Origin: a virus | IMG/VR virus record: IMGVR_UViG_3300042991_000780 | Location: 31,173 to 95,172 of that record | DNA: 64,000 nt | Reading direction: 5' to 3' (one strand) | Shown here: positions 1 to 64,000 of the stretch, one piece after another | How the letters are laid out: every line of letters starts with the position of its first letter | How positions within the stretch are numbered: the first letter of the stretch is position 1 | The notes under the pieces: generated by a model | Seen by the model: only the letters and a program-made list of their open reading frames with translations | Told to the model about the DNA's origin: nothing | Database searches by the model: none | Position numbers and translations under genes: made by a program

Positions 1-474
1 AAATATTGAACAACCAGTAGCACAAACAACGCTACCCATTTCATAATAACCAGTAAATGTTATTGGTAAGCAACTTACTGTAAATGTACTTGATGGTGAT
101 GTTAATGTTGGACACACAACTGGTGCTAATACTTCTTCAAGAATATTAGCAATTGTTCTTCCAGTAAGTGTTGTTCCGCATACTAATCCACCAACAGTAC
201 ATGTTGCTGGCGTTCTACAATCATAATAACCCGTACTTGTACCACCAGTCGATACTTGCCCCAAAACAATACAACCACTAACATACTTTAAAACATTTTG
301 TTCTGATGCACCACTACTCAAAATAACAACCGGAATATTTGTTCCATTTTCATCAGCAAATGTTAAACCACCATCATATTTACTAAATATGGTTGTACCT
401 GATAATGTTAATGTTGTTCCACTTAACTGCTTAAATTGAGTATTATCTAAATTTGGTCTTGCGAAAAATGGCAT
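1..474 (-). CDS. Virion/tail-fibre-like Thr/Gly/Cys-rich protein, runs off the window edge
   Basis: Manual translation from ATG at 474 (MPFFARPNLDNTQFKQLSGTTLTLSGTT...) is open to position 1. GTATTTAT motif upstream at 578-585. Confidence 0.6.
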   Translation of the reverse strand, partial: MPFFARPNLDNTQFKQLSGTTLTLSGTTIFSKYDGGLTFADENGTNIPVVILSSGASEQNVLKYVSGCIVLGQVSTGGTSTGYYDCRTPATCTVGGLVCGTTLTGRTIANILEEVLAPVVCPTLTSPSSTFTVSCLPITFTGYYEMGSVVCATGCSIF

Positions 475-615
475 ATTTTTTTAATTTAATTCTCTTATTT
501 TATTTTTCTAAACGGCTAACAACATAACCGTCCAGTTAATTACCTAAACCGAACTTTTCTGTTCGGTTTTATTTATAATAAATACAAAAGAATATGATTA
601 AAAACTACCGGAAAT

Positions 616-650
616 AAAAAAACCCCGAAGAATATTTTCTACGGGGTTTT
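616..650 (-). terminator. Intrinsic terminator after the ARPP-1-like gene
   Basis: AAAACCCCG/CGGGGTTTT stem followed by a T run on the - strand. Confidence 0.8.
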
Positions 651-673
651 GACTAACATTATGAATGATTTCC

Positions 674-1774
674 CTAAAGAGTAAACCTATCTTGTTTACG
701 AGCCTTTTTACGAAGTTCGTTTACTGTTCTGAGAGCATCTGGATCAAATCTTTCCCTTTTAACGACACTCACCATATGGTTGAATTCGTTTTCGGTGATA
801 ACCTGACCAATATATCCTTCGGTCTTGAGTACATAACTCTTTGGTGCTTTACTTGAAGCAGAAGGGTTACCTTCTGTATCAAGAGTTGCTTCAAAGGTCA
901 ACTCAAGAAGTTCCTGAATCTTTTCCTGAACACTTGCGGTCATACCCTGTTTTGTTTTCTTCAATGACCTTTCAAGCAAATCAACAATATTTTCCTGATG
1001 CTTTACTTTCAACTCATTATAAGTTTCGGTAAAATTCTGCATTGTTGATCTATTTTTCAACTCACTGATAATTGCAAGTGAACCATAGCAGTCACGGATC
1101 ATCAAGTCCCATACCTGTTCTGCGTAAGTGAATGAAGGGAATTTGTCTATTGCAACAATTTCACCATCAACAAGTACGATGATACCGATAAGATTGCTTG
1201 GACGTTCAAAGTGAGCAATAAACTGTTCAAGTTTCTTGTCGTACTTTTCAAAGTAAACGTTCAAGTAGTTACCAGCGTTTGACTGAGTATCCTGACCCAA
1301 TTTCTGAATAGCAGGATAAATCCTATGATATGAACTTGGCTGTCCAACAGTGTCAAACACCATTTCACGCATGGTTACTGGAAGCATACGGAACTCCTGA
1401 GTACCACGAAAATGTCCGGTCTGTCCACCCTGAACACAACCAGCATCGTGATAAGTAACGTTACCGTACTTTTCAACGTAACCTGCTTTGGTCATACCAT
1501 GATTCTGAGCACTCTGCTTGGTCATAACAGCCATCTGGGTAGGAAGAATAACTTCCTTATCAGCCTTATTAGCAAAACTAATCTGACCGTAAGAACTGTT
1601 ACCAGCCTGAACCGAAGTCAATGGATTAGCAAAACGTTCATCCAAAGAATATTCCTTGTCAGTTGTCAAACATACGATCTGCATGTTCAAAATTGACTGA
1701 ACGATAATGTTACCGTTTTTGTCTTTGACTGGACGGCAACCTTTAAGCAATTCTGTAAATTCTCTTTTATTCAT
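674..1774 (-). CDS. ARPP-1/DUF6569-like protein
   Basis: Motifs QNH...CVQGGQ and IGIIVLVDGEIVAIDKFPS...W...DCYG resemble the ARPP-1 family. Lies 11 nt downstream of the vWA gene. Confidence 0.6.
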   Translation of the reverse strand: MNKREFTELLKGCRPVKDKNGNIIVQSILNMQIVCLTTDKEYSLDERFANPLTSVQAGNSSYGQISFANKADKEVILPTQMAVMTKQSAQNHGMTKAGYVEKYGNVTYHDAGCVQGGQTGHFRGTQEFRMLPVTMREMVFDTVGQPSSYHRIYPAIQKLGQDTQSNAGNYLNVYFEKYDKKLEQFIAHFERPSNLIGIIVLVDGEIVAIDKFPSFTYAEQVWDLMIRDCYGSLAIISELKNRSTMQNFTETYNELKVKHQENIVDLLERSLKKTKQGMTASVQEKIQELLELTFEATLDTEGNPSASSKAPKSYVLKTEGYIGQVITENEFNHMVSVVKRERFDPDALRTVNELRKKARKQDRFTL

Positions 1775-1785
1775 GATATGAAATA

Positions 1786-3420
1786 TTAAGCATTAATACT
1801 AATTTTTTTGTTCCTTTTAACAGGTGCTGCTTCAAGAGCAAGAACCTGATTTTCAAGCCACCTTTTGGTGTCAATTTCAAGCAACCTTGCGTTGATTTGT
1901 GGCTGCAAAGCAACGGGGTTATTTATTGCCATTGTGACAACTCCTGCACCAAGTTTCCTTACATTAGCACCCATTTCAGCACTCACGATTGGTGAAATTT
2001 GAAACATAGGTATATTTCTTCCGGTTTCTGCCTTCCAAATGTTGATAACTTCATTGGTAAGACCATCGTATGCGTTTTCGTATCCATCGGTTAAGATGAA
2101 GATTGCATCATATGGTTTTGAAGCATTTTCTGCTTTCAAAAGTCCAATAAATGAACTTGCCAAGTCAGTAACCTCACCATCAGTGTATTCAATACTGCAA
2201 CTATTGGTTGCAGATTTGCTCAATACCCTTGCGGTAAAGTCAGCAATTGCCTTTGGAGTGTTCTTTGATTCAGCCTGATGACCACTCATTGAATTACTCA
2301 TATCGACAATAATACCGATATTTGGGTAGAAGAATCCTACGATTTTCTTCTTGTCTGCAAGTTTGTCAATAGCACCCATTATTTCAGGAGTGAATTTTGT
2401 TTCATAACCTGTCTTGTAAAGTGCCAAGAAATCAGTTGCTTTTTCAAGATCAACATGTTTTTCAACACCCAACTTTGCAGTTGATTTTGTCTGACGAACC
2501 TGCTGGTTTACAGAAGTAACCTCAACATTTTTCCTAATCAAAGCCTTTGTTGCTTCTCTCTGGATTTTTGTTGACCACATTGAATGATACTGAGGATGCT
2601 TTACGCTTGAAATCAAGCCAAGCAATACTTCTTCAGGTACTTTCTTTGATGCAGTAATATCAGTCTTTGCTTTCTGATATTCACTCAAAAGAGGGAATAC
2701 ATTAGCATTAAACGTAACACCAGCATCTTTCTTGAAGATGAAAAGCATAAGTTTGAATGCTTTCATTGGATCACCATTGTAATACCTTAATATGTATTCA
2801 TTCAAAATCTTCATTTCCTTTTCAGTTCCAACAACGAATTCACCAACGTTAGCAGCCTTGCCAGTAATTGAAAGCAACACAGATGTCATTTTCTTTCCAT
2901 ATGCGTGCCTCAAAGTATCGGCAATCTTGTTACGATATTTCATTGCATAGAATTCAAGGTTTTCCTGACCCCAGATGAAGCCAAGCATGATTTTCCTTGA
3001 CCTTTCGTTGTTGATCTTTGCATTTTTCAATGAAACAAACAAACGAAGAACATATGGTAGACCACTTTCGCCAAGGTTGTTCAATGCTGAAAGCACTGCC
3101 TTATCGCTTAATCCGTTATCATACCAGTCAATTGGATTAACAATATTGCATGCTCCACCCTTTAAGGTACTTTTAAATTCATTAAACAATACCTCTGATA
3201 CGAACTGACCAGTCGCACCCTTCTGAGTTGCAACTATCAACGGGAGTTCCTTTGAAAGTTTATACAAACTCTTAACCTGAGTCTGAATAGCCTTCACCTG
3301 TTCGTCACCCTTGTGGTAATAGGTAGCACTACCTTTTGCACCACTTGCAATGGTAAGACCATCGATAAGTGACTGCTTTACCTTACTGAGCATGTTGTTT
3401 GCTAATACCAACTTTTCCAT
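1786..3420 (-). CDS. Ro60/TROVE-like protein: predicted helical N-terminal region plus C-terminal vWA domain
   Basis: MIDAS-like IIVDMSNSMSG and AIFILTDGYEN. At 544 aa, size and layout match Ro60/Rsr. The vWA call is firm and the TROVE homology is inferred. Confidence 0.6.
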   Translation of the reverse strand: MEKLVLANNMLSKVKQSLIDGLTIASGAKGSATYYHKGDEQVKAIQTQVKSLYKLSKELPLIVATQKGATGQFVSEVLFNEFKSTLKGGACNIVNPIDWYDNGLSDKAVLSALNNLGESGLPYVLRLFVSLKNAKINNERSRKIMLGFIWGQENLEFYAMKYRNKIADTLRHAYGKKMTSVLLSITGKAANVGEFVVGTEKEMKILNEYILRYYNGDPMKAFKLMLFIFKKDAGVTFNANVFPLLSEYQKAKTDITASKKVPEEVLLGLISSVKHPQYHSMWSTKIQREATKALIRKNVEVTSVNQQVRQTKSTAKLGVEKHVDLEKATDFLALYKTGYETKFTPEIMGAIDKLADKKKIVGFFYPNIGIIVDMSNSMSGHQAESKNTPKAIADFTARVLSKSATNSCSIEYTDGEVTDLASSFIGLLKAENASKPYDAIFILTDGYENAYDGLTNEVINIWKAETGRNIPMFQISPIVSAEMGANVRKLGAGVVTMAINNPVALQPQINARLLEIDTKRWLENQVLALEAAPVKRNKKISINA

Positions 3421-3458
3421 AATGACAATTTTTAATTATTAAAACTTATTTTTCATTG

Positions 3459-3492
3459 TGCAATGTTACACATTATTTTTTAATATCCAAAA
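3459..3492 (-). promoter_or_regulatory. Bacteroidota-type promoter for the vWA gene
   Basis: TTTG-N19-TAACATTG on the - strand, close to the -33 TTTG / -7 TAnnTTTG consensus. Confidence 0.5.
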
Positions 3493-3500
3493 AAATTATA

Positions 3501-3550
3501 AAAAAAATCGGGTAAGTCGATAGATTTCTCAATCAAGTCCCCACCCGATT
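3501..3550 (-). terminator. Terminator-like hairpin closing the RNA array
   Basis: AATCGGGT...ACCCGATT stem followed by TTTTT. Confidence 0.6.
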
Positions 3551-3581
3551 CGTTTTTTGGAATAACTCTTCTTCAAATTAA

Positions 3582-3675
3582 AGAAGAAGTGCGGTTGTAT
3601 TGCCTGTAGTTTGTCTCCCTTCTCACACGGGGGAGATTACATTTTTCAATTACTGTAAACACAGCCAGTTCTTCC
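3582..3675 (-). ncRNA. Scaffold RNA module M5 (hairpin cargo)
   Basis: GGAAGAAC-T-GGCTGTGTT-TACAGTAA-[TCTCCC/GGGAGA hairpin]-AATACAACC-GCAC-TTCTTC. Confidence 0.65.
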
Positions 3676-3755
3676 ATAAAAATTTATATTTTTTGAAAAA
3701 AATGCCACACACCTGTGACCAAAAAACCATTTTTAACCGTCAAATGTTAGGATTC

Positions 3756-3825
3756 CAAGTGGGGATTTGGATTAATATTACTTGATTTATCAAATTTGTC
3801 TGCAATCCGCATATCGCTCCACTTG
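3756..3825 (-). ncRNA. Possible degenerate sixth module
   Basis: CAAGTGG/CCACTTG and GGATT/AATCC stems. TTGCAGACAA sits where TTACAGTAA occurs in the others, followed by a small hairpin. Confidence 0.3.
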
Positions 3826-3834
3826 TATAATTTC

Positions 3835-3972
3835 GGGAATAATTTAAAAGTATTTGTTGTTTTTAATCAAAGTTTAAGAGACTTCTGACTTAACCGCTTG
3901 TCTATTTTTCAATTTTGGCTGAAAAAGATGGATTCGAACCACCGTATTACTGTAAACACTTTTCGTTTTCCC
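3835..3972 (-). ncRNA. Scaffold RNA module M4 containing a circularly permuted tRNA-Lys(CUU)-like cloverleaf
   Basis: Order: T arm GGTGG-TTCGAAT-CCATC, acceptor 3' strand TTTTTCA-G-CCA, linker AAAT, acceptor 5' strand TGAAAAA, D arm GAC-AAGCGGTTAA-GTC, anticodon arm GAAGT-CTCTTAA-ACTTT. The ends pair as the scaffold. Confidence 0.8.
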
Positions 3973-4001
3973 TCAATATTTTAAAGAACTTCAATAAGTT
4001 T

Positions 4002-4081
4002 AGAAGAAATTCGTTGGTCTTGTTGTCGTTATTAGTTTGATTTCAAGTCAAATTGTTACTGTAAAAACCACCAGTTCTTCT
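4002..4081 (-). ncRNA. Scaffold RNA module M3 carrying an isolated Ser(UGA)-type anticodon stem-loop
   Basis: AGAAGAAC...TGGTTTTTACAGTAA-CAA-TTTGA-CTTGAAA-TCAAA...AAGACCA...TTTCTTCT. Confidence 0.7.
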
Positions 4082-4153
4082 TTATATTTTAAATTTGTAG
4101 CAGGTTATTGTTTCAAATTTGAAATTTCAAAGTATTTATAATAAATAGTACTT

Positions 4154-4831
4154 ATGAAACCAAATTATACCGAATCTGAATTTGACACAGCAACATCTAC
4201 AAGTTTATTATCTTGTTTTTGTTATAATTGTAACACCCTTTTTAATGTAATGAAGAAAAATATTGTACAGGAATTAAAGCATAAAAGAGGAAGAATAAAA
4301 TTTTGTTCAAAGAAGTGTCATGATATTTATCAATCAAATCAAATCTCCGTTATTTGTAATAATTGCGGTAAAACATTTACTAAAATAGCATCTGAAATTA
4401 AAACAAATAATTTTTGTTCAAATTCATGCGCTGCAATATATAATAACACACATAAAACAAAAGGCAATCGTAGGTCTAAACTTGAAACATATCTTGAAAC
4501 ACAACTCGCTGCACAATTTCCAAATTTAGAAATATTATTCAACGATAAAAAAACAATTAATTCCGAACTGGATATTTACATACCCAGACTTCACCTTGCT
4601 TTTGAACTTAATGGTATTTTTCATTACGAACCTATCTATGGTCAAAATAAATTGAGTCAAATTCAAAATAATGATAATCGTAAATTTCAAGCCTGTTTAG
4701 AACAAGAAATTGAATTGTGTATTATTGATGTTTCACATCAAAAATATTTTAAAGAAAACACTTCAAAAAAGTATTTAGACATTCTCATTACAATTATAAA
4801 CAATAAGTCAATGAACATGTTAAACATTTAG
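4154..4831 (+). CDS. Zn-finger plus Vsr/DUF559-like endonuclease (free-standing homing endonuclease type)
   Basis: CxxC and FCSxxC repeats. C-terminal ELDIYIP...FELNGIFHY...DNRK. Own GTATTTAT motif at 4132. Confidence 0.7.
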   Translation: MKPNYTESEFDTATSTSLLSCFCYNCNTLFNVMKKNIVQELKHKRGRIKFCSKKCHDIYQSNQISVICNNCGKTFTKIASEIKTNNFCSNSCAAIYNNTHKTKGNRRSKLETYLETQLAAQFPNLEILFNDKKTINSELDIYIPRLHLAFELNGIFHYEPIYGQNKLSQIQNNDNRKFQACLEQEIELCIIDVSHQKYFKENTSKKYLDILITIINNKSMNMLNI

Positions 4832-4887
4832 TCAATCTATCGATTGTGCAGTAATTACCACGTGCAGGTAGTTTAACTTTAATTACT

Positions 4888-4961
4888 TAGCGGGAGATGG
4901 ATTCGAACCACCGACCTTAACGTTATGAGCGTCACGAGCTAACCACTGCTACTACCCCGCA
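4888..4961 (-). tRNA. tRNA-Met(CAU), initiator-like body with an atypical anticodon stem
   Basis: TGCGGGG-TA-GTAGCAGTGGTTAGCTC-G-TGACG-CTCATAA-CGTTA-AGGTC-GGTGG-TTCGAAT-CCATC-TCCCGCT-A. 1:72 mismatch and no encoded CCA. Confidence 0.9.
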
Positions 4962-5386
4962 ATATGTTTTTCCAATAAATCCCATGCTTCTCTATATTCA
5001 TGAGATTTTGGCTTTCTCTGTCTGGATACTTTTTCATGTAATGTTATTGAACCCGCAAATGAATTAAAAATATTAACAGGTACAACATAAAACACTTTTA
5101 GTTCTGAAATGAAAATTATTGCAAAATTAAAATCATTATTGGAATATTTTTCTCTTTTCATCACACGTCTATTTGTTTTGGTTCTTCTCACATCAATCAA
5201 ATAAACTCCTTCTTCTTTTGATAACCACGCTGACTTAACTTGTATCTTAATAAATTTATTATTAATAACAATGACCAAATCATATGGTAATCTATCACCT
5301 ACCGGAATTAAAACATCCCATCCCAATTGAAGTGCTTTTAATTGTACTTCAATCTCCGCAATATCACCTTTCATTTTAGTATCCAT
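4952..5386 (-). CDS. PD-(D/E)XK endonuclease, group I intron-associated (I-Ssp6803I/PDDEXK_5-like) family
   Basis: KGDIAE...IPVGDRLPYDLV...IQVKS...Y...DF. The stop codon overlaps the tRNA 5' end. Start taken at MDTK (alternative 5401). Confidence 0.8.
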   Translation of the reverse strand: MDTKMKGDIAEIEVQLKALQLGWDVLIPVGDRLPYDLVIVINNKFIKIQVKSAWLSKEEGVYLIDVRRTKTNRRVMKREKYSNNDFNFAIIFISELKVFYVVPVNIFNSFAGSITLHEKVSRQRKPKSHEYREAWDLLEKHIAG

Positions 5387-5411
5387 AATCTCAAAGAACA
5401 TTTAATAAGAT

Positions 5412-5549
5412 AAAAAAGGAAAATTTGTTTGTTATTTCTGTTATAAACAATGATGGAATTGAACCACCAACATTCTGCTTGACGTGCAAACACTCTAACC
5501 AGTTGAGTTAATTGTAATTTACTGTAATAACAACACCGTTTCCTTTTTT
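5412..5549 (-). ncRNA. Scaffold RNA module M2 enclosing a tRNA-Asp(GUC)-like cloverleaf (5447-5515)
   Basis: ACAAT-TA-ACTC-AACTGGTTA-GAGT-G-TTTGC-ACGTCAA-GCAGA-ATGTT-GGTGG-TTCAATT-CCATC-ATTGT, flanked by AGGAAAC..GTTATTACAGTAA and AATAAC..TTCCT. Confidence 0.75.
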
Positions 5550-5551
5550 TG

Positions 5552-5689
5552 TGGGGAGAACAGGAATCGAACCTGTAATCAATTGTGTTTAAAACAATTT
5601 GCTTTACCTTATTTACTGTAAACACTTCAAGTTCTCCCTTACGGGAGCAATGAGATAGTATTTTCGTTATTTTGATTTGCTATCTCCCC
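5552..5689 (-). ncRNA. Module M1: tRNA-like RNA with the scaffold inserted in the D arm
   Basis: 7-bp acceptor GGGGAGA/TCTCCCC and T arm ACAGG-TTCGATT-CCTGT. A ~65 nt insert AAATACT..CTCCC-GTAA-GGGAG-AAC..AGTGTTTACAGTAA lies in the D arm. Confidence 0.7.
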
Positions 5690-5732
5690 ATTTAAAAGTT
5701 TGTTCAAAGAACATTTTGTCATTCAGACGTTG

Positions 5733-5764
5733 CAAATATAAAACACCTTTTTTAATTGTGCAAG
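5733..5764 (-). promoter_or_regulatory. Bacteroidota-type promoter driving the RNA array
   Basis: CTTG-N20-TATATTTG (perfect -7 element). Confidence 0.6.
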
Positions 5765-5822
5765 CATTTTATAAAATATTTTCTAAAAAAATTAAAATAT
5801 TTTTATCTGCACGTCTGGAATA

Positions 5823-5830
5823 ATAAATAC
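5823..5830 (-). promoter_or_regulatory. Putative late promoter GTATTTAT upstream of the RNA array
   Basis: Same motif that precedes the structural genes of the window. Confidence 0.55.
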
Positions 5831-5869
5831 GATGATATTTCAAAAAAGTTATAAAAAAGTATAAAAAAA

Positions 5870-7777
5870 TTAATCTTTTTTCATAATATCCTGACTCTTA
5901 GCATTTTTGCGGATATGTTCAAGTACACTTAAAACATTACTATTATCACTTTCAAGACTATCTGGATCAGTTAAAATAATTTTATTTTCTTTTGGTAATT
6001 GTGGTTTTTCTTCTTCAATTATGATAAGATCATCAGTTTTTACCACTGGAATTTCACCAGTAAGTTCAGTTTTTGTCTCACCACTCTCGCCATTCCAGTC
6101 AAAATAATCACCACTTGGTTTAATATTTTCATTATTGGTCATTATAATCGGTTGTAATGTTTCGGGAATTTCTGAGACATTACCTGTAACAATAAGTGGT
6201 TCTTTTTCAACCTTTGGTACTTCAACGTATTCCCTATTCCACGCTGCCTTAAATTCCTCAAGTTCATTTTTCTTTTCAATTATAACATCATCATTAACAT
6301 TATCCAGATGATCCGCATATTTTTCCGATATGACTTGAGCAATTTTTTGTTGCGATGATACTTTATTTGCAATATCTTCAATATTTTCAACATCAGTAGT
6401 CTTAATACCAGTTGTTTTAATTGGATACCTTTCATCTTCAATAACAATTTCCATTGTATCATTATTGAACCTACTATCCCTAAAAGTTTGACCATCTTGT
6501 GCAAATCTTGCTTTTATTATTCTGATGTTTGCAAGACCTGCTTCTTTCTGATCTGCAGTTTTTGCAACTGACATAAAGAAGTGTGCTTTTTGAACACGTT
6601 TAATGCTACCACCAGTTTGGTATGCTTCAACATATTCTGAATCAAATCCACTTCTGTTTGTCTGTATTGCAGTCCATGCCGGAATGTTAAAATCGGCAGC
6701 AAGTGCTTCAAACGATTTAATAACCTGAAGTTCTGCTTCCGTTCTATCAGTTGTTTTCTTATTTGATTCAAGACAATCAAGATAATCAACAATAAGCATA
6801 TCAAACTTAAAACCCCATTTTTTCTCGTAACGAATCATCCAGTTCCTAATGTCAGTCATTGTTGTATTTTCCTGACTAAACTTCTTTATTACAAGATGTC
6901 CCTTACCATTTAATTTTTGTTTCTTTTGTTCAACTTTCTCAGCAACTTCGCTTAGATGTTCATCCATTTTACTTAATTGAACACCAGTCCATATGGTAAA
7001 ATGTTTTCTCTGTATTTGTTCTATCGTATCCTCAAAAACTATTTGTGCAACATTTTTCCCGGCAAAATCATATGCAGTATTTGCAATTTTGGTAAGCATC
7101 GTAGTTTTCCCAACCCCGGATGGTGTTAATATAACACCAATTTCACCCTTACCAAGACCACCATCAGTTACAATATCAATAACACGAATACCTGTTGGTA
7201 TTGTCTGACGGAATTCTTTTCTCAATACTCTATCGATGTTATCAATTACTTCAGTTCCAAAATCTTCTTCTTCTCCAATATGTGATATTTTCAGTAGTTT
7301 TTCATCAATCTCACCAAGTACATGTTTTTTTCGTATTTCTCCAGTTTTTGTTTTATCAATTATAAATTCAGCAAATTTTCTCCATTCTTGTTGTTTAATG
7401 AATGTTGTTGTTGTCTTTCGAATAGCCTCACCGTCATAATCAAGTTCCTTGTTAATGATTCGTTCATTCCATAATTGAACTTTCTTTATTACGGCAAATA
7501 ACGATTCTTCCTCAATCTGATTGTTGGGTGCTTTAAATTGATTGATTGCTTGTTGAATACTTTGATTCTGTAAATTTGGTACTTTACCAAATTCTTTATA
7601 ATACTCCAATATTATAATGAAGAGTCTCCTATAATTTGGATCATCAAAATATTCAACAGATAAATTAGATAATGTTTTTTCGGCAAACTCTGGTTCGACA
7701 AGCAATTGCCACATAAGACGCAATTGAAATTCCGGTCCGAGATATGCCGTAAATGTATTTTCTGTAACTTCTGCCAT
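5870..7777 (-). CDS. Replicative DNA helicase (DnaB/T4 gp41-like) with a long acidic C-terminal extension
   Basis: Walker A TPSGVGKTT, LIVDYLD, WTAIQTNR, IIKARF. Confidence 0.9.
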   Translation of the reverse strand: MAEVTENTFTAYLGPEFQLRLMWQLLVEPEFAEKTLSNLSVEYFDDPNYRRLFIIILEYYKEFGKVPNLQNQSIQQAINQFKAPNNQIEEESLFAVIKKVQLWNERIINKELDYDGEAIRKTTTTFIKQQEWRKFAEFIIDKTKTGEIRKKHVLGEIDEKLLKISHIGEEEDFGTEVIDNIDRVLRKEFRQTIPTGIRVIDIVTDGGLGKGEIGVILTPSGVGKTTMLTKIANTAYDFAGKNVAQIVFEDTIEQIQRKHFTIWTGVQLSKMDEHLSEVAEKVEQKKQKLNGKGHLVIKKFSQENTTMTDIRNWMIRYEKKWGFKFDMLIVDYLDCLESNKKTTDRTEAELQVIKSFEALAADFNIPAWTAIQTNRSGFDSEYVEAYQTGGSIKRVQKAHFFMSVAKTADQKEAGLANIRIIKARFAQDGQTFRDSRFNNDTMEIVIEDERYPIKTTGIKTTDVENIEDIANKVSSQQKIAQVISEKYADHLDNVNDDVIIEKKNELEEFKAAWNREYVEVPKVEKEPLIVTGNVSEIPETLQPIIMTNNENIKPSGDYFDWNGESGETKTELTGEIPVVKTDDLIIIEEEKPQLPKENKIILTDPDSLESDNSNVLSVLEHIRKNAKSQDIMKKD

Positions 7778-7881
7778 TTTAAAATTTTCTTATAAAAAGG
7801 CAGTTGTTGCTATATATGAAATATGAAAATGAAGTATCAAAAACAAAGATTCACGCAACAACCGCCCAATATCAAACAGAC

Positions 7882-8484
7882 TTAGTTTTTCCTAAGTCTT
7901 CTCAACATCTCTTCTCTCTTAGCCGGAGAAAGTTCTCTGATCTGATTAATGGATAAACCTTTAATATTAATCAAATCATAATCGTCCCACATGTTTTTAA
8001 TATCGTTCCTTTTAATAAGATTGAAAATGTTATCAGCAACATCAACAACAGCATTAACCATATCGGCAGAAAATTTTGCAACCGGATTAAATCCGTCAAC
8101 ATAAAACATTCTTTCAACAATTGGTTTATCATTAATATAAAAACCAATTTTACATTCAACACCCCTAATTGTTTTATCTTCAATTTGTTGTACGATTGGT
8201 GTTGGATTATAATACATTTCTTTTCTCCACTCCTGCGGATATTTGCTAATCATCTTCTGATTATGTTGAAAAAAATCGAGTTCATTTGAAAACTGAGTTT
8301 CATATGATCGCTTCGATAATACCTTTTGTATTCTGGTGATTGCTTTTGGAAGAATTTCTCTTATGTCAATTGAATACCTTGTGAAAGGATTAAACTGATC
8401 GGCACTAAACACTTTTTCACACATCAACGTATTTTCCTGATATAGTGAAAACCTAAACATGTTATTAAATTCTTTCTCGTTCAT
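7882..8484 (-). CDS. Hypothetical protein
   Basis: 200-aa ORF in the replication block. TATATTTG promoter element at 8519-8526. Confidence 0.6.
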   Translation of the reverse strand: MNEKEFNNMFRFSLYQENTLMCEKVFSADQFNPFTRYSIDIREILPKAITRIQKVLSKRSYETQFSNELDFFQHNQKMISKYPQEWRKEMYYNPTPIVQQIEDKTIRGVECKIGFYINDKPIVERMFYVDGFNPVAKFSADMVNAVVDVADNIFNLIKRNDIKNMWDDYDLINIKGLSINQIRELSPAKREEMLRRLRKN

Positions 8485-8555
8485 ATAATTTTTTTTAAAT
8501 TGTTAAATCGTATCAATACAAATATAAATAGAATCCGGGTAACGTAAAAGAGTTT

Positions 8556-9608
8556 TTATAAATATTGTTTACTATTTTTATAATACTCTTTATATAAGTC
8601 TCTTTCACGACTCACAACAGTGAAAAATGGATCAACATATTGCACATATGTGCTTCCATAAATTGATAAAAAGTCATCTTCTCTCATCATAGGCAACAAG
8701 TTTTTACCACCCCTGTTTTTAATATCCAATGGAACATCAAGATCAGATAATGCTGAAACTGCTTGTTCATTAAGCATTGGTTCTCTTAAATTCACCAGTT
8801 TGTAATTGGTTTTTAGTCTTTCAATATTGCCCAATAAGTTTTCAAACGCTTTTAATGGTTTTAGTTTCTTGCTTACCCTTTCCTTATTAATTTGATCCGC
8901 TTTTCCACAAACTTCTCTAACTGTAAGATGTTTGAATTTCAATTCCGGGAAGTGTTCCAGTAATGTTTTTTCTTTTATCCCACCAACACCTTTTATATTA
9001 TCAGATGTGTCACCACATATTATTTTCAATATTAATGCATTTGAATAGTGATGATCAAAATACATCATATAATTTGTTTTGGTAACTGGTTGGTCAAGAT
9101 TTGGAAATATAATCGTAATATTTAAATCCAGAAGTTGTGCAAAATCCCTATCGTTAGAATATAGAAAGATTTCTTCTTTATTGTTATATTTCAAACAATA
9201 TGCTGCAATAATATCATCGGCTTCAATATCGTCAATTTCAATTTGTCTGAAATATAATTCTTCAGCATATGCTTGAATTCTAAGTCTTTGTTTTAAAATA
9301 GATTCTTCTTTCTCTCTTTCTCTGCGTATTTCAGCAGCAGTCATTTCAATTCTTCTATACCATTCTTTATTTTTTCGATTGGCTTTGTATTCTTTATCAA
9401 TATAATGACGCATAACACCCCCACCTTCGCCATCCCAGACCAATACAACCTTATTAATCATATGATCTTTAATTAACTTACGAATGGTTGTCATAAAAGA
9501 ATAAAGTCCACCTATATGTCCATATTTAGACGTATAGGTGTCCTTTGCTCCGTGAAATGAACGTTGCAAGAGATAAGAAGAATCTACCAACAAAGTTCTG
9601 ATTTTCAT
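8556..9608 (-). CDS. 5'-3' exonuclease/flap endonuclease (PolA N-terminal / T4 RNase H family)
   Basis: LLVDSS, VWDG, YKANR, EADD, SNDRD, GDTSDNIKGVGGIKEKT. Confidence 0.92.
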   Translation of the reverse strand: MKIRTLLVDSSYLLQRSFHGAKDTYTSKYGHIGGLYSFMTTIRKLIKDHMINKVVLVWDGEGGGVMRHYIDKEYKANRKNKEWYRRIEMTAAEIRREREKEESILKQRLRIQAYAEELYFRQIEIDDIEADDIIAAYCLKYNNKEEIFLYSNDRDFAQLLDLNITIIFPNLDQPVTKTNYMMYFDHHYSNALILKIICGDTSDNIKGVGGIKEKTLLEHFPELKFKHLTVREVCGKADQINKERVSKKLKPLKAFENLLGNIERLKTNYKLVNLREPMLNEQAVSALSDLDVPLDIKNRGGKNLLPMMREDDFLSIYGSTYVQYVDPFFTVVSRERDLYKEYYKNSKQYL

Positions 9609-9611
9609 AAA

Positions 9612-10736
9612 TTAATTGATTTCTTCAAGAAGGTCTTGTGTGTTATATTCTTCTTCGTTGCTTTCTTCGGTATATTCAACATCATCAATGTTACCACCAC
9701 CCAATATTTCCATAAACATATCAGCATGTTCCTTAAAATACTGCTTTGCAAGTACATCTTTGGGTGAATCTGGAATGAATCCATGTGGTGTGGCAATAAG
9801 TTTCGTATTTAATGATATACCAGTAACATGGTTTTTTGCAATATTAACCTTAGTTCTTGTTGCATATGTTACTTCTACACCGTTTTTTTTAACCTTTAGT
9901 TTTGAAATACCTGAATTGGTAACATTTCCGAAAACAACCTGTATTGTTGAATTGAATGGAATTGTATCACCACCTTTTGCAGCAATCTTTGGTAAGCCTC
10001 TAAATACTTCCGGTTTCCTAACCCAAACCTGACAAATGATTGCCATGTAATTATTGTGTGGATAACCATCTTTTTTGCACATATTAAGTTTGGGAATTAA
10101 ATTCTTTCCGAATACCCTTGATATTGCACCAGCATCCCATTCATTATTCTGACTATCACTTGTGAAACTTAAATTAGATTGTATTGTACCAATACTATCA
10201 ATTAAAATACATAGATCACGCTGTAACTTTCCGTCTGCTTGGAGTTTAAATAATTGACTTATTTTATCTCCCATTTCTTCAATAGTATTAAACCTTGACC
10301 TGTCGATGAATAAGAAATCACCCTTATATTCGATCATACCAGTTTCTTCATCAACTTCTTCGGTAAATTCAATACCCATTGTTTTTAAATGCTCCCAAGC
10401 AAATTTTAACTCAGTAATAATAAACACAGGTAAAACATTATCAGGTGATTGCTGACATGAATATGCTATTTCATATAAAAGTGTACTTTTTCCACTATCT
10501 GTATGCCCAATGATATTCATCATTTCATTTGCGGGAATTCCGGGCAATCCAGTTGCCTTACAAAATGCACTTTGACCCAATACATTTGTTATTGGTAGCC
10601 ATTTCCTTGGTTTAAATTTAACTGTTGCATCAAACTTATAATCCTTTTTAAAATTTTCTAACGAAAATTCTTTTTTTGCTATTGGTTTCCTTGCTGGATT
10701 TGCAGGAACTTCATTATCTGTAACATTCTTTGCCAT
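9612..10736 (-). CDS. RecA/UvsX-like recombinase
   Basis: Walker A GHTDSGKST, ILIDSIG, KGG, KNH. Confidence 0.85.
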   Translation of the reverse strand: MAKNVTDNEVPANPARKPIAKKEFSLENFKKDYKFDATVKFKPRKWLPITNVLGQSAFCKATGLPGIPANEMMNIIGHTDSGKSTLLYEIAYSCQQSPDNVLPVFIITELKFAWEHLKTMGIEFTEEVDEETGMIEYKGDFLFIDRSRFNTIEEMGDKISQLFKLQADGKLQRDLCILIDSIGTIQSNLSFTSDSQNNEWDAGAISRVFGKNLIPKLNMCKKDGYPHNNYMAIICQVWVRKPEVFRGLPKIAAKGGDTIPFNSTIQVVFGNVTNSGISKLKVKKNGVEVTYATRTKVNIAKNHVTGISLNTKLIATPHGFIPDSPKDVLAKQYFKEHADMFMEILGGGNIDDVEYTEESNEEEYNTQDLLEEIN

Positions 10737-10756
10737 AATATTTTTATTTTTTTGTT

Positions 10757-10784
10757 AAAAAAGGGGGACGAGAATCCCCCTTTT
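10757..10784 (-). terminator. Intrinsic terminator after SSB
   Basis: AAAAGGGGGA/TCCCCCTTTT stem plus T run. Confidence 0.8.
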
Positions 10785-10801
10785 AGTTAATTACCAATAC
10801 C

Positions 10802-12034
10802 TTAGAAGGGTAAATCGTCATAGTTGTCATCACCTGAACTTTCCGGTTCTGGTTCGGATTGTGTTGCTGGTTGTGATGATGTCATAACCGATGCATGACT
10901 CATATCAACAGCATCATCCTTATAAGTACCAACGTTTTGTTCAGTAATATTACTGATTGTAACACGTGGGTATTCTTCATCAATAAGATCAGATGCCTGT
11001 TCAAATTCTTCTTCACCATCAGCATCAAGATTACGCTTGCGTGTATTTGCTGCTTCTTCCAGTTCTGGATTGCCCGGAAATACCCAATGCTTGTTGTTTG
11101 CATCGCTATCATCCCAATAAGGATTATTGCCATTTGCAACCATATCAAGGAATTGATATGCATCAATACCGGGTGCTTTCTTAGGTGGATACACATCTCT
11201 CCAAGTTGTGTCATCTTCAAGCCAAGTCCTAACAACAGCAGGGTCATCATGAAGTTTTGACTTACCACTAAACATAATTGCAGATATTGTCTTGTAAGTT
11301 GTGTTCTTCCAAGGCGTATCTGTCATAAGAATGTTTAAATCAGTACCGTTCTCAGGATGTGAGAAGTCGGCTTGTTGAGTACTCATGTACTGTTCCAAGA
11401 TTGGAAGTAACTTGTCGAGAGTACCTTGATTCTTGAAATTGTGTTTAAATCTCCAGAATTTAACACCGTCTTTCATTTCACCCTTATCGATACCACGAAC
11501 AATGTAGAATTTTTTTGCTTCCCAAGTGTTTGCTTCCAAGAAAATTTCCTTATTTTTTTCGAAAATTTTCAATTCATCAGCATTGAGAGATTCTTTCTTC
11601 CTACCTTTTAATGCAGGATTCTGTTGTACAAGAATTTTCTTTGCTTTGGCACATAACGGACATGGTGCTGGAATCATGATCGGCTGACCATTCGTATCCA
11701 AATACGGCTGACCTTTAGTATCCAATTTCTTTACTTTTGGATCATTGTGTGCCGGACAATAAATAATTGTTCCGTGTTTCTTCTTACCACCAGTAGTGGT
11801 TGTAGGAACAACATGGAAGAATGCTTCCTCAATGTGTTTCTTTCCGGGTTTTGGGGGTAAAATTCTGAAGATTTCTTTGTTGTTGCGGGGAACAAAATAC
11901 TTAGATAAAATTTCCTCACGTGATTTTCTTCTCGATGACTGTGCTTGTGATTTTTTTGCGAAGTCAGAGAACATTCTTTTCAAATTTGACAAATCTCCAC
12001 CTTGTGGGTTTGTCATTTCATTTTGGTTTTCCAT
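10802..12034 (-). CDS. Single-stranded DNA-binding protein (gp32-like)
   Basis: FRILPP, CPLC, GVKFWRF, GTDLNI motifs and an acidic tail ending DDLPF. Confidence 0.8.
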   Translation of the reverse strand: MENQNEMTNPQGGDLSNLKRMFSDFAKKSQAQSSRRKSREEILSKYFVPRNNKEIFRILPPKPGKKHIEEAFFHVVPTTTTGGKKKHGTIIYCPAHNDPKVKKLDTKGQPYLDTNGQPIMIPAPCPLCAKAKKILVQQNPALKGRKKESLNADELKIFEKNKEIFLEANTWEAKKFYIVRGIDKGEMKDGVKFWRFKHNFKNQGTLDKLLPILEQYMSTQQADFSHPENGTDLNILMTDTPWKNTTYKTISAIMFSGKSKLHDDPAVVRTWLEDDTTWRDVYPPKKAPGIDAYQFLDMVANGNNPYWDDSDANNKHWVFPGNPELEEAANTRKRNLDADGEEEFEQASDLIDEEYPRVTISNITEQNVGTYKDDAVDMSHASVMTSSQPATQSEPEPESSGDDNYDDLPF

Positions 12035-12153
12035 TTCAATTAAAATTTCAATAAAATTATTTTTTTCAATTATAAAAATTGCAATACAAAAATACAGTGC
12101 ATTTTATATAAATACAAGGATTTTTAAAAATAAACTCAGTGATTTTATCAACA

Positions 12154-13602
12154 TTATGGTTTTAATATACCATCAGAAACTACTGTAAATGAAAGGGTTT
12201 GTTTATTTTCATAATAATTTCCGTTTTTCATTCTTATTTGTAGAAAATAATCTTGAGGTATTAACCATGATGTGTCAAGGGTGAATTCATAACCCTTATT
12301 TGTCCTGTCAACAGGGGTAAACGGTATAACATCAATCTCATATTTCTTGCCAAGTGTTGTGAATAATCGATATTCAATATCCAAAGGTAAGAAATTATTC
12401 TGATTTGCATACAATTCTTTGATTGTTAACTTAATCTTTCTGATATTCCCGGCAGTAATATTTTCTTTTTCACCTATTCCCCAGAAATAAAAGAAATAAT
12501 TATCAAACTCAATCTGATTTGAATTATCAAAAGTGTAATACTTGTCAGATGATATTAAATAGAACTGACCAGTATATGTTGTTGGTCTACCGTTAATTGT
12601 TACATTCCAAGTATCTTCAAATATTATGGCATCATTAAGTAATTTACCTTCATATATCTCAGAATCAACCTGATAATTAATATAATATACACCCTTTGAA
12701 ACACCTGTAATATCAGTGATTGTGTCAACCAATGTACCTTGATTATCACGTATTTCAACGCTATCAACAGTAATATTAAAGTCTGCTGAGTTGCCAACAT
12801 TCACATATAGATATAATCTATTTTCTTTATCCAAGTAGAAATAGTTTCGATCATCAACAATAGTGTCATCAATTATTGTTTCAATATAAGGTTCATACCA
12901 AGTATTTGTATTTTTAGCATGAAATGCGACAGATTGTCTATATTCCGTTTTACCGGATTCAATATATTCAGCAAATTTAATTCCTAAACCAAATGAATTA
13001 CCAGTATATGCTGTTGTTCCAGTATAATCATCACCAAATAATCTTTGATTAATATAATCAGTTATATCAATTTCAATATTTTCATTACCCTTTTCAAATG
13101 TTTGACCGGATATTATGATTTGAGTTCCGCCAGTGTATGCACCCTCGTTAGTCCAAGGCGTATTTGTTTTTCTATCAAACCAGTTTGAAGGTGGATCAAT
13201 AATGTTGTTGCTTACTACATCAACATAAGGATATACGGTATCATTGAATATAAAATCATATCCACTACCTTCATCCCAATCCTCATCGATATTAAACAGG
13301 TCTAATTCGAAACTGCTTGCTCTTTCTATATTTACAGAATATGATTTTCTTCCAAGATATTGCGGAGCATAACTAATTGTGTTGGTCATATGCAATACGT
13401 GCCTAACAATACGATTAGGGTTAATAAACCCATCCTCAATCCTTTTCTTCAATTCACTTAGTTCAACGTCAAAGATAAATCTGCTTGGCTGTTTGTTTAA
13501 CGTGCCATAAGATATCTCAGTCACTGGATTTTGTGAATTGTTGGTAAGGTTGTTGCTTATCAACGTATTGTTTTTTGAAAAGTATGACCTAAAAACTGAC
13601 AT
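12154..13602 (-). CDS. Virion structural protein (DNRLRE-like N-terminal domain)
   Basis: SRFIFD...EDWDEGSG...W. Beta-rich, with a GTATTTAT motif at 13616-13623. Confidence 0.5.
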   Translation of the reverse strand: MSVFRSYFSKNNTLISNNLTNNSQNPVTEISYGTLNKQPSRFIFDVELSELKKRIEDGFINPNRIVRHVLHMTNTISYAPQYLGRKSYSVNIERASSFELDLFNIDEDWDEGSGYDFIFNDTVYPYVDVVSNNIIDPPSNWFDRKTNTPWTNEGAYTGGTQIIISGQTFEKGNENIEIDITDYINQRLFGDDYTGTTAYTGNSFGLGIKFAEYIESGKTEYRQSVAFHAKNTNTWYEPYIETIIDDTIVDDRNYFYLDKENRLYLYVNVGNSADFNITVDSVEIRDNQGTLVDTITDITGVSKGVYYINYQVDSEIYEGKLLNDAIIFEDTWNVTINGRPTTYTGQFYLISSDKYYTFDNSNQIEFDNYFFYFWGIGEKENITAGNIRKIKLTIKELYANQNNFLPLDIEYRLFTTLGKKYEIDVIPFTPVDRTNKGYEFTLDTSWLIPQDYFLQIRMKNGNYYENKQTLSFTVVSDGILKP

Positions 13603-13632
13603 CTTCTATTTTAATATAAATACCTAACAAAC

Positions 13633-13661
13633 AAAAAAGACTACCAGTTCGATAGTCTTTT
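13633..13661 (-). terminator. Intrinsic terminator
   Basis: AAAAGACTA/TAGTCTTTT stem. Confidence 0.7.
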
Positions 13662-13691
13662 ATTGTTAAATTCAATCATTATTTTTTCAGT

Positions 13692-15236
13692 TTACTTCTC
13701 AGAACCCTTAAATTGTTTCCAAAGTTCGAAGTATTCATCTTTTTCGTCATCACTTAAATTATCAAAATCTTTTTGAGAGTATTCCATATACTTATTATGT
13801 GCATCTTTGTCTTCATATCCAGTTTCTGCTGCAGCATAATCAAATTCTTCACCAACATTTTTTGGTTCATACCCAAGAAGGACATCAGTTAATTCATTAT
13901 CAACAGCCTTGTCATCCATTTTTTCAGCATCTGCTGTTTGTACACCCTGTTCAACCTGATCAGCATATGGATCAAATGACATACCATCGTCTTCTTTTAG
14001 TTTAATCTTCTTTGATTTACGTTTTTTCTTTTGTCTGGGATATTTGGCTTTATCGGGTTCAAATTCTTTTCCCATTCCTTCCGGGTAACTGTAACTACTA
14101 TCTTCACTTTCATTTAAATGTGTTAATCCAAAATAATCAAAAAACATTGCAACAGCAACTTCTTTAATTCTTGCTTTATATGCTAAAGGTTCTTGAAATT
14201 TTCTCATTTCCCAATCCTCAGTATTATCAACAAATTTCTGTGCAGCAAGAACAATTGCTTTTTTTCTTTCTGATTCATCAGGTAACATATCATATTGTTT
14301 TCCAATTGATTTTTCAACACCTGCTGCTTCAACGTTTTCTTCGAATTTCATTCCTTTTTCTTTCACAAGTTTATTGGCTTCGATCATAACTTCATTGTGA
14401 GTCGGAGAATAGTTTGGATTTCTTGGTGATTTGTTCTTTGCGACAAGATTATCGTATGCCTGATATATCAAATCCACCTTTTCTTGTGATAATTCACCAG
14501 AATCATCATCGTCATCTTCTTCATCAGGAACATTCTTATCTGATGCTGGTAAAATTTGAACTGGACGACCAGTATTATACCTACTTAATGCACCTGCTTC
14601 AGTATCAAAACTATCCCACATTTCTTCATTCACAAATTTTTCCAATTCATCTGCTTTTACTCTCACATCTGCATTTGTTGGTTTTTCATCAGCATATTGC
14701 TTATGTGTTTGCATTTGTTCAGAACCTGCCTTGTATGGTATCTTATCGATCAAACCAATAGCATCTTCATATAATGATGTATTTACTGGTTCTTCTTCTT
14801 CAACATCAACATATCCATCAACAAGATCAAACATTTCATTTTCATGCTGTTGATTGAAATTAACAAGTCCATGTTCATCCATTTCAACAGATTCTTCTGT
14901 ATCTACGGCATCAAATGAAAATGCAAATAATTCCACATTACTGATTTCGTGAACACCTTCCTGATCACCTTCCTGACTATCCACTTTGAAAGTAAATGTT
15001 ACATTATTACCTTCTCTGTCAGTACGAACTAATACAACATATGTCTGATCGCCATTAACTTCAACTCTGTTTTCTTCTTCTTTAAGTCTGCCGTTTTTTA
15101 AATCATCAAATGCAACATCCAAAACTTTTTTTGGATTTAGGTTTAATCCAAAATCTTCATTTAATTTAACTTTATTGACCTTCTGAAAAACTTCAACAAG
15201 TCTTTCTTTGCTACCTATGTCTTTATAAACTTTCAT
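13692..15236 (-). CDS. Acidic probable internal head protein
   Basis: Very D/E rich with several (L/V)NE sites. N-terminus shared with the neighbouring ORF. Confidence 0.5.
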   Translation of the reverse strand: MKVYKDIGSKERLVEVFQKVNKVKLNEDFGLNLNPKKVLDVAFDDLKNGRLKEEENRVEVNGDQTYVVLVRTDREGNNVTFTFKVDSQEGDQEGVHEISNVELFAFSFDAVDTEESVEMDEHGLVNFNQQHENEMFDLVDGYVDVEEEEPVNTSLYEDAIGLIDKIPYKAGSEQMQTHKQYADEKPTNADVRVKADELEKFVNEEMWDSFDTEAGALSRYNTGRPVQILPASDKNVPDEEDDDDDSGELSQEKVDLIYQAYDNLVAKNKSPRNPNYSPTHNEVMIEANKLVKEKGMKFEENVEAAGVEKSIGKQYDMLPDESERKKAIVLAAQKFVDNTEDWEMRKFQEPLAYKARIKEVAVAMFFDYFGLTHLNESEDSSYSYPEGMGKEFEPDKAKYPRQKKKRKSKKIKLKEDDGMSFDPYADQVEQGVQTADAEKMDDKAVDNELTDVLLGYEPKNVGEEFDYAAAETGYEDKDAHNKYMEYSQKDFDNLSDDEKDEYFELWKQFKGSEK

Positions 15237-15248
15237 GTTTTTAATTAT

Positions 15249-15695
15249 TTATTCAAATATTATTGGGTTTTGTTGTCCAAATTCTCTTAACAGTACCCCG
15301 GCAAGTGCGTTTGCTTCATTTTCAATTTCACTGCCAGTATCGTTTGAATCTGGTTTGAGTTTGTTATCTTTTCTTTGTTTGTGATGAACTAATTCATGTG
15401 CTAATGTTCTTAAAATATCAGCCAAATTTCTGTTTACGGCAACAACTCTTAATTCATTGGTTTCCGGTGTGTATTTACCAAATGATTTCATTGTGGTTGC
15501 TTCATCAGGGTCTTGTGAAATTTTTAAATCCGGCATGTCACCATCTAATTCAAGTTTTTCGTTAGCAAAATCAATAAACTCATTGATAACACTCATCTTT
15601 TCTTCCATTGGAAGTAATGATTCATTAATGTTATTAACTCTTTTCATCATTTCAAAGAGTCTTTCTTTGCTACCATGTGAATGAAAAACTTTCAT
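15249..15695 (-). CDS. Zincin-like (HExxH) protein, probable head-packaged protein
   Basis: TLAHELVHHKQ...ENEANA. Confidence 0.6.
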   Translation of the reverse strand: MKVFHSHGSKERLFEMMKRVNNINESLLPMEEKMSVINEFIDFANEKLELDGDMPDLKISQDPDEATTMKSFGKYTPETNELRVVAVNRNLADILRTLAHELVHHKQRKDNKLKPDSNDTGSEIENEANALAGVLLREFGQQNPIIFE

Positions 15696-15697
15696 TT

Positions 15698-16432
15698 TTA
15701 AACCATATCATTAAAACTACTCTGGACATCAATTTTAGAAATTTCGGGTAAATCATCGAAATCAGCGACAAATGATCCATCTGGTAATTCTCTGATTCCT
15801 TTTTCCATCACATCATCACGTTTTTCGTTAAACCAATTTCCTTTCCAGAAATCATTTAAATTAAAATAATATGGATATGAAACATTCTTTTTGCTCATAA
15901 GTTTCTCAGAATTCGTTGGTTCACGAACTTCTTCAACATCGGCATTTAGTTTCGATAATTGACTGTTTAAACTATTAACGCTATCTTCCAATGATTTAAG
16001 TTCACCATGAATGCCTTTCATAGCCTCAATATTGTGCTTAATAATATCATTCTGAATATCGTTAATTGGTGGTGTTGACATACCAGCACCCATACCCATT
16101 GGGTCAGTACTTACTGTTGGGTCTTCTTCACCACCCACTGGTGGCATTCCACCAGCAGCAGTTTCACCAGTCTCGGCATATTCTGGTACTGGTGCATCTT
16201 CCATGCCCATAGGTTGATCGTTAGATGGTTCAGTTGGTGTTGTTCCACCACCCGGAATCTCAGCGTCTTCTTGTTCTCCCGCCTCATTGGTCAGTACTGG
16301 AACATTATCAAATTCCTCACCATCACTAACCAATGGACGATATCGTGGCGATTCACCAATCACATAATCGTTACGATATAAAATCCTTCTAAGATGATCC
16401 TCGGAAAGATTAGTTTTCTTATCATTTTTCAT
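15698..16432 (-). CDS. Hypothetical acidic/Pro-Gly-rich protein with a coiled coil (scaffold-like)
   Basis: Low-complexity middle, heptad region, co-oriented with the putative head genes. Confidence 0.45.
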   Translation of the reverse strand: MKNDKKTNLSEDHLRRILYRNDYVIGESPRYRPLVSDGEEFDNVPVLTNEAGEQEDAEIPGGGTTPTEPSNDQPMGMEDAPVPEYAETGETAAGGMPPVGGEEDPTVSTDPMGMGAGMSTPPINDIQNDIIKHNIEAMKGIHGELKSLEDSVNSLNSQLSKLNADVEEVREPTNSEKLMSKKNVSYPYYFNLNDFWKGNWFNEKRDDVMEKGIRELPDGSFVADFDDLPEISKIDVQSSFNDMV

Positions 16433-16445
16433 TAGACAATAATTA

Positions 16446-16637
16446 TTAATACCACTCTCTTAGTAATTGTTTACCATCTTTGGTAACAAACACACGGTCA
16501 ATTCTTTCGATCAAACCTTCTCTCTCATCAAGAACAACCTTTTTTACTGCTTCTTTTTTTTCCTTCTCTATCAATTCTTCTTCTGTTAAAGGAGTTTCAA
16601 TAAAATTGTTAAGTGCTTTTTCTACATTATTTTCCAT
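16446..16637 (-). CDS. Small hypothetical late protein
   Basis: GTATTTAT motif at 16658-16665. Confidence 0.55.
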   Translation of the reverse strand: MENNVEKALNNFIETPLTEEELIEKEKKEAVKKVVLDEREGLIERIDRVFVTKDGKQLLREWY

Positions 16638-16683
16638 AACATTATATTTTATTTATTATAAATACTCAATAAACATATAAATA

Positions 16684-17469
16684 TCATTTGGATATTGAGA
16701 ATCTTTTTCTGCTTCCAATACCACCAGTCTTTCTCTTATTTAAACCAATCCAACCATCATTAAGATATTTCGATAAAAATTCACCTTCTAATCTTATCGC
16801 ATCATCAACAAAAATATAATCAGTTAATTGTTTTCTTATTGGATGTAAGCCAGTGTTTATTGTATGTTTGGTAACTGCATCCGATAAATTCTTATTTCTA
16901 CTTTTTTGACGAATATCAATATTGCAGGTTAATCCAACATACACATGATTATCAGGAAATTCATAAGAATAAATACATTTATTAAATCTATCACCAATCG
17001 GTTTCATATGTTTACAAATATCATCAAGCCAATTGTTTTTTAACGCAATATGATAAACATGTTGTGAACCTTTCACAAATTCTGTCTTCGTTGAATATTT
17101 CAATGCTTCTTTTTTACAATTTTCAAAATTATGCCAATACCCATTTGGTAATTTTTTGTAAGTCATGTGTTGACATATTTCGTCAAGCCATCCATTATAC
17201 ATTGCAGAGTAATATGCGTTTTTATTTTCCTTTTGAAATTCTTTTCTATGTTTGTAATTTAATGCAAGTAAATGACATTTTTCGAAACTCCATTTGAATT
17301 TTATTTCGTATTTAATTTTCATATGCTTACACGCATCATCAAGCCAATTATTTTTTCGCAATATCTCATATGCTGTGCATGATCTTCGACAGAATTTTGT
17401 TCTTGTATCATATTTTAATGCTTCTTCAAAACACTTTTCTTTAGTCCAATAATTTCTATTTTTTCTCAT
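16684..17469 (-). CDS. Homing endonuclease-like protein: three ~52-aa repeats plus C-terminal GIY-YIG domain
   Basis: Repeat W..E.C...A..Y....F.....Y.....WLD..C.HM occurs three times, then CIYSYEFPDNHVYVGLT. Confidence 0.75.
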   Translation of the reverse strand: MRKNRNYWTKEKCFEEALKYDTRTKFCRRSCTAYEILRKNNWLDDACKHMKIKYEIKFKWSFEKCHLLALNYKHRKEFQKENKNAYYSAMYNGWLDEICQHMTYKKLPNGYWHNFENCKKEALKYSTKTEFVKGSQHVYHIALKNNWLDDICKHMKPIGDRFNKCIYSYEFPDNHVYVGLTCNIDIRQKSRNKNLSDAVTKHTINTGLHPIRKQLTDYIFVDDAIRLEGEFLSKYLNDGWIGLNKRKTGGIGSRKRFSISK

Positions 17470-17528
17470 AATAAAAAATCGTTTAATATAAATACTAAAC
17501 GACTTGATAAAATCCTTTTAATTTATTA

Positions 17529-18161
17529 TTATTTTAATATCACAACCAGATATCTTTTAAGATGTATAAAATTTGGAAAGATTTTATATTGATTGAGATA
17601 CATTTGACCGTCCATATCATACATATAATGTGCTGAACGTATTGAAATATTTTCTTTTATTTCATTAATATTAAACTTGAAATACTCATACATTTTTAAG
17701 TTTACGCCCCATATCTTATTCTCCTTTAAAACATAGATCATTTCATCCTTAAAATTGTAGGCAACATCAATTTCTTTTGGTAAAACACCCATCAAGTCTT
17801 CTATTTCTACGATTTGAAAGAATACCGGGTCTAAATTAACATATAAATATTTGGGAGCAAAATAAAATTGTGGAACATAATTTACAAAATTTTCAACACC
17901 CTTTACATGAGATGTCTTACTTTCCTTAAAACTGAATTCCCAATATAACTCATTGGTTATAATCTTCTTCTTGAGGATATCAGCATTTAGTATGATCTCA
18001 TTTCCGGGATTACAATCTTTCATGAATGACCAACCAACATATAATGTTGGCAGCGACTTATCGAGTTTATCATACTCAATGGGTTCATTGTAATAATTAA
18101 TGTACTCCGCTTTAGTGTGATTTACAAGTTCCTTTTCATGAATGATGTTAGCAATTTTCAT
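17529..18161 (-). CDS. Hypothetical protein
   Basis: 210-aa ORF overlapping the rfaD stop. Confidence 0.55.
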   Translation of the reverse strand: MKIANIIHEKELVNHTKAEYINYYNEPIEYDKLDKSLPTLYVGWSFMKDCNPGNEIILNADILKKKIITNELYWEFSFKESKTSHVKGVENFVNYVPQFYFAPKYLYVNLDPVFFQIVEIEDLMGVLPKEIDVAYNFKDEMIYVLKENKIWGVNLKMYEYFKFNINEIKENISIRSAHYMYDMDGQMYLNQYKIFPNFIHLKRYLVVILK

Positions 18162-19107
18162 TATTTAGTTTTTTTATATAGTTAGAAACACCTTCTTCCA
18201 ATTCATAAAATTTCTTATTGTAACCCGTTAATTTCAATTTAAGCATTTTTGCCTCAGTAAAATACTGATACTTATCTCTTATTTTTTTTGGGATGTCAAT
18301 ATATGAAATATTTTGCATAGTTCCAAGACTTTTAAAAACTGCATACACAAGATCATTAAATGTGCGTGCTTTGCCTGTGCCAACATTGTATATACCGGAT
18401 ATTGGTTTATTCTCATAAAGCCAGATACATACATCGACTACATCATCAACATAAATAAAATCTCTTGCCTGTTCGCCATTCTTATAATCTGGACGGTGAG
18501 ATTTAAATAAATTAACATATAAACTGCCAAAAAAACCACCATCGGCTTCAAAGCAATCATTTACATATTCATCATTCGCTTTGACTTCAAGATATTTTTG
18601 ATATACAACTGAAGCCATCTTACCTTTATGTGCTTCGCCATAACCATAAACATTGAAAAACTTTAAACCGTACCAACTTTCAGGTTGTTTTTCCTGTGTT
18701 TCAACCCAAACATCAAATTGTTGTTTCGACCAACCATATGGATTTAATGGTTTTAGTCTGATAATATCTTTTTCATCATCAAAACCATCTTCGCCATCAC
18801 CATACGTGGCTGCTGAACTTGCATAAATCAGTGGTATATTATATTGTGCACATAAATTCCAGATAAATATTGAAGCGTTTACATTAAATTCATCGAAAAG
18901 ATTTCTGTCCATAACTGTTGTATCGGTTATTGCACCAAGATGAAAAATGCAATCAATCTCCTTGGCGTGATTCATAAGCCAAGAAAACATGGAATCAAGT
19001 GATTCGCTTTTTGTGTCAAGCGATACAACACCAACATATCCACGCCTTGTTAATTCTTTAACAAGATTGCTGCCAATAAAACCTTCACCACCAGTTACTA
19101 CTATCAT
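18148..19107 (-). CDS. rfaD: ADP-L-glycero-D-manno-heptose 6-epimerase
   Basis: TGGEGFIGSN, FHLGAITDT, YASSAATYG, PLNPYGWSK, FNVYG..E.HKGKMAS, YQYFTEA. Confidence 0.92.
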   Translation of the reverse strand: MIVVTGGEGFIGSNLVKELTRRGYVGVVSLDTKSESLDSMFSWLMNHAKEIDCIFHLGAITDTTVMDRNLFDEFNVNASIFIWNLCAQYNIPLIYASSAATYGDGEDGFDDEKDIIRLKPLNPYGWSKQQFDVWVETQEKQPESWYGLKFFNVYGYGEAHKGKMASVVYQKYLEVKANDEYVNDCFEADGGFFGSLYVNLFKSHRPDYKNGEQARDFIYVDDVVDVCIWLYENKPISGIYNVGTGKARTFNDLVYAVFKSLGTMQNISYIDIPKKIRDKYQYFTEAKMLKLKLTGYNKKFYELEEGVSNYIKKLNNENC

Positions 19108-19535
19108 AATTTTTTTATCTTTTCAATAATATTTGTCGTTGATCTGTTATCTGTTATATAAAATGCTGCACCGTATTTCGCATTTTCAGCACCAATGACT
19201 TCCTTGTTTCGATAATGATCGCCAACAATTAAATAGTCAATATTACAATTTTTAACTAACTGTCTTAACTCATCATCAGTACTAAATATAAATACTTTAT
19301 CAACCATTCTTAAATTGGACATTATTGTTACCCTTGTGTTAATGTTATTTATTGGACGATTTTCTCCTTTCAATTGCTTTACTCTTTCATCACTATCAAG
19401 TCCAACATACAGTTTATTTTGACATCTAACTGGCAAAATTTCATTTTCATCAGTACCATATAGTTTTGCAAACCATAACAAATCTATATGCCCGGTATGT
19501 AAAATATCAAAACAACCATTTACCCAAATATTCAT
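19104..19535 (-). CDS. Heptose-1-phosphate adenylyltransferase (RfaE/HldE domain II)
   Basis: NGCFDILHTGH, VGLDSDERVKQLKG..RPIN, STT. Confidence 0.85.
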   Translation of the reverse strand: MNIWVNGCFDILHTGHIDLLWFAKLYGTDENEILPVRCQNKLYVGLDSDERVKQLKGENRPINNINTRVTIMSNLRMVDKVFIFSTDDELRQLVKNCNIDYLIVGDHYRNKEVIGAENAKYGAAFYITDNRSTTNIIEKIKKL

Positions 19536-19837
19536 AACTCTTCAATTCTCATGCTCTTATCATCGATGATGCGGTCATACGCTGGTTTTGAATTCATTAC
19601 AACATCGTGGTACTTACAACCCCAAGCCGTCAATTGGCGTGCGGTCAGGTCAGTCCAATTTAATCCAGTTACTTTACCCCTTGCAGTCCAGTAAATAATA
19701 GTATGACCCTCATCGAATAATTTATTTATTTTTGCAATGTTTTCTGGTATCGGTTTGGCATTTTCATAACCACCTTCTGTATGACAGATAGTACCATCAA
19801 TATCCACAAATATTACTTCACGCTTTTTTTCATTCAT
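19532..19837 (-). CDS. Small HAD-family phosphatase
   Basis: FVDIDGTI, WTARG, KP..D..IDDK. Confidence 0.8.
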   Translation of the reverse strand: MNEKKREVIFVDIDGTICHTEGGYENAKPIPENIAKINKLFDEGHTIIYWTARGKVTGLNWTDLTARQLTAWGCKYHDVVMNSKPAYDRIIDDKSMRIEEL

Positions 19838-20982
19838 TTTTGACTATCTCCTTTCTCTATTCTTATTGAATCTTCGGGAAAATCTGTTGTTGAGACTTCC
19901 ACAATTATTGAATTTGTTATTGCCATTAACTGATGTTCAATATTTGGCATGATTTCAATTTTATCACCTGCTTTAAATTTAAAATAATCAAAATGTTCAC
20001 TATTTTCTGTATTTATTATACATTCAAAACTACCCCACATACAAAACCAAAGTTCTTGTTTTATCTCGTGTTTATGCCAACTAAACTTTCTTCCTTTAAA
20101 GAAAACCAGATACTTCAAACAATACTTATCATTATTAACAAAATGAATTTCAAATCCCCATCCCTTTTTCACTATTTTAGAATTTGAATTTAATCCAATT
20201 AAAACTTGTGTCCAAAAACCTCGATTGTAATTGGTTATTCCATGACACTTCCTGCATAATGTTATGAGATTATTTTCCTCATTGTTGTTTTTATCATAAT
20301 CAATATGATGAACTTCTAATTTTTTTGTTTCACCACATAATTGGCAACAATTTCCATCCCTCTCTTTTATATTATTTTTCAGTTTTTTATTAAATCCAAA
20401 CCCATATTTATGTTCACAACCAACATTATCAGTAATTTCTTTATTATTACCATTATTTCTCGAACAATTTAAAGAACAAAACACTGGTTCTTGTCCTTTA
20501 TGTAAATTTCTTCTTGTATATTCAAATTCCTTTCCACATCTCGCACATATCTTCTTTTCTTTATTGGCAATCCACGCTGGATTGTTCTCATTTAATCTTT
20601 GTTGTGACATGTACTTGGCAAGACATTCTCTGGAACACACAATTTTCTCACCATAATGCTTAAATTCCTTGCCACAAATCTTACAGTTTGATATTGTTCT
20701 TATATCTGTTCTTTCAATTGCTTTTACTTGACATGTTCTCGAACAATACAGTCTATCTTTTTCCCATGTTGGTGCATTAAATTCTTTTCCACATTTTTTA
20801 CAAACCAAAGTTAATTTACAATTTTCGTTGTTTTGTTTTTGATTAAGATTTCGTTTACAAGCATAGCAGACACCAGTATTCACATATCTTTTATCGATAT
20901 GCCCATTTTGACATGGTTCACCAGTATAATACCATTTCTGACCAATCTTTTTGGCTTCTTCTCTTGTAATTACTTCTCTCAC
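19834..20982 (-). CDS. Zn-ribbon/HNH endonuclease fused in frame to a C-terminal cupin (sugar isomerase-like)
   Basis: CxxC repeats and CQLC...EVHHIDYDK.NN...NLITLCRKCH, then KKGWGFE...SWHKH..K.E...H...EVST. Confidence 0.8.
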   Translation of the reverse strand: MREVITREEAKKIGQKWYYTGEPCQNGHIDKRYVNTGVCYACKRNLNQKQNNENCKLTLVCKKCGKEFNAPTWEKDRLYCSRTCQVKAIERTDIRTISNCKICGKEFKHYGEKIVCSRECLAKYMSQQRLNENNPAWIANKEKKICARCGKEFEYTRRNLHKGQEPVFCSLNCSRNNGNNKEITDNVGCEHKYGFGFNKKLKNNIKERDGNCCQLCGETKKLEVHHIDYDKNNNEENNLITLCRKCHGITNYNRGFWTQVLIGLNSNSKIVKKGWGFEIHFVNNDKYCLKYLVFFKGRKFSWHKHEIKQELWFCMWGSFECIINTENSEHFDYFKFKAGDKIEIMPNIEHQLMAITNSIIVEVSTTDFPEDSIRIEKGDSQK

Positions 20983-21740
20983 ACTTTTACTTTATTTAAA
21001 TCAACAACCACCACGCCTTTTTGTGTCACTACCCATGCTGAACATTTATTGGCAAACCTAATTGCTTCACAAATATCGTTATTTTCTATGTATTTTGCAA
21101 CAAGTGCTGCAAGAAAAGTATCACCAGCACCACTTAAATCTCTAACGTCATGCTCATTTTCAATTGGAAATTTCTGATCAAAATTTAAAACAGCACCATC
21201 CTTGCCTTTTGTTACAATCAGATTTCCCGGATAATAATTCCTTAAATAATCTTCGTTTGCTTTGAATTCCTTATTATTGATCTTTAAAAACTTAATATCC
21301 TCACACCAAGGACCTAATTCTTTTTTGGTGTCCATGAAAGTTAATGGATGATTTTCAGCAATCCACATGATATCATCATCACTTAAATAACCTTTATTAT
21401 AATCACTTATAACAACAGCAACGTAATTTTCTAAATTAAAAAATTCCAATTCTTCAGAAGTTATTGGTTTGATCTCATCTTTTTCGTCAACTCTGATTAA
21501 CATTTGATTTGAAACTTCATCAACATATCTTGTTTTCACTGGTCTGATATCATTTGTCATAACATCACATTCAATACCTAATGCTTTTAAATTTTCTGCA
21601 ACATTTATTGCCATCCCGCCATTTCCGGTTGTTCTTGATGGTAAAAATATTGGTACAGGTGCTTCTGGACTTAATCTTTCACATTTACCATACCTGAATA
21701 CGTCTGAACAACCATCACCAATTACTAAAACTTTTTTCAT
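20979..21740 (-). CDS. Heptose-7-phosphate kinase (RfaE/HldE domain I, PfkB family)
   Basis: RLSPEAPVP, SDYNKG, DLSGAGDTF. Confidence 0.88.
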   Translation of the reverse strand: MKKVLVIGDGCSDVFRYGKCERLSPEAPVPIFLPSRTTGNGGMAINVAENLKALGIECDVMTNDIRPVKTRYVDEVSNQMLIRVDEKDEIKPITSEELEFFNLENYVAVVISDYNKGYLSDDDIMWIAENHPLTFMDTKKELGPWCEDIKFLKINNKEFKANEDYLRNYYPGNLIVTKGKDGAVLNFDQKFPIENEHDVRDLSGAGDTFLAALVAKYIENNDICEAIRFANKCSAWVVTQKGVVVVDLNKVKV

Positions 21741-22735
21741 TTAATCATATATTTAAAAATCCACATTATTTTTTCTGCAGCATGTCCATCGCCAAAGGGA
21801 CAATCATAATTTATTACATAATCGTCTATGTGTTTTGTAAATACTTCATTTAATTCTTCTGGACTTTTAACCATAAATGAACTTTGACCAATTGCTTCTG
21901 GACGTTCAGTTACTTTTCTACAAACCAAGCATTTTTTATTAAAAAATGAACATTCTTCCTGTAAACCACCACTATCCGTTATTACTAATCTTGTTTTAAC
22001 CAATAGTTCAAGCATATCTTCATATGATAATGGATCAATAACAACAATATTTTTTAATAAAGGCTTATGTTTTTGTACGTTTGGATTCGGATGTATTGGT
22101 AATATAAATGTAAATTTTGGATATTGTAATGCCAATTTATCTAACTCAATAAACCATTTATCCATCCAATGATGATTTTCACGTCTGTGCATTGTAATTA
22201 ATATTTTATCCGTATATGCACATTCATTTTTGTATGATAATAAATTATCAATTACTGTATTACCAACGACATAACTTTCAGTATATATTTTTTCATTAAT
22301 AATATTTTTTTGTGCCTGTTTTGTTGGACAAAAATGAATATTAGCAATTTGAGATATGATTCTGCGATTTATTTCTTCTGGAAACGGATTTTCACGATCA
22401 AATGTACGTAACCCTGCCTCTAAATGAATAACTTTTATTCCATTATGAAATGCAGATAATGCAAGTGCTAATGCAGATGTAGTATCCCCCTGAACCAATA
22501 TATGTGTAATCGGCTCACTAAATAATGGTAATACATCCATTAATGATTTAATGATTGTATCCAATCTATTATTACCTTCTTGAATTTTTACGATATAATT
22601 ATATTCAAATTGTCCAATATGTTCTTGCTGTCCGGTAAATAATATTTTAAAAGGATAATTATTCTTTCTAAATTCCTCAATTAATGACTTTATTTTAATC
22701 CATTCTGGTCTTGTTCCATAACATAATAGTATCAT
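21737..22735 (-). CDS. wecB: UDP-N-acetylglucosamine 2-epimerase (non-hydrolysing)
   Basis: GTRPEWIK, QGDTTS, HLEAGLRT, PEEINR, TDSGGLQEE. Confidence 0.92.
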   Translation of the reverse strand: MILLCYGTRPEWIKIKSLIEEFRKNNYPFKILFTGQQEHIGQFEYNYIVKIQEGNNRLDTIIKSLMDVLPLFSEPITHILVQGDTTSALALALSAFHNGIKVIHLEAGLRTFDRENPFPEEINRRIISQIANIHFCPTKQAQKNIINEKIYTESYVVGNTVIDNLLSYKNECAYTDKILITMHRRENHHWMDKWFIELDKLALQYPKFTFILPIHPNPNVQKHKPLLKNIVVIDPLSYEDMLELLVKTRLVITDSGGLQEECSFFNKKCLVCRKVTERPEAIGQSSFMVKSPEELNEVFTKHIDDYVINYDCPFGDGHAAEKIMWIFKYMIK

Positions 22736-22736
22736 A

Positions 22737-23312
22737 TTATTCTTCTTTTTTTATGTGTAGTAAAACTACACTCAGTTCATTTTTATTTAAAATTCTATTA
22801 CTAAAATTTAATGGAGTTGCATCAATTCTTTTATTTATTATATTTAAATTAACATCTGGATAATCAAACGTTAATATTAAATGTCCACCAGAATTAACCT
22901 GATTATATAAATTATCGAATGCCAATAATATATCATCACCATTTAAATGTTCGATTGTTGAAATATTTAACACCACATCAAAGGAATTACTATTTGGTAC
23001 TAATATATCATAAAAAATAAAATTTTCTTTTTCTGGTTTTTTTTCAATTCCAATATAATTCAATCTACCCCAAACATCTGAATGTATTACATTATTTGAA
23101 TATTGTTCAATGTCATTACAGAATGTTAAATGCAGACAATCACCATAATTAAGTCCACCACAAGCAGTATTATGTATTGAATTGGGTTTGATTTCCTTTA
23201 ATTTATCAAGAACATATTTCCATTCATATATGCGTGACCAATGAATATACTTCAGTTCAATTGGATAATCATTAGTTATAAATTCATATTTTATTATTTC
23301 AAAATTATTCAC
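22737..23312 (-). CDS. SAM-dependent methyltransferase-like protein
   Basis: WSRIYEW...FDVVLNISTIEH...GGHLILTFD. GTG start at 23312 proposed (ORF track gives 23351). Confidence 0.6.
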   Translation of the reverse strand: MNNFEIIKYEFITNDYPIELKYIHWSRIYEWKYVLDKLKEIKPNSIHNTACGGLNYGDCLHLTFCNDIEQYSNNVIHSDVWGRLNYIGIEKKPEKENFIFYDILVPNSNSFDVVLNISTIEHLNGDDILLAFDNLYNQVNSGGHLILTFDYPDVNLNIINKRIDATPLNFSNRILNKNELSVVLLHIKKEE

Positions 23313-24045
23313 GGCTATATGGATGATATTCAAACATTTTAACAAATGCATCGAATGTAATGTTATTTTTTTTCATAAAATAATTTTTATGTTCATGAGC
23401 AAACGATTGTAAAACTTTATTTCTTGTAACGCCACCATAATGACAAACCCAAGACAAGCCAGTACTTTTAATTTTCAAACCATTTTTTAATATTCTATAA
23501 ACCAAATCATCATCTTCACATTGTTGTGGTGAAAAATTTTCATCATAATATCCACCAATTTCATTAAGTTGATTTAATTTAATTAACCAAGGATGAACCT
23601 GACGACATTTGTTATATGTTTTATCATATTTTAATGATTCAATTTTTTTCTCTAAATAATTAACATCAATAATACTTTGGGGTAAATAAATGTGTGGTTG
23701 TAATATTCCAGTTTCAATATCATCAATATTTAATAAAGGCTCTAACCATATCTTTGGAAATAGCATATCGGAATGTAATTCCAATAAAAAATCAAAATTT
23801 TCCTTAATTATTTCATTATAAACTTTAATTCTTGGCATAACAATTCCCTCATTTATAATATTAAATATTATGTATTTATCAACATTTATTGATTTTAAAT
23901 ATTCTTTTAAATCATTATTTGAATTATTATCGCAAACAAATAATTTAAATTCATGCTGATTTATATCCGAATTAAATAATGATTCTAAGCATGGTTTTAA
24001 ATACGTTAAATCATTATGTGTTATTAATGATATTGCTATTCGCAT
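23305..24045 (-). CDS. Glycosyltransferase family 2
   Basis: VCDNNS, LHSD, GGYYDENF...EDDDL. Confidence 0.8.
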   Translation of the reverse strand: MRIAISLITHNDLTYLKPCLESLFNSDINQHEFKLFVCDNNSNNDLKEYLKSINVDKYIIFNIINEGIVMPRIKVYNEIIKENFDFLLELHSDMLFPKIWLEPLLNIDDIETGILQPHIYLPQSIIDVNYLEKKIESLKYDKTYNKCRQVHPWLIKLNQLNEIGGYYDENFSPQQCEDDDLVYRILKNGLKIKSTGLSWVCHYGGVTRNKVLQSFAHEHKNYFMKKNNITFDAFVKMFEYHPYSRE

Positions 24046-25076
24046 TTATTTACTTGTTTATTAATCCAATTATATGTTTTTTCGAGTCCAACAATTAATG
24101 GTTGACTAACTTCCCAGCCAATTCTTTCACGATAAAGTTTATTATCCGAATTTCTACCACGCACACCTAAAGGACATTTAAATCCATATTTATCAATAAA
24201 TTGCTGACCATCAATATTATATATTTTAATATTTTTTCCAGAAATATTAATAGCCATTTGTGCAAGTTGATTAATGTTGACCATTTCTTCCGAACCAATA
24301 TTAACTGGTTCAGTAAAATCACTTGCCATTAGTTTTTGAATTGCTTCTATACATTCGTCAACATATAAAAATGAACGAGTTTGTTGACCATCGCCCCAAA
24401 CTTCAATAGTTCCACCATCTGGTGTTTCTGCTGCTTTTCTACACATTGCTGCGGGTGCTTTTTCTTTTCCACCAGTCCAAGTTCCATGTGTGCCAAAAAT
24501 ATTATGAAACCTTGCAATCCTAATATTTAAACCATAATTTCTTTCAAATGCTTTATATAATCTTTCACTGAAAAGTTTTTCCCAACCATATTCACTATCT
24601 GGTGCTGCAGGATATGCAGAATCTTCAGAACATTTTGGATTATTAGGGTCTAATTGATTGTACGCAGGATACATACATGCAGATGAACTATAAAACAATT
24701 TTTTAACACCCTTTTTAACCGCTTCTTTTGCAACATTTAAATTAATTAATCCAGAATTATGCATAACATCAGCATCGTGTTCACCAGTAAAAATATAACC
24801 AGCACCGCCCATATCTGCTGCAAGTTGGTATACCTCATCAAAAGCATTTGGGTCATTTCTTTCTGTACTTTGCTTTGGTGAGAACATAATTCGTGATACT
24901 AACATTGGATCACGTAAATCACCACTGATATATTCATCACATATTATATTATGGTCAAAATATTCATGACATGGTTTAATATCCACTATTCTTACCCAAT
25001 CACCTTGTGATTTAAAGAATTTTCCTAAGTGACCACCAATAAAGCCACCCCCACCTAAAATTAAAATTCGTTTCAT
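24036..25076 (-). CDS. NDP-sugar epimerase, GDP-mannose 3,5-epimerase-like
   Basis: GGGGFIG, LAADMGG, SSACMYP, YGWEK, EKAPAA.CRK, GVRGRNSDN. Confidence 0.85.
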   Translation of the reverse strand: MKRILILGGGGFIGGHLGKFFKSQGDWVRIVDIKPCHEYFDHNIICDEYISGDLRDPMLVSRIMFSPKQSTERNDPNAFDEVYQLAADMGGAGYIFTGEHDADVMHNSGLINLNVAKEAVKKGVKKLFYSSSACMYPAYNQLDPNNPKCSEDSAYPAAPDSEYGWEKLFSERLYKAFERNYGLNIRIARFHNIFGTHGTWTGGKEKAPAAMCRKAAETPDGGTIEVWGDGQQTRSFLYVDECIEAIQKLMASDFTEPVNIGSEEMVNINQLAQMAINISGKNIKIYNIDGQQFIDKYGFKCPLGVRGRNSDNKLYRERIGWEVSQPLIVGLEKTYNWINKQVNKCE

Positions 25077-25657
25077 AATTTTTCCAATATTTTATCATAT
25101 GATAAACCATCTGAAATCAATTTCAAATATTTATCTTTATTTAAATACTTTGGATTTATCCACCAATCTTCAAATGGATTTGGTGTTATTGTAACATTTG
25201 AACATAACAAAAAATATCCCCTTTCTGTTAAAAATTGTCTTTGTGTTGTTCTTTCAGTATCACCATAACCTCTATATGCGTCATGTTCAATTGTTATTAT
25301 TTTAAACTCTACATTTGCTTCAAAAATTTTTTTTAATGCTAAAAATCTCAATCCATTACCTTCAATATCTAAACTTAAATAATCAATTACTTTGGGTATA
25401 TTATGCGTTTCAAGTAATTTTTCATAATCACATTCCAACGCATTAATGCATACAAAAGGCGTATTGCGTACTTTCCATTCATTAGTTAAATTATTAATGT
25501 CCAATGAAACACCATGCCATCCATGTTCTTCCAATAACATAGTATTATTTATATCTTTTGGTAATGCACAGCCAATGTCTAAAAAATATCCAGCATAATC
25601 ATCACCAAAAAATGATAATACAAATATGTCCTGTCCTGCCTGTGAATATGTTTTCAT
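25073..25657 (-). CDS. FkbM-like methyltransferase
   Basis: SQAGQD, FLDIGC, NNT..LE..GW.G, IDYLSLDIEG. Start at MKTY, overlapping the upstream stop. Confidence 0.75.
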   Translation of the reverse strand: MKTYSQAGQDIFVLSFFGDDYAGYFLDIGCALPKDINNTMLLEEHGWHGVSLDINNLTNEWKVRNTPFVCINALECDYEKLLETHNIPKVIDYLSLDIEGNGLRFLALKKIFEANVEFKIITIEHDAYRGYGDTERTTQRQFLTERGYFLLCSNVTITPNPFEDWWINPKYLNKDKYLKLISDGLSYDKILEKL

Positions 25658-26433
25658 AATGTCCAATGTTTTAATAATCTTTTTGCTCTTTGAACGCACA
25701 TCATTTTATCTTCATACCAATGTTCCACAAAGGGATGTGTTTCAATAATATTATATTTATATTTATGTATCATCCAACTATGTGCTGTTTGTTCACAAAC
25801 ATGCCAAACATGTACACCCAGATCAGACACGGGAAAAATATCAACATTAATCATTTGATTTGTTATATTATAAAATTCTTTCATTGGGTAGTTTTTTGGC
25901 AATCCCAATGTACCAATATTATATTCTTTAAAATCAATATTATTTAATATTGTCTGACACACTAAAATTTCACCCATTTTTGGATTTCCTTGTCTAACAA
26001 TTCTTTCGTATTTCCATACAAACATGTCTTTTTCTTCATCAATGTTTGTTGGTAATGGTGCTTTCCAAATTAAATCATTATCAATTCTAATAAGATATTC
26101 ATTTGGATCATTTGTATACATTTGCCACTCAAGTATTGAATTAAATGCAAACCAATGTTTTCTCCACTCACTTATTTTTTCACCAATATTCATATATGAA
26201 ACACTTGATAAATTTACATTATATTGTTCCATACGTTCTTTTATCATTTCAACATCATTTGTATAAATAATTAAGGGGATATCTGGGTTTTGTTCAACAA
26301 ATGTTGCATATGATGCAGCAGAATATCCAAAAATATCTTTAGGAATTCTGCTATATACTTTGTCAGCCCAAAATCTTCCTGTTGCTTTAACTTTATCGAT
26401 ATCAAAATCGAACACTAACGACATTGCCCTCAT
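25654..26433 (-). CDS. Putative GT-A fold glycosyltransferase
   Basis: IIYTND, RIDND (DxD), YNIG, EQ. Confidence 0.5.
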   Translation of the reverse strand: MRAMSLVFDFDIDKVKATGRFWADKVYSRIPKDIFGYSAASYATFVEQNPDIPLIIYTNDVEMIKERMEQYNVNLSSVSYMNIGEKISEWRKHWFAFNSILEWQMYTNDPNEYLIRIDNDLIWKAPLPTNIDEEKDMFVWKYERIVRQGNPKMGEILVCQTILNNIDFKEYNIGTLGLPKNYPMKEFYNITNQMINVDIFPVSDLGVHVWHVCEQTAHSWMIHKYKYNIIETHPFVEHWYEDKMMCVQRAKRLLKHWTL

Positions 26434-26438
26434 ATTTA

Positions 26439-27200
26439 CTATTTTTTTGTTGCTATAAAATAGAACATATCTTTACCATGTTTTATTTGAATTATTTTAT
26501 GTTTAAAACCAAGAATATCAAGTCTTGGTATTATTATTTTATTAAGCCATTCTATGTTATTTTCTTGTTGAAACATGCCACCCATTGCAATGAAAATATT
26601 TTTACATTCAAATAATTTAAGATTTTCTAATAATATTGCTCTTTCATTTATTGGTACTTCAGAAATTGACCATAAACCAATAAATAATGAATTTCCACTA
26701 ATATTTTTTATTGTATCAAATTCCTGCATAAAATAAACATTATTAATCACATTATTTTCATTTAAATAGTATTTTTGAATTTGTATTAATTCTGGAATAT
26801 CGTAAGAATAATATGGTTTATTATGATCCCACGCCTTAAATAATCGACACACATTTCCATATCCACCACCAAATTCAACAACATCGTCAAATTCATTTAA
26901 TTTATATCCAGTCTCTTCCATCATTCTTTGTAGTGAATATGCATGATGCAAATTATTTGTCGATGATTCAGAGCATATTGAATGTGAATTAGGTTTTAAT
27001 TTGGTTTCTTTAATTTTATTCTTCCATGATTCCCATCTTCCATTACTTATTAAATATTCATATTCAACATTTTGAATTCCCGCAATCATCGTTTTTTGAA
27101 TTTCATTCCAATTGAAAAATGTTGCGATATTTTCATGTGCTAAATGATTTCGTATCCCATTTCGAAGAGTTTCCCAAAATCCTAATTTTATTTCACTCAT
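26439..27200 (-). CDS. Putative sugar O-methyltransferase
   Basis: VVEFGGGYGN, YDIPE...Q..YL, WSISE. Confidence 0.7.
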   Translation of the reverse strand: MSEIKLGFWETLRNGIRNHLAHENIATFFNWNEIQKTMIAGIQNVEYEYLISNGRWESWKNKIKETKLKPNSHSICSESSTNNLHHAYSLQRMMEETGYKLNEFDDVVEFGGGYGNVCRLFKAWDHNKPYYSYDIPELIQIQKYYLNENNVINNVYFMQEFDTIKNISGNSLFIGLWSISEVPINERAILLENLKLFECKNIFIAMGGMFQQENNIEWLNKIIIPRLDILGFKHKIIQIKHGKDMFYFIATKK

Positions 27201-27907
27201 AATATTCCTCTTTTATTCACATCAATATTATTTTCACTCAAAATATTATTCAATTCATTTCCATATTCTTTCATATCCCATTTTCCCCTAACCAATGCTG
27301 TTGCAATATATGGATATACGTTGCTATCATAATGTGATCCACCACGCTTATTTTCACCATCATAGTGATAAGCACCCATCATATTAAGACTAATCATTTT
27401 ACTACGATAATCCGCATCAGTTTCCAACCACCCATTACTTTTAACAATATTCATTAACTTAATATAATCAGAACTTCTCCAAATCGTTGCTTGCATTGCA
27501 AATATATTCGTATTGGTATATTCAATTTCATATAAGGTTTGTGATAACTGTTTGTTATATAAGTTGCCAGATTTTAATAATCTAACAAATGAATATTCTG
27601 AATGATCATGTAAAAATTTAATATATTCATTTATTTTTTCCTCATTTACATCATTATATAATATAAAATCTTCTTGTAAATAAATAAAGTAATCGCCACC
27701 AAATTTTTTAACAGCGTTTATCCAGACCTGATAATACGGGTCTTTATTATCATAAACCAATTGTTTATCAACATCATAATTTTCAATAATTTTATCAGAT
27801 GTAAAATATAATGGTAAATTAGTATGCTTCTGATTTTGTTTAATAAACATTTCCCAAACATCAGAACAATTTGAATTAGTATATGCTATTTGTGTTACCA
27901 TATGCAA
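27197..27907 (-). CDS. Putative glycosyltransferase
   Basis: YFIYLQEDF, QATIW, RGKW, plus cluster context. Confidence 0.5.
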   Translation of the reverse strand: MHMVTQIAYTNSNCSDVWEMFIKQNQKHTNLPLYFTSDKIIENYDVDKQLVYDNKDPYYQVWINAVKKFGGDYFIYLQEDFILYNDVNEEKINEYIKFLHDHSEYSFVRLLKSGNLYNKQLSQTLYEIEYTNTNIFAMQATIWRSSDYIKLMNIVKSNGWLETDADYRSKMISLNMMGAYHYDGENKRGGSHYDSNVYPYIATALVRGKWDMKEYGNELNNILSENNIDVNKRGIL

Positions 27908-28626
27908 GTCTTATTTAATGTATCAGCACCTTTTAAATAACCTCTTGTTGCACCAAGATGCATCATGCTATCTAATGTTGATCCAGCATCAAGATATGTA
28001 TTATTTGGTGATGATTTAAAACATTCGAGAATTAATATATTAGTAAAAGGTCCTGCACAAATTAAGAACATATGATTTTCAATATGATTATCCTCAACAT
28101 ATTTTTTCATTTCATAAACAAGTTCATAATTTGACATCCATGCATTTGTACCAACATAAAATGTTTTCACAATTTTATCTCTAAACGGTAAATCATATGT
28201 AATTGCCAATTTATTCACAACCATAACAATATTATAATTATTGAATTCTGGTATTATTTGTTTTACAAATAACGGATAATTCGAATTAACAAAAATGTTT
28301 CCCCAAGTTAAATGTTCTTCATCTTGTCCGGTTAATTTTTTTAATTTCATATGCTTATCATTACCAACACAACACCTACAAGCAATTCCCACATAATAAT
28401 TATCCGCTTTATATTGTGTTGACTCTAATAATTTCTCTCTAAAAAACTTATGCTGCTCTTGTTGTGGATCATATATGAATTCACCATTTAATTTTTGTCT
28501 TAGATCAATAAATTCATTAAATAATATTATCATCTCACCATCATTTGCTCTTGATATAGCAAATGGTTGATGATTTTTTATCATATTATAAAATTTGGTG
28601 AAATCTTCTTTAAATGTTTTCATCAT
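27895..28626 (-). CDS. GT-D fold (DUF1792-like) protein
   Basis: SRANDGE, CAGP, LDAGSTLD. Confidence 0.55.
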   Translation of the reverse strand: MMKTFKEDFTKFYNMIKNHQPFAISRANDGEMIILFNEFIDLRQKLNGEFIYDPQQEQHKFFREKLLESTQYKADNYYVGIACRCCVGNDKHMKLKKLTGQDEEHLTWGNIFVNSNYPLFVKQIIPEFNNYNIVMVVNKLAITYDLPFRDKIVKTFYVGTNAWMSNYELVYEMKKYVEDNHIENHMFLICAGPFTNILILECFKSSPNNTYLDAGSTLDSMMHLGATRGYLKGADTLNKTCIW

Positions 28627-29710
28627 ATTTAAAATTATTTGCTAATGTTAGTGCTCTATCAACAGTTTCATCCATATTAAGATATTTATATGAACCTAAT
28701 CTACCACCAAAAATATATTTCTTATTATCAACATTTTCAGCATATTTCTCATAAATAATTTGATTTTTATTATTATTAAATGGATAATATGCTTGAACAC
28801 CTATTTTCCAATCTTGTGGATATTCTCTGGTAATAATTGTAAAGTCTTGTTTGCCAAATTCAAAATGTTTATGTTCAATGATTCTGGTAAATTCATATTT
28901 TTTTTCAGGATATGAGACAACGCAAACACCTTGAAAATCTTTAACTGGTCGTGTTTCATTTTCAAATTTTAATGACCTGTATTCAAGTGCACCAAATTCA
29001 TAATTAAAAAATTCATCTATTGCACCAGTATATATAATTTTATCATATTTGTCATTAAAATATTCTTTATTGTTTAAATAATCAACGTTTAGATCAACAG
29101 GTATTGCTTTTAATAATGAATTAAATAATTTTGTGTAATCTGGCATACCTTGATAGATATCATAATAATAACTATCATTATAATCCATACGAATAACTTG
29201 TCGAGCAATTATTTCAGCCGGAATTTCTTTTGGGTTTTTATGCCACTGTTTTTCTAAATATTGTTTATAAAAAATATCATATATTTCTTTTCCAACATTT
29301 CCAAGTGCCCATTCTTCAGCATTATCATAAAAATTTCTTTTATATTCTTTGGTCACTTCAGTAATCTTTTTTTCCGCTTCTGTCGGAGTTGTTATATTCC
29401 ACAATTGATTTAATGTCATTAAATTAATTGGTAGTGAATATAATCTATCCCCAAATCTTAATTTCATTCTCAATGAAAATTGATTAATTGTGGTATGTTT
29501 TAACAAAAATTTCCACACCAAATCATTTGATGTGTGAAAAACATGAGCACCATACACATGAACATTAATACCATTCACATTTTCAGTATAACAATTACCA
29601 CCAATATGATTTCTTCGATCAATAACGTGACATTTATATCCAACATCAGTTAATTCTCTTGCTATTACTGACCCAAACAGTCCTGATCCAACAATTAATA
29701 TTTTTTTCAT
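28610..29710 (-). CDS. glf: UDP-galactopyranose mutase
   Basis: GSGLFG, HIGGNCY, YGAHVFH, LEYRSL, TRIIEHKHF, GRLGSYKYLNMD. Confidence 0.93.
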   Translation of the reverse strand: MKKILIVGSGLFGSVIARELTDVGYKCHVIDRRNHIGGNCYTENVNGINVHVYGAHVFHTSNDLVWKFLLKHTTINQFSLRMKLRFGDRLYSLPINLMTLNQLWNITTPTEAEKKITEVTKEYKRNFYDNAEEWALGNVGKEIYDIFYKQYLEKQWHKNPKEIPAEIIARQVIRMDYNDSYYYDIYQGMPDYTKLFNSLLKAIPVDLNVDYLNNKEYFNDKYDKIIYTGAIDEFFNYEFGALEYRSLKFENETRPVKDFQGVCVVSYPEKKYEFTRIIEHKHFEFGKQDFTIITREYPQDWKIGVQAYYPFNNNKNQIIYEKYAENVDNKKYIFGGRLGSYKYLNMDETVDRALTLANNFKYDENI

Positions 29711-29713
29711 TAC

Positions 29714-30397
29714 TTATTTCACGTATTTCTTTATTATTTTCTCAGTATATCCTTCAGGTATAATGTTTAAATGTTGTAATATCATTTTAGTGGCAATTGA
29801 CAATTCTGGAAAATCATTAATGTTTGAATCAACAAATTTAATTTTTGCTTTAATATTTAGTTGTTTTGCAATTAAATTCACAATTTCAATAACATAAAGT
29901 TTTTCGATAAATGGAAATTCAACATATGTGTTTTTATCTTTCCATTTTTTTAATAAAATATCAATAATTCCCTTTACATCATCCACATCAATTAAACTTT
30001 TATATGTGTTTTTATATACAGTAATTTCATTATTTGTTTTAATGCTATTCACAATATAATTAACCAATTCGTGATTATTTCCCCCAAATCCAATTGCTTG
30101 AGGTAGTTTTAATATTGTATAAAAATTATTAGAATCTTTTATAATGTTTTCGATATTTAATTTATGTTCAGCATATTTTCTTTTTAAAATGTTTGAATCG
30201 ATAAATGATGAGAAATATACAAGATGTTTATCTTTATGTTCATGTAATATCTTAATAAGCAAGTCCCTTTCTCTTTTAAATTCATTTGTATTGGTCTCAA
30301 AAGAATTTGAAACTCCGGCAGCAAATATTATATAATTGTCATCATTTTTATAATCATTTATAAATGCAGATGCTATTAACCCATTACCAATTACCAT
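29714..30397 (-). CDS. Short NAD-dependent epimerase/dehydratase-like protein
   Basis: IGNGLIA, FAAGVSNS, YFSS, Y..HK..IE. Confidence 0.7.
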   Translation of the reverse strand: MVIGNGLIASAFINDYKNDDNYIIFAAGVSNSFETNTNEFKRERDLLIKILHEHKDKHLVYFSSFIDSNILKRKYAEHKLNIENIIKDSNNFYTILKLPQAIGFGGNNHELVNYIVNSIKTNNEITVYKNTYKSLIDVDDVKGIIDILLKKWKDKNTYVEFPFIEKLYVIEIVNLIAKQLNIKAKIKFVDSNINDFPELSIATKMILQHLNIIPEGYTEKIIKKYVK

Positions 30398-30398
30398 T

Positions 30399-31133
30399 TC
30401 ATTTTATATTATTAACCGTTTTCCAACCACGATTCATGTAAAATATACAAATTTTATTTCTAATCTCCAAGTGATTTTGAATTTTCCATGATGCGTTATC
30501 GTCACTACCTATATTAAGACCATCGCTATAATTCGTACACCAAACATTCAAATTACTATCTGGGTGAGGTGGAACAAATGTATTTATGTTACCATATTTT
30601 TGTGCTAAATATGAAAATGTGATATCTTCACCATTCTCAAGAGTATATGGTTTTTCATACCAAATATATTTTGACCATTCTTGCCTAAAAAACCAAGCAT
30701 GACCAACAAGATCAACACGTATTGGTTTATCTGAGTGTGTTCCATTCCATCCAATCTTTATGTGTGGAACATATCCAGTATTTTGTAAAATAATGCCACT
30801 ACCGCCAAGAATTCCATTCGTTTCTGGTTTTTCGATTGTTTCTAAGCAATTCTTTAACCAATCTTTTTGTGGAATAATATCGTCATCAAATATTGCAACA
30901 TATGGTGTGTTTAAAAATAATGGTATTGTAAATCTACCAAAAAACTTAGTGTTCCAATTACAAACATATGTTTTTATTTTTTCATCTTTAGGGTACACTT
31001 GCACGATATTGCTTTTATTATACCAAACATGAATATTCTCACTCTTTATTGGGATCGACTGGTTCTTTATTGCTTGAATTTGTCTTTCAAGCATTCCCGG
31101 TCTTCTATATACATTTAATACAACACTTATCAT
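30399..31133 (-). CDS. Glycosyltransferase (GT2-like)
   Basis: AIFDDDIIP, VDLVGHAWF, GEDI. Confidence 0.7.
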   Translation of the reverse strand: MISVVLNVYRRPGMLERQIQAIKNQSIPIKSENIHVWYNKSNIVQVYPKDEKIKTYVCNWNTKFFGRFTIPLFLNTPYVAIFDDDIIPQKDWLKNCLETIEKPETNGILGGSGIILQNTGYVPHIKIGWNGTHSDKPIRVDLVGHAWFFRQEWSKYIWYEKPYTLENGEDITFSYLAQKYGNINTFVPPHPDSNLNVWCTNYSDGLNIGSDDNASWKIQNHLEIRNKICIFYMNRGWKTVNNIK

Positions 31134-31134
31134 A

Positions 31135-31812
31135 TTAAATTAATTTTTTAAATGTATTATTTATTAAATTATCAATTTCTTTATATGGATTATTTCCCCA
31201 AATAGTTTTATCATTTGTTAGTAATGGTTTTAACCACATACTTTCTCTTTTAATAGAAATAATTGAAATTTTTTGTTTTAACAAAAAATAACCCAAATAC
31301 GGATCAGACATATTTGAAATTTTAAAATCTTCCAAATTTATTTTAACCAATCCTTTATAAAAACAAGAAGTTCCAACACCGGGTATCATTACTTTTGTGT
31401 CTTCCTTTAATTCTTTTTTAAAATGATATACTGTTCTTCCCCTTTTATAATAATCAACACTTTGCTGTAAATTGATGTTACACCCATGAACACAACACAC
31501 TACTTTATTTTCATATTTTTTCATATTTTCTATGAGTCTTTCAGCATAATTTTTAGGATATAATATATCGTCATCAATGGTAAAATAATATGTATCATCC
31601 TCACAACAATTATAATAAAAAAATCTTAATTCAGAACCACCTTTTGTAATTTTAGATATTATTAAATTGTTATTTAATAATATATCTGGAATTTTATTAA
31701 ATCCTATAAGATTAACATATAATAAATCACATTGATCTAAAATGTTTGGAAGTATTATTTTCAAATTACTTTCCCTTGATGAAATAATATTAAGACTAAA
31801 TATTTTTTTCAT
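31135..31812 (-). CDS. Glycosyltransferase (GT-A fold)
   Basis: YFTIDDDILYP, GVGT, MSD. Confidence 0.7.
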   Translation of the reverse strand: MKKIFSLNIISSRESNLKIILPNILDQCDLLYVNLIGFNKIPDILLNNNLIISKITKGGSELRFFYYNCCEDDTYYFTIDDDILYPKNYAERLIENMKKYENKVVCCVHGCNINLQQSVDYYKRGRTVYHFKKELKEDTKVMIPGVGTSCFYKGLVKINLEDFKISNMSDPYLGYFLLKQKISIISIKRESMWLKPLLTNDKTIWGNNPYKEIDNLINNTFKKLI

Positions 31813-32351
31813 AAAACGGCAATAATATTATTGTGTATATATTCTATTTTATATTCTTTTAATTCTAATCTTCTAACCAAACTTTCAATTTCTGTAGAAT
31901 TAGATAAGATATTATTTTCAAATTGAATTCTATTGGGTACTATATCAACTTCATCAAAAAAATTATTTAATATAATTGCATCATGACCTTCAGTGTCAAT
32001 TTTTAGAAAATCAATAAAATTAATGTTATATTTTTCAATAATTTTTTTAATTTTTGTTACTTTTACAATATCTATTATAATATCTTCCCTTTTAAAATAC
32101 TGTAAAAGTCTTGGATGATAATCATACATAGAACAACAACCTCTTAACCAATTTGGTGCATTATATTTTTTTATTATCTTTTCAGTAACATAATACATTT
32201 TCGCAAATCCTTCATAATTGGAAATTGCAACATTTTCTTTAATACAATTATTTGGAAGTCTGTCAAAATAATATTTTACAGGCTCTATAAATATACCCGG
32301 CTCAATTCCTGCCAACGTATTAAAATCAGATGTCCCAATTTCTATGATCAT
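31809..32351 (-). CDS. FkbM family methyltransferase
   Basis: IEIG, IEPV, NVAIS, IDFLKIDTEGHD. Confidence 0.8.
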   Translation of the reverse strand: MIIEIGTSDFNTLAGIEPGIFIEPVKYYFDRLPNNCIKENVAISNYEGFAKMYYVTEKIIKKYNAPNWLRGCCSMYDYHPRLLQYFKREDIIIDIVKVTKIKKIIEKYNINFIDFLKIDTEGHDAIILNNFFDEVDIVPNRIQFENNILSNSTEIESLVRRLELKEYKIEYIHNNIIAVL

Positions 32352-32971
32352 TTGTAAAAAATTAATCTTTTACAGGTTGTGTCCTGCCTAATAAGTTTAC
32401 ATTTTTTAAAATTATTCAATAATATATTTTTAATTTCATTTGTATTATCCCTAACATCTAATATTAAAAATCCATCAGATTTAAGTGTTTTTTCAATAAA
32501 ATCAGAATATGTTGAATATGGATAATGAAATGATAACGAAAAAAAAGAGATAATAACATCATATTTTTCATTAAAGGGTAATTTGTCTTTATTAACATTA
32601 ATGAATTTAACTATATTAATTGGAATATCATTTTCGATCAATAAATTCTTCGTTAATTCAAATTCATTATAATAGGAGGCTTCTTTTTTAAAACCATAAT
32701 AAATTTTATCTGACTGACCGTTTTTATCAATTAATGTCATATTTTTTATATTAAAATTCTTATATAATAAAATATCAACAGCACCAACACCACAACCAAT
32801 ATCACAAATATTTAAATTTTGATTATTATTAATAAAATCTTTAATAATTTCAATATCATTAGATATGTGTTTATTATATGCAAAATCAAATTCTTCGTCA
32901 GTTAATGACTGTCCATAACCAGTTCTTTGTAGTTTGCAAAATTTCCTCGTTTCTTCATTTAATTTTATCAT
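32348..32971 (-). CDS. Class I SAM-dependent methyltransferase
   Basis: CDIGCGVG, YDVIIS, LKSDG. Confidence 0.8.
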   Translation of the reverse strand: MIKLNEETRKFCKLQRTGYGQSLTDEEFDFAYNKHISNDIEIIKDFINNNQNLNICDIGCGVGAVDILLYKNFNIKNMTLIDKNGQSDKIYYGFKKEASYYNEFELTKNLLIENDIPINIVKFINVNKDKLPFNEKYDVIISFFSLSFHYPYSTYSDFIEKTLKSDGFLILDVRDNTNEIKNILLNNFKKCKLIRQDTTCKRLIFYK

Positions 32972-32975
32972 TCTA

Positions 32976-35561
32976 TTATTTTTTTATTAAAAAATCATCT
33001 ATCATTTTTTTAAATCCTTTTGACATATCATTCCATCCCCATTTCTGAATATCTTTGCTTGCATTTAATGACATATTTTTATACAGTTCTTTATCATCGA
33101 TTAATTTCTTTATACAACTCACATATGAATTAATATTTGCATAATTATCAACAATAAAACCATTAATATTATTTTTAATTATTAATGAAACTAATCCAAC
33201 ATCATTAGCAATTACAGGAATACCACATGCCATTGATTCTAATAACGTATTTGGTCCTGTTTCTGAAATAGAACTTATTATAAAAACATCAATACTATTA
33301 TAATATTTTTTCATTTCTGATTGTGATAATATTTTGTCATGATTTGTATCAATAATCAATGATGAATTTATTATATTATTTTTTATTAAATCATTTTGAC
33401 ATATTTCGACAATTCTTGACACTCCTTTATGATTTTCCCATTTCTTGCTTCCAACAAACCCTATTCTAAATAATGAATCATTTTTTTTAATGTTTTCTTT
33501 TTTATAAAAATCAATATTTACTCCATTCATTAAATAATATTTATTTTTATTTTTTATTTTATTAAATAGATCAATATTATTTGCAAATACGAATTCAAAA
33601 TTTTCCAATAAAATAATATTTTTCTCCGATTTCATGGACGATATTCCACAGATTATTTTTTTACTATTGATAATTGGTAATACTTTAGGTGAAAATGCAA
33701 TTATACAATCATAATCATTATCATTAAGTAGCATATCATATCTTATAATATCAATATCATAATAAATATTTAAATATTTTTTTATGTTAAATGACATAAT
33801 ATAAAACGCCCAATTCATAACATCATAAATAAAACACACTCTCGGTTTTTTAAAATGAAAATTTTCACCTTGTTTACAAAACATCCAATTGTCGGTTTTA
33901 TCGTCATATCTTTTTCTAATAAAATTTTCTAAATTTTCATATTTTTTTGATGCGTCATGATATGACATAATGATCAACGAATTGTAATTATTATATTCTT
34001 TATTATTCAATAATTTAACAATATTTTTATTTGAAAAATAAGCACCATTCAATCCCGGCATGTCTTCAATTCCACCCGTTTCTTTCCATAATTTATGAAA
34101 TGTATCAAAAAATAAATCAGTTTTTTCATTTTTATTGAAATAACAAACACCACCACCAATAAATGTTTCTTTTTCAATATTAAACATTTGGCATATTTTA
34201 AAAAATTTTTTGAATTTATTATGATTAATTGCCAATTTTTGAATTTCTTCAATTTTATATGTTTTCCAAGCAGGTGATACTATATCAAATTCATGTAAAT
34301 ATGAAAATGGTTTAATAAAATCTTTGGATAATACTTTTGAATCAATATCAATATATAATGTTTTTTTAAATTTAGTGTGTTTTGATAATTGCGTTTTTAT
34401 AATTCTATTATCATCATCTTGTAAATTGTGAAAAACAAATTCAACATTACTAATATTATTCCACTTTTCATTTCTAACAAAATCAGGCAAATTTGTGTGT
34501 ACCAATATTGGTAAACTTGAAAATTCTCTAATTGAAGAAGCACAGAACGGTGCAATTGAATCGTAATCAATTCCAAATGAAATTAACATAATACCACAAT
34601 TCGATAAATCTATTTCGGTTGTTAATTTTATTGTAGTATATTTATTAACAATTTTATTTATTTTAATATTTTCAACATTTTGATAATGTACGATTAAGCC
34701 ATTATATTCTCTTCTTATTTTATTTCGAGTTTTAATATCAATTCTTTTTGCTAAACTACCAGAATGTACTCTTCTATAAAATATTGGCTTCTCAATCGTT
34801 CCAAACATTGCATGCTTTTTCATTCTCAATAAAAATTCTCTGTCTGCACTACAAATCCAAGGTTGATATCCCCCGGCTTTTTCAAAAATAGATTTTTTTG
34901 CAAATATTGCACCCAATGCAACAGGCATTGAATTTCTTGAAACGTTATTTATATTGTTTGTGAAATCATAAAAACCAAATTTTATAATATCAAAATCATT
35001 TGCCTGATTCATAATCTCATTTATCATTTCAGGCATCATTACATCATCACTGTCAAAACGAAGAATATTATCATATTTAACTAAATCCAATAATGTATTT
35101 GTTGTTATATATGTGCCTTTATTGGACTCCATCATATAAACAGACAGATTTCTATATTTATGTGCAATTTGTTTTACTTTTTCTAATGTTTCCTGACAAC
35201 CATCAATACCAACCAATACTTCATAGTTATTATTATTGTTAAAATAAGTTTGATTTTCAATTGAATCTAAGCACTCTTCAATAAAGTTCTGAGTTTGATA
35301 TGCCGTAATAATAATTGATATTGGTATCTTTTTCTCAGAAAGATCAAGTGCATTCTCTATTAACCGATGTATATTTGGTTTACCATAAATTCTCAAATAA
35401 TCTCTTTCTTTCATTGGCTTATTGGTAATAACAGCCGTTTTTTTTAAAACAACTTCCTGATCTTTTTGACCTTTTTCAATAAAGATTAGTTTACTGTGAC
35501 GTAATTCAATTTTTTTTCTTATTACCTCTTTTTTATTTAATCTATGTCTTTTCATGTCCAA
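32976..35561 (-). CDS. Three-domain glycosyltransferase (GT2 + GT-A/GT8-like + GT4)
   Basis: SIIITAY...RFDSDD; TLYIDID; ETGPNTLLESMACGIPVI. Confidence 0.8.
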   Translation of the reverse strand: MDMKRHRLNKKEVIRKKIELRHSKLIFIEKGQKDQEVVLKKTAVITNKPMKERDYLRIYGKPNIHRLIENALDLSEKKIPISIIITAYQTQNFIEECLDSIENQTYFNNNNNYEVLVGIDGCQETLEKVKQIAHKYRNLSVYMMESNKGTYITTNTLLDLVKYDNILRFDSDDVMMPEMINEIMNQANDFDIIKFGFYDFTNNINNVSRNSMPVALGAIFAKKSIFEKAGGYQPWICSADREFLLRMKKHAMFGTIEKPIFYRRVHSGSLAKRIDIKTRNKIRREYNGLIVHYQNVENIKINKIVNKYTTIKLTTEIDLSNCGIMLISFGIDYDSIAPFCASSIREFSSLPILVHTNLPDFVRNEKWNNISNVEFVFHNLQDDDNRIIKTQLSKHTKFKKTLYIDIDSKVLSKDFIKPFSYLHEFDIVSPAWKTYKIEEIQKLAINHNKFKKFFKICQMFNIEKETFIGGGVCYFNKNEKTDLFFDTFHKLWKETGGIEDMPGLNGAYFSNKNIVKLLNNKEYNNYNSLIIMSYHDASKKYENLENFIRKRYDDKTDNWMFCKQGENFHFKKPRVCFIYDVMNWAFYIMSFNIKKYLNIYYDIDIIRYDMLLNDNDYDCIIAFSPKVLPIINSKKIICGISSMKSEKNIILLENFEFVFANNIDLFNKIKNKNKYYLMNGVNIDFYKKENIKKNDSLFRIGFVGSKKWENHKGVSRIVEICQNDLIKNNIINSSLIIDTNHDKILSQSEMKKYYNSIDVFIISSISETGPNTLLESMACGIPVIANDVGLVSLIIKNNINGFIVDNYANINSYVSCIKKLIDDKELYKNMSLNASKDIQKWGWNDMSKGFKKMIDDFLIKK

Positions 35562-37165
35562 CTTTCACTAATAACCTCATCGTATAAATTAAATACTTTC
35601 CCGGCAGAAATGTCACTTCTATATTTCTCAATATCGGTTGGAACATCTTGTAATGTCTTACTAAGAATGTTTCCAGATTTATCCACAGTGTAAATCCAAC
35701 CCGGTTTTCCGCATAAAAAACCTTCTATTGTTGTTCTGCCTTTAAAAATACCTGCAGTATAATTACATTTCTTTATGAAGTCTTCGACATTTGACTTTAC
35801 ACCCAGATATTTTACATGATTGCCTCTTAATTGATCGGCATAAACACCATTATTTGCACCAATAACCCAAAGTTCCTGATTATTTTGTTTTGTCATTTCA
35901 ATGAGATCAAGCAAAATATTTTTTCTTAAATAATCAAGAGTGCCAATAAATAACACAATCTCTTTTTCATTATTAACTGGCTTGTATGCCATATTAAATC
36001 GTTTAGGATCAAATGGATTATCAATCAGTACAATCTTATCACCAGATACACCAAATGTCTTTATATAGTCCGTAATTGACTCCCTGATTGAAATGTATCG
36101 CTTTATTACTGGATTAATTATTGGTTCTTCAAATGTTGGGATAACTTCGCTTCTCACGTGCATAACAGCAGGAGTGTTTGGATATAATTGTAATACTAAC
36201 TCACCAATTGGCTTATGATTAATATGAATTATATCAAATTCTTTTTCGTTTTTATAAAACTGATACTTACCATCCTTATCAATAACATAATTTGGCGGTC
36301 TTTGATGTGAATAAACTTTAACGCCATTTTTTTGTGCTTTACTTAATAATGGTTCACCAATTACGGTAGATATTATTGACACATCGCATCCAAGTTTAAC
36401 AAGTTCTTTTGAAAGTTCATAATTCGATACTTCCGATCCAGTATAATTTTTAAAAAACTGACAACAAATAAGAACTTTTAATTTATCCTCAGATACATAT
36501 CTCATTGGAAGTTTATAGTTTTCAGTGAATTTCTTTCGATTTGCTTCCCAATTAGGATCAGTTTGTCCGATTGACTTATGTAAAATTCTTATTGATGTTG
36601 TTACACCAACATCACAACCATCCAAATAATTATCAACACAGAACGGAACATCATAAAAATGGAATAATCCGTAATTTTCATTGAAGTTATGTTCTGTTTT
36701 ATCTGGATCAAATGTCATAAACAAGCCATCAATCATTAATGTCGGCTGAATGCCATTAAACGAATTTGAATATTCATTTACCCACGTGCTGATTCCGTTT
36801 GTGTGTTCAACGATACCGTACATTTTACTTCTATCGCCCCACCACATTCCGGTTTCAGGAATAAATGTACTCCCGGCAACACCAACAATAGTATAACTGG
36901 TATGATTAAAATGACCAAGCAGTATTTTTCCCCAATTTTTTGTTTTGATGATAATATCGTTATGACACATCACAAAAACACAATCTTTTTCATAATGGTT
37001 TTTTATTGCGTCATTATAGATTTGAGGTAATGAAAACTGATTGAAATTAGGATAACAAATCGTTTTATGTTTTACACCGATTGTGTCATCAATATGTTTG
37101 ATAAAATTCTGATTTTCAACTTCAGATAAATGAGATGAAAATACAATAACAACATTATTTTTCAT
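35552..37165 (-). CDS. Two-domain glycosyltransferase (GT2-like + GT4-like)
   Basis: MCHNDI, IDGLF, FHFYD; TGSEV, GRTTIEG..CGKP. TAAATTTG promoter element at 37185-37192. Confidence 0.75.
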   Translation of the reverse strand: MKNNVVIVFSSHLSEVENQNFIKHIDDTIGVKHKTICYPNFNQFSLPQIYNDAIKNHYEKDCVFVMCHNDIIIKTKNWGKILLGHFNHTSYTIVGVAGSTFIPETGMWWGDRSKMYGIVEHTNGISTWVNEYSNSFNGIQPTLMIDGLFMTFDPDKTEHNFNENYGLFHFYDVPFCVDNYLDGCDVGVTTSIRILHKSIGQTDPNWEANRKKFTENYKLPMRYVSEDKLKVLICCQFFKNYTGSEVSNYELSKELVKLGCDVSIISTVIGEPLLSKAQKNGVKVYSHQRPPNYVIDKDGKYQFYKNEKEFDIIHINHKPIGELVLQLYPNTPAVMHVRSEVIPTFEEPIINPVIKRYISIRESITDYIKTFGVSGDKIVLIDNPFDPKRFNMAYKPVNNEKEIVLFIGTLDYLRKNILLDLIEMTKQNNQELWVIGANNGVYADQLRGNHVKYLGVKSNVEDFIKKCNYTAGIFKGRTTIEGFLCGKPGWIYTVDKSGNILSKTLQDVPTDIEKYRSDISAGKVFNLYDEVISESWT

Positions 37166-37218
37166 GCATTAAAATAATAAGTTACAAATTTAACGAATGA
37201 AAACTAAAATGTCAAGGA

Positions 37219-37533
37219 TTATTGTTTTTTTTGTGCATTTAATGCTGCCTCGTAATCTGACTTTGCTTTTTGAAGCGGAAATGGTATTCTGATAAGTTCA
37301 TTATCCAATATATCAAATTCATTTACATACTTCGGATTAGCATATAAGATCAGGAAATCGTAAAACGGATTGCCATAATATTTCAATGCTAATTTATCAA
37401 GTCTGCTGTAATTTACATTCCAATACTCATATTTATCACTTGCATTTACTGGTAAATTAACAAACGGCATATTATCAGTTGTACCATCACTGTTTCTTAA
37501 TATCGAATATCTATTATAGTCTGGATGTGGCAT
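37219..37533 (-). CDS. Baseplate wedge / LysM-like (gp53/tail X-type) protein
   Basis: RLDKLALKYYGNP...ILYANP...IRIP. Confidence 0.65.
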   Translation of the reverse strand: MPHPDYNRYSILRNSDGTTDNMPFVNLPVNASDKYEYWNVNYSRLDKLALKYYGNPFYDFLILYANPKYVNEFDILDNELIRIPFPLQKAKSDYEAALNAQKKQ

Positions 37534-37535
37534 TG

Positions 37536-40500
37536 TTATATTAATTTAAACATTGAATTCATTGCACTCATTATATTATTTCCAACCATTGTACCATATT
37601 TTTTAGTCATTTCTTTCTGTTTTGACTGTAGTACACCTTTCATATAACTTTCCTGATTATCAGCAACTCTTGATGGTAAAGCATAAATATCATCACTGCT
37701 AAATGTTGAATTGGCATAATAATTAAATGATACTGCATTTTGAAGTGCATCGATAGGTCCTTTCAACGACTGACCACCCATTATCTTAACATTTAGTGTT
37801 ATTTTTGCCATCATTGGTTGCATACCAAAACCTTCAGGGTTCATATCCCAAGTTGTATCGTTATAATCAATATTAAGTGATTCAATAATAATTTTCGTAT
37901 AGAAAAAGTCACCGATCCTTAATATACAAATTGGCTGGCGACCAAAAACAGAGTTTCTGGCTCTCATATCACCATTATCATTAGGAACACTGAATCTTTT
38001 TGCAGAACCCTGTCTTAAACATTGTTGCAAGAACGTTAATCTGCGATGAAAATCTTCAGGTGTTTGTGTGTGAAATATCGGGTAAAAGTAATCGCCATTA
38101 ACTGATTTAAAATCACTCAATATTCCTGTATCTTTTCCGCCAGCAGTTGTCATTGCTGCTGTTCTTTCGTTATACAAATTATTTGATGCCTGACGTTTTA
38201 ATAAAGATAATTTTGTTAATAATGCATCTTTTTCTTCTCCCTTTATTTTAATTGTTTCTTTTTCTTCCGCAGTTAAAACTTTTTCTTTTGCTTTTGGAAC
38301 ATTACTATTTCTTTGGAAATGAATAATAGCGTATCTCTCATTTTTAGTTGTTGCAGATGGAATTGCTGCTGCAGTTCCATTTTTTGGATCAGCAAAATAA
38401 TCACCTTCAGTACCATTACCATATCTACCACCATCAGTTCTGACAGTAATGCCTAATGTTTTAACATCTTGTTGGAAAATCGCTTTTAATCTTGCTTCAA
38501 CCAACGCTTTTGCTGCTTCGGCTCTTCTTTTTCCAAGTTTTTCATTATATGCAGAACCCTTTTCAGTATCTGTTGTAATTTTTTCTGTATATAATTTAGA
38601 TGCAGCACCGTGAATCACAACATCCCAAAGATATCTTGCGTCTTCATTACCATAAAAATCTTTAAGGACTTTATTTAAAAAACAGTCTTGTCCAAACTGG
38701 TCAACAATTCCGGGTTGATTATATTGTGTTGGTGCTGATTCTGGTATTAAAATATATTCATCAGTACCTGCGACCTGTGTTAAACCACTAATATAATAAA
38801 TATTTTGGTTTAAACCGTCATAACCACCACCCATTGATTCAACTTTCTTTGTTATTTCATAATGCATTTCCTTATACATTATATCAAAAATAGTGTTAGG
38901 ATTACTATATTTTGGATCAGTCTTAGGATTATTTGGATCAGTCGGATAATCATTAGGAAATACCATTTTTATATCTGAAGGTGGTTTAATTTCTGGTTCA
39001 GCAGGTTTTCCGGGAGTTTTGATTATTTCAATCTCATCATCTAATGGCGGTATTTTGCTTTCAATTTCTTCAATAAGTACCGGAACTGGAATAGGATCAC
39101 CACCAAATTGAAAAAATTCTGCAATATCTTTATGTGGTGTTTTACTATTCCTATAATTTCTTAATTGTGGTGGATAATCAACAAGCAAAGTAAATGAAAT
39201 TGTTCCACTTCTTTCTGAGTTCTGGTAGTTATACATTGGTTCGTTTCTACCAACCATAACTGTTGATTCAAATTTAGCACTTGATGTTTCAACAATCTCA
39301 ATATTATATGGTGGAAACCACATTATGCGACCATTAAACGGACCAACCTCACTCAATGGAAGTGGTGAACCGTATTCATCATCCATAATCCCATAATCAC
39401 CTTTGCTTATAACACCAACAGCAAGATTTTCAATCGAAAACATTAAATTTTTATTATCAATTTTACCCCCTTCATCCATTGTTGGATGTATTCTTGGCAT
39501 TACTGTTTTATAAATAACAGAATTTGGATTGCCACCATAAACATAGTTACCATTAAACCTAATTGCTTTCGTAAACCTGTCATATTGGTCAACCACTGAA
39601 TGTTGACGAATACCTTGCTTCCATGCTGTTCCACTTCTTAATGCATATGTGCTTCCGTTTGCTCTCCATAATCCCGATCCATTAAAACCAACAAGTTTAT
39701 CGCCCATTTTAAATGCTTTTCTTGTTATATCAACTGCTGTTCCTTCCGTAGCATTTAATAAGTTTCTTGTATATTCCAACAATCCGGTTCTTATGTTGAA
39801 ACTATCAATAGATTCCTGACTTGCGAGATTATTTATTTCTTCTTCAGTGTCACCATGAAGTTGTGCTAATTCCTTATTTGCAACAGGTAATACACCATCT
39901 CTACCCCAGACTAATTTATTTCTAATATTATCATTACTGAATTCAGTTTCAGGATCAATCCATTCGTTATTTGAACCTTTTATTCCAGCAGTATAAACAG
40001 GTGATTTATTTGATCTACCAAAATTTTCTCTAATATAATCGCCACTTGGTGCATATCCCTGAATATCATTTGGTAAAAATTTTCTTGAATCAATCATTTC
40101 ATTATTTGCATCAATAACTGCTGCAAATCTTGGGTGATAATTGATATACGGATAAAGACTGTCAACATCAAAATTGAAATATCTTTTTATACCATAATTA
40201 ATTATTGTGCTTTGTGGTTTTACTGATTTATCAGCAATGTCACCATATTGGATAAAAACTCTTTCGTTTGATTTATAAACGTTTTGATTTATTGATTGAT
40301 ATAAAAATGATAATTGACCAACGCCAGTGTTTCTAATATACTCAGCATTATCAGCATCTTTATTAAATGGATAATCTTTTGATACGTTTTTATACCATAT
40401 TTTATCAATAAAGTTTTCAAATGTCGTATCATCCTCATTTCTGGTAATATGCAAATCAATTTTATTTGTAAAAACTTTAGTGTCTTTATTACCATCGAAT

Positions 40501-40847
40501 AAGTTTGAAAGTTTTATAACCGGAAATGTTTGTTGGGCAAGATGTGATGCTGCATTATATGCAAATTGCTTACCCAACATAATCAATCCAATTTCAGTAA
40601 GTGGTGTGGGATAAGTTATTAATCTACCAAAAACAGTGTTTTTTAAATTAAATGATTTAAATGGAGCAATAATACCGATAATACTATTAACAGAATTTAC
40701 GATTTGATTAACCGTAGCAGTGTTCTCAATATTATATTCATTCTCAATATTATATAAATTACGTGGTACAAGTTTATCTCTAAATTCCTGAGAATTCGTT
40801 AATAATCTTGATCTGGTCATACCAGCAGTAAGTGTTCCTAATGCCAT
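37536..40847 (-). CDS. Large baseplate/tail-tube-initiator-like protein with an internal OmpA-like domain
   Basis: GRNEPMYNYQNSERSGTISF and PICILRIGDF...IESL...WD motifs. Internal GAAS...YNEKLGKRRAEA. Confidence 0.55.
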   Translation of the reverse strand: MALGTLTAGMTRSRLLTNSQEFRDKLVPRNLYNIENEYNIENTATVNQIVNSVNSIIGIIAPFKSFNLKNTVFGRLITYPTPLTEIGLIMLGKQFAYNAASHLAQQTFPVIKLSNLFDGNKDTKVFTNKIDLHITRNEDDTTFENFIDKIWYKNVSKDYPFNKDADNAEYIRNTGVGQLSFLYQSINQNVYKSNERVFIQYGDIADKSVKPQSTIINYGIKRYFNFDVDSLYPYINYHPRFAAVIDANNEMIDSRKFLPNDIQGYAPSGDYIRENFGRSNKSPVYTAGIKGSNNEWIDPETEFSNDNIRNKLVWGRDGVLPVANKELAQLHGDTEEEINNLASQESIDSFNIRTGLLEYTRNLLNATEGTAVDITRKAFKMGDKLVGFNGSGLWRANGSTYALRSGTAWKQGIRQHSVVDQYDRFTKAIRFNGNYVYGGNPNSVIYKTVMPRIHPTMDEGGKIDNKNLMFSIENLAVGVISKGDYGIMDDEYGSPLPLSEVGPFNGRIMWFPPYNIEIVETSSAKFESTVMVGRNEPMYNYQNSERSGTISFTLLVDYPPQLRNYRNSKTPHKDIAEFFQFGGDPIPVPVLIEEIESKIPPLDDEIEIIKTPGKPAEPEIKPPSDIKMVFPNDYPTDPNNPKTDPKYSNPNTIFDIMYKEMHYEITKKVESMGGGYDGLNQNIYYISGLTQVAGTDEYILIPESAPTQYNQPGIVDQFGQDCFLNKVLKDFYGNEDARYLWDVVIHGAASKLYTEKITTDTEKGSAYNEKLGKRRAEAAKALVEARLKAIFQQDVKTLGITVRTDGGRYGNGTEGDYFADPKNGTAAAIPSATTKNERYAIIHFQRNSNVPKAKEKVLTAEEKETIKIKGEEKDALLTKLSLLKRQASNNLYNERTAAMTTAGGKDTGILSDFKSVNGDYFYPIFHTQTPEDFHRRLTFLQQCLRQGSAKRFSVPNDNGDMRARNSVFGRQPICILRIGDFFYTKIIIESLNIDYNDTTWDMNPEGFGMQPMMAKITLNVKIMGGQSLKGPIDALQNAVSFNYYANSTFSSDDIYALPSRVADNQESYMKGVLQSKQKEMTKKYGTMVGNNIMSAMNSMFKLI

Positions 40848-40978
40848 TTAATATTATTTTTTATAAATACTTGCATAATAAATTTAAATGACATAATTTT
40901 ACCTTGCCGAAATCTGTGCCAACGCTTTGGGATAATAATAATATTATTTCTTACCCTGATTGGAGTGAACTTTATTTT

Positions 40979-41272
40979 TTAAGATTTTTCAACAAAAGTA
41001 ATTGGTTTATTTTCATTGAGAGCAAGAATTAACTTTTGGGCATTTTTAAAAGTTATTCTCTTATAAGGATTTCTTAAACCCGATTTGAGAATATATATTC
41101 CATAAGCATTTTCATATCCTTTTTCATCCAACAATCTATTGATTTGATCCAAGAGTTTTGACGTAACACCAGTATTTTTTGGATAATATCCAAGAACAAT
41201 TTGAATTCTTTTATTCATTTTTGGAAATTTAAAAAGTGTGCAAAACCCCAAACATTGTGCAATTTTGCACAT
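40979..41272 (-). CDS. Hypothetical protein
   Basis: Short basic ORF. The start may be MNKR. Confidence 0.4.
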   Translation of the reverse strand: MCKIAQCLGFCTLFKFPKMNKRIQIVLGYYPKNTGVTSKLLDQINRLLDEKGYENAYGIYILKSGLRNPYKRITFKNAQKLILALNENKPITFVEKS

Positions 41273-41470
41273 ACTCCCTGCCTATTAAAAATTAAAAAAT
41301 TTAAATAATTTTTTATTTGAATTTTTGGGTTGTAACTGTCAATTCTTTTTTTACACTTCATGTGGAAATAAAAGTTGCAGTGCAACATTAATGGTTTTCA
41401 GCGAGAAAAACAAGGATTTTTACAAAATTAGTTATTTTGTTGAAAGAATCAAAGCATTTTGTTGATAAAT

Positions 41471-43975
41471 TTATGAAACACCTTTGGTTTTAAAATCATA
41501 TTGTTTTTGAACAAATGCGGGTATTTTAACAACCTTTCTCATGAATTTATCACCGTCAATATTTAATGTTATATCACTTACCATTGCCAACTTCTTATCA
41601 GCAAACTCAACTTTTAATGGTTTTCTCATCATATTTGCAAGATCGGCTAAAGCACCACCACCCCTAACATTCATTTTTGAAATGCTTTCTATTGCTTCTT
41701 TTACTGCAATAAAATCTTCCTTACCACCTGATAATGATGTTTTTATTGATGCTAATGATGTACTTACTTTACTAATATTAAATGCACTTTTTCCAATTGC
41801 ATTTACAGCGATTGCCATTCCAATACCACCACCTAATGTTAATCCTGCAGTAGCCATTGCTGCAGCAATATCAACAATACCTTTAGCAACAATTGGCATA
41901 TCTTTACCAGCATCTTTACTTGCTGTTACAAGTTTAGCAAGTCCCATTCCCATAACACCAATACCTGCAGCAGCAATACCAACACCTGCACCCACTAATG
42001 CAATAGCACCACCAAATGCATATAAACCCGGTGCTGCTGCTGCTGCAGCCGTACTGAATATCATCATAACACCAGCAGCGACAGCACCAATTCCAACAAA
42101 TAAACCAATTGTATTAACAATACTTTTTAATACCTCTGCCTGATCTTTATCCAAACCACTCATTGCTTTTGCAAGTAAACTAATACCTGCAGCAGCAGCA
42201 CCAATACCAGCACCAACACCTAAAGCAGCAGCACCAACACCAGCACCAACACCAGCCATTGCTTTTCCACTAATTCCTTTTGCTGCACCACCTGTTGTTT
42301 CTGTAGCAGTAGTACTACCACGCATAAATGTACCGAACTTTGTTGTTGGTGCACCAGTCTGTTTTGCCATAACAGAACCAGTTTTAACCCAATTATCAGT
42401 TGCTTTATTTATTAAAAATGATGCTGTTTTCCATGCACCAGCAGCAACAACTAAAATTCCAAACGCTTTTGCCCAACCGCCAGAACCACTAACAAATTTA
42501 AGAAGTTTATCTACAAGTGGTTGTACTTTTATTAACAGACCATTTACTGCTTTTAAAATTGGTAAAAGTGATGCTTTTAATAAATTTATTGTTGCTTTAA
42601 ATGTTTCATCAAATGTCATTGCTTGTTTTGCCCTGTCTTTAAGCAATACCTGTTCTTTTGCAAATGAGTTTGCCTGTTCTTTTGTTAATGTGGCAATATC
42701 TCTCATTTGACCACCAAGTTGAACCTCAAATCTTCCGTTTTCCTTATTAAAGATTGCAGCACCCTCAAGAATTTCTTTTTCTTTTGTACTTAAACCCATA
42801 CCAGCCATTTGCTGACGCATTTTTTGAATATCTGCCTGTCTTTCAGCCATTTCGGTTAATGCACTGGCTTCCATACCTAAAGATTTTGCAACAGCAGCAA
42901 GCCTGTCACGGTCAGCCGGACTTATGAATTTTTCAAATGATCCATCTGCCATTTTTCTAAAGGTTACAACACCTTTAGTCATTTCGGTAATTTTCTCAGT
43001 AAATTTAGCAGGGTCATTACGAGAAAGGAATAACATTTCAAATGGATCAGTTTTAGCAAATTCACCACCCATTATTTGTAAGTTTGCTGCTAAGTCAATT
43101 GCACCTTCAAGTGTTCTTGAAACATCAGCAGCATTAAGTGCCTGACCTATATCAACCCTGAACTTTTCAGCATATGCTGCCATTTGTGCAAAACCCTTAA
43201 CGCCTTGCTGGAATGTATATGTGTTTAATTTCTTGAAATTATCATTTACGCTTTTTAAAACTTTTGTTGTGTTTACACCCATTCTTTCGGTTGTATCAAC
43301 AACACCCTGAACATATTCGTTTGTTGTTCTTGCATCAAAACCCATTATTTCAAATTGAGCACCAAGTCTTGTTGCCTGTTCAATACCAAGTCCAGTACCT
43401 TTACCAATTTCGGTAATATCTTTAACCATTTCTGCTGATAAAACACGTGCCCTGCCAGTTTCTTCAGCATATCCGGTCATTATTCCCTGAACATCTTCAA
43501 TAGTACCGCCTAATCTTGTAACATAACCAAGTGATTGTTCAAATGATGCACGCATCATTTCGGCTTTTTGACCGGACATTCCAAGATTAAGAATAGTTTG
43601 ACGAATTACTTTATCTGATTGCTGTAAATAATCCCAACCCTGTTTTAAAAATCCAACCAATCCTCTTGCAGCATCAACTGCTTTTTGTCTCTTATCAACG
43701 GCTTTTTGTAACTGATTATTATATTCTTTTTCGGCTTCAACAATTCCTAATACTTCCTTTTTTTCTGCTTCAGTTAAATCTAATGTTTGTTGTACGAGTT
43801 CCAAACGAATTTGCTGCTGTTCATTAGACTGCAATAATAGATTATAATGAAGTTGTTCGATAAGTCTTCTCTTCTCATCAACATCAGAAGTTGCAATTAC
43901 TGAATTTCTTAAATCATCTTGCTCTTTTTTAAGAGCACGAATAAATTCTAATCTTTTATTATTATCTTCAGCCAT
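41471..43975 (-). CDS. Tape measure protein
   Basis: Long helical Ala/Gly-rich protein with hydrophobic segments, directly after the chaperone pair. Confidence 0.75.
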   Translation of the reverse strand: MAEDNNKRLEFIRALKKEQDDLRNSVIATSDVDEKRRLIEQLHYNLLLQSNEQQQIRLELVQQTLDLTEAEKKEVLGIVEAEKEYNNQLQKAVDKRQKAVDAARGLVGFLKQGWDYLQQSDKVIRQTILNLGMSGQKAEMMRASFEQSLGYVTRLGGTIEDVQGIMTGYAEETGRARVLSAEMVKDITEIGKGTGLGIEQATRLGAQFEIMGFDARTTNEYVQGVVDTTERMGVNTTKVLKSVNDNFKKLNTYTFQQGVKGFAQMAAYAEKFRVDIGQALNAADVSRTLEGAIDLAANLQIMGGEFAKTDPFEMLFLSRNDPAKFTEKITEMTKGVVTFRKMADGSFEKFISPADRDRLAAVAKSLGMEASALTEMAERQADIQKMRQQMAGMGLSTKEKEILEGAAIFNKENGRFEVQLGGQMRDIATLTKEQANSFAKEQVLLKDRAKQAMTFDETFKATINLLKASLLPILKAVNGLLIKVQPLVDKLLKFVSGSGGWAKAFGILVVAAGAWKTASFLINKATDNWVKTGSVMAKQTGAPTTKFGTFMRGSTTATETTGGAAKGISGKAMAGVGAGVGAAALGVGAGIGAAAAGISLLAKAMSGLDKDQAEVLKSIVNTIGLFVGIGAVAAGVMMIFSTAAAAAAPGLYAFGGAIALVGAGVGIAAAGIGVMGMGLAKLVTASKDAGKDMPIVAKGIVDIAAAMATAGLTLGGGIGMAIAVNAIGKSAFNISKVSTSLASIKTSLSGGKEDFIAVKEAIESISKMNVRGGGALADLANMMRKPLKVEFADKKLAMVSDITLNIDGDKFMRKVVKIPAFVQKQYDFKTKGVS

Positions 43976-44018
43976 GATTTAGGATTACATTTTATATAAA
44001 TACAAAAGACCAAGATTT

Positions 44019-44198
44019 TTATCGTCTTGGTCTTACATTACTTTTATTTCTTTCTTTTTCAATCATATTTTCGATTTCTTCATTCTCTTTTTGTAAAAGA
44101 TATAAAAAATGTCGTCTTTTATATACAGGTATATTTTCTACATAATCTGCCTGAAACTTAGCGTGTTTGGTTAAGACGTAGATTTCTTCATTAACCAT
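44019..44198 (-). CDS. Tail/baseplate assembly chaperone, second part (gpT/gp51-like), absent from the ORF track
   Basis: MVNEEIYVLTKHAKFQADYVENIPVYKRRHFLYLLQKENEE..., 59 aa. Open in the -1 frame back through the U9 run. Confidence 0.7.
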   Translation of the reverse strand: MVNEEIYVLTKHAKFQADYVENIPVYKRRHFLYLLQKENEEIENMIEKERNKSNVRPRR

Positions 44199-44215
44199 TT
44201 TTTTATAATCACCCG

Positions 44216-45136
44216 CTAAGTGCTTGGGAAAAAAAAATCTAAGCCGAGCGTTAAAAATGCCTCAAATTTATATCCGTCTTTGGTTGTAAATTCATATTTC
44301 ATATCAACATCAGGACTTACTGCCATAACTTTTCTGCGAATTGTAAGTGCATCTAATGCTGGCATAGCATCAATAAATTTATCAATATATGATCTGTCAG
44401 TCTTTTCATTAATAGCAATAACATGTGCTTTTAATTTTAATGTTGGATAATCACTTACGTCATTTCCATATGCTTCTTTTATTGCTTCTGCCTTTTTAAA
44501 TATTGTTGCATCTTCACCAGATGTTAAAAGTCTGAAGGTAACAATCTTCTTACGCATAGGTATTTCAACTCTAAAATGACCATTTTCATCCGGCATTTCA
44601 GTTAATTCCTTATATTTTAACTGAAGCAGATCAACTTTTGCCGGGAAGGTTATACCATTACGTGGATCAGTAACTTGTACTGAATAATCTGCACCATAAC
44701 TTGAAGTACGTAAGAAAAGAATAATTGCATTCCTGTCACCAGCCAATAATTCATCTGGTTTAATTCCCGGAGTTTTAATTTTTCTTTTTAACAACATGTT
44801 TAAAAGTTCACCGCTATCAATCAAAGATGGTGTTGTTATTAAATCCTCATCTTTTGATGTCATATATTCAACAGCAACTTCAGAAAGTTTGTGTGAATAA
44901 AAAACACCTTTTGATGGTAATTTAACAATTTCATATGAAGTCATTAAATCAGGATCAGTTTCCTTTGACATCATTTTCGAATAATCCTCTGGACTCATTA
45001 CTGGTGGTTTTGGAATTGATGTTGGGGTTGCCATTTGTTTTTCATCGGCAATAACATCCTTACCAGTTCCCTGCTTGTATTTTTTTAATACTTCAGAAAT
45101 TGATTCTTTTTGTGGTACATGACTTTCGTTTTCCAT
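44216..45136 (-). CDS. Baseplate hub / tail assembly chaperone (gp26/gpG-like)
   Basis: LPSKG.FY, MTSKDEDL, GDRNAI..FLR..SYG, ends DFFFP. Confidence 0.7.
   Translation of the reverse strand: MENESHVPQKESISEVLKKYKQGTGKDVIADEKQMATPTSIPKPPVMSPEDYSKMMSKETDPDLMTSYEIVKLPSKGVFYSHKLSEVAVEYMTSKDEDLITTPSLIDSGELLNMLLKRKIKTPGIKPDELLAGDRNAIILFLRTSSYGADYSVQVTDPRNGITFPAKVDLLQLKYKELTEMPDENGHFRVEIPMRKKIVTFRLLTSGEDATIFKKAEAIKEAYGNDVSDYPTLKLKAHVIAINEKTDRSYIDKFIDAMPALDALTIRRKVMAVSPDVDMKYEFTTKDGYKFEAFLTLGLDFFFPST
44228..44237 (-). other. Slippery site for a -1 programmed frameshift
   Basis: GAU UUU UUU UUC. The -1 frame continues PKHLAGDYKKMVNEE into 44198..44019. Confidence 0.65.
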
Positions 45137-45284
45137 TTTTATAAATTTTTATACTTTATTATTGTTTTTTGATAAATACTGTAAAAAAAATTTTGTACTA
45201 ATTCAAGATTTTTAATTTAAATACGTATTAGTATATGTAGTTAATTATAATTTTAATATACACAATTATCTAAAGTAAAGGTTT

Positions 45285-45566
45285 ATGGAAAAAAAATTAT
45301 TAGTCTTTTATGTTGGCGTTGCTGGTGTACGCTCAGAAGATATCGTAGATTTTATTAAGAAAATAACAGAAAGAATAACACCAGAAACATTTCAGGGTGA
45401 AATTATTATTATTCCAACACAATCAATGGAAACAAGAGTAGAGTGTATTGATCCAAAATACATAACAAAAAAAGAATTGATTGATCAGCATACTGAATTG
45501 ATGAAAAAATTACACGAAGAACTTCACTTTCAGTTGGAAGAAATAAAAAAAGAAAAAAATGCATAA
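45285..45566 (+). CDS. Hypothetical protein
   Basis: First ORF of a + strand operon. Confidence 0.55.
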   Translation: MEKKLLVFYVGVAGVRSEDIVDFIKKITERITPETFQGEIIIIPTQSMETRVECIDPKYITKKELIDQHTELMKKLHEELHFQLEEIKKEKNA

Positions 45567-46302
45567 GAAAATACGAGTAGGAATTGATATCAATGAAGTT
45601 CTGAGGGCAAGATGGCTTCAATTTGATAGATTTTACGTGCAAGAGTTCGGTGAAGAAGGTGTTCCAAAAGAACATCCATATGTTTATGATTTTTTTAAAC
45701 ACTATCAATGGAAAGATACTGTTGAAAAAATTAAAGAACTAAAAGAACCTGAAGATATGCCTGATAATATTAATCCGGTTCATTATCTGCCCGAAGAAAA
45801 AACAGGTGAAGTAGATGCTGATGCATTTATATTTAAAAAAGAAAAAGAAATTGAATTGACCGCCCGTGATGTGTATGATCGATTCATGTATGAAGATTTC
45901 GCATTTGAAATTTTCGGGTCAGCAACCATGATGTATAAAGGAATGGATTTACATCTTAAAAATTTCTTATATAAGTATTGGAATTATATTGATTTTACCA
46001 TAATGTCGGTTGAAAACATCTTTACGATTCCACCAACATTATTCTTTTTAAGTAAAATAACCAGCAGATTCAAGAAATATAAATTTGTTGAAGAATCACA
46101 CCAGATGTGGGATGATGTTGATATTCTAATCACATCCGATCCTGAACTTCTAAAAATTGGTACACCTTGGGGAAGAAAATTGATTAAGGTTAAACGTCCC
46201 TATAATGAAGATATAAAAGCAGGTTCATTAGAAATATTACAAATCAATGACCTGATTGACAATAAAGAATTTGAAAAAATAATTAAATATAAAAACAAAT
46301 AA
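45559..46302 (+). CDS. 5'(3')-deoxyribonucleotidase-like HAD protein
   Basis: VGIDINEVLR (DxN variant), DILI, RPYN. Confidence 0.55.
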   Translation: MHKKIRVGIDINEVLRARWLQFDRFYVQEFGEEGVPKEHPYVYDFFKHYQWKDTVEKIKELKEPEDMPDNINPVHYLPEEKTGEVDADAFIFKKEKEIELTARDVYDRFMYEDFAFEIFGSATMMYKGMDLHLKNFLYKYWNYIDFTIMSVENIFTIPPTLFFLSKITSRFKKYKFVEESHQMWDDVDILITSDPELLKIGTPWGRKLIKVKRPYNEDIKAGSLEILQINDLIDNKEFEKIIKYKNK

Positions 46303-46305
46303 AAA

Positions 46306-47454
46306 ATGAGTACAGTTAATTTAAGTGAAGAAGCACAAAAGGCTGAACAAGAAAAAATAGAAAAGATCAAAGCATCTTTGGAAAGACTAAATAGCAAAAA
46401 ATCAAAATTCATTTTCTGTGTACCGGAATCTCAAAATCCAGTAGCAAGCATATATGAAATATTTTTTCATGCAACAGTTGTGAAAAATATGGGATTTGAT
46501 GTTACAATAATGGTTGAAAAACCCGATTATACAGCACCAACATGGATTGAAAAAGAATTGGTAAACCACAAGTTTATGGCAATGTCCGATCCAAAACTAA
46601 CCGTAAGTATTGATGATGTAATGATAATACCAGAAATCTATTCAAACATTATGGAGCAAACAAAAAAATTACCATGTCTACGAATAGGATTACTTCAGTC
46701 CATTGATTATATGGTTAACTCATTAGTACCGGGAACGGATTGGTCATCATTTGGTATTCGTGACATCGTTACGACATCTGATGTACTTAAAGAAATGGTT
46801 GAGATGTATTATGGTAAGAAATTCAACATCAAGACTTACAATATCGGAATTCCTGAATATTTTGAGAAGTCAAAAGTACCGCAAAAACCAGTAATATCAA
46901 TCGTTGGCAGAAATCCAAACGAAATTTCAAAACTTGTTAAATTGTTTTTCAGTAAATATCCACAATATAGTTGGGTAACATTTGACCCAATGCTTACAAA
47001 GAGCAAACCACCACAAGCAATGAGAAGAATTGACTTCGCAAAAAGATTGCAAGGTAATTTTGCTGCAGTGTGGGTTGACAGAATTTCAAGTTTCGGAACA
47101 TTTCCACTTGAATGCATGAAATCAGGAGTAGTTCCAATTTGTTTAAAACCTGATGTTATGCCGGAATACTTACTTGAAAGAGATGAGAAGGGTGTTGCAG
47201 TGAAAACTGCCGATGGTGCTGGTTTATGGACAGATAGTTTTTATGATCTTCCAATGTTGATTGGTGAAGCACTTGTTAAATTCTTGGATGACAGCATTTC
47301 ACCTGAATTATATGAAGCAATGGAAAAGATTGCATCAAAATACAATCAGGCTGATTCTGAAAAAAGACTCACTGAAATCTATCAGGAATTTATTGATAGA
47401 AGAATTAAACTACTTGAGGAAGCACTTATTGTTCCAGCAGTTGAACAAAAATAA
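46306..47454 (+). CDS. GT-B fold glycosyltransferase-like protein
   Basis: IIPEI, SSFGTFPLECMKSG. Confidence 0.6.
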   Translation: MSTVNLSEEAQKAEQEKIEKIKASLERLNSKKSKFIFCVPESQNPVASIYEIFFHATVVKNMGFDVTIMVEKPDYTAPTWIEKELVNHKFMAMSDPKLTVSIDDVMIIPEIYSNIMEQTKKLPCLRIGLLQSIDYMVNSLVPGTDWSSFGIRDIVTTSDVLKEMVEMYYGKKFNIKTYNIGIPEYFEKSKVPQKPVISIVGRNPNEISKLVKLFFSKYPQYSWVTFDPMLTKSKPPQAMRRIDFAKRLQGNFAAVWVDRISSFGTFPLECMKSGVVPICLKPDVMPEYLLERDEKGVAVKTADGAGLWTDSFYDLPMLIGEALVKFLDDSISPELYEAMEKIASKYNQADSEKRLTEIYQEFIDRRIKLLEEALIVPAVEQK

Positions 47455-47479
47455 TTTTAAATTAAAAAAGTATAAAAAA

Positions 47480-48286
47480 ATGAATATATCAGTAATAATT
47501 CCAGTTCATGAATATAATGATGCATTATCTTCTTATTTAGATAAAGCGGTTGAATCAATTGCAAAACAAGAAGGTATAGAAGAACTACCAACAGTAGTTA
47601 TTGTAGCACCAGATGATGTTTTAAAAGTTTTAATACCTAAAATTTCAGCAGAAACACATCCAAACATTTCCTTCATAAAAAATGAAGGTAAAACAGACTA
47701 TCAATCACAAGTAAATCTTGCTGTTAAATCAATAACTACCGAATATTTCTCGGTACTTGAATTCGATGATGAATACAGTTTAACGTTTTTTAGAATTGTC
47801 GATAAATATATCAAGGCATATCCAGAAATCGATATTTTCTTAACAATGATGATCGAAGCCAATGATAAGAATGTTGGTATTAAGTTAACTAACGAATCAG
47901 TATGGGCACAACAGTTTGTGGGTGAGAATGGTGAGATAGGTTATTTAAACCTTAACATCATGAAACAATATACAGATTTTAAACTATCAGGTGCTGTAAT
48001 TAAGAAAGCGGAATTTGAAAATCTTGGTGGATATAAAGCAAATATTAAGTTGAGTTTCATGTATGAATTCATACTCAGAGCATTAAATAATGCATGCAAG
48101 ATATTTTCAATTCCAAAAATAGGATATAGACATTTAGCAATAAGAGAAGGAAGTTTATCGGACACCTTAGTTAAAGAGATGCCGATAAACGAAAGAAAAT
48201 TCTGGTTTGAAGTTGCACAGAGAGAATCAAATTTTACTGGTGACAGGGAAATTGATATGTCGCAACTCAAAGTTGAACAAAAATAA
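47480..48286 (+). CDS. Glycosyltransferase family 2
   Basis: MNISVIIPVH, YFSVLEFDD, LGGY. Start moved to the ATG at 47480. Confidence 0.7.
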   Translation: MNISVIIPVHEYNDALSSYLDKAVESIAKQEGIEELPTVVIVAPDDVLKVLIPKISAETHPNISFIKNEGKTDYQSQVNLAVKSITTEYFSVLEFDDEYSLTFFRIVDKYIKAYPEIDIFLTMMIEANDKNVGIKLTNESVWAQQFVGENGEIGYLNLNIMKQYTDFKLSGAVIKKAEFENLGGYKANIKLSFMYEFILRALNNACKIFSIPKIGYRHLAIREGSLSDTLVKEMPINERKFWFEVAQRESNFTGDREIDMSQLKVEQK

Positions 48287-48311
48287 CTTGAATTGTTGAT
48301 GTTATGCTTAG

Positions 48312-49064
48312 ATGAAAGTAAATAAAAATAATGTGCCATATTTTGCAGAAAAAGAAGAACAGGCTGTTATTGATTATATAAATTCTACATCACAGGAAGA
48401 AAAAAATAGAATTTATAATCAAATCCTGATCGAACCTTTCAGAAAAATGATACAATCCATTTTAAGACGTTATCCGATACATATCGGAAACTACGAAATG
48501 GATGAAGTTGAAGCAAATGCGTTGACTCATTTAATTGAGCACATGGTCAGGTTTAATCCGAATAAAATAACTAAATCCGGGAATAAAACTAAAGCGTTTA
48601 GTTACTGTCAAACAATTATTAGGAATTATTATAAGGATCACAGTAAAAAAAGTTATACTGAGAAAAAAATTAATTTATCGTTTGATGATTATATTGATGA
48701 AATTAATGAAAGTATCGAATATTCCTATGAAATAGAAACTGAAAGTCAAAATCGACTTGAAGAATTAATTAATTGTGTTGTAAAAAAAATAGAAACAAAA
48801 ATTGATGATGATCCCGTAATGAAAAAAAATGAAGTGGTTGTTGGTGATGCAATAATTAATGTTTTGAAAAATTGGCACATTTTATTCATGGAAAATACCC
48901 CGGAAGGAAAATACAATAAAAGAATAACTAATAAGTTTCAAAAGAATAAAATTTTGTTGTTTCTAAAAGAACAAACTGGTTTGTCAACAAAAGAAATAAG
49001 GATTGCAATAAAACCATTCAAAGAAATCTATTTCGTTGAAAAATCAGGCTATTTTGATGATTAA
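48312..49064 (+). CDS. Late-transcription sigma factor (T4 gp55-like)
   Basis: YF..KEEQAVIDY...RFNP...KAFSYCQTIIRNY (sigma region 2-like). Confidence 0.65.
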   Translation: MKVNKNNVPYFAEKEEQAVIDYINSTSQEEKNRIYNQILIEPFRKMIQSILRRYPIHIGNYEMDEVEANALTHLIEHMVRFNPNKITKSGNKTKAFSYCQTIIRNYYKDHSKKSYTEKKINLSFDDYIDEINESIEYSYEIETESQNRLEELINCVVKKIETKIDDDPVMKKNEVVVGDAIINVLKNWHILFMENTPEGKYNKRITNKFQKNKILLFLKEQTGLSTKEIRIAIKPFKEIYFVEKSGYFDD

Positions 49065-49109
49065 CGTAAAATAAATTAATGTGTATTTATAAGTACTAAA
49101 ACTATAAAA

Positions 49110-49499
49110 ATGCCAAGACCAACAAGAAGACAACTAAAATTCGATGAAGATAGTGTGAATAAACTTCTTCAGGAAATATATGATGAAAGTCATAATATTA
49201 AAGCAAAAATTGCCAGACTTTTTACTAAATGGGAATTAAAAGTAAAAGAAGGTGGTGAAATTCAGGCAATTGGTGATCAGATAGTTAAACTTATCTCAGC
49301 CGAAGCAAAAAACCAAGATCAGAAAATCATGCTTCTTAGATATTTAAAAGAAGTTGTATTTGATAACAAAACTGGCAACGGTGAAGTAAAAACAAACACT
49401 GATAAAGAAAGTGTTTCTGCTGACAGAAGAAGTGAACTATTAAGTATGGTTCAAAAAGAATTAGATAAAAAAGATCAGGAAAGAAGAGATAATAATTAA
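49110..49499 (+). CDS. Hypothetical late protein
   Basis: GTATTTAT at 49083-49090. Confidence 0.55.
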   Translation: MPRPTRRQLKFDEDSVNKLLQEIYDESHNIKAKIARLFTKWELKVKEGGEIQAIGDQIVKLISAEAKNQDQKIMLLRYLKEVVFDNKTGNGEVKTNTDKESVSADRRSELLSMVQKELDKKDQERRDNN

Positions 49500-50827
49500 T
49501 GAGTCTATTAGACAAAAAACAAGATATTTTTGACAAAATTGGAGCATTTACGTCAATGCAAAAATCAATTGCCGAACAGGGTAAGCAATTGAAATCCAGA
49601 GTTCAAAACACATTTTCCTCAATCAATAATAAGGATGATGTGATTGCTTTTTTGCTTGATGCTCTAAAAACCATTGCAGGTTCGGAAGCAATAAAACAAC
49701 AAGTAGGTGAATTATTAACAACCTTTCTTGATGGTGCTGAAGATGATGCAAAAGAATTTCTAAAAAAACAATTAATACAATACGATTCCGGCAAATCAAT
49801 AGACACAACACAATTTAGTTCTGGAATCACAGTACAGGCAAAAAGTATTGATTATGCAATGCAATTACCAATTCCACCAGATAGTGAAACAGGTAATTTA
49901 TTATATGGAGTACAAAACTCATATAATAGAAGTGCACATGATGCCATAGCAAATCCCGGAACTGATGTTGCTTACAACAATCTATATATCAATTATGATA
50001 TAAATTTAGATAGTTTTACCTTTAAACCAAAAATTGCAGTTAGTCCAGTACCAACAGTGGGTGAATGGCTTGGTAGTTATATTGATGATGCTGTTATTAT
50101 TGACAAAAAAGAATTCGTATCGAAAGTTATGGACAGCATATACGGCACAATATCAAAGAAACTAAATAAAAGCGTTGAACAAACATACGAAGAATTACAA
50201 GTCCAAAAATTAATTGAGCAATTAATGGAAGGTAATGATTCGTTTGTAATAAATCAATCTGATTTTGATGAGTTGTTAGAAAAAGCCAAACAACTGGTAG
50301 ATGGTGTCGTTTACTATGATTTGGGTTGCGGTTTAATGGCTGCTGAATTCCCATTTAGCGGAATGACAGACCTTATTTCAACAATATCTGGATCGACAGA
50401 TAGTTATGTTGTTGCAAATGCCATAGAAGGTACGATAAATGAAAGCACAAAAGATAATCAAGAAGCAACTGCTGAAAACAGACAAACAATACGTGATGGA
50501 TTTTTCAGTAGACTAATCAAGTTATTTACCGTCAAACTTATTGAAGCAATAACAACAGCACCACAAATTAGGACATTACTTGCAATAACAAGTGCAATAA
50601 AAAATGATGGCGTTGCTGTAATTGGAAAAATAACGGAAGATATGAAAAACTATAAAATCTTCATTCAGTGTATGATACAAGATTTAATCAGAATGATATC
50701 TGAATTTATATTTACCCTTGCTATCGGATATTTGATTGTGCTGTTAAAACCAATAATAAAAAAAATATATGAAGAAAAAATAAAACAATATGTTGAAATT
50801 GTTCAAAGCCTTACAATAAAAATTTAA
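49499..50827 (+). CDS. Hypothetical, probably structural protein
   Basis: Translationally coupled within the late operon. C-terminal hydrophobic helix. Confidence 0.5.
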   Translation: MSLLDKKQDIFDKIGAFTSMQKSIAEQGKQLKSRVQNTFSSINNKDDVIAFLLDALKTIAGSEAIKQQVGELLTTFLDGAEDDAKEFLKKQLIQYDSGKSIDTTQFSSGITVQAKSIDYAMQLPIPPDSETGNLLYGVQNSYNRSAHDAIANPGTDVAYNNLYINYDINLDSFTFKPKIAVSPVPTVGEWLGSYIDDAVIIDKKEFVSKVMDSIYGTISKKLNKSVEQTYEELQVQKLIEQLMEGNDSFVINQSDFDELLEKAKQLVDGVVYYDLGCGLMAAEFPFSGMTDLISTISGSTDSYVVANAIEGTINESTKDNQEATAENRQTIRDGFFSRLIKLFTVKLIEAITTAPQIRTLLAITSAIKNDGVAVIGKITEDMKNYKIFIQCMIQDLIRMISEFIFTLAIGYLIVLLKPIIKKIYEEKIKQYVEIVQSLTIKI

Positions 50828-50839
50828 TTACATAAAAAG

Positions 50840-51019
50840 ATGATAGTAGATCAGAAAGTAAACAAGCAATTTGTTGGAGCATACCTTATTGATGCTGGTG
50901 ACATCAATGGTATTCAACTCGCAACATGCACCAAACCAAATTGGTTCAGAAGATTAATGACCAGATGGTTTGTTGGTTGGAAATGGGTTAGCGTAAAACA
51001 ACTAAAAGCAATTAAGTAA
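50840..51019 (+). CDS. Small hypothetical protein, absent from the ORF track
   Basis: MIVDQKVNKQFVGAYLID...WKWVSVKQLKAIK, 59 aa, fills the gap in the operon. Confidence 0.55.
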   Translation: MIVDQKVNKQFVGAYLIDAGDINGIQLATCTKPNWFRRLMTRWFVGWKWVSVKQLKAIK

Positions 51020-51020
51020 T

Positions 51021-51428
51021 ATGGCACTTGATTATGGTGATATTAATGTAGTCATTAGTGGTTTTGATAAGGTATTAAAACTTTCTTCGATTGGCGGTCC
51101 GCCACCAATACCAACACCATTAATATTAGTTGGCGTTCCAAGAAGAACTGGATTATCGCCAACAAAAATAGCATCACGTATCATTGCCAGAAAAGGTGAA
51201 GCCGGATTGCCTGTTGGTGTTTTACCATCTGGTCAGGTAAGTCCAGACGAAATAATGGAACGAATTCGAATTGAAGAAATTATTAAAGCACTTCAACAAG
51301 ATGCCATTATTAGTGTGGCTATACCACCGGGAATCACACTTTCCGCAGCAGGTATTTCACCAACAGGTCCTGTTTCAGTATTTGGATCAACAATAACATA
51401 TTCAAAAGGTTACGGAGTTATACAGTAA
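51021..51428 (+). CDS. Hypothetical baseplate-region protein
   Basis: Pro/Gly-rich, in the operon upstream of the spike gene. Confidence 0.5.
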   Translation: MALDYGDINVVISGFDKVLKLSSIGGPPPIPTPLILVGVPRRTGLSPTKIASRIIARKGEAGLPVGVLPSGQVSPDEIMERIRIEEIIKALQQDAIISVAIPPGITLSAAGISPTGPVSVFGSTITYSKGYGVIQ

Positions 51429-51634
51429 TGGAAAATTTATCAGGATATACGCCAACTGAATTATTAAAAATGATCAATGATATGAAAGCAATGCATGATG
51501 TTTTAAAACAAGAAATCATTGATCACACATATCAAGTTGATGAACTTGAAGGAATAATCAATAATAAACTTGATGAATTAACATCATTGGAAAAAAATTA
51601 TATTGAATTGATTGAAGAATTAAATAAACGATAA
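51428..51634 (+). CDS. Small coiled-coil protein
   Basis: TAATG coupling on both sides. Confidence 0.55.
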   Translation: MENLSGYTPTELLKMINDMKAMHDVLKQEIIDHTYQVDELEGIINNKLDELTSLEKNYIELIEELNKR

Positions 51635-52524
51635 TGTCATTCGATAAACCGATAATACAAACAAGTGATCCCTACAAGAAGGCAGGTTCTGAGATTCTTG
51701 TTACCAGAACAATATACTATGGTGAGGTAATTTCAATTGATGACGATACTGATGGCGGGAAAATTAAAGTAAAAATTCCTGACTTGGATTCAAGAACAGG
51801 AAATGCTGATCTTCCTTGGTGTTATCCATTAATGCCAAAATTTTTCCATATTTATCCACAAATTGGTGAAATGGTTAGAGTTTTTATTGAGGATGTCAGA
51901 TATCCACAAAAAAGCAGATTCTGGCTTGGAAGCGTTATATCCCAACCACATAAAATAGGTTTTGACTCGATATTTACAGCACTTTCAACAACAAATGCCG
52001 GAATGGTAGCACCAGAACCTGCACCAGCAACATATCCTGATGCGGATGGTATTTATCCGCTAAAAACGGATGTTGCAATTATCGGAAAAGTTAATACTGA
52101 TGTTATTTTACGAATAAACGAAGTACATATTCGTGCCGGAAAACATGAAAATGATGATGTTTTAAAATTAAACATAAAAAATCCTGCACAAATAAGTCTT
52201 GTTTATGAACAAGAGAATGAAAAATCAGCATTTTACAGCAACACTGTAATAATGAGTGATAAAATTGCTTTAATTTCACATTCGGGTGAGCCAAAATTTA
52301 GAGCAGCAAGATTAACACCAGATGATAGAGCAAGGATTTTCGAAGAAGGTCATCCAATTGCAAGAGCAGACGTACTTGTTGAAGCATTAAATATAATGCG
52401 TAACGCAATAATTGCACATATTCATGGTTACTCAAATCTACCAGCAGACAAAAATGCCGTAATCAATGATTTAGAGAAAATTAACTTTGAAGGAATTTTA
52501 CAAAAAAACATTGTAACTAATTAA
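51634..52524 (+). CDS. Baseplate central spike (gp5/gpV OB-fold)
   Basis: GEVISIDD..DGGKIKVKIP...LPWC.P...PQIGE.V.V and C-terminal HIH. Confidence 0.75.
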   Translation: MSFDKPIIQTSDPYKKAGSEILVTRTIYYGEVISIDDDTDGGKIKVKIPDLDSRTGNADLPWCYPLMPKFFHIYPQIGEMVRVFIEDVRYPQKSRFWLGSVISQPHKIGFDSIFTALSTTNAGMVAPEPAPATYPDADGIYPLKTDVAIIGKVNTDVILRINEVHIRAGKHENDDVLKLNIKNPAQISLVYEQENEKSAFYSNTVIMSDKIALISHSGEPKFRAARLTPDDRARIFEEGHPIARADVLVEALNIMRNAIIAHIHGYSNLPADKNAVINDLEKINFEGILQKNIVTN

Positions 52525-52546
52525 TTTTTTTGTACTTTTGCTCTTT

Positions 52547-53341
52547 ATGACAAAAACACCATTTGATATTCCAAGTGAATTATTCACGTCATTTAACGAT
52601 ATTACATTTTATGATGAACCTCACAAATATTATATTGGTAAACAAGAATTAATTTCTGTCACAACAATCATACATCAATATCAAGAAGAATTTAACGAAG
52701 ATTATTGGTCAAACTATAAAGGCGAACAATTCAATATAAGTCAGAGAGAAATATTACGTGCATGGAAATTTATAAATGAGAAAGGAACAATCAAAGGTTC
52801 TGCCATCCACGATTATGCTGAAAATCTGTTTTTAAATAAAAAATACGAATATCCAAAACAAATTATCTTAGATAACTTTGGATTTGATCCTGTACATAAG
52901 GAATATGAAATAACAAAGAAACATGTTGATAAATTTCATAAAGACTCTCGCAATAAACTAATTCCAATAAGAACTGAGTTAATAATTTATGACCGGGAAT
53001 CGCTAATTGCCGGAATGCTTGACATGCTGTTTTGGAATATCAAGATGAAAGAATTTCAAATTTGGGATTGGAAGACAAATAAGGATTTTACATCTGAAAT
53101 GAAAAGCAGACATTTACTTAATGATTTATTTATGTTGGAAGATTGTGATTTAGAATTATATTCATTACAGTTGGAATTGTATAAATATATTATTGAAAAG
53201 AATACTCCGATTAAACTTGGTAAATCATATCTCGTCTGGTTTTCACACAATAATGATAATTATCAAATTATTGAAACAAAAGATAGAAAATATTATATCG
53301 ATTGTATTGTTAAAAACAGAATTGCACAATTAGCAGCATAA
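52547..53341 (+). CDS. PD-(D/E)XK exonuclease (Cas4/RecB-like)
   Basis: HKY...SVTT, GSAIH, E...IAGMLDML...DWKT, YSLQL..Y. TACTTTTG promoter element at 52533. Confidence 0.8.
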   Translation: MTKTPFDIPSELFTSFNDITFYDEPHKYYIGKQELISVTTIIHQYQEEFNEDYWSNYKGEQFNISQREILRAWKFINEKGTIKGSAIHDYAENLFLNKKYEYPKQIILDNFGFDPVHKEYEITKKHVDKFHKDSRNKLIPIRTELIIYDRESLIAGMLDMLFWNIKMKEFQIWDWKTNKDFTSEMKSRHLLNDLFMLEDCDLELYSLQLELYKYIIEKNTPIKLGKSYLVWFSHNNDNYQIIETKDRKYYIDCIVKNRIAQLAA

Positions 53342-53383
53342 TCAGCCAAAACTATCATTACACCCACTGTTTTGGCTAAAAAT

Positions 53384-53416
53384 AAAAAACTCGCACCATT
53401 GATGCGAGTTTCTTTT
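53384..53416. terminator. Bidirectional terminator between convergent genes
   Basis: AAACTCGCA/TGCGAGTTT stem with A and T runs. Confidence 0.75.
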
Positions 53417-53431
53417 CTTATCAAGTAAATA

Positions 53432-53923
53432 TTACAAGTTAAGAATACATCTCCAAGGCTGGATTTCAACAGTAATGTTGGTTAACTCATCATTACCGTA
53501 GTCACCTTCACCAAAGTCAATCGATACGATCTGACATTGCTCTAAGAACCATTTTTCAACTTCGATACCTGTTGGATCAAGTGCTTTCAAAAGAATATTC
53601 TTCTTATATCCTGCAGCGTAACCCATACGACCAGTAAGTGATTCAGCATGTAAACGAACCCACTCCATAAGTTGCTGTGACGTTGACGGACCGATTGGGT
53701 CAATAAACGTTACTGATAATGCATCCCAAGTATATCTACCTGCGACATAGTTTTGTTCATTCAAGAATGGAATCGGAACTGAATTTATTTTCATCGAAGG
53801 TCTTTTAAATTTCTGAACCTTCCAAACTTCAATACCTAATTCATCAGCAAATTCTGCGAAGAATCGGTTTACACGTTTTGGTTCATATTCGAATGGGACA
53901 CCCCTAATCATTTCATTTGCCAT
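53432..53923 (-). CDS. Tail tube protein (gp19-like)
   Basis: EPKR.NRF, GRYTW..LSVTF.DPI, LMEW, GYKK, LDPTG..VEKW. Confidence 0.85.
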   Translation of the reverse strand: MANEMIRGVPFEYEPKRVNRFFAEFADELGIEVWKVQKFKRPSMKINSVPIPFLNEQNYVAGRYTWDALSVTFIDPIGPSTSQQLMEWVRLHAESLTGRMGYAAGYKKNILLKALDPTGIEVEKWFLEQCQIVSIDFGEGDYGNDELTNITVEIQPWRCILNL

Positions 53924-53994
53924 TTTTTCTATTGTTTAAAGTATACTTTTTATTTTTTTGTTTATTATAAATACTTAGGTTATTGAAAACAAAT

Positions 53995-54264
53995 TTATTT
54001 TTTTTGATTTGTTAATTTATACATATCATGTTTGGATATTTTACCCATCCTTAATTGTCTTTTTAAATCAGCACCAGATACTCCGCCACAATCAATCTTT
54101 GGTGCTTGTGGTAATTCAACAGGTTTTTCTTCCTCTAAAATTTCTTCTTCCGGTGCTGGCGACAAAACAATCGAACAAATTTCTGCTGATTCATCAACTG
54201 GTGGGAATACAACAGGTTCTTTATTTTTTTTACCAAAAAAACTAAATATATTTTTTTTCATCAT
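53995..54264 (-). CDS. Hypothetical protein
   Basis: Own GTATTTAT motif at 54278-54285. Confidence 0.45.
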   Translation of the reverse strand: MMKKNIFSFFGKKNKEPVVFPPVDESAEICSIVLSPAPEEEILEEEKPVELPQAPKIDCGGVSGADLKRQLRMGKISKHDMYKLTNQKK

Positions 54265-54293
54265 ATTATAATTTATTATAAATACTTGAAAAT

Positions 54294-54323
54294 AAAAAAG
54301 ACCCGCATTTCTGCAGGTCTTTT
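54294..54323 (-). terminator. Terminator after tail sheath
   Basis: AAAAGACC/GGTCTTTT stem. Confidence 0.7.
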
Positions 54324-54341
54324 CATTAAAAAATCATAAAA

Positions 54342-57101
54342 TTATGCGCCAACATCGGCAAATGACGCACCCGATGGAGTAATTGTAAATGTAATGCCGA
54401 TAAATTCAACCGCTCTGGTTGGTTTCAAGAATATTTCGCCATACAATTCATTTCTATCACGAGTTTCAGGAGTATTGTTACTATCGTCCATCTTAATTCT
54501 GAATTCTGTCAAACCTCTTTCTCTCTTAATGTTATCAAGAATTGGGGTTGCTTTCTGTAAGAACTGGTCAATAGTTGCCTGATCGTTCTGTTCGAATACA
54601 AGTCTGATTGCAATATTTGCAATAAGAACTTTAATCTGAAGTAACAATCTACGTACATTTATTCTGTCAAGAGCACTTTCTTTCTTCTGAAGAGTCTTCT
54701 GTCCAAATATTGCTGTTCCTGCATCTGCAAAGTCAGCCATTGGATTGATTCTTGCAGCATAAAGTGTATCACGTGCTTCAAGACTTAATTTATATTTCGA
54801 TTTTCTTGCATCAGTTACGCCACGCTGTAAGCCAGCAGGAGCAAACCAAGGGAATTTAGTGTTATCAGTATATGCCATTGCTTTTACAACCTCACCAGTT
54901 GGTGGAATGTAAACATTAACATTATTCTGTGTATCCCTCATCTGAATCCAAGGATAATATGTACAAGCATAACTTGAATCAATTTCAGTGCTATCAAGTA
55001 GGTCAGCAATATCATTTGCAACAATCACATCAACCTTTTCTTCGCCAATTACCTGTGACATTGTAATGTCAGGAGAATCGATTACATAAAGTGTGTCTGT
55101 TCTTTGTGTTTCCATTATTTCGATAACGTCTTTAACCAAAACAGCGTTATCTGACCAGTTGATACCCGGAGTTGCAAATAAGTTAATCGTAACTTCTTCA
55201 GGATTATCATAAGTATGTGCTGCTGTTAACCATGCTTGGAAGTCATTCATTGGATTACCATTAGGATCAACACCGTCATAAATTCCATTTTTACGGAAGT
55301 TATCACCGAATGAACGTACAATTCTGTTAACATCCCAACCATCGAAACCACCTGCAGGTACAAATGTGAATTTTCTTGAGATTAATTCATAATATGTGTC
55401 TGTTGGATCAACAACATCATTAATTGTCTGGAATTTACCTGCACCAACTTCAAATGAGAAACCACCTGATGTAATGCCTGTTGCATCAACATCCATATGG
55501 AAACCTTTGGTATTTTCAAATCCTGAATATCCAAAGAAATTAAAGAAATTTTGGTTTATACCTGTTCCCTGAAGAACTTCAAGTCCGTCAGTATCATATG
55601 TACTATATCCTTTTTCAGATATTCCCAAATATACTTTTTTCTTTCTTTCACTATCCTGATATCTGGTTTTGTAATTGATTTGCGGTTTTATACCACCAAA
55701 TGCTGTAAAGTCTTTAAATGAATAGCCTTCAAAACCTGCTGGAAATACATCAAGTTCGATATCATCAGCCATTTCAACCATAACATATTTGCTCTGAAGA
55801 TCATATTCACCATCAGTTGTACCAATACGCTGTGCAATATAATTTGTATTGCCTTTAATCATCGAACATCTTGAAAATGTTTCAAGAATTGTTGTGTTAT
55901 CATCACTATCATTGAAATCACGAATAACAACATCAAATTCCAAAGTTGTTGGATTAATATTGGTAATACTGATTTTAATTTCTTGGTTTGCTGAATCACC
56001 ATCAGAAATACTTACAAATTTAAATAATCTGTCAACACTGCTACCTTTTATTTGTGATACAATCCAAGGAGTTTCAGGTGTTCTGAATGCAGCACCAGTT
56101 GTTTTGTATAATGTAAATGGTGTTGTATTACAATTAAGTAATATTGTATTAACACCATAACCATAACCCATTGCATCCAAATACTTAATTAAATCTGGAT
56201 ATGTTGCTTCAACCCAAATCAATGTGTTTTTATCTTTAGGTTTGTTACCAACAACGTTAGGTAAGAAACTGCTTGAGTTTGGATTTAACGATGCAGTATA
56301 TAAACCATTTGTTGCACCAGTATTTGTTGGAACAGCAACTAAATTAAACTGACCAAATAAATCACCAGCACCAATAATTGTTGAGTTTCCGGTCATTGTT
56401 AATGACAATGTGTCAAATGTTGTTGTTGACGGACTGTTAACATGATCAATGGTCGTTCCCCTGCTTCTAATAACTGCAAGTACCATACCTTCAAATTCAG
56501 TTAATGAAACACCACTATATAATGTAACAGTATCGGTAACAGTACCACCAGTACTACTTATTGATGTTACCACAAACTCATGCAAATAACCACTAAAATC
56601 TGTTGAAGGATATGCTGCTTTAGTAAGTCCACTAAATGTCGAACCAGTTTGACCAGTAGCAGTTAATGAAACGCCTAAATATGCACCACCCGTAAACACA
56701 ACACCAGTATTAATAACAGGTGGTACTGATGTATCAACACCTACTGTTTCTGGATCAACACCAGCACTTAATGTTATTGCCCATGCTGTACCAGCGTCAT
56801 ATCCCGATAAACCCAATACTCTTGTTACATATAGTTGATTTGATTCTTCAAGGTATGCGTTTGCAACATACGGTAATTGATATTTAAGACTTTTCTGTGA
56901 ATCCAAAAATCTTTCTGTGCTTTGACCACCAAATCTATTCAAGAATTCGGTTTGATCTTGAATAAAGATTGGTTCAAAAGCAGGTCCTTTTAATGTTTCA
57001 CCAACAAGACCCAATGTAGTAATACCTACGTTACGTGTTACAAAAGATAAATCACGTTCTTTAAATTTTACACCCGGAGAGGTAAATACGAATTCTGCCA
57101 T
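54342..57101 (-). CDS. Contractile tail sheath protein (gp18-like)
   Basis: SPGV..KE.D, YYPW, PWFAPAG..RG, GQKTLQ...SALDRINVRRLL, KPTRAVEFI. Confidence 0.95.
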   Translation of the reverse strand: MAEFVFTSPGVKFKERDLSFVTRNVGITTLGLVGETLKGPAFEPIFIQDQTEFLNRFGGQSTERFLDSQKSLKYQLPYVANAYLEESNQLYVTRVLGLSGYDAGTAWAITLSAGVDPETVGVDTSVPPVINTGVVFTGGAYLGVSLTATGQTGSTFSGLTKAAYPSTDFSGYLHEFVVTSISSTGGTVTDTVTLYSGVSLTEFEGMVLAVIRSRGTTIDHVNSPSTTTFDTLSLTMTGNSTIIGAGDLFGQFNLVAVPTNTGATNGLYTASLNPNSSSFLPNVVGNKPKDKNTLIWVEATYPDLIKYLDAMGYGYGVNTILLNCNTTPFTLYKTTGAAFRTPETPWIVSQIKGSSVDRLFKFVSISDGDSANQEIKISITNINPTTLEFDVVIRDFNDSDDNTTILETFSRCSMIKGNTNYIAQRIGTTDGEYDLQSKYVMVEMADDIELDVFPAGFEGYSFKDFTAFGGIKPQINYKTRYQDSERKKKVYLGISEKGYSTYDTDGLEVLQGTGINQNFFNFFGYSGFENTKGFHMDVDATGITSGGFSFEVGAGKFQTINDVVDPTDTYYELISRKFTFVPAGGFDGWDVNRIVRSFGDNFRKNGIYDGVDPNGNPMNDFQAWLTAAHTYDNPEEVTINLFATPGINWSDNAVLVKDVIEIMETQRTDTLYVIDSPDITMSQVIGEEKVDVIVANDIADLLDSTEIDSSYACTYYPWIQMRDTQNNVNVYIPPTGEVVKAMAYTDNTKFPWFAPAGLQRGVTDARKSKYKLSLEARDTLYAARINPMADFADAGTAIFGQKTLQKKESALDRINVRRLLLQIKVLIANIAIRLVFEQNDQATIDQFLQKATPILDNIKRERGLTEFRIKMDDSNNTPETRDRNELYGEIFLKPTRAVEFIGITFTITPSGASFADVGA

Positions 57102-57403
57102 TTTTTTTAATTATTTAAGTTTTTATTATTTTTTTTCAAATTTTATAAACGTTTTCTCGTTTTCAATAAATACTAAAAAAGATTTGAAAAGGCGATTTGA
57201 TATGATTATTATCTCACTGTCATTCTTGTCCATAAATTCAAATTTTAAACATTTTGAATTTTTTTTGGTCGGATTTTCCAAAATTCCAATTTTTTTGCAT
57301 GAAATTTCTGAAAAATTCATGCAAATTTTTTTTAAAAAAAATTGAAAATATTTTTCTATTTGTTATGATTTCTTCGTGTTAGTATTTATAAAAAAATGTT
57401 TTC

Positions 57404-59500
57404 ATGAATAAATCACAACGAATTAAGTTAGATATTAATAACGTTAATATTGATAAACACATAAAAGTAAAACTTGAACAGGATGTTGATACCATTGAAT
57501 TTTTAAGTATGAATATCAACGCCAAAGATGTGTATCGAGATTTTAATGCAGATTATGGCGTATTGGTTGGTAGAGTAACCGCTAACGGTGGTATTGGAAT
57601 ACCTAATGCAAGAATAAGTGTATTCATACCGCTTACCGATGAAGATGCCGGATTTGGTGAAACATATAGCATTTACCCGTATAAGACACCAAGAGATAAA
57701 AATCTTAGCGGAAAACGATATAATTTATTACCACGAGTTGGAAAAAGAGACCCCGTTACTGGCACAATATCACCAAAACAACCATTTGGATCGCTTCCAA
57801 TAAAAGAAGAAATTATAACCAATGAACCATACTTAAATATATATGGAAAATATTATAAACACACAGCATTAACAAATAATGCTGGTGATTATATGATATT
57901 TGGTGTTCCGATTGGTACACAAACTATTCATTTAAGTATTGATATTACAGACATTGGTGAATTCAGCATGACACCCGCAGCAATGGTTACTAACTTAGGA
58001 TATTCACCAAACTTATTTACAGATAATAACACCAAAATTAAGCCAAGTATTGACCTAAACGACCTTCCACATATTGAAACACAAGAAATTAGCGTTGATA
58101 TAATACCTTTTTGGGGTGATGCCGAAAATTTTGAAATTGGAATAACCCGTCAGGATTTTAGAGTTAGATCAGTATTACAAAATACTTTCATTATTTTTGG
58201 TGCTGCATATACTGATGGTGAGAATTCACAATGGGGTGATCATTATAGAGATGGGATGCAAATTATTGAAATGTATCATATTTCTGATGACGAAAATGAA
58301 AATCTTGGTATTGTTAGTAAAAGAATAGGTAAAATTACAGAAAGTATATATTATTATCCAAGTTCATTATCAGATGCTCAAATCTCAGGCGGAACACTTG
58401 ATGCACGAACAGCAATGATTAAATTATCACCAACAGAATATTCATCATATAAAAGAGATGGTGATTTTGTGTTTATTATTAACTGTAATAGAAAAAAGGT
58501 TATGACATCTGAAACTGGTGAGAAAATTAATGTTTCTGATGATTATCCGGGTGGTGTTTACACAGAATTTAAAGGAAGTTTAATTTTGGAATATACGAAA
58601 GATGAAGTTCCAATGAACTGGACACTATATCTTGATACATCCGGTACAAATAGAGGTAGACTTCTTCCGGTAAGAGAAAGATATAAATTTCCACAATCAG
58701 CAACAAAAGCACATTCATTCAGAAAAGAAGTGGACGAACAATCAGTAAACGACACACAGGAATGGAGAAGACAATATTACACATTTGAAGCAGGTAAATT
58801 ATATAGTATTGCTAAATTTCACGGTATTGTTGAAAACCGTGATGATGGTGAAGATGATCAAAACGTAGTAGAAGGTTTCTTAACTGGTGACTATATAAAC
58901 ACAACGGTTGGTGCAGCACTTGGTAACTTAGTTGGTATGATTCAAACAAATGATTATGGCACAACTGGAAATACAATATATGAAATGCCACATAATGCAA
59001 CTGGTGATGCAAGTAGAAGAGATATTTTTGTTGCAAACTGGATGAATTTTAGTGTATATTTCCCACAAATGGGAAACTTGGTTTCACATCTTAACAGAGT
59101 TAGATATATGCGATCAAACAGCCATTTTAGTCAGAATTTCAAAAATGACAGTTCTAATCATTTTTATCAAGATAATGCACAACCAATTATAGGTGGTGAT
59201 TTTAACACAAAATGGCTTGCACGTTCTGATTTAAACTGGACTGATTTCATCGAAGTGCCGGAAGAAGATATCAGAACAATTATATCAAATATTGGCGGGA
59301 AAAAAGGATTCACATCTGGTGATATTAGTGGTGGGTTACTTGGTGATTATAAAAACGGTCAAGACCCCTGCCCAATGAATGGCGGTAAAATAAATGGAAA
59401 TCCTGCAGAAATTGCTGATCCAGAAACATATTTCTTTCGTGGATTTGCTGGTTCTGATTGTATAAGTTATCTAATTGAATTAGGTATTGTTAATGAATAA
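57404..59500 (+). CDS. Virion structural protein
   Basis: GVLVGRV.ANGG.GIPNARISVF (carboxypeptidase-regulatory-like fold). GTATTTAT at 57382. Confidence 0.55.
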   Translation: MNKSQRIKLDINNVNIDKHIKVKLEQDVDTIEFLSMNINAKDVYRDFNADYGVLVGRVTANGGIGIPNARISVFIPLTDEDAGFGETYSIYPYKTPRDKNLSGKRYNLLPRVGKRDPVTGTISPKQPFGSLPIKEEIITNEPYLNIYGKYYKHTALTNNAGDYMIFGVPIGTQTIHLSIDITDIGEFSMTPAAMVTNLGYSPNLFTDNNTKIKPSIDLNDLPHIETQEISVDIIPFWGDAENFEIGITRQDFRVRSVLQNTFIIFGAAYTDGENSQWGDHYRDGMQIIEMYHISDDENENLGIVSKRIGKITESIYYYPSSLSDAQISGGTLDARTAMIKLSPTEYSSYKRDGDFVFIINCNRKKVMTSETGEKINVSDDYPGGVYTEFKGSLILEYTKDEVPMNWTLYLDTSGTNRGRLLPVRERYKFPQSATKAHSFRKEVDEQSVNDTQEWRRQYYTFEAGKLYSIAKFHGIVENRDDGEDDQNVVEGFLTGDYINTTVGAALGNLVGMIQTNDYGTTGNTIYEMPHNATGDASRRDIFVANWMNFSVYFPQMGNLVSHLNRVRYMRSNSHFSQNFKNDSSNHFYQDNAQPIIGGDFNTKWLARSDLNWTDFIEVPEEDIRTIISNIGGKKGFTSGDISGGLLGDYKNGQDPCPMNGGKINGNPAEIADPETYFFRGFAGSDCISYLIELGIVNE

Positions 59501-59523
59501 AAAAACCCCGATTATCGGGGTTT
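59499..59523. terminator. Bidirectional terminator
   Basis: AAACCCCGA/TCGGGGTTT stem between convergent genes. Confidence 0.8.
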
Positions 59524-59525
59524 CT

Positions 59526-59987
59526 TTATTTTGTTAAGGTAATTATACCACCAATATATGGATATAATGAGGGTACTGTATCAAGTCGCAACATTAATTG
59601 ATTATTATCATAACTAATAACAGTAAATGTATATTTGATATCATCATTCACATAACCAAACGTATTAAATTTAATTGTGTCAACATCTTTAATAAAATCA
59701 AAAATAACACTACCACCAGCAGTACAAACCCAATCCATAAGCACCGTCATTGCATCGATATCAAATGTTAAAGACGAGAACATATTTTCAATATTTTCGG
59801 GCATAAACATTGAGGAACAATTATATTCAGTTCCCTCAAAATTGAATGATACAAAATTCCACGTACCATTGAGATTATCGAGAGTTATCAAACCCTCATC
59901 AACAACAGGGTCATCGTCTTTGCAGCAACTGAAACTCATCAGAGTTATTGCTATCATAATCGTCATAAGATGAATTAAATTTTTCAT
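59526..59987 (-). CDS. Lipocalin-like lipoprotein
   Basis: Signal peptide MKNLIHLMTIMIAITLMSFSCC followed by KDDD, then LNGTW. Confidence 0.7.
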   Translation of the reverse strand: MKNLIHLMTIMIAITLMSFSCCKDDDPVVDEGLITLDNLNGTWNFVSFNFEGTEYNCSSMFMPENIENMFSSLTFDIDAMTVLMDWVCTAGGSVIFDFIKDVDTIKFNTFGYVNDDIKYTFTVISYDNNQLMLRLDTVPSLYPYIGGIITLTK

Positions 59988-60075
59988 AAATTTTTCGTTT
60001 TAATTTGTATATAATACGTAAATATTCTGAAAATATTGCAAAAAACATAAAAAATTTTTAAGGTATTTATTATAT

Positions 60076-61329
60076 ATGGATGAAAACGTTAAAATATTAC
60101 TTGGTAGCACCAAGAATATCAAATCAGTTACACTTGATACATTTAATAAAATTGAATTGTGCGATAAACGTGCATTAATTCACGAATATGATATCAGAAA
60201 TGTGTTAAGTGCAACTGAAATATTTGACGCAGAAAGAGAAGCAAATGAAATTTATAGAATATATGGTAAGATTGAATATATGTCACTATTTAATGGATTA
60301 AAAAATAACTATTTAAAACTTCAGGATTTCTTTTTACCTGAAACTACTGGTACAACACATAAAGATATTTTTAATTCGTTTGATTTTTATTTGGTTAAAC
60401 CAGCAACAAGCGGTTATACTTATGTTAGTGGAATTACAGGAACAAGCACAATCACATATATTCGTTACTTTGAGGTAATTGCAACACCAAATGAATTTGA
60501 ACTTTATCCTGCTGGCTTTGGAAACAATGTGTACGGTGAACAAACATATGCTTTTAATTTTACCGATGATTTTGATGTTTCGAATTATTTTGATAATTTT
60601 GGATTTCCGGTAATTGAATTATTCATATATGCACAATATAAAAAAGCAACAATACCTGTGGAATCTACTTCAGCAACAACATGGTCTCACGTAACAGGTG
60701 TTTCAGGGAGAACAGCGTTTCAAACAATTCAACATAATATTGGTGATATTTTAAAAACTGGTGCAGGTAATGCAATTGGCGATGTTATTGAATACTCAGA
60801 TTCACAATTTTTTCAAGCACAAAAACATCCTCAAATATTCTACATTTCAACACCATATCAAAAAGAAATTATAACATATACGTATATTGTAATCTTTGGC
60901 TTTACAATTCCAATTCCACACGTAACAACAGTAACAAGTAGATTGATATGGAAATATAATCCATTCATGCCATTACCGTTAAGATATTTTGGTGATCAAT
61001 TAATGCGTGGAAATATTAGCGGTACGACATATGAGGTTGTTTCATCAATACCAGCATATGCAACAGAATATCCCGTTAATACCGGAAACTATGTTTGGCG
61101 AAACATTTTACCTCAAGGATATTTTGATCCAATAACCGATCTGGGGGTTGATTATCCATTCGTTAATAAAAGAAGATATTTATTTTCAAATATTTTATTT
61201 TATTTAACACCTGACTTAAATGATCCGGCAACACTTGATGCATTTGCAGAAATCAGATTCCCAACATCAACCGTTGTTAATAAAAATCCTGATGATGATT
61301 TAAATAATATCGGAAAGCCATGCCTATAA
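60076..61329 (+). CDS. Virion structural protein
   Basis: ERE....YRIYGKI, WRNIL..G, DYPFVN. GTATTTAT at 60063. Confidence 0.5.
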   Translation: MDENVKILLGSTKNIKSVTLDTFNKIELCDKRALIHEYDIRNVLSATEIFDAEREANEIYRIYGKIEYMSLFNGLKNNYLKLQDFFLPETTGTTHKDIFNSFDFYLVKPATSGYTYVSGITGTSTITYIRYFEVIATPNEFELYPAGFGNNVYGEQTYAFNFTDDFDVSNYFDNFGFPVIELFIYAQYKKATIPVESTSATTWSHVTGVSGRTAFQTIQHNIGDILKTGAGNAIGDVIEYSDSQFFQAQKHPQIFYISTPYQKEIITYTYIVIFGFTIPIPHVTTVTSRLIWKYNPFMPLPLRYFGDQLMRGNISGTTYEVVSSIPAYATEYPVNTGNYVWRNILPQGYFDPITDLGVDYPFVNKRRYLFSNILFYLTPDLNDPATLDAFAEIRFPTSTVVNKNPDDDLNNIGKPCL

Positions 61330-62156
61330 TAAGACAAATAGTAAAATATAATAATGGTAGCATTAGTGGTGATACACTAAATATTAAAATTAACTTAGGG
61401 TCAACTGATGCTTTTATTGGTTTACAACAGGAAATTGATAGTATGACATCATTTACCGGAATTGATTTAATTAATCCGGTAACTGATGGCGAAACAAGAA
61501 GATTTAAATATCATTCAGGTTCAGTAAAACTCAATTTTAAGTTTTATAGTAGTGGTATTGGTAATTGGTATAATAATTTTCTCGTACCCGGCTTTACAGC
61601 AACTGAAATAATAAATCATGAGAGTAATATGAATAAAAGTTTCTTTATTTTAGATTATTACGATTCATTTGATATCTACACACAAAATAGAATATTCACG
61701 ATGTATTTAACAAAAATTCTTCGTGAACCACCACCATATAATTCTGATTATATTATTAATTCTACGATTAATAACCAGTTTTATCGTTGGCATATTCCAC
61801 AATCATATATTGATGAATTAACTGGTGATACCATAACTGGATATGTTAAATTTAGTTTCTATAATGCAAAAAGTGGAAGAATACAACTTTTCTATAATTC
61901 AGATAATGAAGCATTAACAACACCTGAAAAATTCTATTTTAAAACTGAATTGAATCTTATTAATAGAACATGGCAGATCATTACGCCTTCAGTTACATCA
62001 ATAGGTGAAATTATTGCTAAAGAATTACCGTATTCAACAAATCAACAATATACAGATAGAGTTAATGATACTTTTGAGAACTTTGAAAATATACGACAAA
62101 ATTATCCAAGTGGATCAACATTTAACTATGAAGATGGTCATTATTTAATAACGTAA
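61320..62156 (+). CDS. Virion structural protein
   Basis: KSFFILDYYDS, FYNAKSG. Coupled to the preceding gene. Confidence 0.5.
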   Translation: MPIIRQIVKYNNGSISGDTLNIKINLGSTDAFIGLQQEIDSMTSFTGIDLINPVTDGETRRFKYHSGSVKLNFKFYSSGIGNWYNNFLVPGFTATEIINHESNMNKSFFILDYYDSFDIYTQNRIFTMYLTKILREPPPYNSDYIINSTINNQFYRWHIPQSYIDELTGDTITGYVKFSFYNAKSGRIQLFYNSDNEALTTPEKFYFKTELNLINRTWQIITPSVTSIGEIIAKELPYSTNQQYTDRVNDTFENFENIRQNYPSGSTFNYEDGHYLIT

Positions 62157-62905
62157 CCAAGCCTTGTTTTTCTAAGGGTTTTAACAATTTCAAACTCCTT
62201 TTCATCTTGAATAAATCCAAGAGTTTTTAAAGCATATTTTGAAACGAAGAATCTGTCACCATCAATATTTTCAATTGGATTTGCTTCAGCAAAACCTTCA
62301 AATAATAATGGAATTGGATTTCCTTTAACATTTAAATATTCCTGACGTGAAGCAAAATTCTTTAATACCTGTTCGTCATAAACGTTAACATCAACACGAT
62401 ATTTTGTAAATAATGCAACTTCATATGTCATATCAACATTAGTTGGTTCAGGCATTCTGAATTGTAAATAAATTATCTGACCCTCATCAAGAATCGGAAC
62501 GTTCATATACCTGAATTTACGTGGTTGAGGAACACGGTATTTTTTACCAAGCCTTGTTCCGGCTTGTTTATCGATTCGTCTTACTGTGATATATGGTGTT
62601 GGGACGTTTTTATCGTTATCCATGAACTTCCATGTTTTCGAAAATTCCCCCCAACGGTCATTATCAAGGTAAAATGATGGAACAATCTTATTATCAATGG
62701 TTAATTTCATTCCATCCAAATTAACATAATCAAAAACAGCCTGATCTATATCCTCAAGTAATATTGTTCTGGGTAGATACTTTGTTTTGGTATCTGTTAA
62801 ACGCATCAACTCTTCAATACGATCCATTCCATATTTAAGGTATTCAGTACCAACCTTTGGTGGATTAGTATCGATAGTAAGTTTTACTTTTTTTGGAAAT
62901 GACAT
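62141..62905 (-). CDS. Tail completion/terminator-like protein (gp15-like)
   Basis: LEDIDQA, PYITVRR, P..VDMTYEV. GTATTTAT at 62921-62928. Confidence 0.45.
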   Translation of the reverse strand: MSFPKKVKLTIDTNPPKVGTEYLKYGMDRIEELMRLTDTKTKYLPRTILLEDIDQAVFDYVNLDGMKLTIDNKIVPSFYLDNDRWGEFSKTWKFMDNDKNVPTPYITVRRIDKQAGTRLGKKYRVPQPRKFRYMNVPILDEGQIIYLQFRMPEPTNVDMTYEVALFTKYRVDVNVYDEQVLKNFASRQEYLNVKGNPIPLLFEGFAEANPIENIDGDRFFVSKYALKTLGFIQDEKEFEIVKTLRKTRLGYVIK

Positions 62906-62979
62906 TTTTACTGTTTCTTTATAAATACTCTTGCAGTTTAATTCTTAATTGTTTATATTTGCTAATTAATATTGAAAAT

Positions 62980-63315
62980 ATGTTAGTTGAACGCAAAGAA
63001 AAATTAAATGAAGATGGTAGTATTGGGTATGTTGAAGCCATCTTTGATTCCGATAACATACTAAAAACCACTTATTTTAAACAGACACAGAGACTTTACA
63101 TTGCATTTAACAGGGGTGGAACATATTCATATGAAAACGTAATACCTGAATTATATGAACAATTCGAAAATGCGGAATCGCAAGGTAAGTTTTTTCATCA
63201 AAACATCAGGAATAATAAAGAATATCCTTATCGCAAGGAATTTACGTTATACCCGAATGAGGTTGCCGATGCAAAACAAATAATCGAAGAACATAAAGAA
63301 GAAAAAGATGAATAA
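62980..63315 (+). CDS. KTSC domain protein
   Basis: DSDNI...Y......L.I.F..G..Y.Y..V....Y..F..AES.GKFF..NIR. TATATTTG promoter element at 62954. Confidence 0.8.
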   Translation: MLVERKEKLNEDGSIGYVEAIFDSDNILKTTYFKQTQRLYIAFNRGGTYSYENVIPELYEQFENAESQGKFFHQNIRNNKEYPYRKEFTLYPNEVADAKQIIEEHKEEKDE

Positions 63316-63598
63316 TATTGAACAACTTCAGAATTCAGTTGAATTACTTAAACAAGCATTGGCATTTTATGCCAATAAAGATAATTATGTAGCCAAACAT
63401 AATCAAAATAACGTGTTGTTTTCGTTCATTGAAATGGATAATGGTGTCCAAGCAAGATTTGCTCTTGAAAAACTTGAACAAATGGAAAATCTTTATAAAG
63501 AGGCTGAAGAAGATTATACAAAAGACATCAGCGATAAAGATGTTTTAAATGCTATTGAAGATTTTAAAAGATCAGCAGAAAATTTTCTAAGTAAATAA
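63308..63598 (+). CDS. Hypothetical protein
   Basis: Coupled ORF. Confidence 0.5.
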   Translation: MNNIEQLQNSVELLKQALAFYANKDNYVAKHNQNNVLFSFIEMDNGVQARFALEKLEQMENLYKEAEEDYTKDISDKDVLNAIEDFKRSAENFLSK

Positions 63599-63601
63599 GT
63601 T

Positions 63602-63976
63602 ATGATAAAAACATTTAACGAATACCAGAAAGAGGCTAATTTTCTTAAAATTTCCTTACATAAGTTTTTAGAGATACATCCAGATACACCACCAGAAGTA
63701 AAAGAATTACTTGCTGTTGCATATGATGGTTTGGGATTGGGTGAAGCGGGTGAAGTTCAGGGAAAAATTAAAAAGATTATCAGAGATAATGGTGGCTACA
63801 TCACTGCTGAAAATAAAATTGAAATAAAAAAGGAACTTGGCGATATTCTTTGGTATATTGCGTCAATGTGTGATAATCTTGGAATTAATATGGAAGATGT
63901 TGCAACAGGTAATATCGAAAAATTACAGTCCAGAAGGGACAGAGGAACATTACATGGAAGTGGAGATAACCGATAA
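63602..63976 (+). CDS. MazG-like nucleotide pyrophosphohydrolase
   Basis: FNEYQ, GEAGEV..KIKK, KELGDILWY, NIEKL..R..RG...GSGDNR. Confidence 0.9.
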   Translation: MIKTFNEYQKEANFLKISLHKFLEIHPDTPPEVKELLAVAYDGLGLGEAGEVQGKIKKIIRDNGGYITAENKIEIKKELGDILWYIASMCDNLGINMEDVATGNIEKLQSRRDRGTLHGSGDNR

Positions 63977-64000
63977 CACATGGAAATCAGATTTAAAAAA

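What the first reader, a model, noticed from the sequence alone, without database searches (positions are those of the whole stretch)
674..5830. Candidate new RNP system: Ro60-like vWA protein + ARPP-1 protein + array of modular tRNA-mimic RNAs on one shared scaffold
Seen: between the helicase and the vWA gene, the - strand carries five copies of an invariant UUACAGUAA (plus-strand ttactgtaa at 3650, 3947, 4056, 5519, 5613). Each sits in the same fold: purine-rich outer stem, AAC, internal loop, inner stem ending in UU, ACAGUAA, variable cargo, A/C-rich linker, complementary strands. The stem sequences differ between copies but still pair, mostly with G-U rather than A-C on the - strand, which points to RNA. 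The cargo differs each time: a tRNA attached via its D arm (M1), a tRNA-Asp-like body via its acceptor (M2), a bare Ser anticodon loop (M3), a permuted tRNA-Lys via its variable loop (M4) and a hairpin (M5). Directly downstream are a 544-aa protein with a C-terminal vWA (MIDAS) domain and an ARPP-1-like protein. Known: bacterial Ro60/Rsr (TROVE+vWA, ~540 aa) binds adjacently encoded Y RNAs made of a Ro-binding stem plus a tRNA-like module (YrlA). Inference: a divergent phage Ro/Y-like system in which one protein-binding handle displays a library of tRNA parts, for example as decoys for host anticodon nucleases or as substrates for tRNA repair/processing. I do not recognise this scaffold as the canonical Y RNA stem.
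Basis: partly seen in the sequence, partly recalled or inferred. Interest (0 to 1): 0.95.

Follow-up and report, generated by a model that had tools for sequence, protein, structure and literature searches.

The report
Phage Ro60-like protein, tRNA-mimic RNA array
An uncultured tailed phage encodes a very diverged relative of the ring-shaped RNA-binding protein Ro60, and just upstream five small RNAs that mount tRNA look-alikes on one shared "handle"; this is most likely an undescribed branch of the known Ro60/Y-RNA particles.

Summary
UUACAGUAA occurs five times on the minus strand between the helicase and the 544-aa gene, against about one expected by chance. Each copy sits in the same two-helix handle.

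- **Protein:** it has no Pfam or PDB sequence match, but its model aligns over its full length with Ro60 (Z 18.4) and keeps the MIDAS motif.
- **Synteny:** 73 related viral contigs keep the order helicase, RNA array, Ro60-like gene, ARPP-1 gene. They carry about 330 handles on the gene's strand and about 8 on the other.
- **Deep conservation:** a 462-kb phage whose protein is only 27% identical keeps the handles, the protein and ARPP-1 together.
- **RNA structure:** covariation is strong. In the permuted-tRNA module 98.5% of cells pair, against 81% when shuffled.
- **Inside-out module:** one module carries the handle as a capped hairpin in a tRNA's D loop.
- **Anticodon loops:** they are among the most variable parts of the modules and often lack U33, so many are mimics rather than decoders.

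Best reading: a divergent phage Ro60/Y-RNA particle of the YrlA kind. It has a new handle, several RNAs and a new ARPP-1 partner. Binding, processing and function are untested. This scan has noted the same system on other phage DNA. I found no paper on it in the library searched.

The parts
674..1774 (-). ARPP-1 family gene (366 aa), 11 nt downstream of the Ro60-like gene
   Evidence: Pfam PF20208 at E 4.8e-14, 52.8 bits against a cut-off of 27. It follows the Ro60-like gene in every related locus long enough to show it, and also in LR756500.1 at 29.7% identity. C113 and Q115 are invariant in 23 homologues.
1786..3420 (-). Ro60-like gene (544 aa): helical-repeat ring plus a C-terminal vWA domain with MIDAS
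   Evidence: AF2 model with pLDDT 89.6. The top 12 Foldseek hits are all Ro60/Rsr. VIA gives Z 18.4 with 408 residues aligned over 15-513. D373, S375, S377 and D445 are conserved in 48 homologues. No Pfam TROVE hit and no PDB sequence hit.
3501..3550 (-). Hairpin followed by a U run after M5; likely terminator of the RNA array
   Evidence: Read directly from the sequence: AAUCGGGU...ACCCGAUUUUUUU. The simple terminator scan did not call it.
3580..3675 (-). M5 (type E): handle closing a G+C-rich hairpin; motif at 3650-3658
   Evidence: Duplex of -14.2 kcal/mol with its own 3' strand. The orthologous hairpins covary, for example CUCCCCC/GGGGAG against CCCGUCC/GGCGGG.
3676..3832 (-). X element: a variable 5' stem-loop, a conserved block (CCUAACAUUUGA ... 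GGUUAAGAAUGGUUUUU) and a terminator-like hairpin at 3704-3719
   Evidence: The block is invariant or nearly so in 23 loci at the same place. Terminator-like site. An RNA-library contig matches 3677-3811 exactly. Its role is unknown.
3833..3972 (-). M4 (type D): handle attached at the variable-loop position of a complete circularly permuted tRNA (T arm, acceptor 3' strand, GCCA, AAAU linker, acceptor 5' strand, D arm, anticodon arm CUCUUAA); motif at 3947-3955
   Evidence: Alignment of 42 orthologues. RNAalifold recovers the handle and all four tRNA helices, and 23 of 35 pairs show compensatory changes. 98.5% of cells pair, against 81.2% shuffled and 38-55% slid.
4000..4081 (-). M3 (type C): handle closing only an anticodon-arm-like hairpin (UUUGA / CUUGAAA / UCAAA); motif at 4056-4064
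   Evidence: Fold and duplex. Orthologues keep the hairpin while the loop changes.
4887..4962 (-). Ordinary tRNA-Met (CAU) inside the array, without a handle
   Evidence: ARAGORN and Rfam tRNA at 33.2 bits. In many relatives its 3' end directly precedes the type C module.
5406..5544 (-). M2 (type B): handle extending the acceptor end of a tRNA-like body (loop ACGUCAA, C at position 33); motif at 5519-5527; follows M1 after 7 nt
   Evidence: Rfam tRNA at 44.5 bits with the two top acceptor pairs mismatched. Duplex of -14.0 kcal/mol. Orthologues score up to 62 bits as tRNA but have no free NCCA end.
5552..5689 (-). M1 (type A): tRNA-like RNA with a normal 7-bp acceptor (GGGGAGA/UCUCCCC, then A) and the handle inserted inside-out, as a GUAA-capped hairpin, in the D loop; motif at 5613-5621
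   Evidence: Alignment of 46 sequences. Two subfamilies show compensatory changes in the inner stem, which pairs with the upstream strand. Upstream duplex of -15.0 kcal/mol. Partial Rfam tRNA hit at 26.5 bits.
5735..5762 (-). Promoter-like site ahead of the array
   Evidence: Consensus scan, 9 of 12 matches, which is no better than the shuffled background, so this is weak. A-T-rich TAAAAT/TATAAAT boxes lie 1-10 nt before M1, M3, M4 and M5.

Best explanation
This locus most likely encodes a phage Ro60/Y-RNA-type ribonucleoprotein. The 544-aa protein is a sequence-diverged Ro60, made of a TROVE-like helical ring and a vWA domain with an intact MIDAS site.

The five small RNAs upstream on the same strand are its Y-RNA-like partners. 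Each has two parts.

1. A constant handle. It consists of a 5-7-bp purine-rich outer stem, an asymmetric internal loop with an invariant AAC, and a 7-10-bp inner stem with a conserved G-U pair that ends in U-U. Next comes ACAGUAA, which faces an A/C-rich strand. I take this handle to be the protein-binding module.
2. A variable module that copies all or part of a tRNA. I take it to be the effector or target-binding module, as in YrlA.

The handle joins the tRNA body at a different point in each RNA: D loop, acceptor end, anticodon arm alone, or variable loop. This shows the handle is a self-contained structural unit.

The anticodon loop is among the most variable parts, and 26-40% of the loops lack U33. 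The loop therefore looks like the business end of a mimic, not of a decoding tRNA. I think the particle most likely acts in tRNA-centred phage-host conflict. It could bind or titrate host enzymes that recognise tRNA anticodon arms, or it could bring Ro60 and the ARPP-1 enzyme to damaged tRNAs.

Shown here: the protein fold, the RNA structures, the strand specificity and the conserved three-way linkage. Inferred: binding of the handle by the protein, the role of ARPP-1, and the biological function.
For: - **Protein fold:** the model is confident (pLDDT 89.6). All 12 significant Foldseek hits are Ro60/Rsr, including Thermus phage phiLo Ro60. VIA gives Z 18.4 with 408 residues aligned over 15-513, well above the next class, which is vWA domains alone at Z about 10. 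MIDAS residues are conserved.
- **Linkage in close relatives:** all 73 related viral loci keep helicase, RNA array, Ro60-like gene, ARPP-1. The exact motif occurs 147 times on the gene's strand against 17 on the other, nearly all within 2.5 kb upstream. The relaxed handle occurs about 330 times against about 8.
- **Linkage at depth:** LR756500.1 (462 kb) has the protein at 27.5% identity, ARPP-1 at 29.7% identity, and at least 4 handle modules 1.5-3 kb upstream on the same strand.
- **RNA structure:** cognate handle duplexes average -13.5 kcal/mol, against -9.8 for shuffled partners and -10.4 for partners of another type, p about 1e-24. Several stem positions show multiple pair types. Type D pairs in 98.5% of cells with a covariation score of 0.442 against 0.124, and 0 of 500 shuffles reach it.
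- **Inside-out topology** in type A.
- **Concerted motif change:** motif position 3 (A or U) varies in step across module types within a genome, 0.668 against 0.539, 0 of 2000 permutations.
- **Mimicry:** loops are diverse while stems are constant, and U33 is present in only 60-74%.
- **Precedent:** Y RNAs lie within 4 kb of Ro60 on the same strand. YrlA has the order 5' stem, V, T, acceptor-like stem-loop, D, 3' stem. Phages carry such pairs (PMC4201824, PMC12135203).
Against: - No binding, transcript-end or processing data exist. The only expression hint is short contigs in two metatranscriptome libraries over 3677-3969, which could be DNA carry-over.
- The protein has no detectable sequence similarity to Ro60, even with a 48-sequence profile at E up to 10, so homology rests on fold and architecture.
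- The handle lacks the GNCGAAN0-1G / GGUCCGA Ro-binding motif of known Y RNAs, and Rfam YrlA gives only a chimeric 22.9-bit match against a cut-off of 69.
- Some cargos are good tRNAs: up to 62 bits, canonical loops, encoded NCCA. They might be released and used in translation.
- The concerted-variation test ignores the relatedness of the loci.
Confidence: 0.72

Rival explanations
1. The modules are precursors of working phage tRNAs, and the handle is a processing or splicing signal. It would be a leader-trailer helix cut away from type B, excised from the D loop of type A, and cut and religated in type D so that the permuted tRNA circularises and is reopened at the acceptor, as happens for permuted tRNA genes of red algae. 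In this reading the Ro60-like and ARPP-1 proteins are either the processing machinery or unrelated neighbours.
For: M4 is a complete cloverleaf with a canonical CUCUUAA loop and GCCA after the acceptor 3' strand, and many orthologues keep NCCA there. Type B bodies score up to 62 bits as tRNA. Anticodons in relatives include UCA and UUA, which could act as suppressors. An ordinary tRNA-Met sits in the same array.
Against: - Types C and E carry no tRNA body, yet have the same handle and are as conserved.
- U33, near-universal in decoding tRNAs by established knowledge, is missing from 26-40% of loops.
- One body carries many anticodons, including ones that in bacteria belong to long-variable-arm tRNAs.
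- A third of type D acceptors are closed by a 4-5-nt loop without CCA.
- In type B the acceptor helix is 4-7 bp and partly made of the motif itself.
- Bacteria are not known to have a protein tRNA-splicing endonuclease (established knowledge), and none was seen in the locus.
- The closest known parallel, YrlA, has the same permuted order and is not a tRNA precursor (PMC4201824).
Confidence: 0.13
2. The RNAs are real structured RNAs, but their partner is not the Ro60-like protein. The handle would be bound by ARPP-1, by a host protein, or would act purely as RNA (for example as a stabilising or tertiary-docking element). The Ro60-like gene would be a conserved neighbour that acts on other RNAs.
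For: No direct evidence links the handle to the ring. The handle lacks the known Ro-binding motif. ARPP-1 is linked just as tightly. The GNRA cap on the type A handle could be a tertiary-contact element.
Against: The Ro60 fold together with same-strand upstream tRNA-like RNAs closed by a terminal stem is the defining arrangement of all known bacterial and phage Ro60/Y RNA loci (PMC4201824, PMC12135203). The three parts stay together at 27% protein identity.
Confidence: 0.1
3. The repeats are DNA-level features. They would be near-palindromic TTACNGTAA protein-binding sites, or terminal inverted repeats of small mobile cassettes in a region that also holds two homing-endonuclease-like genes.
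For: TTAC-N-GTAA is an imperfect palindrome. The flanking stems look like inverted repeats around a variable cargo. A PD-(D/E)XK gene and a zinc-finger endonuclease-like gene lie in the array.
Against: All copies point the same way, about 330 against about 8. The stems keep pairing through compensatory changes and rely on G-U pairs that would be C-A on the other strand. In type A the two 'repeat' arms are swapped and capped by a tetraloop, which makes sense only for RNA. Module types are orthologous and syntenic, not scattered.
Confidence: 0.03

Closest known systems
Bacterial and mycobacteriophage Rsr (Ro60) with YrlA-type Y RNAs (Rfam RF02553; Chen et al. 2014, PMC4201824)
   Same: A Ro60-fold protein (ring plus vWA) whose partner RNAs are encoded within a few kb on the same strand. 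The RNA has a terminal stem with an internal loop plus a tRNA-like domain. The tRNA-like domain runs in permuted order, T arm, acceptor-like stem-loop, D arm, as in M4.
   Different: - The protein is not detectable as TROVE by sequence.
- The handle has AAC and ACAGUAA in place of GNCGAAN0-1G.
- M4 keeps a full anticodon arm, and the handle leaves from the variable-loop position rather than replacing the anticodon stem.
- There are five module types instead of one or two, including a handle inserted in a D loop and handles that carry only a hairpin.
- The gene partner is ARPP-1, not RtcB/RtcA.
Thermus phage phiLo Ro60 with Yrl1 and Yrl2 (PMC12135203; PDB 9KOP, 9L5Y)
   Same: A phage-encoded Ro60 with Y-RNA-like genes directly upstream. 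It is a structural match to the model here (Z 14.9).
   Different: The phiLo RNAs were picked by a CGAA motif in a stem-bulge-stem and are not described as tRNA chimeras. No ARPP-1 partner is reported. The paper's proposed function is hijacking of host PNPase, which I did not test here.
Metazoan and Deinococcus Ro60 with Y RNAs (PDB 1YVP, 2I91, 2NVO)
   Same: Best structural matches over the whole protein (Z 12-18). The general logic of a ring protein gated or tethered by a small RNA whose 5' and 3' ends pair.
   Different: About 14% identity in the structural alignment. The conserved Y RNA helix (GGUCCGA with a bulged C) is absent, and those Y RNAs have no tRNA cargo with an anticodon arm.
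Circularly permuted tRNA genes of Cyanidioschyzon merolae and some other algae and archaea
   Same: In M4 the 3' half of the tRNA precedes the 5' half, joined by a short linker after CCA, with leader and trailer pairing.
   Different: Those genes rely on a bulge-helix-bulge motif and the archaeal/eukaryal splicing endonuclease plus a ligase to make a circular intermediate. Here the flanks form a long conserved two-helix handle that is shared with non-tRNA cargos, in a phage of bacteria.

Membership tests
Ro60 / TROVE-vWA proteins | Ring of helical (HEAT-like) repeats followed by a vWA domain, about 500-540 aa | tested here: met
   Predicted structure has pLDDT 89.6. Full-length alignment to Ro60 chains gives Z 18.4, rmsd 4.3 A, 408 residues over 15-513. 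All 12 significant Foldseek hits are Ro60/Rsr.
Ro60 / TROVE-vWA proteins | Sequence signature of the TROVE domain (Pfam PF05731) | tested here: not met
   No Pfam hit for the protein at E up to 10, and none in 48 homologues. A profile of the 48 finds no Ro60 chain in the PDB at E up to 10.
Ro60 / TROVE-vWA proteins | MIDAS motif (DxSxS ... D) in the vWA domain | tested here: met
   D373, S377 and D445 are invariant and S375 nearly so in 48 homologues.
Ro60 / TROVE-vWA proteins | Binds a Y RNA on the outer surface of the ring | not testable with these tools
   Needs EMSA, pull-down or a complex structure. Only the genomic linkage was shown.
YrlA-type Y RNA (Rfam RF02553) | Scores at or above the family's gathering threshold (69 bits) | tested here: not met
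   No hit at gathering in the window or in 11 related loci. The only hit is 22.9 bits and joins the T arm of M1 to the D arm of M2.
YrlA-type Y RNA (Rfam RF02553) | GNCGAAN0-1G motif near the 5' end (proposed Ro-binding site, PMC4201824) | tested here: not met
   The 5' strands read RRRAAC plus 9-10 nt plus UUACAGUAA. M4 has AACGAAAAG, but relatives have AACUGAAAG or AACUUAAAG. CGAA occurs on the 3' strand of some handles and alternates with CAAA.
YrlA-type Y RNA (Rfam RF02553) | 5' and 3' ends pair into a stem with an internal loop, and the interior is a tRNA-like domain in the order T arm, acceptor-like stem-loop, D arm | tested here: met
   Type D (M4) has this, supported by covariation in 42 sequences. 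Types A, B, C and E depart from it.
YrlA-type Y RNA (Rfam RF02553) | Encoded within about 4 kb of the Ro60 gene on the same strand | tested here: met
   All five modules lie 160-2270 nt upstream on the same strand. The same holds in 73 loci and in LR756500.1.
Circularly permuted tRNA genes processed by splicing | Bulge-helix-bulge motif formed by leader and trailer at the junction | tested here: not met
   Read directly from the fold. The flanks form a 5-bp stem, a 4-nt/6-nt internal loop and a 10-bp stem, then ACAGUAA facing an A/C-rich strand. They do not form two 3-nt bulges around a 4-bp helix.
ARPP-1 (Pfam PF20208) | Match above the curated cut-off; conserved Cys and Gln proposed as catalytic (PMC9503650) | tested here: met
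   52.8 bits against a cut-off of 27. C113 and Q115 are invariant in 23 homologues. I did not check that they map onto the family's Cys and Gln.

The most novel reading that the evidence does not exclude
The particle is a counter-defence device. A Ro60-like ring would carry a set of tRNA and anticodon-arm decoys whose loops evolve fast to match, trap or report host anticodon nucleases and other tRNA-targeting toxins. ARPP-1 would act as a new RNA-end or ribose-modifying enzyme on the captured or damaged RNA. That would give Ro60/Y RNA particles a defined role in phage-host conflict and explain why Y RNAs mimic tRNA.
Probability: 0.2. Interest if true: 0.85.

Novelty: new variant of a known kind. 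Interest (0 to 1): 0.64.

Why it matters
It is still unclear what bacterial and phage Ro60/Y RNA particles do, or why Y RNAs imitate tRNA. This family helps on both questions.

- **A hidden branch:** this Ro60 branch is invisible to sequence searches. All homologues I saw are annotated as hypothetical, and there are more than 300 clusters at 50% identity.
- **Parts that can be dissected:** one constant handle carries interchangeable tRNA parts. The handle can be attached at four different points of the tRNA, or inserted inside-out, and the anticodon loops are free to vary. This marks the handle as the likely protein-binding unit and the anticodon arm as a likely functional surface, and both can be tested by mutation.
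- **A new candidate partner:** the fixed ARPP-1 partner nominates an enzyme for Ro60-linked RNA metabolism.
- **An annotation problem:** tRNA finders miss or mis-call these genes. ARAGORN found only 1 of the 4 tRNA-shaped RNAs here.

Tried and rejected
- **Sequence searches for the 544-aa protein** gave nothing usable. Pfam, NCBIfam, PHROGs, PADLOC and PDB sequences returned no hit or only sub-threshold noise. Only the fold comparison identified it.
- **ARPP-1 structure:** the model was poor (pLDDT 63.5), and Foldseek found no match with E up to 0.001. I draw no conclusion about its fold.
- **Nucleotide search of GenBank phages** with the RNA region hit only generic tRNA-Met genes.
- **Pattern scans:** I scanned bacterial/archaeal genomes and IMG/VR for AAC-N5-GT-N-TTTACAGTAA.
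  - Of the 120 genome hits, 15 had a purine run before AAC, and none had the Ro60-like gene, ARPP-1 or the helicase nearby, so they look like chance matches.
  - Among viral hits with a handle-like context, 41 of 51 had a syntenic gene.
  - This is not a census.
- **Self-cleaving ribozyme or group I intron for the handle:** I considered both. No Rfam family matched, and I could not find the core motifs I recall for hammerhead or hairpin ribozymes by eye. This was not tested further.
- **crAss-like identity:** I looked for it. The genome encodes a tail sheath, so the phage has a contractile tail. It was not classified further.
- **Expression:** short contigs in two RNA libraries cover 3677-3811 (exact match) and 3714-3969 (4 differences). 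There were no raw reads and no strand or end information, and DNA carry-over cannot be excluded.
- **Pairing between X and M5:** I checked by eye whether the conserved block of the X element pairs with the M5 cargo. It gives only 6-7 bp, so I dropped the idea.

Full report
**Where it is.** The window is part of a 95-kb, 32% G+C contig that encodes a tail sheath, a DnaB-like helicase and an exonuclease. It is therefore a tailed phage with a contractile tail. All features discussed lie on the minus strand, in this order:
- DnaB-like helicase, 5870-7777.
- A 2.4-kb stretch with few ORFs, 3440-5830.
- A 544-aa gene, 1786-3420.
- An ARPP-1 family gene, 674-1774 (Pfam PF20208, E 4.8e-14).

**The observation.** TTACTGTAA occurs on the plus strand at 3650, 3947, 4056, 5519 and 5613, plus once inside an ORF at 75. 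About one copy is expected by chance, and no shuffle reached six. In the whole genome only these five copies have the context RRRAAC, 9-10 nt, UUACAGUAA.

Each 5' strand pairs with its own partner strand at about -14 kcal/mol, against -7.9 kcal/mol on average for partners of the other copies. The common anatomy is:
- a 5-7-bp purine-rich outer stem;
- an asymmetric internal loop that begins with an invariant AAC;
- a 7-10-bp inner stem that ends in U-U;
- ACAGUAA, then the cargo, then an A/C-rich strand, then the returning strands.

**The protein is a hidden Ro60.** Sequence methods give nothing. There is no hit in Pfam, NCBIfam, PHROGs or PADLOC, and none among PDB sequences, even with a 48-sequence profile at E up to 10. 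More than 300 cluster representatives exist, and all those with a name are 'hypothetical'.

The predicted structure is confident (pLDDT 89.6, pTM 0.87). All twelve significant Foldseek matches are Ro60/Rsr chains from frog, human, Deinococcus and Thermus phage phiLo. The second-look aligner gives Z 18.4 with 408 residues aligned across residues 15-513. The next class of hits is isolated vWA domains at Z about 10. The MIDAS residues D373, S375, S377 and D445 are conserved. The protein meets the fold and architecture criteria for Ro60 but not the sequence signature.

**Linkage.** A protein-guided scan of IMG/VR returned 73 loci with 59-90% identical proteins.
- Every locus long enough shows helicase, RNA array, Ro60-like gene, ARPP-1 gene.
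- The exact 9-mer occurs 147 times on the gene's strand and 17 times on the other, almost always within 2.5 kb upstream.
- With two substitutions allowed in the handle context, there are about 330 forward hits against about 8 reverse hits.
- So the 9-mer is not invariant. UUUCAGUAA, AUACAGUAA, UUACAGAAA and UUACAGCAA are common, with CAG as the core.
- The only GenBank phage with a homologue is LR756500.1, a 462-kb uncultured phage. Its protein is 27.5% identical and is again followed by an ARPP-1 gene (29.7% identity). At least four handle modules lie 1.5-3 kb upstream on the same strand, two of them with the handle inside a tRNA D loop.
- The three-way association therefore survives deep divergence.

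**Five orthologous module types**.
- **Type A (M1, 5552-5689).** It has a normal 7-bp acceptor stem and discriminator, an anticodon arm and a T arm. Its D loop contains the whole handle as a hairpin: A/C-rich strand, inner 3' strand, outer 3' strand, a GNRA-type cap, outer 5' strand, AAC, inner 5' strand, ACAGUAA. This is the connectivity of the other types turned inside-out. Two subfamilies differ by compensatory changes in the inner stem.
- **Type B (M2, 5406-5544).** A tRNA body with a short acceptor helix, partly made of the motif's GUAA, that continues into the handle. Rfam scores these bodies at 33-62 bits as tRNA.
- **Type C (M3, 4000-4081).** Carries only a 5-bp stem with a 7-nt loop.
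- **Type D (M4, 3833-3972).** A complete permuted tRNA in the order T arm, acceptor 3' strand, (N)CCA or a short loop, acceptor 5' strand, D arm, anticodon arm. The handle sits at the variable-loop position.
- **Type E (M5, 3580-3675).** Carries a covarying G+C-rich hairpin.

An ordinary tRNA-Met (4887-4962) sits in the array without a handle.

**Structure support.**
- In 42 distinct type D sequences, RNAalifold recovers the handle and all four tRNA helices, and 23 of 35 pairs show compensatory changes.
- On that structure, 98.5% of cells are standard pairs, against 81.2% after shuffling and 38-55% when partners are slid. The covariation score is 0.442 against 0.124, and no shuffle reaches it.
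- Across 176 handles, the cognate partner region pairs better than a shuffled one or one from another module type: -13.5 against -9.8 and -10.4 kcal/mol, p about 1e-24.
- Several handle positions carry three to five pair types while staying 88-100% paired. That table comes from energy-minimised duplexes and so leans towards pairing.
- A G-U pair in the inner stem is present in 110 of 186 handles and in all 42 type D sequences. It fixes the strand and is a candidate recognition point.

**Mimics rather than decoders.**
- Within each type the tRNA body is conserved, but the 7-nt loop is not. There are 15 distinct loops in 21 type B sequences, 21 in 43 type A and 22 in 30 type D, on few stem variants.
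- Position 37 is a purine in 97-100% of types A, B and D, but U33 is present in only 60-74%.
- In the type D alignment, the third loop position (column 113) has the highest entropy of all well-occupied columns.
- One body carries anticodons that would belong to many different amino acids.
- About a third of type D acceptors are closed by a 4-5-nt loop without CCA.
- These features argue against ordinary decoding for many members. They do not exclude it for some, such as M4 here.

**A shared partner.** Motif position 3 (A or U) tends to be the same across different module types within one genome: 0.668 agreement against 0.539 when permuted within type, with 0 of 2000 permutations as high. This fits co-evolution with one trans-acting reader or gene conversion. 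The test does not correct for relatedness of the loci.

**Comparison with what is known.** Chen et al. (PMC4201824) showed the following for bacterial and phage Ro60 genes:
- They have Y RNAs within 4 kb on the same strand.
- YrlA has a terminal stem with a GNCGAAN0-1G motif.
- Its tRNA-like domain runs in the order V, T, acceptor-like stem-loop, D.
- One YrlA is cut by RNase P and receives CCA.

Thermus phage phiLo Ro60 binds two upstream Y-like RNAs and forms a complex with host PNPase (PMC12135203). The present locus shares the architecture but differs in five ways:
- The protein family cannot be recognised by sequence.
- The handle motifs are different. Rfam finds no YrlA or Y_RNA above threshold, only a chimeric 22.9-bit hit.
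- The anticodon arm is retained.
- There are five module types with four attachment topologies.
- The gene partner is ARPP-1. ARPP is described only as a predicted enzyme with conserved Cys and Gln, linked to ADP-ribose and sugar chemistry (PMC9503650). I found no paper linking it to Ro60.

**Expression.** Only weak evidence is available. Contigs from two metatranscriptome studies match 3677-3811 exactly and 3714-3969 with four differences (M4 plus the X element). There is no strand or end information, and DNA carry-over is possible.

**Verdict.** The locus is best filed as a new variant of the Ro60/Y RNA kind, not as a new kind of system. Function is inferred. I favour a tRNA-directed role in phage-host conflict, either as decoys or as tethers for enzymes that read anticodon arms. 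The main rival is that the handle is a tRNA-processing signal.

Notes from this scan show that the same handle-plus-Ro60-like arrangement was seen earlier on other phage genomes. I reached the reading above before consulting the relatives' notes, and I tested its main claims independently here.

Noticed in passing
window 4952-5401 (-) and 4887-4962 (-): A PD-(D/E)XK endonuclease of the PDDEXK_5 family (Pfam E 4e-42) ends 10 nt inside the 5' end of the tRNA-Met gene. From my own knowledge, this family includes the intron-encoded I-Ssp6803I of a cyanobacterial tRNA-fMet gene. Only 2 of 73 related loci have this gene, so it looks like a recent mobile insertion in the array.
   Followed up: partly
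window 4154-4831 (+): A 225-aa ORF on the opposite strand has zinc-finger-like repeats and matches PHROG homing/HNH endonuclease families (E 3e-14). It sits between tRNA-Met and M3, which are adjacent in many relatives. This is a second likely mobile endonuclease insertion.
   Followed up: partly
window 3676-3832 (-): Between M4 and M5 lies a sixth conserved element. It has a variable 5' stem-loop, an almost invariant block (CCUAACAUUUGA, an optional hairpin, then GGUUAAGAAUGGUUUUU) and a terminator-like hairpin. In this genome its 5' part resembles a degenerate handle (GGAUU-GCAGACAA-hairpin-AAUCC). Its function is unknown.
   Followed up: partly
window, 1-45 nt upstream of M1 (5689), M3 (4081), M4 (3972) and M5 (3675); also L310 1835-1865 and 2030-2055: GTTCTTT(N)AA and/or TAAAAT/TATAAAT boxes precede the first base of most modules. 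They recur before modules in the distant 462-kb phage. They may be module-specific promoters or processing signals. M2 has none and follows M1 after 7 nt.
   Followed up: no
related loci, type B modules (e.g. L011 3053-3197, L027 4937-5081, L030 4821-4965, L039 4385-4529): Some orthologous type B bodies have loops with UCA or UUA in the anticodon position, which would read UGA or UAA stops. I did not check whether those phages recode stop codons.
   Followed up: no
L310 (LR756500.1) 7739-7823 and 7939-8023: Two 85-nt direct repeats (75% identical) lie in the non-coding stretch just downstream of the ARPP-1 gene of the 462-kb phage. I did not examine them.
   Followed up: no
IMG/VR contigs behind L010, L019, L022, L032, L050 and others: Close homologues of the Ro60-like gene (75-81% identity) lie on contigs of 300-365 kb, while this genome is 95 kb. 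Either the family spans very different genome sizes or this contig is incomplete. No terminal repeat was found.
   Followed up: no

What the first reader, a model, noticed from the sequence alone, without database searches (positions are those of the whole stretch)
4002..4081. Minimal module displaying only an anticodon stem-loop (CU-UGA-AA, Ser-type)
Seen: the cargo is a perfect 5-bp stem UUUGA/UCAAA with a 7-nt loop of canonical Y-U-NNN-R-A form (4036-4052) and no other tRNA arms. Inference: retaining just this part suggests the anticodon loop is the functional payload, supporting a decoy role against anticodon nucleases or modification enzymes.
Basis: partly seen in the sequence, partly recalled or inferred. 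Interest (0 to 1): 0.7.

Follow-up and report, generated by a model that had tools for sequence, protein, structure and literature searches.

The report
Minimal Y-like RNA beside phage Ro60
An 80-base gene in a giant phage encodes the smallest of five related small RNAs that share a docking stem, probably for a Ro60-like ring protein; it carries one hairpin shaped like a tRNA anticodon arm, which is conserved in relatives although its 'anticodon' is not, so it is not a specific serine-tRNA mimic.

Summary
On the minus strand, 4081-4002 folds into a terminal stem, and its cargo is a perfect 5-bp stem with the 7-nt loop C-U-UGA-A-A (4052-4036).

It is a real, conserved RNA gene. A covariance model finds it at one syntenic position in 52 of 73 related jumbo-phage loci. 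It is the smallest of five paralogous scaffold RNAs upstream of a 544-aa protein. That protein has no Pfam TROVE hit, but its model matches Ro60 (Z 18). An ARPP-1 gene follows.

Bacterial homologues of the protein (25-31% identity) have an RNA with a recognisably similar handle directly upstream, often behind large tRNA arrays. This makes it a new branch of the Ro60/Y-RNA theme.

- 30 of 37 distinct homologues keep a stem closing a 7-nt loop.
- The arm matches the anticodon arms of the tRNA-like sister modules.
- U33 is kept in only 4 of 30. The family consensus is a Tyr-type loop with G or A at position 33.
- The Ser-type loop is a derived minority state.

A decoy role is untested. This scan has already found the same system, and the same minimal Ser(UGA) module, on other DNA.

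The parts
4002..4081 (-). Whole class-1 scaffold RNA (the finding)
   Evidence: Covariance model R1, 81.5 bits, E 1e-13. MFE and centroid fold. Alignment A1.
4075..4081 (-). Outer stem, 5' strand (purine-rich), followed by the invariant C at 4074
   Evidence: The six pairs scored (4080-4075 with 4008-4003) are invariant in 29 of 29 sequences, so they say nothing either way on covariation. The same G-R-R-R-A-A-C start is shared by all five classes.
4002..4008 (-). Outer stem, 3' strand, preceded by the 3-nt bulge 4009-4011
4064..4073 (-). Inner stem, 5' strand
   Evidence: 96.9% of cells paired. The pair at alignment columns 12/69 switches G-C to A-U in 12 of 29 sequences.
4012..4021 (-). Inner stem, 3' strand
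4056..4064 (-). Invariant 9-nt core (U-U-A-C-A-G-U-A-A) joining handle and cargo
   Evidence: Five copies on this strand in the window. It lies on the gene strand upstream of the Ro60-like gene in most of the 73 related loci. The related form A-U-U-A-C-A-G occurs in the bacterial loci.
4036..4052 (-). Cargo hairpin: 5-bp stem and 7-nt loop (4041-4047) reading C-U-UGA-A-A
   Evidence: Homologous arms in classes 2 and 4.
4022..4035 (-). A/C-rich single-stranded linker between the hairpin and the 3' handle strand
   Evidence: Unpaired in the fold. Of similar length and composition in classes 1, 2 and 3.
3583..3674 (-). Sister module, class 3 (G+C-rich hairpin cargo)
   Evidence: R1 hit at 38.4 bits..
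3837..3971 (-). Sister module, class 2 (circularly permuted tRNA-like cargo, Lys-type loop)
5417..5544 (-). Sister module, class 5 (whole tRNA-like cargo, Asp-type loop with C33)
   Evidence: Rfam tRNA, 44.5 bits, at 5444-5517. R1 hit..
5552..5689 (-). Sister module, class 4 (tRNA-like, with the handle permuted into the D-arm position)
   Evidence: Fold z-score -3.9..
1786..3420 (-). 544-aa Ro60-like (helical ring plus vWA/MIDAS) protein, the presumed partner of the handle
   Evidence: AF2 model with pLDDT 92.6. The top 12 Foldseek hits are all Ro60/TROVE. VIA Z 18.2 over 408 residues to Xenopus Ro60, against Z 10 for the next unrelated entry. The MIDAS D-x-S-x-S is conserved: D373 and S377 invariant, S375 in at least 90%.
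674..1774 (-). ARPP-1 domain protein, the conserved downstream partner
   Evidence: Pfam PF20208, E 4.8e-14. The same gene order occurs in bacterial loci L090 and L121.
5735..5762 (-). Promoter-like site at the head of the RNA array
   Evidence: Consensus scan only, plus my reading of a Bacteroidota-type -33/-7 pattern. Not shown to function.
3704..3719 (-). Terminator-like hairpin with a U run inside the array
   Evidence: Consensus scan only.

Best explanation
The stretch is a genuine small-RNA gene. It is the smallest ('class 1') of five paralogous RNAs encoded as an array on the minus strand. The array lies upstream of a highly diverged Ro60 (TROVE-like ring plus vWA) homologue and an ARPP-1 gene, in a clade of roughly 350-kb phages.

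Shown:
- Its ends form a conserved handle: outer stem, small internal loop, inner stem and an invariant 9-nt core.
- All five classes share that handle. RNAs directly upstream of distant bacterial homologues of the protein have it in recognisable form.

Inferred, by analogy with Y RNAs and from the deep synteny:
- The handle is the docking site for the Ro60-like ring.
- The part between the handle strands is cargo presented to other factors.

In class 1 the cargo is one weak 5-bp hairpin with a 7-nt loop, followed by about 15 nt of A/C-rich single strand. The hairpin is homologous to the anticodon arms of the tRNA-like cargos of classes 2 and 4. I therefore read it as an anticodon-arm remnant or mimic displayed without the rest of a tRNA.

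Most likely it acts as an adaptor or bait that brings a protein recognising anticodon-type loops to the Ro60-like particle, or keeps it away from real tRNAs.

Its triplet and position 33 turn over quickly. The family consensus is a Tyr-type loop with G or A in place of U33. The Ser-type loop in the window is a local, derived variant, so no specific tRNA-Ser identity should be read into it.
For: Real and conserved:
- R1 finds one hit of 63-94 bits in 52 of 73 related loci plus the window.
- It always lies between class 5 and class 2. The commonest orders are 5-1-2 and 4-5-1-2-3.
- The inner stem is kept by compensatory G-C to A-U changes in 12 of 29 sequences. 92% of cells are paired, against 38-57% when the partner is slid.

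Ro60 link:
- Model pLDDT 92.6.
- The top 12 Foldseek hits are all Ro60.
- Z 18.2 over 408 of 520 residues.
- The MIDAS motif is conserved (D373 and S377 invariant, S375 in at least 90%).

Deep association:
- Homologues at 25-31% identity in Planctomycetota, Myxococcota, Saprospiraceae and Pseudohongiella have a handle RNA with an A-U-U-A-C-A-G core directly upstream on the same strand.
- ARPP-1 lies directly downstream in the two loci checked, L090 and L121.
- tRNA arrays of 15-38 genes often precede the locus.

Anticodon-arm homology:
- A 7-nt loop is kept in 30 of 37 homologues, closed by at least five different stems.
- The arm is nearly identical to class-4 anticodon arms.
- Class-2 arms show the same C32/A37/A38 frame, a variable triplet and frequent loss of U33.

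Precedent:
- Y RNAs are encoded upstream of Ro60 in bacteria and phages. One Y RNA per species is tRNA-like and another is a simple hairpin (PMC4201824).
- Phage phiLo Ro60 binds two upstream Y-like RNAs (PMC12135203).
Against: - Binding of this RNA to the protein is not shown.
- Expression is not shown. No RNA run holds the locus, and the promoter and terminators are consensus matches only.
- The known Ro60-binding motif (G-N-C-G-A-A-N0-1-G, PMC4201824) is absent, and Rfam YrlA does not match.
- The hairpin is thermodynamically marginal.
- Within the main group its stem shows only U-A to U-G changes, with no clean compensatory pairs.
- Seven of 37 homologues lack the 7-nt form, so the hairpin may be dispensable.
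- With G, A or C at position 33 most loops cannot form the canonical U-turn, so 'anticodon mimic' may describe ancestry rather than present function.
Confidence: 0.55

Rival explanations
1. Decoy. The displayed anticodon-type loop competes with real tRNAs for a host anticodon nuclease or a tRNA-modifying enzyme. It titrates or blocks that enzyme, and the loop changes as part of an arms race.
For: - The triplet and position 33 turn over fast while the loop frame and stem stay fixed.
- The Ser-type loop arose at least twice or was exchanged between lineages.
- The consensus loop equals the tRNA-Tyr loop with U33 replaced by G or A. In 17-mer tRNA-Tyr anticodon arms, these are the changes that nearly abolish colicin E5 cleavage. 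The arm alone is a sufficient substrate (PMC1635277).
- In classes 1, 2, 4 and 5, no loop with G34-U35 has U33.
- Phage tRNAs with anticodon-loop changes have been proposed to evade such nucleases (PMC10264068).
Against: - No nuclease or enzyme partner is identified.
- A loop that is no longer recognised is as likely to be merely protected from cleavage as to be an inhibitor.
- C33 variants would remain E5-sensitive.
- G33 in class 1 is largely one inherited state, so the avoidance pattern is not many independent events.
- The host is unknown.
Confidence: 0.2
2. Plain 'gate' Y RNA, like YrlB or Yrn2. Only the handle matters, for example to occupy or regulate the Ro60-like ring. The hairpin is a structural cap whose loop is free to drift, and its anticodon-like look is inherited and has no function.
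For: - Every characterised bacterium has a second, simple hairpin Y RNA beside the tRNA-like one (PMC4201824).
- The hairpin is weak.
- It is altered or lost in 7 of 37 homologues.
- 20 of 73 related loci have no class-1 hit of 63 bits or more.
Against: - A freely drifting cap should vary in length. Instead a 7-nt loop with a fixed C...A-A-A frame is kept behind at least five different stems.
- Small hairpins with 7-nt loops recur as the sole cargo in distant bacterial loci.
Confidence: 0.2
3. Decaying remnant. The module is a pseudogene of a tRNA-like module that has lost its other arms and is on its way out.
For: - It is shorter than its sisters.
- Its cargo resembles one arm of theirs.
Against: - It holds a fixed syntenic position with an invariant handle across lineages whose partner protein has diverged to 59-90% identity.
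- The inner stem is maintained by compensatory change.
Confidence: 0.04
4. DNA-level element. The repeated, partly palindromic core is an operator, iteron or homing-endonuclease target beside the helicase gene, not an RNA.
For: - The core is a near-palindrome.
- The array lies next to a DnaB-like helicase gene and two endonuclease-like ORFs.
Against: - All copies have one orientation, the strand of the Ro60-like gene, in phages and in bacteria.
- The flanks covary as RNA helices.
- The cargos are tRNA-like folds.
Confidence: 0.02

Closest known systems
YrlB / Yrn2-type small Y RNAs of bacteria (Salmonella, Mycobacterium smegmatis, Deinococcus radiodurans; PMC4201824)
   Same: - A second, smaller RNA encoded with a tRNA-like Y RNA just upstream of a Ro60 gene.
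- The 5' and 3' ends pair into a long stem that carries a small loop region.
- M. smegmatis YrlA and YrlB are processed from a common precursor (PMC4201824).
   Different: - The handle lacks the G-N-C-G-A-A-N0-1-G motif and has its own invariant core.
- The partner protein is a Ro60 branch that Pfam TROVE does not detect.
- The loop region is an anticodon-arm-like hairpin rather than a pyrimidine-rich loop.
- There are five classes, not two.
YrlA (Rfam RF02553), the tRNA-mimicking Y RNA
   Same: - Ro60-associated.
- Terminal stem plus tRNA-derived cargo.
- The sister class 2 in this window has YrlA's order: T arm, acceptor, D arm.
   Different: - This module has no T, D or acceptor elements.
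- It has no Rfam match. The only YrlA hit in the window scores 22.9 bits against a gathering score of 69, and lies elsewhere.
Thermus phage phiLo Ro60 with Yrl1 and Yrl2 (PMC12135203; PDB 9L5Y, 9KOP)
   Same: - A phage-encoded Ro60 with Y-like RNAs directly upstream.
- The phiLo structure is among the fold matches (Z 14.6).
   Different: - phiLo was found as a Ro60 homologue in UniProt and its RNAs were picked by a CGAA motif. The protein here has no sequence-level match to Ro60.
- The RNAs here use a different core and carry tRNA-like or anticodon-arm cargos.
- An ARPP-1 partner gene is present.
Isolated tRNA anticodon-arm minihelices, 17-mers that suffice as substrates of colicin E5 (PMC1635277)
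   Same: - A 5-bp stem and 7-nt loop.
- The family consensus loop equals the tRNA-Tyr loop except at position 33.
   Different: - The hairpin is embedded in a larger RNA.
- The stem is A/U-rich and weak.
- U33 is replaced in most homologues.
- No enzyme has been shown to recognise it.
Phage-encoded tRNAs with anticodon-loop changes proposed to evade host anticodon nucleases (PMC10264068)
   Same: - Phage origin.
- Non-canonical anticodon loops.
- A tRNA-conflict context.
   Different: - Those are complete, presumably decoding tRNAs.
- This RNA cannot be aminoacylated or decode.

Membership tests
Y RNA (Ro60-associated small RNA, broad sense) | Encoded next to a Ro60 (TROVE plus vWA ring) gene | tested here: met
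   The module lies 582 nt upstream of, and on the same strand as, a protein whose model matches Ro60. Sequence methods do not see TROVE.
Y RNA (Ro60-associated small RNA, broad sense) | 5' and 3' ends pair into a conserved stem with an internal loop or bulge | tested here: met
   The outer stem is invariant. The inner stem is kept through compensatory changes.
Y RNA (Ro60-associated small RNA, broad sense) | Physically bound and stabilised by Ro60 | not testable with these tools
   Needs RIP, EMSA or a structure.
YrlA/YrlB family as defined by Chen et al. 2014 and Rfam RF02553 | G-N-C-G-A-A-N0-1-G motif near the 5' end | tested here: not met
   The 5' strand reads G-A-A-G-A-A-C-U-G-G. A C-G-A-A occurs only in the 3' bulge of some homologues and is C-A-A-A in others.
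YrlA/YrlB family as defined by Chen et al. 2014 and Rfam RF02553 | Match to the Rfam covariance model at gathering score | tested here: not met
   No hit at 4002-4081, even at E up to 10.
YrlA/YrlB family as defined by Chen et al. 2014 and Rfam RF02553 | tRNA-like domain with T and D arms (YrlA only) | tested here: not met
   ARAGORN and the Rfam tRNA model find nothing in the module. The fold shows one hairpin.
Phage/bacterial handle RNA family with the A-C-A-G core (undescribed in Rfam; defined operationally here) | Outer stem ending in G-A-A-C, inner stem, invariant core, cargo, A/C-rich linker, 3' bulge | tested here: met
   A bacterial counterpart folds the same way.
Canonical tRNA anticodon stem-loop | 5-bp stem closing a 7-nt loop | tested here: met
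   Met in the window. 30 of 37 homologues have at least 4 stacked pairs closing a 7-nt loop.
Canonical tRNA anticodon stem-loop | Y32, U33 and R37, conserved as in tRNAs | tested here: not met
   Met in the window itself. Across homologues U33 is present in only 4 of 30 arms, with G in 20, A in 4 and C in 2.
tRNA (RF00005) | Cloverleaf with acceptor, D, anticodon and T arms | tested here: not met
Ro60/TROVE protein family (for the partner protein) | Ring of helical repeats followed by a vWA domain with a MIDAS motif | tested here: met
   Z 18.2, rmsd 4.4 A over 408 residues to 2I91/1YVR. All ten best entries are Ro60. The D-x-S-x-S motif is conserved, with D373 and S377 invariant and S375 in at least 90%.
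Ro60/TROVE protein family (for the partner protein) | Match to Pfam TROVE (PF05731) by sequence | tested here: not met
   None of 66 diverse family members hits TROVE. A profile of the family finds no Ro60 chain in the PDB.

The most novel reading that the evidence does not exclude
Class-1 RNAs are Ro60-tethered, cleavage-resistant anticodon-arm baits. On this reading the family consensus is a tRNA-Tyr loop carrying the very U33-to-purine change that blocks colicin E5-type cleavage. The triplet cassette is swapped between lineages (Tyr-, Cys-, Leu-, Ser-type) as hosts change their anticodon nucleases. The Ro60-like/ARPP-1 particle would use the bait to capture or neutralise such enzymes. That would be a new RNA-based counter-defence built on the Y-RNA principle.
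Probability: 0.15. Interest if true: 0.85.

Novelty: new variant of a known kind. Interest (0 to 1): 0.58.

Why it matters
Ro60 and its Y RNAs are conserved from bacteria to humans, yet what the RNA's variable part recruits is known in very few cases.

Here a single phage locus offers five versions of one handle with graded cargos: a whole tRNA look-alike, a permuted tRNA, a tRNA with the handle inside it, a G+C hairpin, and this minimal anticodon-arm hairpin. The minimal module is the cleanest reagent for asking what the cargo does, because there is only one element to mutate.

The locus also belongs to a branch of Ro60 that sequence profiles miss. That branch is tied to tRNA arrays and an ARPP-1 enzyme-like partner in both phages and bacteria, which points to a role in conflicts over tRNA.

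If the loop proves to be a nuclease-resistant bait, it would add an RNA decoy mechanism to the current picture of phage tRNAs versus host anticodon nucleases.

Tried and rejected
- Rfam at E up to 10 over 1-12000 gave nothing at the module except a chance snoRNA-type match on the other strand.
- Sequence searches of the partner protein against Pfam and PDB found no Ro60. Only the fold comparison did.
- Expression: no RNA holder is listed among the public runs.
Distant homologues were therefore reached through the search for related loci on genome contigs instead. Single-protein scans of viral contigs with P0137 and P0124 found nothing.
- Idea rejected: the loop pairs with the core as a pseudoknot (G-U-A-A-A with U-U-U-A-C). 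Core variants with U-U-U-C do not covary with the loop.
- Idea rejected: the conserved U-A-C in the linker is a 'codon' for the G-U-A loop. It stays when the loop triplet changes.
- Idea rejected: the 19-nt T-arm repeat marks an integration site. It belongs to the class-2 cargo.
- A control set of genuine Q-family tRNAs from these phages could not be assembled. ARAGORN finds almost only tRNA-Met and the class-5 cargos in the loci and the 95-kb record.
- The tree is the quick IQ-TREE search. The careful search did not finish.

Full report
**1. What is there**

The window is part of a 95-kb IMG/VR virus record, estimated to be 31% complete. Its relatives are contigs of up to about 365 kb, so this is a jumbo phage.

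All relevant features lie on the minus strand, between a DnaB-like helicase gene (5870-7777) and a 544-aa ORF (1786-3420). Read on that strand, 4081-4002 has these parts:
- A 7-bp outer stem (4081-4075 with 4008-4002).
- A small internal loop.
- An inner stem (4073-4064 with 4021-4012).
- A 9-nt core (4064-4056).
- A hairpin of five Watson-Crick pairs (4052-4048 with 4040-4036) closing the loop C-U-U-G-A-A-A.
- A 14-nt A/C-rich single strand.

No tRNA is detected there.

**2. Is it more than chance?**

Taken alone, no.
- The hairpin is worth about -0.5 kcal/mol.
- The module's fold has a z-score of only -1.5.
- Hairpins of this canonical type occur 20 times in the window, against 7.5 expected.

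Comparison with relatives settles it.
- The 544-aa protein has homologues in 73 viral loci at 59-90% identity.
- The core motif lies on the gene strand within about 2 kb upstream of the gene in most of them.
- A covariance model of the module (R1) finds one hit of 63-94 bits in 52 of those loci plus the window.
- The hit always lies between the class-5 and class-2 modules. The commonest orders are 5-1-2 and 4-5-1-2-3.
- The inner stem keeps pairing through a G-C to A-U switch in 12 of 29 distinct sequences.
- 92% of all cells pair, against 38-57% when the 3' partners are slid.

So it is a conserved RNA gene. It is not a decayed copy and not a DNA-level repeat.

**3. The family and its partner**

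Five classes share the handle and differ in cargo:
- Class 1: this small hairpin.
- Class 2: a circularly permuted tRNA.
- Class 3: a G+C-rich hairpin.
- Class 4: a tRNA-like RNA with the handle inside it.
- Class 5: a whole tRNA-like cloverleaf.

The downstream protein has no Pfam family and no sequence match in the PDB, even as a 66-member profile. Its AlphaFold model is confident, with pLDDT 92.6 and pTM 0.90. Fold comparison gives a clear answer:
- The top 12 Foldseek matches are all Ro60 or TROVE structures.
- VIA-align gives Z 18.2 over 408 residues to Xenopus Ro60 and Z 14.6 to the Ro60 of Thermus phage phiLo. The next unrelated entries score Z 10 and cover only the vWA domain.
- The MIDAS motif is conserved: D373 and S377 are invariant and S375 is present in at least 90%.

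The next gene is an ARPP-1 domain protein.

**4. Depth of the association**

Homologues at 25-31% identity lie in bacterial genomes of Pirellulaceae, Myxococcota, Saprospiraceae, Pseudohongiella and others.
- In the loci examined, the RNA directly upstream on the same strand has the same architecture and a core reading A-U-U-A-C-A-G.
- One of them folds with a z-score of -4.6.
- ARPP-1 follows the gene in the two loci checked.
- Arrays of 15-38 tRNA genes often precede the locus.
- No Rfam YrlA match appears in 16 such loci.

Known Y RNAs are likewise encoded upstream of Ro60. One per species is a tRNA mimic and another a simple hairpin (PMC4201824). A phage Ro60 has been shown to bind two upstream Y-like RNAs (PMC12135203). 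ARPP has been described in other gene contexts, not this one (PMC9503650).

I therefore read the handle as the docking site of the Ro60-like ring. This is inferred, not shown.

**5.

Among 37 distinct class-1 sequences, 30 keep at least four stacked pairs closing a 7-nt loop. Shuffled cargos give 4.9 +/- 2.0. At least five unrelated stem sequences close such a loop.

| Loop position | State in the 30 arms |
|---|---|
| 1 | C in 22 |
| 2 (the U33 position) | G in 20, A in 4, U in 4, C in 2 |
| 2-4 | variable |
| 5-7 | A-A-A in 28 |

The consensus loop is C-G-G-U-A-A-A. That is the tRNA-Tyr loop (from memory of the E. coli sequence) with U33 replaced.

The window's Ser-type loop is found only in the window and in one other clade (L033/35 and L038-40). 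On a tree of the partner protein, the window groups instead with carriers of C-A-G-U-A-A-A, with 99% support. The Ser-type loop therefore arose at least twice, or the module was exchanged between lineages (quick tree).

The hairpin is nevertheless anticodon-arm-like by descent:
- Class-4 anticodon arms in three loci differ from it by one loop base.
- Class-2 arms show the same frame, a hypervariable triplet and loss of U33 in 11 of 32.

Small hairpins with 7-nt loops are also the sole cargo of handle RNAs beside bacterial homologues.

Verdict on the claim:
- 'Displays only an anticodon-type stem-loop' is a fair description.
- 'Canonical' and 'Ser-type' do not generalise.

**6. Mechanism**

Best-supported reading: a Y-like RNA whose handle binds the Ro60-like ring, and whose single anticodon-arm-like hairpin serves as an adaptor or bait for a protein that reads such loops.

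The decoy variant has one suggestive point in its favour. A 17-mer tRNA-Tyr anticodon arm is a sufficient substrate for colicin E5. Changing U33 to A or G nearly abolishes cleavage, while changing it to C does not (PMC1635277). The class-1 consensus and its commonest variant carry exactly G33 and A33. Across classes 1, 2, 4 and 5, no loop with G34-U35 has U33.

This could mean a nuclease-resistant bait. It could equally mean simple protection of the RNA, or shared ancestry. Much of the signal in class 1 is one inherited state.

Not shown: transcription, processing, binding, or any partner of the hairpin.

**7. Novelty**

Ro60 with upstream Y RNAs, including in phages, is known. The following are not in Rfam, Pfam or the papers I could search:
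- This protein branch.
- Its handle.
- The five-cargo array.
- The ARPP-1 partner.
- An anticodon-arm-only member.

Earlier notes of this scan report the same system on other phage and bacterial DNA, and the same minimal Ser(UGA) module in another genome. I re-derived the main points independently here.

Noticed in passing
window 3837-3971, 4036-4052, 5444-5517, 5552-5689 (minus strand) and the homologous modules in L004-L076: In the anticodon-type loops of classes 1, 2, 4 and 5, whenever positions 34-35 are G-U (Tyr, Asn, His and Asp types), position 33 is A, C or G and never U. With other triplets U33 is the rule (class 2: 21 of 24). The U-G-U element used by tRNA-guanine transglycosylase (from memory) and by colicin E5 (PMC1635277) is thus avoided. 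Relatedness of the sequences has not been corrected for.
   Followed up: partly
L079, L080, L082, L090, L097, L121 (bacterial loci), about 4 kb upstream of the Ro60-like gene: Dense same-strand arrays of 15-38 tRNA genes precede the Ro60-like/ARPP-1 pair in Planctomycetota, Myxococcota and a Pseudohongiella genome. The last element before the gene is a handle RNA enclosing a tRNA-like or hairpin cargo.
   Followed up: partly
window 4003-4080 compared with L004, L041 and L033: The class-1 module of the window is most like that of L041 and L033, sharing a 3-nt insertion and a similar linker. Its Ro60-like protein is closest to L004-L006. This suggests cassette exchange of single RNA modules between phage lineages.
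   Followed up: partly
window 3926-3944 and 4895-4913: A 19-nt stretch covering the T arm is 100% identical between the genuine tRNA-Met and the permuted-tRNA cargo of class 2. This is compatible with gene conversion between a real tRNA and a mimic.
   Followed up: no
window 4952-5401 (minus) and 4154-4831 (plus): A PD-(D/E)XK_5 endonuclease ORF ends where tRNA-Met begins. A 225-aa ORF with zinc-finger-like repeats sits inside the RNA array on the other strand. Both look like mobile endonuclease genes inserted in the array.
   Followed up: no
window 3720-3835 (minus strand): About 115 nt lie between class 2 and a terminator-like hairpin, with a long-range stem and no assignment. It may be a further structured RNA without the shared core.
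   Followed up: no
L004 about 1345-1385, L018 about 5345-5385, L030, L034, L038, L044, L069 (after class 1): A conserved G+C-rich element of about 35 nt follows class 1 in several relatives and is absent from the window. Its ends are complementary and enclose C-C-C-U-G-U-G-G.
   Followed up: no
class-5 cargos in L014, L064, L059, L022, L042 and others: ARAGORN calls several class-5 cargos tRNAs with anticodons U-C-A or U-U-A, which would read stop codons. I did not examine whether these are suppressor-like tRNAs or only mimics.
   Followed up: no
L118 163-601 and 6326-6544: A Bacteroidales MAG contig carrying a distant homologue of the Ro60-like protein also holds a GOLLD RNA (165 bits), a group I intron, and tRNAs nearby.
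   Followed up: no

Follow-up and report, generated by a model that had tools for sequence, protein, structure and literature searches.

The 64,000-nucleotide stretch of viral DNA analyzed here (the window) carries, immediately in front of an initiator-type tRNA(CAU) gene, a gene for a homing endonuclease of the I-Ssp6803I family. At a probability of roughly 0.6, we read it as a free-standing, mobile homing gene that has settled in the spacer before the initiator-type tRNA(CAU) gene of AT-rich giant phages. Since the 95-kb source record is only about 31% complete according to CheckV, the phage is a giant, AT-rich one, and the hosts of these phages probably belong to the Bacteroidota. A megablast search of GenBank phages with positions 3800-8000 gave zero matches, and tblastn against the same phages returned distant partial matches only. 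On the minus strand, the locus comprises, in this order, a gene for a DnaB-like helicase (7777-5870), two tRNA-like modules (5690-5552, between the helicase gene and the nuclease ORF, and 5517-5444), a spacer (5387-5443), the nuclease gene (4952-5386; 144 aa from the ATG at 5386) and the intron-free, initiator-like tRNA(CAU) gene of 74 nt (4888-4961). Comparison of empty with filled sites showed that the 5' part of the spacer (...AACAAACAAATTTTCCTTTTTT) is common to empty sites and that the left junction of the nuclease cassette lies after this run. The module at 5444-5517 and its counterparts in other loci (L004, L007, L008, L306, L316, L317, L325 and L333) are built on one scaffold with varying 'anticodons' (GUC with C33, UCA, UUA, UAU, CAA and GCU); the variation of the anticodon between relatives had suggested a suppressor tRNA set, a reading that was dropped for this module, in which the UUACAGUAA scaffold is present. 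A second, unrelated nuclease-like ORF of 225 aa (4154-4831, plus strand) lies on the opposite side of the tRNA from the I-Ssp6803I-like gene. It combines zinc-finger motifs (Pfam) with an endonuclease-like C-terminal part and matches PHROG 559, 1271 and 9084, which are annotated as 'HNH/homing endonuclease'. The insertion on which it resides is about 800 nt long and is missing from most relatives (among them L292, L004, L007, L354, L348 and L350). L292 is the nuclease-free relative whose upstream region comes closest to that of the window; compared with it, the window tRNA is flanked by two insertions, and the presence of the I-Ssp6803I-like gene and of this ORF around the tRNA indicates that two different mobile nuclease genes flank it. 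A 75%-identical copy of the zinc-finger ORF is found behind the tRNA of L313.

The assignment of the nuclease to the I-Ssp6803I family, which the original prediction had made from the letters of the DNA, was borne out by profile and structure-based comparisons. The protein matched the Pfam family PF11645 (PDDEXK_5) with an E-value of 4e-42 over profile positions 1-137 of 138, and I-Ssp6803I itself (PDB 2OST) with an E-value of 6e-44 over its full length (residues 2-138 against 3-139, about 55% identity); a search of the protein against NCBIfam found no matching model. To our knowledge, this is the only family of homing endonucleases with a PD-(D/E)XK fold. The open frame extends from 4952 to 5401 (minus strand) and includes an in-frame upstream ATG at 5401. 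Since all homologues begin with MDTK..., the start is most likely the ATG at 5386, from which the N-terminus reads MDTKMKGD as in the homologues, and the ATG at 5401 is probably not used. Numbered from this methionine, D36, Q49 and K51, which we take to be the catalytic residues of the PD...QxK active site, are invariant in the homologue alignment, as are the segments RTKTNRR and RQRKP, and the motifs GDRLPYD and IQVK are identical between the window nuclease and the prototype. Comparison of the window nuclease with intact phage homologues yielded dN/dS values of 0.13-0.21, which point to purifying selection on the intact copies. The ORF ends in ...ATT GCG GGG TAG, and the TAG (4954-4952) corresponds to positions 8-10 of the tRNA, in agreement with the earlier observation that the stop codon overlaps the 5' end of the tRNA gene; the ORF thus has no stop codon of its own and uses one supplied by the tRNA. 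A Shine-Dalgarno sequence is absent before the ORF. Since the stop codon lies inside the tRNA, cleavage by RNase P at the tRNA 5' end would remove it, and this may keep expression of the nuclease low. None of the phage nuclease ORFs has its own stop: those of the window, L004 and L007 terminate at tRNA positions 8-13, and those of L094 (1504-1962), L008 (2513-2980) and L009 (2501-2959) terminate at the UAA of the anticodon loop CUCAUAA.

The tRNA gene itself was called by ARAGORN as tRNA-Met(CAT) at 4887-4962 (minus strand) and delimited by hand to 74 nt (4961 to 4888), with the anticodon CAT at 4927-4925, and it scored 33.2 bits against the Rfam tRNA model (4888-4961), above the gathering score. 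It is contiguous, and the group I intron model gave zero matches in 3000-6500 even at E<=5, so that the absence of an intron noted in the original prediction stands. The tRNA shows the marks of an initiator (a U1·U72 mismatch, G2:C71, C3:G70, A73, A11:U24, the CAU anticodon and the variable loop AGGUC), in which it resembles bacterial initiators, together with a D stem containing an extra U and a 3' end at which CCA is not encoded; initiator genes fetched from Bacteroidota likewise end in ...GCTAC, with C1 or U1 facing U72. In an alignment of 22 distinct relatives, 93.5% of the cells of the cloverleaf were paired. Compensatory changes were seen at 15 of 21 pairs, among them the whole anticodon stem with its five pairs, which indicates that the gene is under selection as a tRNA. 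The 1:72 position was unpaired in 21 of the 22 relatives, and A11:U24 was found in 20 of them. The anticodon stem of the window tRNA is UGACG/CGUUA, not UCGGG/CCCGA, with the pairs U27-A43, G28·U42, A29-U41, C30-G40 and G31-C39. Three consecutive G-C pairs in the anticodon stem are regarded as a hallmark of initiator function, and this run of three (29-31:39-41) is absent from the window tRNA. In the prototype I-Ssp6803I, the DNA of the anticodon arm of tRNA-fMet is what the enzyme, a tetramer, recognizes and cuts. Read directly from the window, the equivalent 23-mer TCGTGACGCTCATAACGTTAAGG (4937-4915, minus strand) is as given in the original prediction: it departs from the canonical site by six changes, all at stem positions 28-30 and 40-42, and the pairing is preserved, with one G·U at 28:42. 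In L005, a tRNA cluster beside a distant nuclease homologue includes a tRNA gene (3733-3854) whose anticodon loop is interrupted by about 49-55 nt, a length that a group I intron would exceed.

A scan of species genomes and metagenomes with the homologue alignment, from which 160 loci were kept, placed the window nuclease in the context of its bacterial family. When introns were allowed in ARAGORN, an intron-split tRNA-Met spanned the nuclease ORF at 54 of the 160 loci, and many further loci have the same intron layout but were mis-called by the program. Most of the homologues at the loci fetched are thus located within a split tRNA-fMet gene or right behind it, which makes the link of the I-Ssp6803I family to initiator tRNA genes a general one. 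In one of the two layouts found, the nuclease ORF is contained in an intron of 640-700 nt; in the other, the intron is ORF-less and measures 260-325 nt, and the nuclease gene follows the tRNA at a distance of 60-80 nt. The second layout is seen in L017, L020, L022 and L015 (Arcicella/Cytophagales), in L013 and L018 (Saprospiraceae) and in L019, L061, L078 and L089 (Anaerolineae). G30 G31 and C39 C40 were kept in every parsed bacterial exon arm, with variation at 27-29 and 41-43, and the commonest arm of the intron-bearing bacterial tRNA-fMet genes beside homologous nucleases was TCGGG/CCCGA, which confirms the canonical stem.

In phages, a nuclease of this family at the same site, running into the tRNA, occurs in about ten lineages. 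A nuclease gene and, directly behind it, an intact tRNA(CAU) mismatched at 1:72 were found in the window and in L004, L007, L093, L094, L095, L008, L114, L009 and L005, the nucleases of which are 87%, 83%, 81%, 80%, 77%, 76%, 57%, 52% and 51% identical to that of the window, respectively. The helicase led to 56 loci, and in about 30 of the helicase-syntenic relatives the same RNA modules are followed by the tRNA with no nuclease in between; of about 35 helicase-syntenic loci, 4 carry the nuclease. The empty sites are clean: a hairpin or a spacer some 38 nt long stands there, with ...ATAT|TGCGGG at its end; no nuclease remnants were found in those of L295 and L338, which have a hairpin instead. 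In addition, decayed copies were recognized by an internal deletion (L006/L293), a frame break (L095) and two in-frame TAA codons in L093 (1516-1947; codons 13 and 141), the gene of which is otherwise well conserved and probably decayed recently, with read-through also being possible. In a quick tree, the five close phage nucleases grouped together with an SH-aLRT support of 100; a long stem branch leads to this clade, which was placed in an unresolved comb with mostly Bacteroidota groups. The combination of presence and absence at one site, decay, and selection on intact copies is what is commonly seen with homing endonuclease genes, which invade, degenerate and disappear, and together with the near-isogenic pair described below it upholds the original view of the nuclease as a free-standing homing unit. 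We consider it highly improbable that the nuclease no longer homes, being either an inactive relic or a protein recruited by the phage, for example for degrading host DNA at tRNA-fMet genes. The decayed copies in three relatives and an ORF with neither its own stop codon nor a Shine-Dalgarno sequence would suit such a fate; however, the window copy is intact with all motif residues present, the low dN/dS values show selection on the protein, and a distribution as patchy as this is easier to reconcile with a selfish element than with a recruited function.

If the gene is a mobile homing gene, the nuclease would be expected to act in mixed infections as the prototype does, cutting relatives without the gene in the anticodon-arm DNA of their tRNA(CAU) where that allele is sensitive; the candidate sensitive alleles are those that retain the GGCTCATAACC core. 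Repair from the carrier genome would then copy the nuclease gene together with the stretch up to the cut, i.e., the 5' two-thirds of the tRNA. Two things make anticodon-arm DNA the probable target: the properties of the family, and a single near-isogenic pair consisting of L007, which has the nuclease, and L300, which does not. These two loci are identical at 260 of 263 nt upstream and at 155 of 156 nt from tRNA position 44 on. The differences are the nuclease cassette, in place of which L300 has a hairpin spacer of 36 nt, and 13 changes, all of them between tRNA positions 7 and 43. These changes affect the D arm and the anticodon stem, which is CTTGG/CCAAG in L300, as in L292, and TGACG/CGTTA in L007, and the exchanged block stops with the 3' strand of the anticodon stem, near the cut position of the prototype. 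In this single pair, the block thus appears to be what co-conversion between a free-standing nuclease gene and a nearby cut site predicts. However, its right boundary is also the start of conserved tRNA sequence, and in this one pair homology alone could have placed the crossover there. The window shares the block type of L007, with a different T arm, and its tRNA is 92-94% identical to those of L354 and L348, against 68-75% for the flanks, which indicates that the tRNA segment of the window is mosaic.

The same comparisons bear on the idea, to which we assign a low likelihood, that the nuclease recognizes the spacer or hairpin together with the 5' end of the tRNA, so that the insertion destroys the target, the anticodon arm is irrelevant, and the 5' part of the tRNA is merely exchanged as flanking DNA. 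Such a target would account for the position of the cassette, which is found without exception at a single point, about 10 nt ahead of the tRNA, where it takes the place of a short spacer or hairpin. It would also explain why one nuclease clade occurs with many anticodon arms and why identical arms are found with and without the gene (L093 compared with L295, and the window compared with L354). On the other hand, the prototype recognizes the anticodon arm, the basic segments of the protein are conserved without variation, and the tract exchanged in L007/L300 stops precisely where the anticodon stem does. Moreover, the spacers of empty sites vary greatly among relatives and would therefore make poor targets.

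The original prediction had gone further and proposed that the anticodon stem was recoded as the cassette's own immunity allele, in the manner of a weapon with its antidote: under selection by the nuclease, the phage stem would have been altered, the canonical tRNA-fMet genes of hosts or competitors would be cut, and RNases of the VapC type would possibly be evaded. We judge this unlikely, if somewhat less so than a target in the empty site. In its favor are the identity of about 55% to I-Ssp6803I, the retention of GGCTCATAACC in all parsed bacterial target arms and its disruption in the window arm, the absence of the core from 8 of 10 nuclease-linked phage tRNAs, and the L007/L300 block, which ties the nuclease to the TGACG/CGTTA arm. 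However, the exact arm CTCGTGACGCTCATAACGTYAAG was found in 16 IMG/VR contigs, 15 of which do not have the nuclease, so that nuclease-free relatives, which on this proposal might be expected to carry the canonical stem, in fact share the same non-canonical one. TGACG/CGTYA arms occur next to a clean empty site in L295, L338/L339, L348, L350, L352, L354/L355 and L358. Among these, the nuclease-free L354/L355 differ from the window by one base in the 5' half of the tRNA, and L350 has the same CGTTA wobble as the window. The same TGACG/CGTYA arm is also present in L349, L359 and L361, which are GC-rich contigs (41-58% G+C) with tRNAs otherwise unlike that of the window, indicating that the arm is a recurrent type and not an oddity of one lineage.

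Further evidence came from a scan of IMG/VR for this class of tRNAs with the pattern TGCGGG..CTCATAA..TCCCGCTA, which gave at least 120 stretches (loci L172-L291). Among the matches listed, 92 unique tRNAs had 500 nt or more of DNA in front of them, and the nuclease preceded none of these. The three G-C pairs were kept in 14 of the 92 (about 15% of 92-99 unique class tRNAs among the matches listed), leaving about 85% of nuclease-free members without them, and the GG/CC core (G30G31/C39C40) was kept in 46 of the 92 nuclease-free class tRNAs among the matches listed (about 50%). The stems of this phage class of initiator-like tRNAs (U1·U72, A73) are highly variable with preserved pairing, and the loop is invariant. 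In addition, the intact nuclease of L004, which is 87% identical to that of the window, adjoins a tRNA with the canonical-core arm CCGGG/CCCGG. Although the GG/CC core was missing more often from nuclease-linked than from nuclease-free phage tRNAs (8 of 10 compared with 46 of 92 among the matches listed), this enrichment was not significant (Fisher p = 0.10-0.44; 0.10 overall and 0.21 within the clade). Since the arm occurs in nuclease-free relatives, the stems of the class are variable, L004 retains the canonical core and the enrichment is not significant, a recoding of the stem for the nuclease is rejected, and the idea of a weapon with its antidote is not supported. As judged from these comparisons, UGACG/CGUUA is a common allele of a hypervariable class of phage tRNAs, in circulation also without the nuclease, and not an arm rewritten for it. 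The window arm may nevertheless be a resistant, uncuttable allele that is tolerated beside the nuclease gene and is sometimes carried along with it.

Several observations argue against our preferred reading of a mobile homing gene that cuts the anticodon arm and copies itself together with the 5' part of the tRNA. At least seven different anticodon arms are found on nuclease-linked tRNAs, the nucleases of which are 76-87% identical, a diversity that co-conversion of a single resistant arm would not, in its simple form, be expected to produce. Likewise, the arm adjoining the intact nuclease of L004 keeps the canonical GGG/CCC core, and the loss of the GG/CC core is not significantly enriched among nuclease-linked alleles. 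Self-protection could instead be provided by DNA modification, or by the insertion itself destroying the site. A wider version of the co-conversion scheme, which we hold to be about as doubtful as a target in the empty site, would trace the variability of the stems across the class to an arms race in which I-Ssp6803I-type nucleases attack the DNA of the arm. Cassettes would then spread as a nuclease with a resistant arm, and conversion of the arm only would give rise to resistant empty sites, such as those of L354, L350 and L295.

The phage nuclease resembles the enzyme encoded in the group I intron of the tRNA-fMet gene of Synechocystis PCC 6803, I-Ssp6803I, in its fold family, in its full-length identity of about 55% and in its motif residues, as well as in the neighborhood of an initiator-type tRNA(CAU) and probably in the kind of target, the DNA of the anticodon arm. 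In contrast to the I-Ssp6803I gene, the window gene has no intron, stands before an intact tRNA, overlaps the tRNA 5' end and borrows its stop codon from the tRNA. It is, moreover, located in a phage, the genome of which is not shielded by an intron that splits the site, and the five close phage nucleases form a clade separate from the prototype on a long stem branch. A second point of comparison is SegB of phage T4, a free-standing homing endonuclease of the GIY-YIG type that is encoded in the T4 tRNA gene cluster, recognizes the DNA for a conserved tRNA element, the T-arm motif, and is of demonstrated activity, being inherited preferentially together with neighboring tRNA markers in co-infection (PMC2330249). 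Both SegB and the window nuclease are products of free-standing genes in a cluster of phage tRNA or RNA genes, the window nuclease, like SegB, probably has DNA for a conserved tRNA element as its target, and co-inheritance with tRNA markers may be common to both, as suggested for the phage nuclease studied here by the L007/L300 block. However, the folds of the two enzymes, GIY-YIG and PD-(D/E)XK, are unrelated, and the activity of the window nuclease is a predicted one. An example of collaborative homing is that of F-CphI, which is encoded beside the psbA intron in cyanophages. The bacterial layouts with an ORF-less intron resemble this type of homing, and they are similar to the window in that the nuclease gene lies outside an intron and adjoins an initiator tRNA gene. 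They differ in that the intron splits the target and thereby provides immunity, with the nuclease gene 3' of the tRNA, whereas the window has no intron and its nuclease gene is 5' of the tRNA.

Independent of the nuclease, most phage initiator-like tRNAs of this class, among the matches listed, do not have the three G-C pairs regarded as a hallmark of initiators. With regard to the nuclease, the results show that the I-Ssp6803I family also exists without its intron, in free-standing cassettes located at initiator-type tRNA genes of phages. The naturally filled, empty and decayed sites, together with a near-isogenic pair that points to the position of the cut, would make the specificity of the enzyme and the co-conversion of its flanks directly testable.

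What the first reader, a model, noticed from the sequence alone, without database searches (positions are those of the whole stretch)
5552..5689. tRNA-like gene with the same scaffold inserted inside-out in its D arm
Seen: the 5' and 3' ends form a normal 7-bp acceptor (GGGGAGA/UCUCCCC). The scaffold is an internal ~65-nt arm whose two strands are in swapped order and capped by CUCCC-GUAA-GGGAG (GNRA loop). The best-paired anticodon loop is UU-UAA-AC (Leu UAA), but the register is ambiguous and the D stem is weak. Inference: occurrence in permuted topology shows the scaffold is a portable structural domain, not a terminator or DNA repeat. It could alternatively be an excisable intron-like unit.
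Basis: partly seen in the sequence, partly recalled or inferred. Interest (0 to 1): 0.75.

Follow-up and report, generated by a model that had tools for sequence, protein, structure and literature searches.

The report
tRNA-shaped phage RNA with Ro60 handle
A giant phage encodes a 138-nt RNA that is built like a tRNA with free ends but carries, inside its D loop, the same two-helix "handle" that neighbouring small RNAs carry at their ends; it is most likely a tRNA look-alike partner of the phage's Ro60-type RNA-binding protein, not a working, split or broken tRNA.

Summary
The ends form a 7-bp acceptor stem stacked on a canonical T arm. A roughly 65-nt arm in the D loop carries the scaffold's 3' strand, a capped helix and then its 5' strand.

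A covariance model finds 78 copies in 63 of 74 related giant-phage sources, and 11 more elsewhere in IMG/VR. In 34 aligned homologues 99.1% of cells pair, and 14 of 29 pairs show changes on both sides.

The GNRA cap and the "Leu UAA" anticodon are not conserved: 57 unique copies have 30 different loops. The conserved downstream gene folds as Ro60 (TROVE plus vWA), followed by ARPP-1. Complete relatives carry 36-65 ordinary tRNAs elsewhere.

Best reading: a Y-RNA-type tRNA mimic with its protein handle moved into the D loop, probably cut out by tRNA-processing enzymes. No binding, processing or expression data exist.

New here: an alternative helix (positions 4-10 with 32-38) covaries with the acceptor stem, so the RNA may have two states.

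The scan met this family before on other DNA (e1-5647683, e1-5647688, e1-5346388), and those readings agree with this one.

The parts
5683..5689 (-). Acceptor 5' strand GGGGAGA (RNA positions 1-7)
   Evidence: Pairs with 5553-5559 in 99.6% of cells; 4 of 7 pairs show changes on both sides.
5679..5682 (-). U8 A9 and D-stem 5' strand G10 C11
   Evidence: U8 and A9 are invariant. G10-C and C11-G pair in 92.6% of cells. Divergent copies have GAUU/AAUC, GUUU/AAAC or UGC/GCA instead.
5663..5678 (-). A/C-rich single-stranded linker (positions 12-27), the scaffold's junction strand
   Evidence: Matches the A/C-rich 3' junction strands of modules M2 and M3. It is variable, with entropy 1.10 bits.
5657..5662 (-). 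Scaffold helix H2, 3' strand AAUACU (positions 28-33)
   Evidence: Pairs with 5621-5626 in 98.5% of cells. AAUAU/AUAUU variants occur in the second subfamily.
5652..5658 (-). Segment X' CUAUCUC (positions 32-38), partner of the alternative helix B with positions 4-10
   Evidence: 96.6% of cells paired, 3 pairs compensated. Duplex energy is -8 to -10 kcal/mol in subfamily I. It is the predicted fold of every nascent prefix up to nt 132.
5634..5647 (-). Scaffold helix H1 closed by a loop: CUCCC-GUAA-GGGAG (positions 43-56)
   Evidence: 100% of cells paired at the 4 pairs counted; 3 of them change on both sides. The cap varies widely in length and sequence.
5631..5633 (-). Invariant AAC 3' of H1 (positions 57-59)
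   Evidence: Entropy 0.00 over 57 unique sequences. Also present in all end-paired modules.
5613..5626 (-). H2 5' strand AGUGUU plus junction motif UACAGUAA (positions 64-77)
   Evidence: Repeat family D10 links it to 3650, 4056 and 5613. UNCAGUA entropy is 0.28 bits.
5600..5612 (-). 3' part of the D loop with G18 G19 (5608-5607), D-stem 3' strand GC and A26
   Evidence: GGUAAAGC is nearly invariant. The Rfam tRNA alignment places GGU in the D loop.
5581..5599 (-). Anticodon-like stem-loop; loop UUUAAAC at 5593-5587
   Evidence: The stem pairs in 100% of cells and 3 pairs are compensated. The loop has 30 variants in 57 unique sequences.
5560..5576 (-). T arm ACAGG-UUCGAUU-CCUGU
   Evidence: 100% of cells paired; 4 of 5 pairs compensated. 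The loop is canonical UUCRANY.
5552..5559 (-). Acceptor 3' strand UCUCCCC and discriminator A (5552)
   Evidence: The next base (5551) is C in all 57 contexts, and the base before G1 is U in 43 of 57.
5700..5713 (-). boxA-like TGTTCTTTGAACAA in the leader, 11 nt upstream of G1
   Evidence: GTTCT lies 14-30 nt upstream of the RNA in 48 of 57 distinct contexts. The likeness to rrn boxA is from memory.
1786..3420 (-). Ro60-like protein gene (HEAT-repeat ring plus vWA), the presumed partner
   Evidence: No Pfam hit. AF2 pLDDT 76.6. The Foldseek top 12 hits are all Ro60. VIA Z is 12-14 over about 400 residues. DxSxS is invariant at 373-377.
674..1774 (-). ARPP-1 domain protein gene, conserved directly downstream of the Ro60-like gene
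   Evidence: PF20208, E = 4.8e-14. Present downstream in 61 related loci.

Best explanation
This is a Y-RNA-type partner RNA of the phage's Ro60-like protein, built as a complete tRNA mimic. The protein-binding handle is H1, invariant AAC, H2 GUGUU/AAUAC and UNCAGUA. Sister RNAs carry this handle at their paired 5'/3' ends. Here it is closed by a loop and grafted into the D loop, between A14 and G18G19.

The RNA's own ends are therefore a normal tRNA acceptor end. It can be cut from the untranslated multi-RNA transcript by RNase P at G1 and by a 3' tRNA-processing enzyme after the discriminator, and it could receive CCA. The mature RNA would hold the Ro60-like protein on its internal arm while displaying an L-shaped body with a free acceptor end and a fast-changing anticodon-like loop. 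That body would serve as a tether or decoy for a tRNA-binding factor.

Shown: the fold, its conservation, the shared handle, and the linkage to the Ro60-like and ARPP-1 genes.
Inferred: binding to the Ro60-like protein, processing by tRNA enzymes, and the tether or decoy role.
For: - Fold: 99.1% of cells paired, 14 of 29 pairs compensated, slid controls about 50%.
- Distribution: 78 model hits of at least 85 bits in 63 of 74 sources, the next best score being 42 bits, plus 11 more viral contigs.
- Conservation: the handle is the most conserved part, with AAC entropy 0, UNCAGUA 0.28 and H2 about 0.4, against 0.60 for the T loop.
- Shared handle: the same handle occurs in end-paired modules.
- tRNA tertiary-interaction bases are kept: U8, A14, G18G19, U48 and UUCRA.
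- Processing signs: U at -1 in 43 of 57 contexts and C after the discriminator in 57 of 57.
- Position: in 31 of 57 contexts the next end-paired module's AAC lies 10-14 nt after the RNA's 3' end.
- Neighbouring genes: the downstream gene folds as Ro60 and ARPP-1 follows it in 61 loci.
- Not a decoder: 30 loop variants, 12 different 'anticodons', U33 in only 37 of 53 seven-base loops and 4 loops that are not 7 nt. Complete relatives have 36-65 ordinary tRNAs elsewhere.
- CCA addition: a PF01743 nucleotidyltransferase is present in 5 of 5 complete relatives.
- Precedents: Y RNAs beside Ro60 that mimic tRNA and are cut by RNase P (PMC4201824); a phage Ro60 with upstream Yrl RNAs (PMC12135203).
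Against: - There is no experimental evidence of expression, of the ends, or of binding. RNA-library contigs did not cover this RNA informatively.
- The handle lacks the GNCGAA/CGAA motif of known bacterial and phage Y RNAs.
- The protein is Ro60-like only by predicted fold, with TM-scores of 0.36-0.39. Pfam TROVE does not match.
- A covarying alternative helix B is not explained by a simple static tether.
- The role of ARPP-1 is unknown.
Confidence: 0.6

Rival explanations
1. Its main job is punctuation. On this view it is a tRNA-shaped processing signal that recruits RNase P and the 3' tRNA-processing enzymes to cut the long untranslated transcript and make the exact 5' end of the next end-paired module. 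This is compatible with the best explanation and may be an added role.
For: In 31 of 57 contexts the next module's AAC lies 10-14 nt after the RNA's 3' end. U is preferred at -1 and C always follows the discriminator. A boxA-like leader suggests one long noncoding transcript.
Against: A bare tRNA would do this job. The internal handle is nevertheless the most conserved part of the RNA. In 25 of 57 contexts no module follows directly.
Confidence: 0.15
2. It is a chargeable, decoding tRNA that merely carries an extra arm, so that a Ro60-bound tRNA is delivered to ribosomes.
For: It has a complete acceptor and T arm, a discriminator that is mostly A, C74 always encoded, mostly 7-nt loops, and a phage nucleotidyltransferase is present.
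Against: The 57 unique copies have 12 different 'anticodons', including between copies identical outside that loop (L067 vs L009). U33 is absent in 16 of 53 seven-base loops and 4 loops are not 7 nt. UGA- and UAA-type loops lack the long variable arm of bacterial Ser and Leu tRNAs. The D stem has 2 bp. The phages carry 36-65 normal tRNAs.
Confidence: 0.08
3. It is a tRNA gene interrupted by an excisable intron or mobile insert in the D loop, spliced to a tRNA of about 72 nt.
For: Insert-like placement. Homing-endonuclease-type genes lie in the same array.
Against: No intron family matches at E up to 10. The insert is shared with non-tRNA modules and is more conserved than the tRNA parts. Removing it would leave a 2-bp D stem. 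The anticodon is not conserved. No DNA contig of run X1 skips the insert (table 5).
Confidence: 0.04
4. It is an ordinary end-paired module that starts at GGGAGAAC (5638), and the upstream 50 nt are only a leader.
For: GGGAGAA can pair with UUCUCCC in this copy. The 88-nt form folds with z = -2.6.
Against: That pairing holds in 74% of cells and breaks at 5 of 7 pairs, against 99.6% for the outer acceptor. Positions 1-14 are as conserved as the core. H1 covaries independently of the 3' end. The module would also lack a 3' strand for H2.
Confidence: 0.05

Closest known systems
YrlA-type bacterial and phage Y RNAs bound by Ro60/Rsr (Rfam RF02553; PMC4201824)
   Same: A small RNA encoded on the same strand within a few kb of a Ro60 gene. 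It combines a protein-binding stem with a tRNA-like domain that keeps the T loop, the D-loop GG and Levitt-pair positions. M. smegmatis YrlA is cut by RNase P and receives CCA.
   Different: In YrlA the 5'/3' ends form the Ro60 stem, the order is T arm, closed acceptor, D arm, and there is no anticodon arm. Here the ends form the acceptor, the order is that of a normal tRNA with an anticodon-like arm, and the handle is an internal hairpin in the D loop. The handle lacks GNCGAA. The YrlA model scores 22.9 against a cut-off of 69, and that hit spans two neighbouring genes.
Thermus phage phiLo Ro60 with Yrl1/Yrl2 (PMC12135203; PDB 9KOP, 9L5Y)
   Same: A phage Ro60 homologue with several partner RNA genes directly upstream. 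9KOP is the best structural match of the protein here, with Z = 14.2.
   Different: The phiLo Yrls are described as classic stem-bulge-stem Y RNAs with a CGAA motif. Here there is an array of five or six modules with tRNA-derived cargo, and an ARPP-1 gene follows the Ro60-like gene.
tmRNA tRNA-like domain
   Same: The 5' and 3' ends pair into an acceptor stem stacked on a T arm, the D region is reduced, and the rest of the RNA is a large internal insertion.
   Different: There is no mRNA-like reading frame and no pseudoknots, and ARAGORN's tmRNA search finds nothing. The insertion is in the D loop and the anticodon arm is kept.
Sister modules in the same array (M2 permuted tRNA-Lys-like at 3835-3972, M5 tRNA-Asp-like at about 5420-5544)
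   Same: An identical handle (AAC, GUGUU/AAUAC or GUUAUU/AAUAAC, UUACAGUAA) and tRNA-derived cargo.
   Different: The handle is attached at the variable-loop position in M2 and at the acceptor ends in M5, with H1 formed by the RNA termini. Only this type leaves the tRNA's own termini free.

Membership tests
tRNA (Rfam RF00005) | Score at or above the family cut-off (29 bits) or detection by ARAGORN | tested here: not met
   26.5 bits, model positions 10-63 only. ARAGORN finds nothing with its standard, intron or relaxed settings; only its mitochondrial mode calls a 64-nt fragment.
tRNA (Rfam RF00005) | 7-bp acceptor stem stacked on a 5-bp T stem with a UUCRANY loop | tested here: met
   99.6% and 100% of cells paired, with compensatory changes.
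tRNA (Rfam RF00005) | Seven-base anticodon loop with U33, and an anticodon conserved among orthologues | tested here: not met
   30 loop variants and 12 triplets. U33 is present in 37 of 53 seven-base loops, and 4 loops are not 7 nt.
tRNA (Rfam RF00005) | Compact D arm (3-4 bp stem, 7-11 nt loop) | tested here: not met
   A 2-bp stem and a loop of about 76 nt that contains the handle.
YrlA / Y RNA | Encoded near a Ro60 gene and on the same strand | tested here: met
   2.1 kb upstream on the same strand. The linkage is kept in related loci.
YrlA / Y RNA | 5' and 3' ends pair to form the Ro60-binding stem | tested here: not met
   The ends form the acceptor stem, and the handle is an internal capped hairpin.
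YrlA / Y RNA | Rfam YrlA model at or above 69 bits; GNCGAA(N)G motif | tested here: not met
   22.9 bits, spanning two genes. The handle reads GAGAAC-UUGAAG here and RAAC-N in the family.
YrlA / Y RNA | Physical binding to Ro60 | not testable with these tools
   Needs a gel-shift assay or immunoprecipitation.
Ro60 / TROVE (the 544-aa neighbour) | Sequence match to Pfam TROVE | tested here: not met
   No Pfam family at E up to 0.01. A profile against PDB sequences finds nothing relevant.
Ro60 / TROVE (the 544-aa neighbour) | HEAT-repeat ring followed by a vWA domain with a MIDAS DxSxS motif | tested here: met
   Helices span residues 8-357 and an alpha/beta domain spans 367-531. The top 12 Foldseek hits are all Ro60. 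Z is 12-14 over about 400 residues spanning both domains. D373, S375 and S377 are invariant.
tmRNA | Tag reading frame and detection by ARAGORN -m | tested here: not met
   Nothing found.
Group I or other catalogued introns in tRNA | Match to an Rfam intron family | tested here: not met
   No intron family at E up to 10 in 4500-6500. Archaeal bulge-helix-bulge sites were not tested with a dedicated tool.

The most novel reading that the evidence does not exclude
The RNA may be a two-state device in which the state of the tRNA-like acceptor end controls whether the Ro60 handle exists.

- Helix B (positions 4-10 with 32-38) competes with both the acceptor stem and the G-C end of handle helix H2.
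- B covaries together with the acceptor in three lineages.
- B is the predicted fold of every nascent prefix until the last 3' bases are made.
- In this copy B lies only about 2 kcal/mol above the tRNA-like fold.

Loss, damage or modification of the 3' acceptor strand would then flip the RNA, dissolve the handle and free a single-stranded 3' tail. That is the kind of end that Ro60 rings thread. This would make the RNA a sensor or switch for the Ro60-like/ARPP-1 pair acting on tRNA 3' ends.
Probability: 0.12. Interest if true: 0.85.

Novelty: new variant of a known kind. Interest (0 to 1): 0.65.

Why it matters
Ro60 and its Y RNAs are conserved from bacteria to humans, yet the purpose of the tRNA-like part of bacterial Y RNAs is an open question. 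This phage clade grafts one conserved handle onto tRNA-shaped cargo at three different places: the acceptor ends, the variable loop and, here, the D loop.

The D-loop form is the only one that leaves a genuine free tRNA acceptor end. That points to the acceptor end and the anticodon-like loop as the displayed, functional surfaces. It also gives a natural set of topological variants for testing what a Ro60 particle does with tRNA-like RNA.

The fast-changing loop, the linked ARPP-1 enzyme candidate and the covarying alternative helix suggest a role in phage-host conflict over tRNAs. That role can be tested in vitro with synthetic RNA and recombinant protein.

Tried and rejected
1. Transcript ends. 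Two metatranscriptome runs and one doubtful run were laid on 3400-5900. Nothing informative covers 5552-5689; the only hit is a 32-nt T-arm-like contig with 4 differences. Neither the ends nor expression of this RNA could be judged.
2. Bacterial and archaeal genomes. A 19-base pattern gave 33 hits, about the number expected by chance by my own rough estimate. None matches the covariance model. The four hits on a Paludibacter MAG contig lie in a repeated signal-peptide coding region. This gave no host clue and no cellular homologue, but only this narrow pattern was searched.
3. Rfam. No family reaches its cut-off for this RNA or for the sister modules. The YrlA hit is an artefact joining this T arm to the next gene's D arm.
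4. My first structure string for H1 was off by one column and gave a false 58.8% pairing. Corrected, it gives 100%.
5. Literature search for ARPP-1. Most hits were the unrelated ARPP-16/19 proteins. The relevant description is in PMC9503650.
6. Helix B as a universal feature. It is strong only in subfamily I, shifted and weak in subfamily II, and absent in the most divergent copies.
7. A fixed GNRA tetraloop role for the cap was rejected, because cap length and sequence vary.

Full report
**Setting.** The window is part of a 95-kb IMG/VR virus record judged 31% complete. Relatives with the same locus are complete genomes of 327-365 kb, so this is a giant phage.

The finding lies on the minus strand in an untranslated stretch. 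That stretch sits between a DnaB-like helicase gene (5870-7777) and a 544-aa gene (1786-3420), which is followed by an ARPP-1 domain gene (674-1774).

**The observation.**
- GGGGAGA at the 5' end and UCUCCCC-A at the 3' end;
- a canonical T arm ACAGG-UUCGAUU-CCUGU abutting the 3' acceptor strand;
- a 5-6 bp stem with the loop UUUAAAC;
- the hairpin CUCCC-GUAA-GGGAG.

The minimum-energy fold of the 138 nt is exactly acceptor, internal long arm, anticodon-like hairpin and T arm. Its energy is -36.9 kcal/mol with z = -4.1. Standard tRNA finders fail. ARAGORN misses the gene, and Rfam's tRNA model aligns only positions 10-63 at 26.5 bits against a cut-off of 29.

**The insert is the shared scaffold with its strands swapped.** Five modules on this strand share AAC, then a helix strand ending in UU, then UUACAGUAA. 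This is repeat family D10 together with the sequence itself. In modules M1 and M2 the minimum-energy folds pair the RNA's two ends into H1. They then form H2 (GUGUU with AAUAC), and the cargo lies between the two strands.

In the present RNA the order is different:
- acceptor 5' strand, U8 A9, G10 C11;
- an A/C-rich strand, then AAUAC (the H2 3' strand);
- CUCCC, a loop, GGGAG (H1, closed by the loop);
- AAC, then AGUGUU (the H2 5' strand), then UACAGUAA;
- the rest of the D loop with G18 G19, and then the remainder of a tRNA.

The handle is therefore the same, but it is closed at H1 and opened into the D loop.

**Conservation.** The 544-aa protein retrieved 73 related loci. BLASTN found full-length 138-nt homologues at 70-92% identity in most of them.

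In an alignment of 34 distinct copies, the proposed structure pairs in 99.1% of cells. Of its 29 pairs, 14 show changes on both sides. Versions with the partners slid by 1-3 columns pair in only about 50%. By helix:

| Helix | Cells paired | Pairs with changes on both sides |
|---|---|---|
| Acceptor | 99.6% | 4 of 7 |
| T stem | 100% | 4 of 5 |
| Anticodon-like stem | 100% | 3 of 5 |
| H1 | 100% | 3 of 4 |
| H2 | 98.5% | none in this alignment |

H2 does vary in the second subfamily, as AAUAU/AUAUU.

A covariance model built from this alignment finds 78 copies of at least 85 bits in 63 of 74 sources. Fourteen sources have two or more copies, and the next best score is 42 bits, from ordinary tRNAs. 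A pattern scan of all IMG/VR contigs added 11 more copies.

The alternative is an RNA beginning at GGGAGAAC (5638) whose ends pair as in the other modules. That pairing holds in only 74% of cells and is broken in some sequences at 5 of 7 pairs. The upstream 50 nt are as conserved as the core. Covariation therefore favours the 138-nt tRNA-ended form. Transcript ends could not be mapped, because the RNA-library contigs do not cover this RNA informatively.

**What is and is not conserved.** Over 57 unique copies the handle is the most conserved part:

| Region | Entropy (bits) |
|---|---|
| AAC | 0.00 |
| UNCAGUA | 0.28 |
| H2 strands | 0.39-0.47 |
| T loop | 0.60 |
| Anticodon-like loop | 1.10 |
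| H1 cap | 1.73 |

- The cap varies widely in length and sequence and is a tetraloop only in a minority, so GNRA is incidental.
- The anticodon-like loop has 30 variants and 12 different middle triplets. UGA occurs 26 times, GUA 8 times, and UAA only in this window. U33 is present in 37 of 53 seven-base loops, and four loops are not 7 nt.
- L067 and L009 are identical except inside this loop.
- Bases that build the tRNA L-shape are kept: U8, A14, G18 G19, U48 and UUCRA.
- The D stem is 2 bp here, but GAUU/AAUC, GUUU/AAAC and UGC/GCA replace it in divergent copies.

**Context.**
- The base before G1 is U in 43 of 57 distinct contexts and never G. The base after the discriminator is C in all 57, and CCA is encoded in 4.
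- In 31 of 57 contexts the next end-paired module's AAC lies 10-14 nt after the RNA's 3' end. In the window this is the tRNA-Asp-like module.
- GTTCT, as part of a boxA-like GTTCTTTAA, lies 14-30 nt upstream in 48 of 57 contexts.
- The order helicase, RNA array, 544-aa gene, ARPP-1 is conserved in about 60 loci. The PD-(D/E)XK and HNH-like ORFs inside the array occur in only 2-3 loci.

**The partner protein.** Pfam and PHROGs give nothing for the 544-aa protein.
- An AlphaFold model made from 25 homologues has pLDDT 76.6 and pTM 0.72. It shows a helical repeat region followed by an alpha/beta domain.
- The 12 best Foldseek matches in the PDB are all Ro60, with E down to 1e-5 and probability 1.0, although TM-scores are only 0.36-0.39.
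- In the second-look alignment the top 10 are Ro60 structures with Z = 12-14 over about 400 residues spanning both domains. The best is the Thermus phage phiLo Ro60. Hits to vWA alone follow at Z of about 10 or less.
- A DxSxS MIDAS motif is invariant.

The protein is therefore a divergent Ro60. ARPP is described only computationally, as a probable enzyme acting on ribose or ADP-ribose moieties in conflict systems (PMC9503650).

**Why it is not a decoding tRNA.** The loop is variable, as described above. In addition, five complete relatives each carry 36-65 ordinary high-scoring tRNA genes in clusters far from this locus. All five encode a PF01743 nucleotidyltransferase, and one of the five encodes RtcB.

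**Mechanism proposed.**
- Shown: a conserved structured RNA with a tRNA core and the shared handle, genetically linked to the Ro60-like and ARPP-1 genes.
- Inferred from the Y RNA literature (PMC4201824, PMC12135203): the handle binds the Ro60-like protein. Because the termini are tRNA termini, RNase P and a 3' tRNA-processing enzyme release the RNA, and this cut also makes the 5' end of the next module. CCA can then be added. The displayed tRNA body tethers a tRNA-binding factor or acts as a decoy for it, and the loop evolves quickly.

**An unexplained extra: helix B.** Positions 4-10 (GAGAUAG) are complementary to positions 32-38 (CUAUCUC). The latter segment lies between H2 and H1 and overlaps the G-C end of H2.
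- B pairs in 96.6% of cells, and three of its pairs change on both sides.
- The changes are three-way. In L008, L075 and L017:1918 the 5' strand, the 3' acceptor strand and the internal segment change together.
- Duplex energies are -8 to -10 kcal/mol in subfamily I. In subfamily II a weaker helix uses positions 9-14 instead, and the most divergent copies have none.
- Forcing B costs only 2.3 kcal/mol in this copy, and 0.2-8 kcal/mol in all but two of the other 33 aligned copies.
- B is the predicted fold of every nascent prefix up to nt 132.

B could be a folding guide that protects the G-rich 5' strand until the 3' end is made. It could also be a real switch that couples the acceptor end to the handle.

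**Comparison with known systems.** This RNA works like a Y RNA with a tRNA-like module. It fails the membership tests for YrlA on topology, motif and model score, and it fails the tests for a genuine tRNA on score, D arm and anticodon conservation. I file it as a new variant of the Ro60/Y-RNA kind.

Earlier follow-ups in this scan reached the same reading for copies in other genomes. I saw those notes after my own analysis. This report adds:
- the census with a covariance model;
- the direct test of the end-paired alternative;
- the loop statistics;
- the flanking-base conservation;
- helix B.

Noticed in passing
window 5700-5713 (-), and upstream of homologues in loci L004-L076: A boxA-like motif (TGTTCTTTGAACAA here, GTTCTTTAAAAT elsewhere) lies 14-30 nt upstream of the RNA in 48 of 57 contexts. 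The same motif precedes module M2 at about 3990-4003. It may mark Nus-type antitermination of a long untranslated transcript. The likeness to rrn boxA is from memory.
   Followed up: partly
window 5551 and 5690; all homologues: The base after the discriminator is C in 57 of 57 contexts, mostly as A|CAA and as CCA in 4. The base before G1 is U in 43, C in 12, A in 2 and never G. This looks like selection for tRNA-type end processing.
   Followed up: partly
window 3677-3811 and 3714-3969: An RNA-library contig with adapter sequence at both ends matches 3677-3811 exactly. Another matches 3714-3969 with 4 differences. These cover the spacer between modules M2 and M1 and part of M2, so the spacer may hold a further stable RNA. 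RNA libraries can contain DNA.
   Followed up: no
window 4115-4814 and 5076-5270: DNA contigs of run X1 join 4115 to 4814, skipping 698 nt that hold the HNH-like ORF 4154-4831. They also join 5076 to 5270, inside the PD-(D/E)XK ORF. These ORFs occur in only 2-3 of 73 related loci. They look like mobile endonuclease genes that are present or absent within the RNA array.
   Followed up: partly
L020:1943-2076 and L021:7083-7216: This copy of the RNA has lost its 5' acceptor strand and helix-B region (it starts AUGUAGACC...), while the handle, T arm and 3' strand are intact (87 bits). It is a decayed or re-purposed copy.
   Followed up: no
L041, L017:1918-2045, L034, L033: Copies that have lost G18 G19 in the D loop, or changed it to AG, also have non-canonical T loops (CUCGAAA, CUCGAUA, CUCAGUC). 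This hints that the D-loop/T-loop contact is real and co-evolves.
   Followed up: no
complete relatives G001-G005 (records of L013, L022, L025, L035, L053): Each carries 36-65 ordinary tRNA genes in clusters far from the Ro60 locus, and a PF01743 (CCA-adding/poly(A) polymerase family) gene. RtcB is present in only one of the five.
   Followed up: partly
window 5467-5720: Run X1 holds a second contig over this stretch with 12 substitutions and several small indels. A close strain with a variant copy of this RNA is present in the same sample.
   Followed up: no
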